The position numbers and the translations under genes are program-made. This document shows positions 1-32,000 of a stretch of 32,000 bases of DNA, piece by piece. This DNA comes from Candidatus Hermodarchaeota archaeon (GTDB lineage: Archaea > Asgardarchaeota > Heimdallarchaeia > Hodarchaeales > Hodarchaeaceae): NCBI GenBank assembly GCA_048886185.1, contig JBHLKY010000024.1:1-32000 (forward strand). The letters are read 5' to 3'. The stretch's first letter is position 1. The number at the start of each line of letters is the position of its first letter. The notes below the pieces were generated by a model. That model did not search any database. It worked only from the letters and a program-made list of their open reading frames with translations, and was not told where the DNA came from.

Positions 1-2
1 AT

Positions 3-137
3 CTGTGGTTGGCTGTCACAAAGGGGGATGACTTCATCACAGACCCAGCCAATTGGATCTTCCTATTTTTCTTAATCGTTGGGATTATAGCCTTTGTCAT
101 TGAATCGTATAAAATTTGGCGCTTAAAACCAGATTGA
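3..137 (+). CDS. 3' end of a membrane protein running in from the left edge (partial)
   Basis: Frame 3 is open from the window edge: LWLAVTKGDDFITDPANWIFLFFLIVGIIAFVIESYKIWRLKPD*, with one clear TM helix and TGA at 135-137. Confidence 0.6.
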   Translation: MWLAVTKGDDFITDPANWIFLFFLIVGIIAFVIESYKIWRLKPD

Positions 138-360
138 AGTCTAAAAAAGTCATTGCTGCAAAGAAGAGGATAATAATCGATCCAAGAATTTACGGAAATG
201 GAATTAAAGGGAATAAATCAAAGGGAGTATTTCAGTGAGAGGAGTTTTTAATTGGAGTCATTGTGAAATCATGAAAACTGTTAGTTGGATCAGATATCAT
301 CCTTGTGATGGGCAATTGCAGTTGATTTAGAAATCCAAAGGTTATTGTTTTTTTATTCAC

Positions 361-3354
361 TTACTCGCTTTTCATTCTTTTTCTTCGAATTATTATTAGT
401 ATAGTTGGTAGCGATAGTATAGTTATTACTGTAAATCCTGGGGAGATTGTTGGTTTTCCTGTACTTTTTGTCTCCTCTGTTGTTACCTTTTCTGTTGTTA
501 CTAGGGTTCCTGTCGTCTGAGAGGTTGTAACGAATGTACCATAGGTGGTCGTGGCTTCTATTGAGGTTGTCATCCAACTTGTGTAGCCAGTTATTGCTGT
601 TGTCTCACTCACTATCAATTCGTTTACTGTAACATAGATGTATGCTTCGTTATCATCATCCAATAACTCATTCGGGTGATATACAGTGATTCGTATAATA
701 TGATCTCCTGGATACTCTGTCATCCAGGTTGCAGTAAGTAACCATCCCTGGAAACTATCAATGGAAAAATAATCGCTAGCGATTAAGACCTCCTGATCTA
801 GGACACTGATATAATCATAGAGCTCCACTTGGATATTAATTGCATCTGTTAACCCTAGATTCCACAATTCAAACTTTATATCATATTCGATGTTGGTTTC
901 ATAGGTTCCTGTTAGCTCCTGGAAATATATCGCTAAGTCAGGGTACAATGAATAAACAAAGGTATTGAAATAGTCTATATCATTGTCAGGGTAGAGATCA
1001 GCGTCTGGGGCATTGTAATAATCTTCTATGACCCACAAATAGAGATCATGAGCCCCTCCTTGCACAGGAATCCAAGAAAAGGTAAATTCTTCGTAATAAT
1101 TGACATCATATATGGTTCCAAGGTTACTTATCAAAAAACCATCAATGTATCCCCATGGATCCAATCCATGACTTTCATTATATAGAGAATAAGCATATAA
1201 TAGTACTACTGCATCGATTCCTGGAGCTGTGGCTCCCCAGTTATAGACTGTTGCCTCAACGAGGGTTTCATACCCTTGTATCGATACATCATCAACTGCA
1301 GAGATTTCTCCTTCCAAGTCCACGTCTGAAGGGATTACATATATCCCATAGAAATCGTAATCATCTTCAGTATAGGGATCACCAGGACATGTAGCTTCTA
1401 CTACGAAGTAATAATACCCTCCTGTTGGCATTGTGTACGACACATAATCAGTTAGATAATAATACGAATCTAAACTGAATAAAGTACTGGTTACATGGTG
1501 GAATATTGAATTGTTCCAATCGTATGCCCAAATTGTGACATTTCCTATTCCATCAATATTAGAAGCGCCCCAATTCGTCAGTTCATAATAGATTTTGATA
1601 GTATTTCCTTCAGCAGGCCAGCCATCGGTTTCCGTATCTAGCCATATGAATGCCTCAACCGATCCTGTGTCAGGAATCACCCAAACATCAAAGGAGTAAC
1701 GATTATTTCCTGTTTCTTGTTCATTTGATGTGGTTGAAACGACTAACTCAATTATTCGCCATCCTGCAATACTGGGGGTCCAATTAAAGGTTAGTACCGT
1801 GTAGCTATCCGCTGGTAATGTACCATAGGTCGCGGAAGCTATAGTTTGAGGAGTCTCTTTGGCATTTAATCCATACTCAAAAATTGAGTACTGAACACCA
1901 TTTGCAATTGTAGTCCCCTGATTGAGTATTATGAATGCTAATGATATTTCAACGTTGATATCTGGGTCAGCCTCTAAGGAAGGAATCCACCCGACGATAT
2001 CTACCCCAATAGTGGGGGATACTTCTCCCTGATAATTAGGATCTTGTTTATTCAGGTCATAAACCTCAATGAATTCGTCCCACATGGAGTCTGTCCAGTC
2101 CATCCACCTCTTGGTAGTTTCAATTACTGCACTATTTGTTTGAATTGTAAGCCCAAAAGAATTTGGGTGGTATTGTCCATGATAATTGGAAATTACTAGC
2201 TGACTGAATCCACGATCAAAATCAGTCCAAATACTGTTGTTTATCAAGTTATTTTCGTTGAAATTCATCATTAAATCAAAGAAATCCACCGTCCCTGGAC
2301 TCTGATACTTTTCACTCATATTGATCGATGTTCCGACAAGGAAGGTATCAGTGAAATTTGTCGTTCCAACATCATCTTCCACTGCTGGATAAAGGATATC
2401 AGCCACCAAACCTTTAAATTCTGTAGCAAAGCCTCCGAATTTACTCAGTGATATCGCAGAAAGAGTAGTTGAATATTGTCCATTATTTTCGTAAAATCGA
2501 CCATAATTTGAGGTTATTGAAGTAGCTAGCTCTTCTGGAGTCATTAAAGGGTTATTTGCTAGATCTCTCATTATTAAATCATATGGCCATCCATCTCCAG
2601 GTTCAATATCCTCACTTGCAACAAGAATATTTGCATAATCTTGGTATTGATATGCTACCTCAAATGTGGCCATTAAACAAGCATCAAAACCAAGAATATC
2701 AATTTTTAGATCTTGGCCCGAACGAATTGTTTGCAGACTTGATTCGATCTCTTCTAGGTTAAGAAAATCATTTGATGAGCTTTCATCCCAACAAGCCCCA
2801 GCTATTCCACCACCATGATCCCAAAGAATGACTGCATAGTTATTCGCTTCATAGTTCTCAATTCCATATAATAGGAAGTCTGTTAAGGTGACAGGGTCAC
2901 CCATATTGAGTTCTCCAAGATTCTCAAGGAGCGTGGATGAAATTAAATTTGGATTGGTATCATGATTCACCAAGTATCTACGAGTATCAGTCCAGTCACC
3001 ATTGCTTGTGTCATAACCTGGAATTCTGTCAATCTGTACAATTACATTAATCTCAGCTGGAAGCTCAATACTCTCCATCTCATTTAGATCTCGCACTGCA
3101 AAGGTTTCGAGATCATTATCCCCAGCAATATAGACCAGAATTGTCCATTCTCTTGCAGCACTTCGTTTAAAGTTTGAAAAATCAATACTAGGTTGACCTA
3201 ATAATGGCTTATCTTGAATCTCATCATTTAGTTTATCTTTACCAATTACTTCCCTGTTTTTTGATAGCGGGGGGACTACGTAACGATCTAGATTACTAAT
3301 CGTCATTAAAAATAAGAATAATATCCCAATTAAGATTATTTTATTTGTTTTCAT
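361..3354 (-). CDS. Cell-surface clostripain-family (peptidase C11) cysteine protease with CARDB/Ig-like repeats and a PGF-like C-terminal anchor
   Basis: N-terminal signal/TM; C11 motifs WTILVYIAGDNDLE, ILWDHGGG (catalytic His) and LGFDACLM (catalytic Cys); several CARDB-like beta modules (e.g. PDLAI...FELWNLG...DDNEA); Thr-rich linker; then SPGF + TM + RRKR. Confidence 0.9.
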   Translation of the reverse strand: MKTNKIILIGILFLFLMTISNLDRYVVPPLSKNREVIGKDKLNDEIQDKPLLGQPSIDFSNFKRSAAREWTILVYIAGDNDLETFAVRDLNEMESIELPAEINVIVQIDRIPGYDTSNGDWTDTRRYLVNHDTNPNLISSTLLENLGELNMGDPVTLTDFLLYGIENYEANNYAVILWDHGGGIAGACWDESSSNDFLNLEEIESSLQTIRSGQDLKIDILGFDACLMATFEVAYQYQDYANILVASEDIEPGDGWPYDLIMRDLANNPLMTPEELATSITSNYGRFYENNGQYSTTLSAISLSKFGGFATEFKGLVADILYPAVEDDVGTTNFTDTFLVGTSINMSEKYQSPGTVDFFDLMMNFNENNLINNSIWTDFDRGFSQLVISNYHGQYHPNSFGLTIQTNSAVIETTKRWMDWTDSMWDEFIEVYDLNKQDPNYQGEVSPTIGVDIVGWIPSLEADPDINVEISLAFIILNQGTTIANGVQYSIFEYGLNAKETPQTIASATYGTLPADSYTVLTFNWTPSIAGWRIIELVVSTTSNEQETGNNRYSFDVWVIPDTGSVEAFIWLDTETDGWPAEGNTIKIYYELTNWGASNIDGIGNVTIWAYDWNNSIFHHVTSTLFSLDSYYYLTDYVSYTMPTGGYYYFVVEATCPGDPYTEDDYDFYGIYVIPSDVDLEGEISAVDDVSIQGYETLVEATVYNWGATAPGIDAVVLLYAYSLYNESHGLDPWGYIDGFLISNLGTIYDVNYYEEFTFSWIPVQGGAHDLYLWVIEDYYNAPDADLYPDNDIDYFNTFVYSLYPDLAIYFQELTGTYETNIEYDIKFELWNLGLTDAINIQVELYDYISVLDQEVLIASDYFSIDSFQGWLLTATWMTEYPGDHIIRITVYHPNELLDDDNEAYIYVTVNELIVSETTAITGYTSWMTTSIEATTTYGTFVTTSQTTGTLVTTEKVTTEETKSTGKPTISPGFTVITILSLPTILIIIRRKRMKSE

Positions 3355-3703
3355 TGTTGTTTTCCTTCAAATCATAAAGTTGTATAATATTGTTTCTTTA
3401 TTTTCTTTGATCTTTCTTCACCCATTCGGGTGTGGCTAACCCTAGAGTGGTTAAACTGATAAAAGAATAGCACAGAGATCTTCTTTGACGTGTATAATTT
3501 ATTGTTATCGCTACGAGAATCGCTAGCTACGATGCTCTCATTTAAATTATTATTGCAGGTGTTAAATCTCTTCTTTATATTATTTTGATCTATATGAAAC
3601 GTCTATAACTTCTTGCGTTTTCGTATATATACCGTTAGAAGTAGCAAGAACAACGAAACAAAGAAAATTTCCGGAACAATGATTGAATTTTGAAAGGTTT
3701 TTT

Positions 3704-4537
3704 TCATGATTCAGCTGTAAAACATCGCATAGAAATAGAGCCACCCTCAAAACCCTCATGAATATAGGTTATTCCTTCCTGTTTATCAAGAGAACCAAGA
3801 ACAAAGTAGAGGGGATCAAAATGTTCAGTTGTGGGAGCTGCGTATCTGAAGTGAGGTGCTATATTAATAGAATCAAGTAAATCATCAAAATTATTATTAT
3901 TTAATTGTTCCTTTATCCAATCATCGGTTTCTTTTGCCCATTTTTCTTCAGGGGCGGTTGACCAATTAGAAAAATCAAACTTACCCATTCTCATTTGTTG
4001 AAAGACATGAGAGAGATTATGCACTAAGTTACCACTCCCTAATAACATTACTCCTTCCTTCCTAAAATCTGAAAGAATTTGACCGATCTTAAACAATTTC
4101 TTTGAATTTCTAGGTATTGGGATTGATAGCTGTAAGAGGGGGATATTGGCTTCAGGATACATGATTTTCAAAGGAATCCATGCACCGTGGTCTAATCCAC
4201 GAGTATCATTAAATTGGGCCGTTACACTACTTGTATTAAGAGTATTAACAATTTTTTTTGCGAGTATCGCGTTACCAGGAGGATTATATTGTATTTGATA
4301 CATTTCTTCGGGAAAACCATAGTAATCGTAAATTATTTTTGGCTGAGACGCACTGGTAACCTGGAGAGGGATATTTTGTTCCCAATGTGCAGAAACAATC
4401 AATATAGAAAGAGGTTGGGTAATAGATTTAGCAAATTTCTGCAAATTTGTCCTATAATTCGTCTCCCAGATAATGTTTAAAGGTGCTCCATGTCCAATAA
4501 ATACTGCAGGGGTTCTTGGAGAGGCCATAATCTTCAA
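3704..4537 (-). CDS. DODA-type (4,5-DOPA) extradiol ring-cleavage dioxygenase, LigB/YgiD family; likely start is ATG 4528
   Basis: Motifs PAVFIGHGAP, IVSAHW, IIYDYYGFPEEMY, RGLDHGAWIPL, GSGNLVHNL and PTTEHFDPL. Confidence 0.92.
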   Translation of the reverse strand: MKIMASPRTPAVFIGHGAPLNIIWETNYRTNLQKFAKSITQPLSILIVSAHWEQNIPLQVTSASQPKIIYDYYGFPEEMYQIQYNPPGNAILAKKIVNTLNTSSVTAQFNDTRGLDHGAWIPLKIMYPEANIPLLQLSIPIPRNSKKLFKIGQILSDFRKEGVMLLGSGNLVHNLSHVFQQMRMGKFDFSNWSTAPEEKWAKETDDWIKEQLNNNNFDDLLDSINIAPHFRYAAPTTEHFDPLYFVLGSLDKQEGITYIHEGFEGGSISMRCFTAES

Positions 4538-4747
4538 TGTACTTAATGATAGATATAATAATTATCTTTAGATACTGATTTCGTTATAAATATGAAGTAT
4601 ACTGAGGGAGATATATGTCTATACCAAAAGAGATATCTTCAGGAGCTTGTCAAAACTTCTTAATTTGTCTGATTGATTTGTTTTGAAGTGAGGGGTATGT
4701 CAAATAGTTCAGAGATTGAATAAAACAAAAAATGAACAAGATAAAGG

Positions 4748-5173
4748 ATGGAAAGCATGCTAAAAAGGTTTCAGCGTAAAAGAAAGAAAAAATCGACGTT
4801 GGATAAGTTCATAGAGAGGAGACGTGAATTTAAGAAAGATGCAAAGCAATGGATCAGTATCGGCCGTGGTCAAGTCTTTGCGGGACAGGTTGATGAAGCC
4901 CTTGATACTTATAATCATGTCTTAAAAGAAGATCCATCCAATGAAGTAGCTAGATTTCTTAAACAGCAAGCGCTTTCCATTATTGAGGAAGCGAAAAATA
5001 ATCCGGGTGGATATGTGTATAGAATTAAGGGGGACTTTGCTGATCATGACACAGTTCCTTTTGAAGCTATCTCTGGCTGGTGGAAGGTCAATGATAACGG
5101 AGAGATTGAAGGAAAATTCATTCCCAATCCCGATCATGATCCTCACTTGGAAAAGTCATATGATCCACCTTGA
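4748..5173 (+). CDS. Small protein with a TPR-like helix pair and a C-terminal beta domain of unknown function
   Basis: Basic N-terminus; TPR-like WISIGRGQVFAGQVDEALDTYNHVLKEDPSN; C-terminal GYVYRIKGDF...VPFEAISGWWKVNDNGEIEGKFIPNPDH. Confidence 0.7.
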   Translation: MESMLKRFQRKRKKKSTLDKFIERRREFKKDAKQWISIGRGQVFAGQVDEALDTYNHVLKEDPSNEVARFLKQQALSIIEEAKNNPGGYVYRIKGDFADHDTVPFEAISGWWKVNDNGEIEGKFIPNPDHDPHLEKSYDPP

Positions 5174-5209
5174 ATTGGAAATAAAAGAAGAAAGAGTATC
5201 CTTTGTGGG

Positions 5210-5974
5210 GTGAAAGAAGGAATGAATAATACTGAAATAATATTCAAAGATGATCAAGGGAATATAATAAAAAGAGAAGATTTACTGAATAGCACAGGAA
5301 TAGTAAATTATGAAATTATTGGTACAGAAAACATTTCTCAAAAAGCAAAAGGCTTACACCAAATGGCTAGAGTCTATGGTCAATCTGGAAACTATGATAA
5401 AACGATAGAATTACTAGAGGACGCACATCGAGCTGCCCCTACCTGGCCTTATCCATTATATGACTTAGCATTTACTTATCTCTTAAAAGAGGACTTTGAA
5501 AATGCATTATTTAATTATGAAAAAGTTGATAGATTAGCTCCAAAAGGGTTTTTTACCTCAAAGGTTGCCTTATATACTCTAGAAAAGGAAAAGAATGGAG
5601 AATTCCCCGAAGGCCTTTATTTAGCTTATTTACAGCTCGAATGGATAAATAATCTAGAAGATAAAAGAGAAAGAGTTAAGTCTTTGATAGCACATGTCCC
5701 AAATTACCCCCCAGCTTGGAAAGAATTATCATCTTTGCTTGATGATACGTTGGAACGGAAGAAAGCAATAGAGAATGGTTTGAAACATAATCCTGATCCT
5801 GAAACAAAAGGAATTCTCTTGATTAACAAAGCTCTTATTTGTAATATGGAAAACAACAATCAAGAAGCTATCAAAATATTGGGTGAACTCATTTTTGACT
5901 CAAATTCAACTCTAGCGACAGTTGAATTAGCGAAATTTTCACTTCATTCTATAACCAAACAGAATCAGGAATAG
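5210..5974 (+). CDS. Tetratricopeptide repeat protein
   Basis: TPR consensus segments GNYDKTIELLEDAHRAAPTWPYPLYDLAFTYLLKEDFENALFNYEKVDRLAP and PNYPPAWKEL; GTG start. Confidence 0.85.
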   Translation: MKEGMNNTEIIFKDDQGNIIKREDLLNSTGIVNYEIIGTENISQKAKGLHQMARVYGQSGNYDKTIELLEDAHRAAPTWPYPLYDLAFTYLLKEDFENALFNYEKVDRLAPKGFFTSKVALYTLEKEKNGEFPEGLYLAYLQLEWINNLEDKRERVKSLIAHVPNYPPAWKELSSLLDDTLERKKAIENGLKHNPDPETKGILLINKALICNMENNNQEAIKILGELIFDSNSTLATVELAKFSLHSITKQNQE

Positions 5975-6189
5975 AATACACTTGATTTTTACAATCAAAA
6001 GGATGAACGATTGACACAGTATAATGATCATCGCATCAAGGATCAAATCTTTTTTCAATGTAGATGATTGTCAATAGGATTGATATTTTCTTCACCAACG
6101 TTGCAAATAATCGTTGTCCTTGGTTATTTCGTCTCTTTCTCAAATGTTTTATACTCTCAGATCCCTATTATTTGAATGGTGATTGTCCC

Positions 6190-6780
6190 TTGGATGAACA
6201 ACTCATGTTCAGGATCCTTTTCATCTCTATTTATGCCGTCTTTGCGGGAGTTAGAATTTATTATCGGAGCCAGAATCTTGGTAGAACCAGTGAAAAAGAG
6301 TCTACTCAATTAACTAAGGCCATGATCGTCCTCATTGTCGCTATATTGGGATACTTTCTGACCGTAGGTTTATGGCTTGTTTTTCCCCAATTTATCCTTA
6401 TCTTCCAGCTCCCCTTACCGTCAATAATACGATGGTTCGGAGGTGGGATAGCTTTAATCGCCACAGGTTTTACTTTGTGGATTCATCGTTCCTTGGGAAA
6501 ACAGTATTCTGCCAAATTGGAGATTCAAATGGACCATCAGCTCATAACAGGGGGGCCTTACAACAAAATCCGACATCCTATGTACACTTCTCTCAATCTC
6601 TTCTCCCTTTCTGTCTCATTAATTACAGCGAACCTCTTACTCATTGTATTTGCCATTTTTGTTGCTATTCCTTTCCATTGGATTACCAAGGTTGAAGAGG
6701 CACTTCTGATAGACCAGTTTGGTGATGAATACCGAGAGTACATGAACACTACTGGACGATTTTTCCCTCGTCTTCGTTGA
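6190..6780 (+). CDS. Isoprenylcysteine carboxyl methyltransferase (ICMT/STE14/PEMT-like) family membrane protein
   Basis: LGKQYS...HQLITGGPYNKIRHPMYT and C-terminal EEALLIDQFGDEYREYMNTTGRFFP; multiple TM helices. Start moved from the track's 6064 to the in-frame TTG at 6190, which follows a GGTGA Shine-Dalgarno-like site. Confidence 0.88.
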   Translation: MDEQLMFRILFISIYAVFAGVRIYYRSQNLGRTSEKESTQLTKAMIVLIVAILGYFLTVGLWLVFPQFILIFQLPLPSIIRWFGGGIALIATGFTLWIHRSLGKQYSAKLEIQMDHQLITGGPYNKIRHPMYTSLNLFSLSVSLITANLLLIVFAIFVAIPFHWITKVEEALLIDQFGDEYREYMNTTGRFFPRLR

Positions 6781-6919
6781 AAACTAATAGACGTATAAAT
6801 TTGATATAGTCCAAAATAATCCTTTAAGAGCTTCAATTTATTGGAAAAACATCTGAAATTCATCACTAAAGGGAGTGTTTTTGAGTTGTTTTCGTGATTC
6901 CATCTTTGGTTTTCCTTTC

Positions 6920-8434
6920 CTATTCATTATTAGCGCGTTTCCTATTCCAAAGCTTTCGTTTGAGGGGGATACAGCTTATTGACAGGATAATCAAAAGCAT
7001 ACTGGTTTCCCAAGTTGCACCAGCAGCTGGCTCCTCCCCAGTGGTGAGCTCAGAGGTTTCCCCAGTGGGAGGATAAATCATAGATTCGAGTAAAATAAGG
7101 TCTTGGAATGCTAATAATATTTGTAATTGATCGAGCAAATGTTGCGAATTTAGGTTTGTGGAAGAGGAATAGAACCCTGAATTTGGAGCTTTTAATTTTT
7201 CAATCAAAGAGTCAGCAATATATTTACTAGGTCCTAGATGTTCAAACAAGACTTTACAACGAATAATAAGACCCTGGTCACTGGCACGAATTTCATCAGA
7301 AGGTTGATGTAGTGGATTCGATGAATTGTAATATGCACTACATGTCCAATCTTCATTAATTAAATGGTTTGTAATGAATTTATTCAGGCGATCAATGAGA
7401 AATTCTATTGAAGATCCAATACTGAAAGCATTTTCAAGACAATTTAACGCAAGAATTAGCTCCCCCTGTTCTCGGCTGTGAAAGATTGAGGAGGATCGAG
7501 ATGAATTCAAATCAAAAAATTCTGGAATACCAGTTGTTCTGTCTGTTAACTGATCAAGAGTTACGACAGTATTTTTAGCGTAATCATTCAACATTGACAC
7601 GTTAAAAAGGGTCGGAAATTCGTTAGCTTTTGATAGAAATTCTATGAAAAGAATCTGATTGCTTGTTAATCGAGTTGAATCATTTGGAGAAACCCCTAGA
7701 GTACTGGTTAGGTTATCAATCTTAGGAAGTATTCTTTTCCAAAGTGACAAGCAAGCATTATGAAAAATCTCAAGATTATATGTGTCTAGAGGTATTTCCT
7801 CAGGTGTATAAGCGAGGAAAGTTCTTAATGCTTTGATTTGTAGCTCATATTCATCTACATCGGTATAAGAATTATTCCATAATAGGAATTTCTCGAAAAG
7901 TAGTTCTCTTCCAATATTCCACCATTTTGAGTCTTTTTGAAATTGATTACAGTACCATATTAGGTCTAAGAGCTCAGTATCAGAGATTAGACGAGAGGTG
8001 TTAATAGAACCATTAATTATTACTGGTGTAATTATTGAATGATCTGGAGATATCATTTCGTCAATAACAGTTTCCAAGTTTTTGGTTACTTGCTCAGGAT
8101 CAAAATCTTCTGGGATTGGTGTTGTAGTCTCGATTATAGGTTCAGTAATTTGAGTTGTGGTGATTTGAGTTGTGGTAATTCCTGAGGTATTATTGAAATT
8201 ATTGTTTGAACCATAATTACTCATGAGAGATGCAAGAGAGAGAACAACAGTGGGAATGATTAGGAGAAACATAATTCCAATCACTATTTTGGTAATATTC
8301 TTCCTGGGTCGAAAGATCATGGGGGATTTTCCATTTTGCATTCGTAAGAGTGATTTACGACTCTGTTTAATATAATGCTCAAGTTCTTGCTCAGAAGGCC
8401 CCTCGAAACCTTTTTGACCACGAACTTCGCTCAT
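6920..8434 (-). CDS. Membrane-anchored extracellular protein, probable (alpha/alpha) toroid (six-hairpin glycosidase-like fold), with a C-terminal sorting-type tail
   Basis: About 45-aa cytoplasmic N-terminus, a TM helix, an Asn/Thr-rich linker, repeating helices of type xxx[DNE]QxxxIxxL, many N-x-S/T sequons, and a C-terminal AAGATWE + hydrophobic + basic tail. The fold is an inference. Confidence 0.65.
   Translation of the reverse strand: MSEVRGQKGFEGPSEQELEHYIKQSRKSLLRMQNGKSPMIFRPRKNITKIVIGIMFLLIIPTVVLSLASLMSNYGSNNNFNNTSGITTTQITTTQITEPIIETTTPIPEDFDPEQVTKNLETVIDEMISPDHSIITPVIINGSINTSRLISDTELLDLIWYCNQFQKDSKWWNIGRELLFEKFLLWNNSYTDVDEYELQIKALRTFLAYTPEEIPLDTYNLEIFHNACLSLWKRILPKIDNLTSTLGVSPNDSTRLTSNQILFIEFLSKANEFPTLFNVSMLNDYAKNTVVTLDQLTDRTTGIPEFFDLNSSRSSSIFHSREQGELILALNCLENAFSIGSSIEFLIDRLNKFITNHLINEDWTCSAYYNSSNPLHQPSDEIRASDQGLIIRCKVLFEHLGPSKYIADSLIEKLKAPNSGFYSSSTNLNSQHLLDQLQILLAFQDLILLESMIYPPTGETSELTTGEEPAAGATWETSMLLIILSISCIPLKRKLWNRKRANNE
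8146..8180. repeat. 15-bp tandem repeat (~2.3 copies) encoding the TTTQI linker repeat
   Basis: taatttgagttgtgg tgatttgagttgtgg taatt; encodes ITTTQITTTQIT on the minus strand. Confidence 0.85.
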
Positions 8435-8441
8435 TTCATTC

Positions 8442-9263
8442 TCACTTCTGCAGAATACCCGACTCTAGTAAATTATTACAAAATTTTTCAATGTCTTGTG
8501 AAAAAGAATGATCATTTTCTCTTAATACATAAATTCTTTCTGTTACAAATGGAATTCGTCGAAAAGAGTAAATGGGACGTATAGTTAGTGACTTTGAATT
8601 ATTTCTCAAAGTATCCCAGATGAGTTGAACATTCTCCTCTGCTACTTTTACATCCATGTGATTGGGTTCAAAAGCAATATCTTCTCTATGCTCAATTTGA
8701 TTCATAATAGCAAAAAATTCTACGCCCTCTAATTTTGAATAACATTCAGATACTAATAAGTTCAATCCCTCAACCTCGGATCTAACTGGCCGTGTAACGA
8801 TCATTATTTTATCTGAAACAATCAAAGCATCAAGTGATCGAAATGTTACACCAGGCATACAATCTATGATCAAGAATTCATAATTCTGTGAATTGCAGTA
8901 GCGAATGAACTCAAAGAGTTTGGCGAGAATTCTCCCTTCTCCATGTTGGGTTAATTTTGAACGAACTTTGGATTGTTGGAGAATCTCAATCCCCGAAAAA
9001 ACACAATTAAAATTTGGAATATTTGTCGAGAATACAACATCTTTTGGCTCAACATTACCAACTAGAAATTCTGTTAGTGTTTTTTTCCCTGGTTCTTCAA
9101 TTAAGTACTTGGAAGGTAAATATGATTGGAGGGAAGGAGCACGAAGATCGAAATCGACAAGACAGACCTTCTTTTCGAGTGTGGCTAATTTCACAGCAGT
9201 GTTCACTGATAAAAGAGTCTTTCCAACTCCTCCCCGATAGCTATGAAAGGCAATGGTCTCCAT
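8442..9263 (-). CDS. ParA/MinD (SIMIBI) family ATPase
   Basis: Deviant Walker A HSYRGGVGKT, switch motif LVDFDLRAPSL, Walker B LIIDCMPG, and SDKIMIVTRP. Confidence 0.92.
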   Translation of the reverse strand: METIAFHSYRGGVGKTLLSVNTAVKLATLEKKVCLVDFDLRAPSLQSYLPSKYLIEEPGKKTLTEFLVGNVEPKDVVFSTNIPNFNCVFSGIEILQQSKVRSKLTQHGEGRILAKLFEFIRYCNSQNYEFLIIDCMPGVTFRSLDALIVSDKIMIVTRPVRSEVEGLNLLVSECYSKLEGVEFFAIMNQIEHREDIAFEPNHMDVKVAEENVQLIWDTLRNNSKSLTIRPIYSFRRIPFVTERIYVLRENDHSFSQDIEKFCNNLLESGILQK

Positions 9264-9689
9264 TTATTCATCAACACCTAGGGTTCTATATAAGACTTCA
9301 GTTGCTTTACTTTCAGGAGTTACTTTGACCCTTTTTTTCTGAATAAAACCGTTATCAGCTAAATAATTCAAATAACGAGATTCTAATCCTCTACTACGTC
9401 CAGTCTCAAGGGCAACGTCAGAACTTGTGACCCAATCATCTTCCTTTTGGATTGTTTTATAAGTAGTAAATAACCCTGGCCGAGAATCTTGGAGATCCAA
9501 TATTTCTAAGCTTGAAGGCATGGGTGGTTTTTCAGCGTCATTGAAGTTGAAGCGTTCTAAGCTTTCTGATCCTGTGAATTTTACTAAAAAATCATGTACA
9601 TTTCCCAAAGAACTTTCAATAGACATTAATTGATGAGAGATACTTTTCAATTCCCTTAAAATATCTTTTAAGACGCTATTATCATTCAT
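9264..9689 (-). CDS. Winged helix-turn-helix DNA-binding protein with an N-terminal coiled coil
   Basis: N-terminal heptad helix LKDILRELKSISHQLMSIESSL; C-terminal wHTH WVTSSDVALETGRSRGLESRYLNYLADNGFIQKKRVK...EVLYR; its stop TAA directly abuts the ATPase ATG. Confidence 0.82.
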   Translation of the reverse strand: MNDNSVLKDILRELKSISHQLMSIESSLGNVHDFLVKFTGSESLERFNFNDAEKPPMPSSLEILDLQDSRPGLFTTYKTIQKEDDWVTSSDVALETGRSRGLESRYLNYLADNGFIQKKRVKVTPESKATEVLYRTLGVDE

Positions 9690-9721
9690 TTTTACCTATT
9701 GTTACAAAATTACATGAGACC

Positions 9722-9758
9722 TTATATACGTTGCGCAACGTTGCGCAACGTTTATAAA
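9722..9758. promoter_or_regulatory. Perfect 24-bp palindrome (9728-9751) flanked by back-to-back TATA boxes; candidate operator or centromere-like site
   Basis: ACGTTGCGCAACGTTGCGCAACGT is its own reverse complement and consists of 2.4 copies of a 10-mer. The symmetry extends to 9722-9757 with one mismatch. TATATAAG on the minus strand (9728-9721) lies 32-39 nt upstream of ATG 9689; TTTATAAA is on the plus strand at 9751-9758. Confidence 0.8.
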
Positions 9759-10026
9759 TGATATGATCTTTGATTATATTTGATGATATTTGTTGAAAAA
9801 CGTTAATGGATTTGATGATTCGGATTGTTGGGAGGTTTTAGTCTGAAGAAAACAGACATTAAACTAGTTGAATCTAATATTATCATCTTAGAACGTGTAA
9901 GAATAAATTATTCTCTCAATATTCGATGAAAAAGGTATCAAAATTGTAAAGGAGCTAATCTAAAACCAGAAGTTCACCCATAGGACAACTTAAAAACTTT
10001 GAGAACAGATCTTTCCAAAATAAATT

Positions 10027-10941
10027 ATGTTTAAGGATGTTAAAAAAATGAAAAAGAACCTGAATCTTCAATATCTAATTATAATTTTTATTGGCTTTCA
10101 ATTGGTTGTTATGCCAGGAATGGCTCAAAATGACACTGCATTCGTAAACAGTTTCTGGAATACTTTAGGGTTTGGGAAAAATAACGCTATAACTGATTGG
10201 TCAGAAGCAGGAAAAATAGATTTTTCAATATTAGATTATTCAGGTCTTCTTTATCTCAAGAATGATTTTAATTCATTATATATTGGTGTTAGAATTTATA
10301 AGGAAATTACAGAAGACATAATTTGGCGAATTAATTTCGATGTTGATTCGGATGGTGTGTGGGCGGAGGATGCAAAAGTAGTAAAATTAAATGGGGAACC
10401 AGATTTCTCCTATGACGATGAATACTACATTCAAAACCATCCACAGGCTTTTCCAGATCAGCAATCAGATAATTTCGCTGCTTCAATGAGAACTTTTACC
10501 TCGGTTGGTAGAGTAAATACAATCTTTGAATTAAAAATTCCTTTACAAACAAATGACCAACTCCATGATCTTCAAGTCCAGAACCCAGAAACAACTATAA
10601 TTGGCCTTTCAATGGATGTATTTCTCCCAGATACGGATACAAATGGGACATGGAGGGGAGGTCCATATCCAAATTTTGCGAACGCCTCTAATTATATTCA
10701 TATTTTATTTGCAGGGCCTCAGGATAGAAGAATTCCTGTATTTGAGGAAGAAGAAGAACCAGTTCCAACAACACCTCCGCCACAAGAAGAAACAACTGAA
10801 TTTACAGAAACAATGGCCGAGTCAACTGAAACACAGCCCGAAGCAGCAGCCGGAGCTTCATTTGAAGTATGGATAGCTCTTCTGGGGCTTTTTATTACTA
10901 CATTCATATTGATTAGGCACCGTAGGAGGAGAGTAGCTTGA
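10027..10941 (+). CDS. Secreted surface protein with a DOMON/CBM9-like beta-sandwich and C-terminal anchor (start may be ATG 10048)
   Basis: Signal peptide; motifs LYLKNDFNSLYIGVRI, INFDVDSDG and TIFELKIPL typical of CBM9/DOMON-like domains; Pro/Thr/Glu linker; AAAGASFE + TM + RHRRRR. Confidence 0.7.
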   Translation: MFKDVKKMKKNLNLQYLIIIFIGFQLVVMPGMAQNDTAFVNSFWNTLGFGKNNAITDWSEAGKIDFSILDYSGLLYLKNDFNSLYIGVRIYKEITEDIIWRINFDVDSDGVWAEDAKVVKLNGEPDFSYDDEYYIQNHPQAFPDQQSDNFAASMRTFTSVGRVNTIFELKIPLQTNDQLHDLQVQNPETTIIGLSMDVFLPDTDTNGTWRGGPYPNFANASNYIHILFAGPQDRRIPVFEEEEEPVPTTPPPQEETTEFTETMAESTETQPEAAAGASFEVWIALLGLFITTFILIRHRRRRVA

Positions 10942-12632
10942 AAACACGTACTGTCGCTTCAATTATTGTTTTATGTCTAATTTGTGGAACAATTATCCCC
11001 ATCACTTATGCAAAAAGTTTAACCAATGAGAGGCGATATTTCTATGGATTAGTTAATGAACAGGCGAAATATATTGCATCTAAATTTAGTCATAGCCGAG
11101 GCGCTCTTTGCGATCAACCCTCAACATCAATTATCAGCACAATGACGAACTCATTAGCTGCAGCAACACTATTTACTGAATATAATATGGGAGGATCAGA
11201 AAACCTTGAGGATATTGCTCATGGTATTGTTAAAACGAGCTCAGAGTATTTTAGACTTGATTTTCATGCAGACCGAAGGGGATGGGTTTCATCATACGAT
11301 TTCACCAAAGAAGAAGAAAGCTTTGTTAAAAGTCGGAAGTATACTCACGATCAATTTCTGATGATATTAGGACTAGCAAATAGTTATCTTAATTTGAATG
11401 AAGAAGATAAGAAAACTATAGGACCCGATTACTTGGTAGATATTACAGACACTTCAGGATTCATTGAGGAGTATTTTTTAATCCCCAATGAAGGATGGAT
11501 TGACTCTGTTTTTACTTACAATGAAACGAGGTACACACAAAATCGATTCCGGTTAGTTGAGAATATTTGTTGGACTATTTGGGCATCATTAAATTTTCCC
11601 TCTGATTTTGGCTCCCCTTTAACAATAGAAATGATCACCCAGATGATGGACTTTCTAAATGCGAATGGAACATCAAATGGGGCGATATACAATGTATTAA
11701 GCCCAGATGGAAGTTTTACAGATCATATTTTTAAATTACGCACAAATACACTCTATGGCATAATTAATTTGCTTCTCTATGAAAAAGCTAATGATTTAGG
11801 AATCTCTGAAAACTCAAAACGATTCTTAGACCGAGCAGAAGCAATTTTTAACTTTCTCGTTGCTAATCTTTGGGATAGAGGCTTCAAATTATTTTATGAT
11901 GCGGTTGATGAAAATGGTCTGCTATTGGTTCGAGGTAAGAGTCTAATAGGGAATGCTCTTGCTTGTTTATTAGCAAGCCGTTTATGTCGTTATTTTCCAA
12001 CTAATGAAGCGATGAAAAGCATTTACATTCTTTCCGACACTTTCATTGACCGTTATCTCAAATCATCGGATGAGTTCAAGTATTTCATCTCCTGTGATAG
12101 AGATGGGGATCCATTATCAAAACCTCTTACGCTTGATAGCAATCTTATTCGTTTATGGCAGCGAAGCAATACTCTTCATATTGTTAATGGGACTTACATT
12201 GATAAGGTTTCAATTGGTGAAAAGATTCAAATTGATTTGAGTCTAGCTAATCCTGATAACATAACTTATCAAATTTTGGTCACTGGAGACGAAATAATTC
12301 CTTTTAATCTGACAACATCAGATTCTGATCTATCAGTTCTAATAACTCTTAAAAATAATGCCAGAATCGGCAATACTCATATTAATATCAATGTAAAAGT
12401 ACTTAACAAACAAATAGACAAAACTAATCCTTTATTATTAAAAATTGGGTCAGATAGACGCTTACCTCAAGGATTGGTCTACTTGGTCGCTTTAGGTATT
12501 CTTGTATGTCTGGTTGTTTTAGCACGTTATCCCCCCAAGAACATTGAAGATATTCTAGCTCGTTTAGCATCCATTGGTGTTTCTGAAGAACCATCAGATT
12601 CTGACGAACCTGTGGATGAAAATACTTCTTGA
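10938..12632 (+). CDS. Type I membrane protein with a six-hairpin glycosidase-like (AGE/GH76-like) alpha/alpha barrel and an Ig-like domain
   Basis: Signal peptide; KRFLDRAEAIFNFLVANLWDRGFKLFYDAVDENG is typical of (alpha/alpha)6 barrels; beta-rich module; C-terminal TM and acidic tail; TTGA 4-bp overlap with the upstream gene. Confidence 0.7.
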   Translation: MKTRTVASIIVLCLICGTIIPITYAKSLTNERRYFYGLVNEQAKYIASKFSHSRGALCDQPSTSIISTMTNSLAAATLFTEYNMGGSENLEDIAHGIVKTSSEYFRLDFHADRRGWVSSYDFTKEEESFVKSRKYTHDQFLMILGLANSYLNLNEEDKKTIGPDYLVDITDTSGFIEEYFLIPNEGWIDSVFTYNETRYTQNRFRLVENICWTIWASLNFPSDFGSPLTIEMITQMMDFLNANGTSNGAIYNVLSPDGSFTDHIFKLRTNTLYGIINLLLYEKANDLGISENSKRFLDRAEAIFNFLVANLWDRGFKLFYDAVDENGLLLVRGKSLIGNALACLLASRLCRYFPTNEAMKSIYILSDTFIDRYLKSSDEFKYFISCDRDGDPLSKPLTLDSNLIRLWQRSNTLHIVNGTYIDKVSIGEKIQIDLSLANPDNITYQILVTGDEIIPFNLTTSDSDLSVLITLKNNARIGNTHININVKVLNKQIDKTNPLLLKIGSDRRLPQGLVYLVALGILVCLVVLARYPPKNIEDILARLASIGVSEEPSDSDEPVDENTS

Positions 12633-12648
12633 GGCGAGGAAAAACTGA

Positions 12649-15600
12649 ATGGATAGTGACGAATCTTCCCGCAAATGCTCAAAGTGTGGATCTATATTAT
12701 TTCCAAGAGCAAAATTTTGTACACGATGTGGTACAAAAGCTGAAGTAAAGATCCATTGTCCATCTTGTAACAAGGAGCTAGAGGAAGGAACATCTTCTTG
12801 TCCTTTTTGTGGTACCAGCGTCTCAGATTTAAGTTCTGAACTGCCAGATCAAAAAAGGGTGGAAGAAGTACAACAGCCAGTTCAAGAACCATTAGAAGCT
12901 CCCCGAGCTAGAAGACCTACCCAATTTGATTCTACTTTAGATCAGGGGTTAAAATTTTTCACTTCTTTAAGAGATAATTTATCAAATGCCATTGTTGTAC
13001 TTGGTGCGTTCAGTATAATCGCCGCAGTTGCTTTGATCATTATTATTCTATTACCGAAGGATTTTGTATCTGATATTGAAATACCCCCGCTTGAGGGGAT
13101 AATCTTTGATTCATTTGTAATTCTAGGATTATTAGCTCTTGTAGTAAAAGAACTGTTAGTATATCTTGGATATATTCCTAAGAAGGAGACTTTGGATCGA
13201 TGGTTATCACTTGTTCTAATTCTTATTTGTTGGACTAATCTTATCACTTTCAGCATTGGATTAGTTGATACAAGTTTGCTGTATCAACTTGGCTTGAAAG
13301 TTCCTACAATTTTTTTACTTCTCGCCGTAGAAAATTTGTTGATTGGTTTCTTTTATTTTAGACGGTATCAAGAAACTCTCTTTTCTGGGACGTTTATTAT
13401 TGTAATAATGAGTGTCATATATTTATTGCAATGGATAATTCCGATAGAACCAATATTTTATACCACTCTGGTCATATTGACAACATTTGGCATTGTAGGC
13501 ATCTCTCGACTTGTTAAAGACATGATTCTGTTCATTGGTTTAACTATATTACTTCCCCTGATGTTTTTTTCTCCATATTTGTTAAGTAATTCCATTGTGA
13601 TCATAATATTGAGCTTATTAGTCATATTTCCATTTATAGAAGCTTTTTTGGAACGTTCTGTGATTAAAGATTCTGAAGGGAGGGATATTATCATGAAATC
13701 GCTTGGAGAATTCTGCAGCACTTTTGGAATGCTTAATGTTGCTTTTTCTGTTTTTTATGGGCATCTAGACCCCGTTTTTTCTCTCGTTCTGTTGTCAATT
13801 CCAGTCTTAGGTTTTCTAGGATTAAAGATAGGATTCCCAATCTTCAGGAAATTACCATTAAGAGACTTGTCTACAGCGATTTTTTTGGTATTTACATTAG
13901 TCTTTTTTGATTTTGTTGTCAAAAATCTGTTAATATTATTTGGGATCTCTGTTCTTTTAATATTATATACCACTTTCACCTTTCTCGAGTATTCGACGAT
14001 TGAACTCCTTAACTATAGGAGATATTCAGAATTACTGCTTGTAACATCATTAATTGCTATTTCACTGACTAGAATGGAGTTTTTATGGAAAAATGCTTTA
14101 CTAATCATCCCTATGTTCACCTTCCTGATTTATATATACCAAAAGAAACCCATTAATACATTTACAGTTCGTGGTTTCGTATTTGGATCAGAACTACTGA
14201 TTTTAATGGCCTTTCTCCGATCCCCATTTTTTGATTGGCTAATTATTCCAACATTTTCAATTATCTTGATACTAGGATTACTTTTTCTAATTATTTCTTA
14301 TGAAAATAAGTTTCCATATTCATTAAATCTAACAATCTTTTCCTTAATTTTTGAGGCAACGTTACTTGTAATGATGCTATGGACTAAAACTAGTAATGAA
14401 ATGCTTTATCCAGTCTTTCTACTAGTAATTATGGCAATATTAATCTCTTTTATACAATTACTCCAAAAAACATCACCAAATTTTTTCTGGTTGAACTCAA
14501 CATTCATTGTTTGTTTTGGTTTGATGACTTATTGGAATGAATTCGAACCAATTATGACCATCTTGATAACTTCGCTTTTAATACTACCAACACTACTGGT
14601 AATAATTTTATCTAGAGGTATTCAAGATTCTCTTGAAGTAGAAACGATTACTAAGAATCAGAATCTAAACATTTCATTGTCAGCTCTTGGATTGGCCTTA
14701 GTAGTATTTTTTGAAGAATTAGATCCAATCAGTCATAGTTTACTTTTTCTAGTTGGTCCAATTATATGGATGGTTCTTATATTATTTGAAAAACGTAATC
14801 CAAACACCATCTCTGTTTTATCAATACTAACATATCCAGCAATCATATTTATTTGTGAAATGATGCTTAAAGAGACAATTTTTACTCCTATTACCGACAA
14901 CACCTATCTATATCTAACGCTAATTACTTTAGCAATTCCTGCAATTACATTGCAAATTGAACAATTTATTCGAAAGAAAGATCAGACAATAATCAATCCA
15001 TTAATCATTGGAACAGCACTTGTATCGTTAATTCTACTGGTAGCATTCTCTATTTACGAATTTCAACCAATAGAACCCTTAATACTAGTACTAGGCGTAG
15101 TTGTAGCAGTTCTAATTTCAATGCTCTTAATAAAATGGCAATATGAATCCATCATTCTAATTTTAATCTCATTCTTCCCCTCTACTCTTTATGCAGGCTA
15201 TTATGATCTGCCTTCATTCCTCGCATTATATCTAATTCCAATATTTCCAATTCTCTTAAACTTTGTAATGGGACTTAAATTCATGAAGACTGCTCTCTCT
15301 GTCAAGTTACATGAATTTTCATTGTTAGGTTATTTTGTAGTCTTTATTCTCGTTAGTCCGATAAGGATGATTGAATATACAACAGCACTTTTTGCGTTAT
15401 TCCATGTTAGCTGGCTCGTGTTAACAATATTAACAAGAAAACTAGCCCAAAAAATCTTCATTTTAACAAATATGGTAAATTCTATTCTGGTACTAATCCT
15501 TATGGTTCTTATTGACCCTCTTATCCCCGATTCTTTCATCTCAGAGCTTGGATTCACATTTTCCATAAAAACGACATTGATCTGCTTGATTTTAATCATT

Positions 15601-16203
15601 CTTATTTTGGTTATAATCTTTCATATTCTTGGCTGGCAAGTCTCCGAAATTAATGTCGATTTATCGTATTTAATGACTTTTATTCTGATATTCAATAGCT
15701 CAGCATTCGTATTATCAGCTATTCAGCTGATGATTAGACTGACAGAAGTACCTCTTAGCTCTGTCGTATTCGGAATATTACTAGTCTCCACAATTCTACT
15801 GGTAACTTCAATAATCTCTTATAGACACATTGGGAGACTGAAAACGGAGGTTTCACTTGCCTGGATTTTTGCTGCTTCCACATGGGTGATTTTATCATCC
15901 TTTTATTTCGATACCTTTGAACTGGTCTTTTTCTGGCTTATTCTTGCTCCAATAATGGTGTTAGTCTTTCTTGCAACACGGGAAAAAAGTATGATCCTGA
16001 TAGGATTTATTTTTTATCTCATTGCTGGATTAAGGTTAATTGAACATTTTTTTGAATTTTTATTATCTGGAACAGCAGACTGGTTAACAATCTTGGGACT
16101 GATAGTTTTTGGAGTAGAGCTAGTCTCACTGGGTATTTATTCATCTGTTTCTGGGAGAAATAATAATGTTAATGGAATAGTTCAAGAAGTTAAGGAATAT
16201 TAA
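12649..16203 (+). CDS. Very large polytopic membrane protein with an N-terminal double zinc ribbon
   Basis: CSKCG...CTRCG...CPSC...CPFCG at the N-terminus, then ~1070 aa made almost entirely of hydrophobic helices with short loops. Confidence 0.8.
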   Translation: MDSDESSRKCSKCGSILFPRAKFCTRCGTKAEVKIHCPSCNKELEEGTSSCPFCGTSVSDLSSELPDQKRVEEVQQPVQEPLEAPRARRPTQFDSTLDQGLKFFTSLRDNLSNAIVVLGAFSIIAAVALIIIILLPKDFVSDIEIPPLEGIIFDSFVILGLLALVVKELLVYLGYIPKKETLDRWLSLVLILICWTNLITFSIGLVDTSLLYQLGLKVPTIFLLLAVENLLIGFFYFRRYQETLFSGTFIIVIMSVIYLLQWIIPIEPIFYTTLVILTTFGIVGISRLVKDMILFIGLTILLPLMFFSPYLLSNSIVIIILSLLVIFPFIEAFLERSVIKDSEGRDIIMKSLGEFCSTFGMLNVAFSVFYGHLDPVFSLVLLSIPVLGFLGLKIGFPIFRKLPLRDLSTAIFLVFTLVFFDFVVKNLLILFGISVLLILYTTFTFLEYSTIELLNYRRYSELLLVTSLIAISLTRMEFLWKNALLIIPMFTFLIYIYQKKPINTFTVRGFVFGSELLILMAFLRSPFFDWLIIPTFSIILILGLLFLIISYENKFPYSLNLTIFSLIFEATLLVMMLWTKTSNEMLYPVFLLVIMAILISFIQLLQKTSPNFFWLNSTFIVCFGLMTYWNEFEPIMTILITSLLILPTLLVIILSRGIQDSLEVETITKNQNLNISLSALGLALVVFFEELDPISHSLLFLVGPIIWMVLILFEKRNPNTISVLSILTYPAIIFICEMMLKETIFTPITDNTYLYLTLITLAIPAITLQIEQFIRKKDQTIINPLIIGTALVSLILLVAFSIYEFQPIEPLILVLGVVVAVLISMLLIKWQYESIILILISFFPSTLYAGYYDLPSFLALYLIPIFPILLNFVMGLKFMKTALSVKLHEFSLLGYFVVFILVSPIRMIEYTTALFALFHVSWLVLTILTRKLAQKIFILTNMVNSILVLILMVLIDPLIPDSFISELGFTFSIKTTLICLILIILILVIIFHILGWQVSEINVDLSYLMTFILIFNSSAFVLSAIQLMIRLTEVPLSSVVFGILLVSTILLVTSIISYRHIGRLKTEVSLAWIFAASTWVILSSFYFDTFELVFFWLILAPIMVLVFLATREKSMILIGFIFYLIAGLRLIEHFFEFLLSGTADWLTILGLIVFGVELVSLGIYSSVSGRNNNVNGIVQEVKEY

Positions 16204-16207
16204 GCCT

Positions 16208-16253
16208 AGGGGGAGGGAGGGGCTCGCAAAGGAGCTAAAAAAGAAATCTTTTC
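16208..16253. repeat. Dispersed G-rich intergenic element, copy A
   Basis: AGGGGGAGGGAGG-N16-AAAAAAGA-AATC-TTTTC; the same 13-mer and spacing recur at 28588. Confidence 0.6.
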
Positions 16254-16312
16254 GGTTTGTTACACCTTCTTACTTAAGAGATGTCAAGTATTATTGTTGA
16301 TAAAAACTATTT

Positions 16313-17338
16313 TTAAAGGTATAATCTCTCTCTAAGTTGATCTAATCGACTTCGAATTAGATTTAGAACATTGGTTCTGGTAATACTCTTCGTAAATGTA
16401 CTAGCTATTTCAGGGGGACTATTATAACCAATTGTCTGAAATATAGTCCTATAGATTTGGTGAGCGAGTACTGTATCTCCAAGCGAGTATTCAATCCATA
16501 ATGGAATATCAGAGCGTGGGATCGGAACGATAGTATTTCCTTCAAGATCCACTGGGGTCATCCGATAACAATGATAATGGAATACATTTAGGGGGGCGTT
16601 TTCGAGTTGATAGAGAAGACTAGTGAGGCTTTTAGCTACTCCAATTGGATTCCCGTTTGTTCCCTTGATGTAAAAGGGATCATTACTTTCAGAAAAAGCT
16701 TTTGAAGCTATTTCAGTTAATTCTGAATTTGTTTCTTCAAACTGAAGATTCAACTGTTCATTTTCCCCCACAGATCTCTCACTTATAAATGGTGATTTTA
16801 TAATCGGAGTTACTCCAACGTTTTTTTCATCAACAGAAGCGTTATAAAGTTTCAAATCAGTATGAAACTTCATTAATGGCAAAAGATCAACTATATTTGC
16901 AGAGGAATCTTGAAAACAAGCACAGTAAAGTGGAAAGCCATAAGACTCTTTGAAAATTGATGATAATACCCTTTCAAGTTCAAAAATCTGATGTTGATAG
17001 CTTTCTTTTACCATTTGATAATTGAAGACGAAACTCGCCCCCGAATACCTTTCCTTAATTGCAGACCAAATTAATTCACGAAGAGTTTCTTCAAGAATCT
17101 CTTGTCGATCTTTGGTTAAGAGTGAATCAAGTATTTCACTTAAAGAGTGTACAGAATAATCACCTTCTATTTGTAGTAATTCATTCTCAATCTTAGAATT
17201 GGTACTAAAAATGAATATTTTTCGATGTAATTGTAATTGAGATTGTAATAATGCGTTAAGAAGGGGAATTTCGTTAGGAGAGTCGAAAATGACCATGTTA
17301 TGTTTATTTAAATCCTTTAAAACGTTAAATACATTCAA
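16313..17338 (-). CDS. MEDS-like sensory domain fused to a DUF5752-like domain
   Basis: The N-terminal part resembles MEDS (LRELIWSAIKERYSGASFVF...FELERVL...LYCAC...LLPLMKFHT). The C-terminal PFYIKG...GVAKSLTSLLYQLENAPLNVFHYH...SDIPLWIEYSLGDTVLAHQI resembles DUF5752. TTG start. Confidence 0.6.
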   Translation of the reverse strand: MNVFNVLKDLNKHNMVIFDSPNEIPLLNALLQSQLQLHRKIFIFSTNSKIENELLQIEGDYSVHSLSEILDSLLTKDRQEILEETLRELIWSAIKERYSGASFVFNYQMVKESYQHQIFELERVLSSIFKESYGFPLYCACFQDSSANIVDLLPLMKFHTDLKLYNASVDEKNVGVTPIIKSPFISERSVGENEQLNLQFEETNSELTEIASKAFSESNDPFYIKGTNGNPIGVAKSLTSLLYQLENAPLNVFHYHCYRMTPVDLEGNTIVPIPRSDIPLWIEYSLGDTVLAHQIYRTIFQTIGYNSPPEIASTFTKSITRTNVLNLIRSRLDQLRERLYL

Positions 17339-17423
17339 TTAAGGCCCGCTCACTTTGAAAGGAGGTTTCTTCATTATTAACTCTCTAGATCAAGATAGTA
17401 ATTTTATGATAACAGATTTTATA

Positions 17424-17860
17424 TTAACTATTGTTAATTATATTTCTACGAAAAAGGTAAATGAAAAAAATTGCGTTCCAAAGAAATATCGAAGTTAGAT
17501 AGATGAATCCTATATTTGATAACATTTCCCCACTAAAATGATGAAAATACCAGTTTACATATTGCCAATCAAATTCATTATTATCCAAAATAAAAATGGC
17601 CCGCTTAGAGCCTTTTACCTGAATGATCCAATTTCGGAACTTCTCCATTACTGCTTTATGATCATTGAAGGATAAGGTCTCCTTCCGAGTCAAATGGGAA
17701 ATACTAAGTGCCTCAGGAAGATATTTTTCCGAAATCGGTTTCAACTTCCCTTCAAAAAATCATGAAGTTCAAGTCGCACAACAACTGCTCCTAACCATAC
17801 AATTGAGTAATCTCCTGGTATCGGCCCATCAGATTCGATATCTATTGAAAAATATGTCAT
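17424..17860 (-). pseudogene. Frameshifted, 3'-truncated DEDDh 3'-5' exoribonuclease (Rv2179c-like family)
   Basis: ATG 17860 gives MTYFSIDIESDGPIPGDYSIVWLGAVVV (ExoI DxE motif). A -1 shift at the T6 run (17754-17759) continues FEGKLKPISEKYLPEAL...ILDNNEFDWQYVNWYFHHF. Similarity appears to end near 17526. Confidence 0.8.
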
Positions 17861-17909
17861 TCTAACTCACGTTTTTCAATTACCATGATATTCGGTCTAA
17901 CCAATTATT

Positions 17910-19946
17910 TTACTGAAGAAAAAATATCTGAAATTCATTGTTGAAGGGGATGTTCGTAAGATATAGCAAGTAGTCCACAAGGAAGCAGGAGAGAGCATCG
18001 TGGATAGACCCATCAGTAGCAACAGCCATTAATTCATTCTTGTTTGAATAGTGTTTAAAGAGCTCTACCGCAACTTTGTAAGGGGAGAGATAAAGTGTGG
18101 TTTTAAGGGGAGGTAAGCCAATTCGTTCCATGATTGAATCGAGTACTTTCTCTTGGGAAAATAACACAATCTGGATTGAAATATGAGCAGCAAAATTGAT
18201 CAGATTCTTTCTTCCTGGTGGTGGATTGAAAAAAAGTTTGATATTATCTAGTGAAGGATTCTTCTGTAGGAATGTAAGGAATTCTAACACTTCAGGGATC
18301 GCAGTAAAGCGATTAACCACTACCTCAGATTTAATTGCAGTCTTCCACCAAAATAGGAAGGTTTCGGGCTCAAGATATGTTGTTAGAAACCAAGCCCAAT
18401 CTTTTTTGAAAAGATGTTTTCGTGATAGGTACGTATCTCCTACCAAGACCATAAACTCATCCAACGTTTCTGCATTCCTGAAGTGATGGAGAAGCGCTGG
18501 GGGATACGTAAACGAGGGATAGAGTTCATTGTATGAATTTTTGATTCCCCCATTGACTGAGGACCAAGTATAGCTTAACAGCTCCTCTGTGGGATGCATG
18601 AAATCGTATATTCTTGTCGCCTTATTCATATAGCAAGAGTCAAAGATTCTATTAAGTCCAGCATCATCAGCTCGTTTTAGAGTGACACGGATCGTCTCAG
18701 GAGTAACATCAATATTGCCTAGAAAGATGTTCCAAGAATTTACAAAATCATCGGGATTCAATGATTCAGGAGATCTGAATATTCGTTCCTCCAAGGAAAA
18801 ATATTTCTTTCCCGAGTGTCTGAACTCGTCTTTAACCAATTTTTTTGCTTGGGTGAAAAAATTGATGATATCCTCACTCTTTTGTGGAGCTTTATTTGCT
18901 CTAAGATTATGATCTTCAAGAGAGCCAACAGGGAGTGGATTGAAAACTCCACAATAACCCGCTTTTCTGATGTGCCTTAACATACCAGCTGTGAAAGTCA
19001 GTAGATGTAGCCCGTACCAGGATACTTTCTCATCCTCCTCCCTCTCTTGGTTAATTTCAATTAGCAAATCAGCAAGTTTCGTAACAAAATCATCACCCTC
19101 AGCATTAAGTTCAGAACATATGAAAAAAAGTTGATTCAGCTGATACTTCTGTAGAAAGTTGATCTCCTCTTTGATCACGTCTAAGTTCCGATATTGGACT
19201 TTTTTCCCCTTAATCAGGGGTTCAGGACACATTGTACACCTCATTGGGCACCCCCGAGACACTTCTATAGGAACACTTAGCTCTAGAGGTTCCTCTGAGA
19301 ATCGAGAATAGAATTCCTCTCGGTGTTTTATGATCTTATCTGTATATTCTTGACGGTAGGCAGGAGGAAAATACTGGAGTGGCCCCCTTTGGAGCTCCCT
19401 TCCTTGAAAATAAATAAGGTTGGCAATCTGATTCAAATGCTGTTTTTCAAGAACCTCTTCGAAATACTCAAAAAAAGCGTCTGGCCCTCCAATCACACCA
19501 TAATCAGGATTGAGGTAATTCATCAACTTTTCTGGCATCATAGAAAAAGCAAATCCTCCAATGACAACAGGGACATCAGTTAATTTGCGAAGAACTTGAA
19601 CTAAACGTTTTGTAGCTTGGATTGGATAGTAGAATGTTTGCTCGGATGATTGAAAGATAGTGGCCTTGTGATAATTCGTGGTTTTCGGAGGGGGTTGATA
19701 GTCATTTACATCCACACAGTCTGTATTTCTCAAAGTAATCAATATCATATTAAACAGGTCATTTTTGAGTAGCTTCTGAAGATAACCCTCCCAGTGCTTT
19801 TCTGTAATTCCGTACATATCATTACAGATCGTCCGAATGTTAAACCTGTCTGCAATCTCTGAAACTTGTACAAAAGCGTAGGGATACACCAATGCAGTCT
19901 TGAGGTTGCTTGCATTAAGTAACAGGATGGTTCTTTGAGGAGTCAC
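17910..19946 (-). CDS. Cobalamin-binding radical SAM protein
   Basis: CxxxCxxC motif in EVSRGCPMRCTMCPE; N-terminal B12-binding-type segment ITLRNTD...PVVIGGFAFSMMPEKLMNYLNPDYGVIGG; long C-terminal extension; GTG start. Confidence 0.88.
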   Translation of the reverse strand: MTPQRTILLLNASNLKTALVYPYAFVQVSEIADRFNIRTICNDMYGITEKHWEGYLQKLLKNDLFNMILITLRNTDCVDVNDYQPPPKTTNYHKATIFQSSEQTFYYPIQATKRLVQVLRKLTDVPVVIGGFAFSMMPEKLMNYLNPDYGVIGGPDAFFEYFEEVLEKQHLNQIANLIYFQGRELQRGPLQYFPPAYRQEYTDKIIKHREEFYSRFSEEPLELSVPIEVSRGCPMRCTMCPEPLIKGKKVQYRNLDVIKEEINFLQKYQLNQLFFICSELNAEGDDFVTKLADLLIEINQEREEDEKVSWYGLHLLTFTAGMLRHIRKAGYCGVFNPLPVGSLEDHNLRANKAPQKSEDIINFFTQAKKLVKDEFRHSGKKYFSLEERIFRSPESLNPDDFVNSWNIFLGNIDVTPETIRVTLKRADDAGLNRIFDSCYMNKATRIYDFMHPTEELLSYTWSSVNGGIKNSYNELYPSFTYPPALLHHFRNAETLDEFMVLVGDTYLSRKHLFKKDWAWFLTTYLEPETFLFWWKTAIKSEVVVNRFTAIPEVLEFLTFLQKNPSLDNIKLFFNPPPGRKNLINFAAHISIQIVLFSQEKVLDSIMERIGLPPLKTTLYLSPYKVAVELFKHYSNKNELMAVATDGSIHDALSCFLVDYLLYLTNIPFNNEFQIFFLQ

Positions 19947-20191
19947 AGGATTACCTCAATCTTGATCCAACAAATTTTGAGACTCTTGATAAATATGTTT
20001 CTTCAGGCAACCAGAAATGCAACTCCTATGATATAAGCAAACAATTGTGGAAGCATTACTCCTCTAGTAATAACCAGTCTTTAAAATAATCCCATCAATA
20101 ATAATAATTTTAGTTATGATTACAGTCTTAGCAGTAAGGGGCAATATTACTCAAATTTTCCATATTGTGTGGTTCTTTGACTTACACTGAT

Positions 20192-20215
20192 TAGGTGAAT
20201 AATCTAGGTGAATAA
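20192..20215. repeat. 11-bp direct repeat in the divergent radical SAM / Cys-rich peptide intergenic region; possible regulator site
   Basis: TAGGTGAATAA at 20192-20202 and 20205-20215 (period 13). Confidence 0.45.
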
Positions 20216-20551
20216 CTCTCATTGAAAGAATTTTAAACTGAAAAGGAAGCATTTAATGAAGCCTGAAACTGAAAGTTTCTAATTTTTAAAAGAATGGACT
20301 AACATCAAAATTTAAGCAATTATTTAGCCTTTATGATGAATCCTCTATTATTTTCAATAAGTATTAGGCCTTTTGTTCCTTTTTCTAGCAGTCACCACAA
20401 CATGATCTACTTATCTTTATCTTTTATCAAGAATTTCTAGAAGATCTTTGAAATATACCAAAAAAGTGTTCCTCATTTCTTTTTAAACACTATTTTACCC
20501 ATACATGAACGCTATAACTTGGTAAATAGTAATAGCAAGATATGAAACAAG

Positions 20552-20803
20552 GTGATTCTTATTAAGAAAAAGTTATTTCCCTTAATGGTTCTATCTATTG
20601 TTCTCCTCCTGTCAGGTGGCTTGGTCTTCGCTTCTACTGCACCCGGTGGTAATGAAAATGGCGATTGCGATCGAGATCGTGATGGTGACTGTGACTGTGA
20701 TTGTGAGTGTGAATGTACCTGTGATGGATGTGGTAATTGTGCGTGTAACTGCCATAGCCCCTCAGATGGCGAAGGAAGCGCCAAGCGTTTCAGGAGATGG
20801 TGA
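20552..20803 (+). CDS. Small secreted cysteine-rich acidic peptide (metallothionein-like composition)
   Basis: Basic plus hydrophobic signal peptide ending VFA; mature part DCDRDRDGDCDCDCECECTCDGCGNCACNCH with 11 Cys. Confidence 0.72.
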   Translation: MILIKKKLFPLMVLSIVLLLSGGLVFASTAPGGNENGDCDRDRDGDCDCDCECECTCDGCGNCACNCHSPSDGEGSAKRFRRW

Positions 20804-21018
20804 TGGATCTTAAACCAGAATAATCAAACCTTCCCTCACTTTGAAGATATATAAAATATCTTCCTTTTTTTCTCTTATAGAACATCTACCCAAGAATAGT
20901 GAAATATTTTACTTAAATATTGGTAATGTTAACATTGTAGATGATCACAATTTGATTAAATTAGTTGCTTTCTGAATTCTTTGTTTCATTTCACGAAATA
21001 TTGATGTCGGTTAACTCT

Positions 21019-21333
21019 CTATTTCTCTTTTCTCCATTTTATTGACAGTGACTTAAACTCTCTTTTTTCCAATTTGTCAACAATAATCTTACCCACTTCT
21101 TCAGGATTTTCTAGATTCATGTGTTTGAAACTCTCTACTAGAATACTCGAGTCTTCTGGGATCACATCTGTGAGCATCTGATCTAAACCCAGCCAAATAG
21201 CCAGTTCTATTAGATCTATCTCTGAAAAATCCGTAGTCCCCATTACCTTACGGACTACAGGTAAAAATCCTCTTATTTTTCTCCATGTTTCGTCAGAGAT
21301 GAAGACCCTGTGTGAATCTTTTAAGGAAATCAC
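21019..21333 (-). CDS. Hypothetical protein, possibly with a ribbon-helix-helix-like N-terminus
   Basis: 104-aa ORF with natural composition and no opposing gene; SHRVFISDETWRKI has a beta-alpha pattern. Confidence 0.6.
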   Translation of the reverse strand: MISLKDSHRVFISDETWRKIRGFLPVVRKVMGTTDFSEIDLIELAIWLGLDQMLTDVIPEDSSILVESFKHMNLENPEEVGKIIVDKLEKREFKSLSIKWRKEK

Positions 21334-21927
21334 CTCAATATCCCTTTTCTTCCTAATAACACCTTTTCACAACTCAGCAAAACCTGTCTCATTAGTACTA
21401 GGTCTTAAACAGTAATATTAGCATGTGTTGATTTCGTGAAGTCTCAAATTAAGCTTCTTTCAAGGAAAAATTAATCCAGCTCACAGTTAGGTAACTCCCA
21501 AGCTTATTATTTAAAGCCAATAGAAATAAAAAAATACAATTTGTCATGAAAAATATTTTTAAAATCTTTAGACTGTTTCAATATAAATTCTCCTGATTTA
21601 ATCAACCCATTCTTCTCTCTCACTATCTATTTTGAGTTTGATTATTCACTAAAGAAATTTATAGGGTACCAATAAAACATAACTATAATGATTTCTTGAC
21701 TTCATGTGGAACTAGGTTTCTGAAAGTTCAGCCAATCATTGGCAGTGGAAGTTTTTCAGGATGTGAGTTTTTTACAAATTTTCTCCTGCAAATTGTTATT
21801 TTATGATTGTTCCCTCTTTATAAAGTCTCTAATTCTTGAGGAAATTTGCTCATTTATCATAAAATACATTAGAGATAGTAATAAGAAATGAGGATTTCTT
21901 TTTATTCCAACAAGATTAGTTGGAGGC

Positions 21928-22494
21928 ATGAATGGTCTGCGATCGTATAAATTTTGCTTATTAGGAGACCAAGGAGTGGGTAAAACCTCCATAAAACAAA
22001 GTTTCTTTGGAATCCCCTTCCATTCCCATTATCTGATGACTATGGGGGTTGATTTTACTCTCAAAGAAGTTGAAGTGAAAGGAGAAGAGTTTCAATTACA
22101 GCTTTGGGATGTCTCAGGTCACCCGTCAGTTAGAAATATTAGAGAACGCTATATCCAAGATGCTGATGGCATCATTTTAGTGTTTGATTTGACTCGTGAA
22201 GAAACATTTCAGAATATCCCAGCTTGGATTAAAGAGATTATTATCAACTGTTCCAAATCAGTTGTATTACAGATCATAGGAAATAAAGCTGATTTAGAAG
22301 AACATCTACCTTTTGTTCAAAAAGATGAAATTGACTCATTAATCGATCATCTTCACGAAGCTGTGATAGCCAAACATTTTCACAATATTGGATATTTTAT
22401 ATGTTCAGCTAAAACAAAATTGAATATTGATGAAGTTTTTCTTTCCCTGATTCTTGCCATAGGAAATTCTTTTGAGCTAAAGACTCTTGAATGA
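21928..22494 (+). CDS. Rab-like small GTPase (Ras superfamily)
   Basis: G1 GDQGVGKT, G2 TMGVDF, G3 WDVSGH, G4 NKAD, G5 SAK; Rab-type QLQLW and LVFDLT; no C-terminal prenylation Cys. Confidence 0.93.
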   Translation: MNGLRSYKFCLLGDQGVGKTSIKQSFFGIPFHSHYLMTMGVDFTLKEVEVKGEEFQLQLWDVSGHPSVRNIRERYIQDADGIILVFDLTREETFQNIPAWIKEIIINCSKSVVLQIIGNKADLEEHLPFVQKDEIDSLIDHLHEAVIAKHFHNIGYFICSAKTKLNIDEVFLSLILAIGNSFELKTLE

Positions 22495-22586
22495 TTTTAA
22501 TATTAATAGAGATGCTATTAGAGAATAATAACTGCGTTTTTGTAAAAATCCTTGGAACTTTATGTGTCTCTGAAGTCTTTATCATA

Positions 22587-22898
22587 TCAATTCTTATATA
22601 GTAAGATCAGAAAAACGATCAAGCGAATGATTATAAACCCAATAATTCCAGCAACAATAGCTGCAGAGACATGAATCACCATCATGAGGGGAATTGTCTG
22701 TTCTCATGCACGGAGGAACACAGCGTATATAGTTGAAAGAATAAAGGTAATTATTGCAATTATCACTCCACCTAGAAATCCTAAAACATTTTTGTTGTTA
22801 ATTTTGACTCCTTTTGTTTCATGATAAATCCGTACTATCTTTTGTCTGTATAAGATTAGAAGTGAAACAATGATAGCTATTCTTCTATGAATACATAC
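22587..22898 (-). pseudogene. Remnant of a multi-TM membrane protein with an internal TGA and no start codon
   Basis: One frame reads RRIAIIVSLLILY...VLGFLGGVIIAIITFILSTIYAVFLRA*EQTIPLMMVIHVSAAIVAGIIGFIIIRLIVFLILLYKN*; internal TGA at 22706-22704. Confidence 0.45.
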
Positions 22899-22979
22899 TT
22901 ATAAGTCAGATATAAGCTTAACCTGTAAAATCAGGGGGTATATTCTAGTCAAACTAACTAAAATAAATAAGGGTTCAGT

Positions 22980-23609
22980 ATGAAGGAGTATAATTCTATT
23001 GAATTTGCGGAAGATGCTGTAATTAATGAAGATATTATTATCAAAGGCTCTGCTATAGCTCGTGGCAATCTAAAATCTGCTTTGATGATTGTATCTGGTG
23101 CTTTAGAAGTTGGGAAAGATCTCAAATGTTCAGATAACTTAACAGTTAAAGGTAAATGTCATGTTAAGGGATTAATCAAGACCAAATCTCTCTCAACAAC
23201 AGGATCAATCGAAGCTACTTCAATTGAAGCCACTATTATTCAATTAGCTGGAAAGATTACCATTCATTCAGATGTCACAGCTTTAGAATCGATAATTATC
23301 GAAATTAAGCCTAAGAAGAGGAATGTGGTTATTAAAGGATTGGTCAAAGCTCCAAAAGTCAGACTTATTTTTCGTATGTTCTACACTGAATGGTCCTCCG
23401 TTCCTGGAAAAATTGTGTCTCGTTTTGGACTACGCAGACATTATAAAAGGAAAATAATCATAGAAAACTTGAATATAGAAACGGATAAACTAGTAATAGA
23501 AACTCCCTACCCTGTAGATATGATTGAATGTTTTTACACTGATTGCAAAATAAATGCAGGTGAAACAGAGCTAACAAGGAGAGTAGTCCCTCTTCCTGAT
23601 TCACCATAA
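22980..23609 (+). CDS. Bactofilin-like (polymer-forming cytoskeletal) beta-helix protein
   Basis: Repeating ~6-residue strands with G-x-[VIL] turns: DIIIKGSAIARGNLKS...VSGALEVGKDLKCSDNLTVKGKCHVKGLIKT...TTGSIEA...LAGKITIHSDVTA. Confidence 0.7.
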   Translation: MKEYNSIEFAEDAVINEDIIIKGSAIARGNLKSALMIVSGALEVGKDLKCSDNLTVKGKCHVKGLIKTKSLSTTGSIEATSIEATIIQLAGKITIHSDVTALESIIIEIKPKKRNVVIKGLVKAPKVRLIFRMFYTEWSSVPGKIVSRFGLRRHYKRKIIIENLNIETDKLVIETPYPVDMIECFYTDCKINAGETELTRRVVPLPDSP

Positions 23610-23746
23610 GTAGATTCCAAACAATCTAATTACCACCACTACTCTCCCAAGTATTTAAATCTGGATTTACCTCAAATTAGTCTATATAATTTGTAAAAAT
23701 GACTCATTATTTAACAAAAATGATGGTTTCATAAAATAAGGATTCA

Positions 23747-24121
23747 TTATTCATCCCCTGAAGGAATCACTGTTTCTTTTTCAACCATCAAGATGACAGT
23801 TTTTTCTGGGGCACGTGTGCGATGAATTACCCCCTTTGGTACAGCATACCCTTGTTTTGGTGTTAGCTTAATTATTTCTTCTTCTAAATCTATGAACAAA
23901 CTCCCTTCTATAACATAGAAAAATTCATCCTCCATCTTATGTTTATGCCAATGGAACTCCCCTTGAATGATTCCTACTCTAACCACACTTTCATTGACAT
24001 GACACAAGGTCTGATTAAACCATTGATCTGTACAGGATTCGATTATCTCTGGAATGTCAATGATTTTTAAATATCCATATTTTTCTTCCATTTGGAATTT
24101 ATATTCTGGGTGTTTTTTCAT
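23747..24121 (-). CDS. Cupin domain protein
   Basis: Cupin motif 1 GEFHWHKHKMEDEFFYVIEG and motif 2 GYAVPKGVIHRTRA. Confidence 0.9.
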   Translation of the reverse strand: MKKHPEYKFQMEEKYGYLKIIDIPEIIESCTDQWFNQTLCHVNESVVRVGIIQGEFHWHKHKMEDEFFYVIEGSLFIDLEEEIIKLTPKQGYAVPKGVIHRTRAPEKTVILMVEKETVIPSGDE

Positions 24122-24241
24122 AGGATCTCTCCTCTACCTTTTTAATCGTACCTGTTTTTGGTAGAGAGTTTATTTTCAGGATCGAAACCATCTTTCTCCC
24201 CTCAATTTTGTTATTTCTCAAGTAAATATCACTGTTTTATC

Positions 24242-24598
24242 TTAAGCTTCGATTAATGCCAATGTTTGCAGGAAATCTGTTGATTTCGATTGTTGATCCA
24301 CATTTTCTACTCGATAAACAATTCCTGTTTCTCGTTGAATAACATTTGCTGTATGAGCACCTATGAATTTGGATCGAGCTGGAGCAGCCATTCCAACCCA
24401 CAAAAATATCTTCCGCAATGCTTGGTTAATGAGAATATATACTTCTTTCTCCTTTAATGGAAGGGAAGAATAAGGGAGTGATTCCAATTCATCAGGATTA
24501 GTTTTAACCCAAAAGAGGTGGATATCCTCTTTTTCAGTCATTTTCTGTTTAGTATAGGGACCTGCAACTGGTTTAACGATAGGGATTGTTGAGAACAT
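24242..24598 (-). CDS. Single-domain gelsolin-like protein (Asgard type)
   Basis: EVYILINQALRKIFLWVG, long helix ARSKFIGAHTANVIQ, and VENVDQQSKSTDFLQTL match the gelsolin repeat pattern (xxILD...IxxWxG...A...VxEGxE..F..L). Confidence 0.75.
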   Translation of the reverse strand: MFSTIPIVKPVAGPYTKQKMTEKEDIHLFWVKTNPDELESLPYSSLPLKEKEVYILINQALRKIFLWVGMAAPARSKFIGAHTANVIQRETGIVYRVENVDQQSKSTDFLQTLALIEA

Positions 24599-24923
24599 AT
24601 GTAGTTCCTCCAGTATTTCATACTCATTAGTAATTATGGTCTTCTTCCACGATTTATATACTATTAGAAGATGTCCAGAATATCGTACTTATGGTCAATA
24701 ACAATAGAATTTCTCCAAGACAGTAACATACGAAACTTCCCAGCAGATTGATGTGATGAAAAGTAATTCTCGATAAAATAAATATAAAATGGTTTCGTTC
24801 CCTCAATCTAATCATGTAACAAAGCTAGGGTATCCCTCATGCCCTCAAATTAATTGAAACCATGAGTACCAAATGTTTGATGATACCTCTTACATTGATT
24901 CTTATCCTCAATAATTATTTCCT

Positions 24924-25940
24924 TCATTCCACTAAAAAAATCCTTTCTTGGGGGCGTCCTTTGCCTTTAGAGATTTTTTTAATTTGGATATGTTTTTCTG
25001 CTTCCAGAATTGCTATTGAATTATTCAGATTTTTACCACTAATTTGAAGTTGGTCAGCAATTTCTTGTTTTGAAAGTGCCTTTTTTTCGGAAAGTAAAGC
25101 TAATATTCTTGTTGAAATGGACTTATTCGTTCGTTGTTCTTTCAAAAGCTCCCAAGCATCATGAAAAGCACGTTTACGAATTTGATTCTTTATATTTTCT
25201 ACAACATTGAAGTCTAAAAACGAGTTAAGGATCCAATCACTACCCTGTGGATTGTATTCAATGGATATAAACCTTTTCCTATCAAGGAGGATGTTTCCGG
25301 AATGATAGATTTGATTATCAACGCTAACATAGTGTTGGGTCGGAAAATCTACAATAAAAGCCTTAATGGTCGCATCCAATTTTGGTACAATTTCTAGATC
25401 TTTTTCATGTATATATATACCAACCCATACCTTATTACGAACTTTATGATTAATGATTTCGATATATGGAGACAAGATACGTTTAGGAATAAGGTTGACA
25501 AGAATTTCAGATTGTGCTCCTGCTAGGTGCTCCGAAAGGAATGTTGACGCTAAACAATTATCGTGGAAGTAATAGAAGCTAATTTGTTGTTTACAAGAAC
25601 CTTTAATAAATTGATTTAGATAAGTGGTTTGAGCTTTATCTAGTTCAGCTCTAATTGATCGAATTTCCTCATTACGTCTTTCAATCTGTCTCTCTGCGAG
25701 CTGTGATAAAGTATGTGCAGGATTTTGGATAGAAAAAAGTTTTGGATATTCATCTTCAAAGGTTTCAATTAAATTATACTTTTCTAATTGCTTTAAAGCT
25801 GCATAGACACCTTTAGAAGGTATATTGAGACTTTCAGCGATGGTTTTCGCTGATAATCTCCCAATATTATCAAGAAGATAATTATAAACTCTATTACTAC
25901 TTGAATCAAATCCATAAGCTTCTAAATTCACAGTTGTCAT
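24924..25940 (-). CDS. TrmB-family transcriptional regulator with an extra C-terminal wHTH
   Basis: N-terminal TrmB HTH (VYNYLL...SAKTIAESLNIPSKGVYAALKQLEKYNLIE...PKLFSIQNP), coiled coil, effector-binding domain, then RILALLSEKKALSKQEIADQLQIS...KGRPQERIFL. Confidence 0.88.
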   Translation of the reverse strand: MTTVNLEAYGFDSSSNRVYNYLLDNIGRLSAKTIAESLNIPSKGVYAALKQLEKYNLIETFEDEYPKLFSIQNPAHTLSQLAERQIERRNEEIRSIRAELDKAQTTYLNQFIKGSCKQQISFYYFHDNCLASTFLSEHLAGAQSEILVNLIPKRILSPYIEIINHKVRNKVWVGIYIHEKDLEIVPKLDATIKAFIVDFPTQHYVSVDNQIYHSGNILLDRKRFISIEYNPQGSDWILNSFLDFNVVENIKNQIRKRAFHDAWELLKEQRTNKSISTRILALLSEKKALSKQEIADQLQISGKNLNNSIAILEAEKHIQIKKISKGKGRPQERIFLVE

Positions 25941-25973
25941 TCGTCAAAATCCCTAGGGGCCTTTTATTTTATA

Positions 25974-26012
25974 TCTGACATAACTTTTTCACTATCTGAA
26001 AAACTTGTCAGA
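25974..26012. promoter_or_regulatory. Imperfect nested inverted repeat between divergent promoters; candidate TrmB operator
   Basis: TCTGACA-taac-TTTTTCA-ctatc-TGAAAAA-ct-TGTCAGA, flanked by AT-rich TATA-like boxes near 25968 and 26019. Confidence 0.5.
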
Positions 26013-26076
26013 AAACAGTTATATATCCCAGCTCAATTTAATCACCTATAATTCAACTACTAAAGGTGAAATATGA

Positions 26077-26214
26077 ATGGCTGTATGTCGTGAATGCAAA
26101 TTCTGGACTCCCATTGAAGCAGAAGATGATATAGGAGATTGTTTTGGACACAGAGTACCTGGTGATACTCCGAGTGAGAATTGCCCTACCAACAGTTTTC
26201 AACCTCGCAAATAA
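26077..26214 (+). CDS. 45-aa four-cysteine metal-binding protein (not in the ORF track)
   Basis: MAVCRECKFWTPIEAEDDIGDCFGHRVPGDTPSENCPTNSFQPRK*; GGTGA Shine-Dalgarno 7 nt upstream; Cx2C-x14-C-x13-C. Confidence 0.78.
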   Translation: MAVCRECKFWTPIEAEDDIGDCFGHRVPGDTPSENCPTNSFQPRK

Positions 26215-26240
26215 AGAATTTTATATGGATAGAATGCATT

Positions 26241-26678
26241 ATGGAACTGACTTCAAAAAAAATTCTCACTCCCATAATCCTCGGGCTAATAATCTGGATA
26301 TTAGCCTTTTTTCTCATTGGTTGGACTCAAATAAGTGAAGACCCAGCGATACAAGACCTCTATATCCCAATGGTTATTCTATTTGGTATAGGAACAATAA
26401 TTCTAATGATAGTCTTTTTATTGTGGTATTTTCCTTATCTAGCTCTCGATCTCGAACAAGAATGGCTCAAAGAAAGTTTATTCTTCGGAATAGTAGTTAT
26501 GGGCGTACAATATACCTTAGATATCATTGTATTCACTTTAATGAATATGGATTTGATAACATATTTCTTTGGGATATTTCTAGGGAATCCTGATGGTTCT
26601 ACGGTTATGATCATGTACCCCTTGATTCTGGTTTGGGCTGTTCTTAGTGGTTTTGTTACCATGAGGATGAAAACCTAG
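26241..26678 (+). CDS. Hypothetical integral membrane protein (about 4 TM)
   Basis: Four hydrophobic helices. Start moved from the track's TTG 26181, which would overlap the small Cys gene, to ATG 26241. Confidence 0.75.
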   Translation: MELTSKKILTPIILGLIIWILAFFLIGWTQISEDPAIQDLYIPMVILFGIGTIILMIVFLLWYFPYLALDLEQEWLKESLFFGIVVMGVQYTLDIIVFTLMNMDLITYFFGIFLGNPDGSTVMIMYPLILVWAVLSGFVTMRMKT

Positions 26679-26719
26679 TTTAATCTCCTTTCTTTTTCTC
26701 AACTTATATTATATCGTTC

Positions 26720-27100
26720 CAACCTAGGAATCGATCAGTATATCACTACATTGCTACCAGAACTTTTACTGAAGTTGAACCAGGACTCCAGATTCATCCT
26801 CCCTCCTCGGTATTACTTGAAATAGAATTGTTCTATAAGTCAGAAGGCTGAAAGGGGGATTTGATAGATCATATGGCTATTTTATTAGCGATTACAGGAT
26901 AGAATCCGACCCCCTTAACCCCTGAAACAATATTATAGGCTATTTCATTACGATACGATTATAATCTATCCTTTTTTGATTTTCATCATGTAATGCAGTA
27001 TTACAAGGATGATTAAATTCTATTTAGTTCAGATCAGGCATTTAGGTCTATTAAAGGTCTTGAGTTCATCAGTCCTCATGATTTCCTTTCAAAGCCATGA
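26720..27100 (+). pseudogene. Decayed PIN-domain (VapC-like) nuclease
   Basis: A single frame reads YHYIATRTF...IHPPSSVLLEIELFYKSEG*...G*NPTPLTPETIL*AISLRYDYNLSFFDFHH...*ILFSSDQAFRSIKGLEFISP: the PIN pattern (PLTPE, LSFFD, SSD.AF) with four in-frame stops and no N-terminal DT motif. Confidence 0.72.
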
Positions 27101-27330
27101 AGTGATGTTAAGGGATCAATATAGTGTAAAGTTTTCTGGGAAGACTCTTATTTCGAGTAATAGTTTTTAATGACACTTTTTCTTTCAGTCGATCGTTTTT
27201 AATGCATTAAATATCCAAGTTTAATCAGAGATCAATTATTACTTAAATTGTCGTGCATATTATGCCAATTGAGTCAGGTTTAAAAAGTAAAACGTGAATC
27301 TCAGCGAAAAACAATAGGAAAGAACAGAAA

Positions 27331-28524
27331 ATGTCTGCTAAAGTTTTTTATGGTTCTTTACAACATGGAACCAATGCTAGATTCGCCACTTTTACTGCTA
27401 AAGTGGAAAAAATTGTTGAACTATTGGAATTTTCAACTATCGAAAAGCAGGATAAAGTTGCTGTCAAAATGCACCTTGGGTTTCAAGATGGCTATCAAAC
27501 AGTACCAGTTTTTTTCATTCGACGTATTGTGAAAGCTATTAAACAGGCTGGGGGGTGGCCATTTATTACTGATAATCCAACAGCAGTATATAATGCTGTT
27601 GAACGTGGCTATACGCAAGAAACTTGTGGATGTCCAATCATTCCCATTAGTGGTGTGAAAGACGGTTATACTGTTGAGAAACGTGTTGATTACAGAAATG
27701 TAGATTCTATGGACATGGCGGGAGTATTAAACGATGCTGATGTCCTAGTTGACGTTAGTCACATTAAAGGTCATAACTCATGTGGATTTGGAGGAGCCAT
27801 CAAAAACATTGCTGTAGGAGGGTATGCTGCACAAACACGTTGGAATAAGATTCATGGTGTGGACCAGTCCATTCCTTACTGGGATGCTGACAAATGCTCT
27901 CCCGAACATGCCAAGAAACTAGTTCTTTCATGTCCTTACAAACAAATGAAATATGACGAAGAAAAACACAAATTGACAATTCCTTTTGGAATGTGTAACC
28001 AGTGTGATGAATGTTTAGAAGCGGATAAAGATGTTGGGTGTTTAGAATATCGGCAGGAGCATTTTTCAGCTTTTCAAGAATTACTGGCAATAAGTGCAAA
28101 ACAAGTTTTGGACACTTTTGATGATAATAAGAAATTCTTCATCAGCTTTTTATTGGAAATAACTGCCTTATGTGATTGCTGGGGATTTGCTCAACCTTGT
28201 GTTGTGAATGATATTGGAGTATTAGGTAGTAGAGATATTGTAGCGATTGAAACAGCTGCCTTGGATCTCATCGCCAAAGAGGGATTAATTTTAAAGAATG
28301 TCCCACCGCATTTTAAACACGCTAATCTAGACCCGAATGTAGACCTTCATCCATTCCAACGACTCCATGGGCGAATGAAGAACCCGTATTTAGCTGTCGA
28401 ATTTGCGAAAGGACTTGGATTGGGTACACAAGACTACGAATTGATTGAGGTTCTAGCCCCAAAAGAAACAATAAAAGAGGAACCTCCAAAAGGTGTACAA
28501 GAACGGGAACCATCATTTTACTAG
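27331..28524 (+). CDS. DUF362 domain iron-sulfur protein
   Basis: VAVKMHLG, SHIKGHNSCGFGGAIKNIAVG, ferredoxin-like Cys cluster (KCSP...SCPY...MCNQCDEC), TALCDCW and DIVAIETAALDLI. Confidence 0.88.
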   Translation: MSAKVFYGSLQHGTNARFATFTAKVEKIVELLEFSTIEKQDKVAVKMHLGFQDGYQTVPVFFIRRIVKAIKQAGGWPFITDNPTAVYNAVERGYTQETCGCPIIPISGVKDGYTVEKRVDYRNVDSMDMAGVLNDADVLVDVSHIKGHNSCGFGGAIKNIAVGGYAAQTRWNKIHGVDQSIPYWDADKCSPEHAKKLVLSCPYKQMKYDEEKHKLTIPFGMCNQCDECLEADKDVGCLEYRQEHFSAFQELLAISAKQVLDTFDDNKKFFISFLLEITALCDCWGFAQPCVVNDIGVLGSRDIVAIETAALDLIAKEGLILKNVPPHFKHANLDPNVDLHPFQRLHGRMKNPYLAVEFAKGLGLGTQDYELIEVLAPKETIKEEPPKGVQEREPSFY

Positions 28525-28587
28525 AATAAGGAGTTCCAACCCCTTTCGAAGGACGATTTATCATCAAGAAGAAAGTAACATAAGGAG

Positions 28588-28631
28588 AGGGGGAGGGAGG
28601 AGGCCTCGTCGGGTCAAAAAAAGACTTTTTC
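28588..28631. repeat. Dispersed G-rich intergenic element, copy B
   Basis: AGGGGGAGGGAGG-N16-AAAAAAGA-CT-TTTTC, matching 16208-16253. Confidence 0.6.
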
Positions 28632-28802
28632 TATTCGACAAAGCCCCATAACATGCAGGTTGTCAGTCACTGATATAGTAGCTGTTTTCCCATATTTGAC
28701 ACAAATTTATTTTTTCTCAGTTTTCATGAGTAAATAAGCCTAGATAGAATAACTAGGAGGAGGAATTACACAAGAGTATAGGTTTTTGGAGAGTCTTCTG
28801 CT

Positions 28803-30977
28803 ATGAGTCACAACATTCCATCTTTTCATTTTGCATACATTCCTTTGAATGTTGACCGTTCCAGTATTAATGTCTTCCAGCATACTAAAAATTCCTTTTC
28901 CTTCGAATATGCTATTTTTGACCCAAAAACCGTCCACATTCACATGTCTCCAATCAAGCGTGGCTGGTTTCGGAACCTGAGGCTTAATTCTGGCATAGCC
29001 ACAATCCAACAATTTGCTACTGCCATGGGACTCCACCAGGATTTTCATAAGGTTGAATCACCTCGGATTCCCCTCCTCTTTGACCTGTTGAGTAAGTCCT
29101 TTCAGATTGGTTCAGATGGCCCGCAATTTTTCTGTGGTGGGATCCTTGGTCGAGAAGGGGATGCTGAACCACCTTTTCTGACAATGGATGGCTTTACAGA
29201 TGACTTGCTTGAAATTCTCACGGACAACCCACAGTTTGCTTTTCTCCAATTTATCTTTAAATCCACTAAAGTCCCCAAGAAATACCGTTCTGAAGAGGAA
29301 TCAGATCGTCACATGAGTCAAATCCGTTTTGATATCCAACACGGGAAGGTTGAACGCCGTTTCCAGCCTCAACATTTGAACATCATGGAGGAAGCGGGGT
29401 GTTTTGAGTTTTCTCCGCGGATTTTAGTGATTGAATCCACTCCTGAGGCCTTGAAATCCAAACTGGACCGGTTGTCTGTCTTATTTGTTTCCAAGGGCTT
29501 GAAAGTTTGCAAATATCCGTCTTTTATTCGTTGGTTTTCTTCATTTAAGAATCTCTGTTCATCTCGTAAACTTGTTTCCCCAATTGTTCTTGACGGGGCT
29601 TCGTTAATGAGCTTCATTGCGCCTCCGCAACGACAATTTTCCCACGAAGGGTACACGCTGGTTCCTAACAAAGCTGACTATCTCCTCTCCACGGGTGTAA
29701 CTGATGTAGCTTCTCACCATGCTATCAACCTGGGTGTTCCCATCATTAGTGGAAAAACTGCTGAGATTCCATTGTTGATTGATGGCAAAAACCTCTGTCG
29801 GCATATGGCTGTGTTTGGTATGACGGGAGAGGGGAAAAGTCGCTTCATTTATGGATTAATCAAGGAGTTTCATCAAAAAAGGGTCAATTTTCTTATTTTT
29901 GATCCAAAAGGGGAGTATTTCCCTCCTGTGAAGACCTTTTGTGATGATTTTATCTATTTAAAACCAGGTTCGTCCTCTTTCCCTTGGGGAATTAACATCT
30001 TTCAAATACCCCAGGATGCAGGGGGTCGTCCCTTGGTGCCTGTGGAAGATCATATCCAATTTGCGGTGTCTATTCTCGAACACATCTTTGATAATGAGGA
30101 TGCTGTTTCTCCCCAGATGCGTCGGATGCTCCATCTTGCGGTCATTCAGACAGTGAAAGCACAAGGTGATTTTCGGAAGTTTCTGTTTTTTTTGGATAAC
30201 ACGAATGAATTGGGAATGAAAGGTTCCTATTTGGAAAGTACGGCGGTGGGTATCCTGAATCGGGTGGAAAAACTCTTCTTTGGTAATACTGGTCGTTGTT
30301 TTACGGTGTCTCGAACCACTTTTGAGGTAGCGGATCTTCTTAATCGCAATGCTATCATTGACCTCTCAGCGTTTGAAGCTATGGAGGATCAAACGGGGCG
30401 AGAGATTTTTCTCAATGTAGTCTTTCAGAATTTATATTACTTTGTCCGCACCTTTCGTGCTCCTTTTAAAGATGAATCATTACCAAAGAATGTTTTTGTC
30501 CTTGATGAGATTCAAAAACTTGCTCCTGCGAAAAATTTCCGTTCTAAATCTCCTGAGTCCATGATCGGTCGGGGACCATGGACTTTACGTGCCTATGATA
30601 TTTCTATGATTTTTATTGGCACTGAACCGATTATTGACCAACCCATGCTGACCAACACGGGCCTCTTAACTCTGTTCTTTACGAAGTTCAACCCTTTTGA
30701 AGTTGCTAACCTCTTGGGGATTGTTCGAGAAGAGTATGAACAGTTACGTCAGCTTTTGAAAGCAAAACGTGATGAGCGTCGATGTATCCTTTCTGTCAAT
30801 GGACAGATTTCTCTCTTGAAGACGAACGAGTTCCACTTAGACCCAAACTTAACTATGGATTTAGAGGAGTTAGCTAATCAGCCATTTCAAAAGCAACTCA
30901 GGGAGTCTTATCATCAGTTGTATTTTGATCCTATTCATGAGATTCTCACTAAAAACTCTACTCCGCGTCATGATTGA
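28803..30977 (+). CDS. HerA/VirB4/FtsK-superfamily (DUF87) ATPase
   Basis: RHMAVFGMTGEGKS (Walker A), FLIFDPKGEY, GINIF, AIIDLS and VFVLDEIQKL (Walker B); ~320-aa N-terminal extension. Confidence 0.88.
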   Translation: MSHNIPSFHFAYIPLNVDRSSINVFQHTKNSFSFEYAIFDPKTVHIHMSPIKRGWFRNLRLNSGIATIQQFATAMGLHQDFHKVESPRIPLLFDLLSKSFQIGSDGPQFFCGGILGREGDAEPPFLTMDGFTDDLLEILTDNPQFAFLQFIFKSTKVPKKYRSEEESDRHMSQIRFDIQHGKVERRFQPQHLNIMEEAGCFEFSPRILVIESTPEALKSKLDRLSVLFVSKGLKVCKYPSFIRWFSSFKNLCSSRKLVSPIVLDGASLMSFIAPPQRQFSHEGYTLVPNKADYLLSTGVTDVASHHAINLGVPIISGKTAEIPLLIDGKNLCRHMAVFGMTGEGKSRFIYGLIKEFHQKRVNFLIFDPKGEYFPPVKTFCDDFIYLKPGSSSFPWGINIFQIPQDAGGRPLVPVEDHIQFAVSILEHIFDNEDAVSPQMRRMLHLAVIQTVKAQGDFRKFLFFLDNTNELGMKGSYLESTAVGILNRVEKLFFGNTGRCFTVSRTTFEVADLLNRNAIIDLSAFEAMEDQTGREIFLNVVFQNLYYFVRTFRAPFKDESLPKNVFVLDEIQKLAPAKNFRSKSPESMIGRGPWTLRAYDISMIFIGTEPIIDQPMLTNTGLLTLFFTKFNPFEVANLLGIVREEYEQLRQLLKAKRDERRCILSVNGQISLLKTNEFHLDPNLTMDLEELANQPFQKQLRESYHQLYFDPIHEILTKNSTPRHD

Positions 30978-31251
30978 TCTAGCATAAGAAAATAAGAAGA
31001 AAAATCGGAAAAATTTTTTCCTCCCACGAACTAGAGACTATTTCGTATAGATCTGCTCAACTTCAGGAATGTGGATGTTTTTACTGTTTATTTGAACGTC
31101 AGATGATATTATTAATAGTTGATTCCTAAGTTTGTCTTTAAAGAGAAGTCCCGGATTTGATTATGATCATTTCTATGACTTACTAATCGAATAGAGAAAA
31201 AATGTGCACCATTCTCTTTCTTTATTAATTCATAATTGATTGATGTAAACC

Positions 31252-32000
31252 ATGAAATTCCTTCAAAAAATGGTAAAAAATATTACTTTATTTGGTATTC
31301 TTGTTATTATCTCGGGAGTAGTTATCACAGACATCATTTTTACTTCCTCTTCTAAGAATGTATCTTACAATGCGACTAACTCTACTGAGGGGATTCATAT
31401 AACACTCTTATATAACGCGGGTGTAATGATAGAAACAGAAGACACCCGTATCTACATTGATCCCTTTGATTTACCCTCCAGTTATTCCAATTATCCTGCT
31501 GATGCTATTCTCATCACCCATGATCATGGTGACCATTATGATCCTACGTCTATCGATCTAATTAAAACTGATAATACGAGTTTTTACTTTCCAGCTATTA
31601 TGGCCGCGGAAGCATTCCTATATGAAGCTTATTCTATAGAACCAGAGGATACTTTTATTATTAATGATTTCAATGTGCGCTGTTTCTATATGTACACAAT
31701 GCCTGGTTCACCTGACTCAAGTCATCCTCAGTCATCTAATTATGTCAGTTATATTATTGAAATTGATGGTTTTACCATTTTTCATGCAGGTGATTCCTGG
31801 AATATTGAAGAGTACCAACAATTAACTGGTGAAATAGATCTAGTTCTTCTCCCTCTAGGTCCAGGATGTCAAACAATGACTGAGATAGATGTTGTTTTAG
31901 CAATAGAAACTATTACTCCCAGTTATTTCATACCCATTCATTACACTGAGGACGTTAAAGCAACATTTATTTTTCTATACAATGATAGGCTCGAGGATTC
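31252..32000 (+). CDS. Secreted or membrane-anchored MBL-fold metallo-hydrolase (partial, runs off the right edge)
   Basis: N-terminal TM/signal; IYIDPF, ILITHDHGDHYD (HxHxDH), SHP, FHAGDS and IPIHY; open to the window end, so it is absent from the ORF track. Confidence 0.88.
   Translation, partial: MKFLQKMVKNITLFGILVIISGVVITDIIFTSSSKNVSYNATNSTEGIHITLLYNAGVMIETEDTRIYIDPFDLPSSYSNYPADAILITHDHGDHYDPTSIDLIKTDNTSFYFPAIMAAEAFLYEAYSIEPEDTFIINDFNVRCFYMYTMPGSPDSSHPQSSNYVSYIIEIDGFTIFHAGDSWNIEEYQQLTGEIDLVLLPLGPGCQTMTEIDVVLAIETITPSYFIPIHYTEDVKATFIFLYNDRLED

Follow-up and report, generated by a model that had tools for sequence, protein, structure and literature searches.

The window, i.e., the whole 32,000-nucleotide stretch of archaeal DNA analysed, contains three genes in series on the minus strand, in the order wHTH (winged-helix) protein, ATPase and membrane protein, with intergenic gaps of 0 and 7 nt. 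The first ORF (nt 9264–9689, minus strand) codes for a 141-aa protein, and its TAA stop codon (nt 9264–9266) directly adjoins the ATG (at nt 9263) of the second ORF (nt 8442–9263, minus strand), encoding an ATPase of 273 aa, exactly as an earlier note on this DNA had described. The third ORF (nt 6920–8434, minus strand), coding for a membrane protein of 504 aa, begins 7 nt past the ATPase stop codon; it was absent from the earlier description, yet it is always linked to the wHTH-ATPase pair. Indeed, the third gene lies directly downstream of the ATPase gene in 8/8 extended loci and, within the order, is present in exactly the 13 genomes having a non-truncated cassette, always adjacent to the cassette and never elsewhere.

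Joint conservation of the gene pair and its upstream motif, a check suggested by the earlier note, was supported, the ATPase gene being found 3′ of the wHTH gene in 14/14 orthologous loci (one of them cut by the contig end) and the motif in 11/14. The locus is chromosomal and not plasmid-borne, since the relative G011 is a closed genome of 4.94 Mb. Synteny is stable and looks vertical, and the base composition does not show any anomaly. Compared with G011, identity is 79% for the wHTH and 86% for the ATPase, while the flanking surface-protein genes show 57–69%; the pair is thus better conserved than its neighbours, unlike a fast-evolving conflict system. A divergent six-gene locus was also considered as a single unit and rejected, its right half being conserved in the closest clade only. 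No credible small ORF was found in the 268-nt spacer, and an Rfam search of nt 9600–10100 returned nothing but a chance-level match to MicF (E 0.56).

Upstream of the wHTH gene lies a perfect 24-bp palindrome, ACGTTGCGCAACGTTGCGCAACGT (nt 9728–9751, assigned to no strand), in which two palindromic TTGCGCAA units stand in tandem at a period of 10 bp; it is predicted to be the operator bound by the wHTH. The same sequence can also be read as the self-complementary 10-mer GTTGCGCAAC in two tandem copies. The palindrome had been correctly recognised beforehand, whereas its distance from the gene is 38 nt (nt 9690–9727) and not the 39 nt originally claimed. The palindrome forms the core of an imperfect inverted repeat of 36 bp (nt 9722–9757, 94% complementary) that includes a TATA-like box on each side. 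The palindrome occurs once in the 4.84-Mb genome; the earlier note had suggested scanning for further copies of the repeat, and none was found, the 10-mer GTTGCGCAAC being nowhere else in the 4.84 Mb. For TTGNNCAANNTTGNNCAA, two occurrences were observed genome-wide against 0.56 expected. Only three perfect palindromes with arms of at least 12 nt, including this site, are present in the genome and, among the 15 with arms of at least 10 nt, this site alone has a G+C content of at least 50%. At the orthologous loci, whose wHTH proteins are 49–80% identical to that of the window, the palindrome is kept at the same position in 11/14, and it is the sole genomic match in 9 of the 11 genomes keeping it. 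In the other three loci (3/14) the motif is degenerate, though the recognition helix of the wHTH is unchanged.

Directly downstream of the palindrome, a proximal TATA-like box (TATATAA on the minus strand, nt 9722–9728) is predicted, from its sequence, to be the promoter of the wHTH operon, so that the palindrome would cover the BRE position. In the 11 motif-keeping loci, the motif is immediately followed by TATATAA or TTTATTAA, approximately 37–39 nt upstream of the ATG. A distal TATA-like box, TTTATAAA (nt 9751–9758, plus strand), is the mirror image of the proximal one and might be the promoter of a divergent surface-protein operon. This distal box is kept in the close clade (G000, G011, G020, G018 and G004), is weaker in G017 (TATAGAAA) and is replaced by an ATACG-type sequence in the distant orthologs. 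Between the distal box and the divergent gene, an AT-rich element (nt 9766–9803, plus strand), whose TTTGAT-type repeats have a 10-bp phasing (repeat families D1, D3 and D5), is conserved in the five closest loci. The same element recurs beside the palindrome at second sites in G006 and G007, genomes that hold one additional motif copy each with the palindrome-TATA-TTTGAT architecture retained. Both second sites precede an orthologous gene for a secreted surface protein of 706–713 aa and point to a small regulon of envelope genes.

The AF2 model of the 141-aa protein (mean pLDDT 78) comprises a long helix (aa 3–40), a disordered stretch (aa 41–59) and a winged helix (aa 60–136). Foldseek matched it to the winged helices of TFE-alpha, AbfR2, ArsR/SmtB and MarR and, together with the model, supports the initial description of a small winged-helix protein with a long N-terminal helix. 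The protein is a member of the PwHTH1-type family and fits the published description of that family. In 30 orthologs, 51–82% identical to the window protein, the recognition helix RSRGLESRYLNYL and the wing are invariant, and the invariance of the recognition helix is in keeping with the conserved DNA site. The wider wHTH family (919 cluster representatives) is diverse, with a mean column identity of 31%.

The identity of the second protein as a ParA/MinD ATPase was verified by Pfam (AAA_31, 1.4e-22) and by its AF2 model (pTM 0.87), which resembles FlhG, MinD and Soj (TM by query 0.68–0.75). In the structure ranking FlhG is the closest, followed by Soj and MinD, FleN and BcsQ are found within the top 50, and FleQ-FleN complexes are also among the top matches. 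The Walker A motif reads HSYRGGVGKT, with K15 and T16 of the P-loop present; the signature Lys is replaced by Arg in 29/29 orthologs, while the paralogues retain Lys. DFD is found at positions 37–39, D37, D39 and D134 (Walker B) are invariant, and a PG motif follows Walker B (DCMPG); except for the K-to-R change at the signature position, the catalytic motifs are intact. S8, located two residues ahead of that position, is invariant, as is R41 in DFDLR, with no Gln after DxD. According to Li, Burroughs and Aravind, these states of S8 and R41 are marks of PriB2 (MinD/FlhG side), whereas Soj/ParABS (PriB1) has an Asn two residues before the signature Lys and a Gln two residues after DxD, both lacking in the window ATPase.

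The best NCBIfam match of the ATPase is NF047398 (KGGVGR variant), whose score of 65 bits is below the cut-off of 90, and the scores for MinD proper are likewise far below threshold (TIGR01969, 48.8 bits vs. 201.75; TIGR01968, 40.7 vs. 212.9). No conserved C-terminal membrane-targeting amphipathic helix was found, the tails past the last core helix varying in both length and sequence. SegA (7dut) matches over residues 8–66 only (E 1.4e-5) and is outside the top 50 structural matches; the match with pNOB8 ParA is weak (E 3.9e-4 over residues 3–52; Foldseek rank 36). In a tree with the paralogues of the genome itself, the cassette ATPases form a distinct clade (99/99 support), with the outgroup on a very long branch. 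Judged from motif criteria, from HMM scores, from the ranking of PDB sequences and structures, and from this cassette-versus-paralogue tree, the ATPase belongs to the MinD/FlhG side of the family, and not with Soj, SegA or pNOB8 ParA. The partition type originally proposed is not supported, given the MinD/FlhG-side motifs and the best structural matches with FlhG and MinD; a grouping with non-partition MinD-like proteins is what the earlier note itself had set against its reading.

The 504-aa membrane protein is composed, in order, of a ≈48-aa cytoplasmic N-tail, a TM helix, a Thr-rich stalk, an (alpha/alpha)6 toroid, an AAGAxWE motif, a second TM and a basic tail, the N-tail being its best-conserved part. 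We infer a topology in which the N-tail is cytoplasmic and the toroid extracellular, with two membrane anchors. The toroid domain has structural matches in the Atlas to GH76, GlcNAc 2-epimerase and GH88-type toroids (TM 0.50–0.59).

Co-folding of the ATPase dimer with the wHTH, a check suggested in advance, lends weak support to a contact between the two, with a score of 0.52 versus 0.00 for the best of three controls. The same mark was passed by 58 of 80 solved complexes, as against 2 of 110 mismatched pairs; only 7 of these 80 complexes, and both passing mismatches, did so with a score of 0.60 or less. Contact agreement between runs was at least 60% and partner pLDDT at least 65.

The triad is confined to one Heimdall-class family, where the order search retrieved it in 13–14 of the 22 family-f1 genomes (G000 included). 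It was not found in four genomes of the family that are at least 90% complete, and none of the other 27 sampled Asgard families yielded the orthogroup. Linkage to a replication origin was rejected, as no orc1/cdc6 neighbourhood is conserved: the cassette is 72 kb from one of the four orc1/cdc6 genes in the closed genome G011, while in G003 it lies more than 226 kb from any contig end, in a contig without orc1/cdc6. At least five such ATPase cassettes are present in the genome, i.e., at least four besides this one, and the partner in every one of them is a DNA-binding protein and not a cargo adaptor. Homologous ParA-wHTH pairs were found in the same genome, in Hodarchaeales, in Bathyarchaeia and in metagenomes. 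Since other ParA-wHTH paralogues, in this genome and in Bathyarchaeia, lack the third gene, the core pair must have a function independent of it. No conserved palindrome is shared upstream of the C2-type paralogue cassettes. ATCAACAAAT-like words recur upstream of these cassettes, being only about 2-fold enriched genome-wide.

From its sequence context, the palindrome is most likely an operator, because it abuts a TATA box, it recurs before a surface-protein gene, the ATPase is on the MinD/FlhG side and the distribution is limited. Of the double role as centromere and operator initially assigned to it, the operator was thus retained, by its position at the TATA box and its recurrence at a surface-protein promoter, and the centromere was not. 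The wHTH is most likely an autoregulator and the partner of the ATPase, and the membrane protein most likely the third partner in the module. We propose that the locus is an autoregulated three-component module, an envelope-linked regulatory switch and not a segregation machine, a reading to which we assign a probability of roughly 0.45. According to this model, the wHTH would bind the two tandem TTGCGCAA palindromes abutting the TATA box and covering the BRE, thus controlling its own operon and, in the close clade, probably also the divergent surface-protein operon. Repression would be the more likely sign of this control, because the BRE is covered. The N-terminal helix of the wHTH may dock on the ATP-dependent dimer of the MinD/FlhG-like ATPase, and the nucleotide state of the ATPase would then modulate the regulator, by analogy with FleN acting on FleQ or with ParA and ParF, which are co-repressors together with their DNA-binding partners; modelling lends weak support to this step. 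The conserved cytoplasmic tail of the co-transcribed membrane protein would be the third partner, bound by the ATPase, as suggested by the obligate linkage and by the conservation of the tail. Through this tail the switch could be coupled to the envelope, either by inward signalling of the state of the toroid or by placing of the membrane protein.

Alternatively, the ATPase might form a ParA-type gradient on the nucleoid and distribute or place the membrane-anchored toroid protein, the tail acting as an ATPase-activating peptide and the wHTH mainly as an autoregulator or a nucleoid-side adaptor. The positioning of protein cargos by orphan ParA/MinD ATPases, via N-terminal peptides, is well established (reviewed in PMC11407121 and PMC10241942). 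The obligate linkage of ATPase and membrane protein, the conserved cytoplasmic tail and the presence of at least five ATPase cassettes in the genome, expected if each had one cargo, agree with such cargo positioning. On the contrary, no conserved C-terminal membrane-targeting helix is found on the ATPase, the partner in all the cassettes of this genome is a DNA-binding protein instead of a cargo adaptor, and the co-fold, although weak, points to the wHTH as the direct partner of the ATPase. We consider this alternative unlikely.

Li, Burroughs and Aravind (bioRxiv 10.64898/2026.10.19.760177, Oct 2026) described the ParA-wHTH system computationally, with a rapidly evolving wHTH and an occurrence mainly in archaea, and predicted an immune role for it. 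Applied to this locus, wHTH and ParA would intercept and coat the DNA of invading mobile elements and the toroid protein would be a surface sensor, by analogy with the PCTM, CBM and APE systems. The pair does fit the form described by these authors, an archaeal ParA gene with a wHTH having an elongated N-terminal helix, and the same preprint also includes ParA systems in which the partner is an alpha/alpha-toroid protein or an extracellular sensor. The best NCBIfam match with the KGGVGR-variant model NF047398, albeit below cut-off, and the patchy distribution within the family, with absence from four genomes at least 90% complete, go in the same direction. However, the operon lacks an effector gene and none is conserved in its vicinity, and PADLOC gave only a P-loop-level match of the ATPase to PDC-M28B (residues 2–51), with no matches for the wHTH and the membrane protein. 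Moreover, the wHTH is not fast-evolving in the orthogroup, its recognition helix being invariant, its predicted target is a conserved chromosomal site at its own promoter, the synteny is stable and vertical-looking with no anomalous base composition, and the ConB2 hallmark given in the preprint (Arg for the second Walker A Lys) is lacking, since GKT is kept. An immune function is quite improbable for this locus: the prediction finds no support here, where there is no effector, synteny is stable and the predicted target is the system's own site.

The reading of the earlier note, a chromosome segregation or centromere system, is not sustained, in view of the MinD/FlhG-side ATPase, the TATA-abutting site, the obligate membrane protein and the narrow distribution. 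In its fuller form, with the wHTH as a centromere binder on the palindrome, the ATPase as the motor and the membrane protein as a possible anchor, chromosome partition or DNA-to-membrane tethering can draw on the layout resembling SegAB (segS immediately upstream) and pNOB8, on the unique and conserved site, on the weak co-fold contact and on the 72 kb between cassette and orc1/cdc6 in G011, but appears very unlikely given that SegA and pNOB8 ParA match the ATPase only weakly or over a short stretch, and given only two 8-bp units directly adjoining TATA boxes, a second site at a surface-protein promoter in G006 and G007, the G003 cassette far from contig ends without orc1/cdc6, an orthogroup restricted to one family and missing even from nearly complete members of it, and at least four other such cassettes in the genome. 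A membrane-anchored partition or locus-positioning device, in which the wHTH on its single site, the ATPase and the tail would tether DNA to the envelope, is equally hard to credit, and there is but a slim chance that the operon promoter site might double as a minimal centromere, by analogy with type Ib plasmid loci and SegAB. SegAB (segS) and type Ib plasmid partition loci likewise have one site upstream of the operon, so that geometry alone would allow a centromere.

In prokaryotes, DNA and protein cargos are organised by ParA/MinD ATPases, about which almost nothing is known in Asgard archaea, the prokaryotes most closely related to eukaryotes. The locus gives to the computationally described ParA-wHTH pair a testable anatomy, consisting of a 24-bp predicted DNA target at the promoter, a candidate ATPase-binding helix and an obligate membrane partner whose extracellular domain has a glycan-enzyme fold. 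This argues that at least this branch of ParA-wHTH serves the cell surface as a housekeeping module, in regulation or positioning, and is not an immune system or a segregation motor. The three-way coupling, if true, would represent a new kind of trans-envelope switch, with a sensor tail, a ParA-type ATPase and a transcription factor in series. The case also calls for caution, in that a small DNA-binding protein, a ParA gene and a palindrome need not mean a centromere system.

As to the known systems, the two-gene core of the locus is not undescribed, as had been supposed: with adjoining ParA gene and wHTH with an elongated N-terminal helix, it matches the ParA-wHTH system, as this is defined by Li et al. 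With respect to their definition, the window orthogroup adds an obligate gene for a two-anchor protein with an extracellular toroid, places a defined and conserved predicted operator at the TATA box of the operon itself, and has a wHTH that evolves slowly. The ConB2 marks that these authors give for the system are Arg for the second Walker A Lys and a downstream PG; in the window PG is present, while GKT is kept in all the cassette ATPases examined and it is the signature Lys that is replaced by Arg.

In SegAB (Sulfolobales) and HpaAB (Haloferax), the DNA-binding motifs of SegB and HpaB are of the ribbon-helix-helix type, and their genes follow that of the ATPase; in SegAB the N-terminus of the small site-specific DNA-binding protein contacts the ATPase and segS is immediately upstream of the operon. 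The likeness is in the archaeal ParA-family ATPase in an operon with a small DNA-binding protein and an upstream site; on the contrary, the DNA-binding protein of the window is a winged helix, encoded upstream of the ATPase, and SegAB does not include a membrane-protein gene. In pNOB8 AspA-ParB-ParA, the small wHTH AspA binds a palindrome just upstream of the cassette, which ends in ParA. The small wHTH gene, the palindrome just upstream and the ParA ATPase are common to both, while the window has no ParB-like adaptor gene and is chromosomal instead of plasmid-borne. The resemblance of the layout to SegAB and pNOB8, with a site just upstream of the cassette, had been pointed out in the earlier note and holds. 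The Dip/Arco oscillators were rejected as relatives, being unrelated, Ras-type GTPase systems. In the case of FleN/FlhG with FleQ/FlrA, the window lacks a flagellar or archaellar context, its partner is a small wHTH and not an AAA+ enhancer-binding protein, and its ATPase, unlike FlhG, has no conserved C-terminal amphipathic membrane helix. What would be shared is the proposed logic, in which a nucleotide-dependent ATPase dimer adjusts the activity of a DNA-binding regulator and connects this regulator with a membrane-associated structure, and the likeness to FlhG/FleN is one of functional analogy and not of orthology.

The cassette is read from the minus strand, where an ORF of 141 aa (9264–9689) coding for the wHTH protein is followed by a 273-aa ORF (8442–9263) for the ParA/MinD-fold ATPase and by a third ORF of 504 aa (6920–8434) for a predicted membrane surface protein. 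The TAA stop codon of the wHTH gene directly abuts the ATG of the ATPase gene, and 7 nt separate the ATPase stop from the start of the third gene. An earlier note on this DNA had described the palindrome, the wHTH gene and the abutting ATPase gene, a layout confirmed by the sequence; the third gene was absent from that note. Synteny of the triad was stable among orthologous loci and its composition normal. The divergent genes, opposite the wHTH gene, were kept in the closest clade only and differ in other subclades, thus indicating the three genes plus the site as the core unit. In one relative (G002:C36, L043) an in-frame TAG was observed in the third gene, together with an ATPase ORF apparently shortened at the N-terminus to 238 aa, which could reflect either operon decay or an assembly error.

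The perfect palindrome ACGTTGCGCAACGTTGCGCAACGT (nt 9728–9751) lies 38 nt upstream of the wHTH ATG. It also consists of two tandem copies of the self-complementary GTTGCGCAAC, so that two TTGCGCAA units, spaced by one turn of the helix, can be read in the site. Imperfect symmetry reaches nt 9722–9757, taking in a TATA-like box at either side (TATATAA on the minus strand, TTTATAAA on the plus strand). The genome-wide scan for further copies proposed in the earlier note found the 10-mer to be unique to this site, with no other occurrence in the 4.84-Mb assembly. Just three perfect palindromes with arms of at least 12 nt are present in the genome and, among the 15 with arms of at least 10 nt, the site is the sole G+C-rich one; two matches to the relaxed pattern TTGNNCAANNTTGNNCAA were found where 0.56 would be expected.

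Conservation is a stronger argument than rarity for the site being more than a chance occurrence. A wHTH ortholog (E below 1e-36) was found in 14 of the 24 genomes searched across the order, and the motif ACGTTG[C/T]GCAA[C/T][G/A]TTGCGCAACGT was retrieved at the equivalent position in 11 of these 14 loci, immediately followed by TATATAA or TTTATTAA and at a constant distance of 37–39 nt from the ATG, in intergenic DNA otherwise unalignable between subclades. The remaining three loci carry a degenerate motif, e.g., TTGATCAA in the first unit. At window nt 9766–9803, an AT-rich element whose TTTGAT-type repeats are in 10-bp phase was kept in the five closest loci.

A search with the 18-mer pattern returned exactly this one site in nine of the 11 motif-bearing genomes, and one extra copy in each of the other two, G006 and G007. 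These second sites (G007:C59, L047:3110–3190; G006:C34, L048:3215–3275) lie upstream of orthologous genes for a secreted protein of 706–713 aa with a C-terminal anchor, and show the order of the plus-strand side of the window, i.e., tandem palindromes, TATA box and AT-rich phased TTTGAT repeats. No site was found in front of the ortholog in the window's own genome (C4:216522–218468). Since the second copies precede a secreted-protein gene in the same architecture, the motif appears to mark promoters of envelope-protein genes, which is the behaviour of a transcription-factor operator.

Pfam and NCBIfam gave winged-helix matches for the wHTH protein at noise level only, and no solved structure matched it by sequence. 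In the AF2 model, for which 30 orthologs were used (mean pLDDT 78), a confident long helix at residues 3–40 is followed by a disordered linker (41–59) and a winged helix (60–136), with Foldseek matches to TFE-alpha, AbfR2 (Lrs14 family), and ArsR/SmtB and MarR-type regulators. The amphipathic pattern of the N-terminal helix is conserved among orthologs. No variation was seen among them in the recognition helix and wing (RSRGLESRYLNYL ... KKR), in agreement with the conserved DNA site.

The ATPase has a ParA/MinD fold (Pfam AAA_31, 1.4e-22) and intact catalytic motifs (K15, T16, D37, D39, D134), the signature lysine excepted. Its best NCBIfam model was a KGGVGR-variant ATPase (65 bits, under the cut-off of 90), and the archaeal MinD model scored 48.8 bits (cut-off 201.75). 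The signature lysine is replaced by Arg in every ortholog (HSYRGGVGKT), the paralogues having HSYKGGTGKT. Pyrococcus MinD and Helicobacter Soj were the nearest solved proteins by sequence (both near E 1e-8), and alignments to SegA and pNOB8 ParA were confined to residues 8–66 and 3–52, respectively. FlhG is the nearest match to the AF2 model (pTM 0.87), followed by Soj, MinD, McdA, FleN and BcsQ. Two markers have been reported to separate PriB1 (ParABS/Soj) from PriB2 (MinD/FlhG) (Li et al., bioRxiv 10.64898/2026.10.19.760177), and both are of the PriB2 type here: the residue two places ahead of the signature position is Ser rather than Asn, and DxD is not followed by Gln. No conserved C-terminal amphipathic helix was found in the alignment of ATPase orthologs. 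In the tree of cassette ATPases, those of the triad form a clade (99/99 support), sister to cassettes of the order's second family (97/91) and separate from C2-type and Bathyarchaeia-type cassettes. Co-folding of the wHTH protein with the ATPase weakly supported a contact, scoring 0.52 versus 0.00 for the best of three controls; the mark used is passed by 58 of 80 solved complexes and 2 of 110 mismatched pairs, and at scores up to 0.60 just seven of the 80 solved complexes reached it, plus both passing mismatches.

No Pfam match was obtained for the third protein, and its ESM Atlas model aligned to (alpha/alpha)6 toroid enzymes (GH76, GlcNAc 2-epimerase, GH88 and GH8; TM 0.50–0.59). In the alignment of nine orthologs, a strongly conserved basic N-terminal tail of about 48 aa leads into a TM helix and a Thr-rich stalk. 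The toroid domain, rich in N-glycosylation sequons, comes next, and the protein ends with an AAGAxWE motif, another TM helix and finally a basic tail. From this order the toroid is expected to lie outside the cell, with both termini in the cytoplasm. The third gene is immediately downstream of the ATPase gene in all eight extended loci and, in 13 genomes of the order, always beside the cassette and never elsewhere, the fourteenth cassette being interrupted by a contig end. The C-termini of the 504-aa and the divergent 304-aa proteins (window 6920–6990 and 10850–10941) share AAGA[ST][FW]E, a TM helix and a basic tail, possibly a lineage-specific sorting signal; 504-aa orthologs hold the motif in degenerate forms, from AAGATWE to AASFWG.

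Orthologs are restricted to f1, one Heimdall-class family of the order Hodarchaeales. Weak homologs are present in a single further family of the class, and the 26 remaining Asgard families that were sampled yielded none. A putative ORF with a charged tail and TM helix like the third protein's tail follows a cassette ATPase in the order's second family (G022:C277, L022), therefore the triad may predate f1. At least five genes for ParA/MinD-like ATPases were counted in the window's own genome, and immediately upstream of each lies one whose product has a winged helix at its end. The partners include a 209-aa helix+wHTH protein, in a paralogous pair with a 270-aa ATPase, on C2 (93094–94556, L003), a 397-aa LRR+wHTH protein on C19 (L004:1881–4021), and proteins of 177–181 aa with an RHH-like N-terminus and wHTH on C4 (L005:3118–4425) and C12 (L006:2617–3931). 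Words resembling ATCAACAAAT occur about 25 nt upstream of C2-type wHTH genes, with a genome-wide enrichment of just about 2-fold. The C19 pair adjoins genes for a Ras-like GTPase and a roadblock/MglB-like protein. The window itself carries a eukaryote-like cytoskeleton/signalling gene cluster typical of Asgard genomes (21928–24598), with Ras-family GTPase (21928–22494), bactofilin-like (22980–23609) and gelsolin-repeat (24242–24598) genes, and a HerA/DUF87 ATPase gene at 28803–30977.

Bathyarchaeia ATPases with 34–36% identity are likewise preceded by an abutting, homologous helix+wHTH gene of 125–127 aa. A palindrome-like TGTAC...GTACA element was seen there between a TTAATAAAC box and the helix+wHTH start codon (L045:3540–3620, L046:3560–3617), and may be a differently sequenced operator of a paralogous system; a separate HTH_45 gene and a 60-aa gene precede these helix+wHTH genes. 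The wHTH-family profile retrieved 919 cluster representatives at E ≤0.001 (491 at ≤1e-10). A ParA-family gene comes next in two of four distant members examined, one of the two having a TackOD1-type N-terminal domain.

The most likely reading of the module is that of an envelope-linked switch that controls its own expression: the wHTH protein would sit on the operator and autoregulate the operon, the ATPase would be its nucleotide-dependent partner, and the surface-protein tail would be the third partner. The main variant gives the ATPase a purely cargo-positioning role. Immunity, predicted by Li et al. for the ParA-wHTH system through interception of invader DNA, is less favoured than the switch, since no effector and no PADLOC system were found, synteny and composition do not suggest it, the wHTH protein evolves slowly, the target is self, and the ConB2 Lys-to-Arg mark is absent. 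The segregation function proposed in the earlier note is not supported, although its adaptor, ATPase and site architecture stands and both the upstream single-site layout, like that of segS/type Ib loci, and the weak co-fold signal speak for partition. Counting against it are the position of the ATPase on the MinD/FlhG side, a site that abuts TATA boxes and is found again at a different promoter, and the surface protein as an obligate member of the operon. Among the Asgard families sampled, orthologs occur in f1 only, and four f1 genomes 90–94% complete lack the cassette. Nor is the cassette consistently near orc1/cdc6: in the closed genome G011 one of the four copies is 72 kb away, whereas in G003 its contig carries no orc1 and each contig end is more than 226 kb distant.

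For the study of ParA-type systems in Asgard archaea, the locus is a well-defined and testable entry point. It varies on a kind described very recently and computationally only, the mainly archaeal ParA-wHTH system, in which a ParA gene is paired with one for a distinctive wHTH that carries an elongated helix at its N-terminus, and which its authors assign to the "ConB2" conflict branch within PriB2 (Li, Burroughs and Aravind, bioRxiv 10.64898/2026.10.19.760177); the name was in no other paper of the literature searched. That description corresponds to the two-gene core of the window. In SegAB and HpaAB the partner is a ribbon-helix-helix protein whose gene lies downstream of that for the ATPase, a difference in both fold and gene order, and the likeness to segS and type Ib loci lies in the single site upstream of the cassette.
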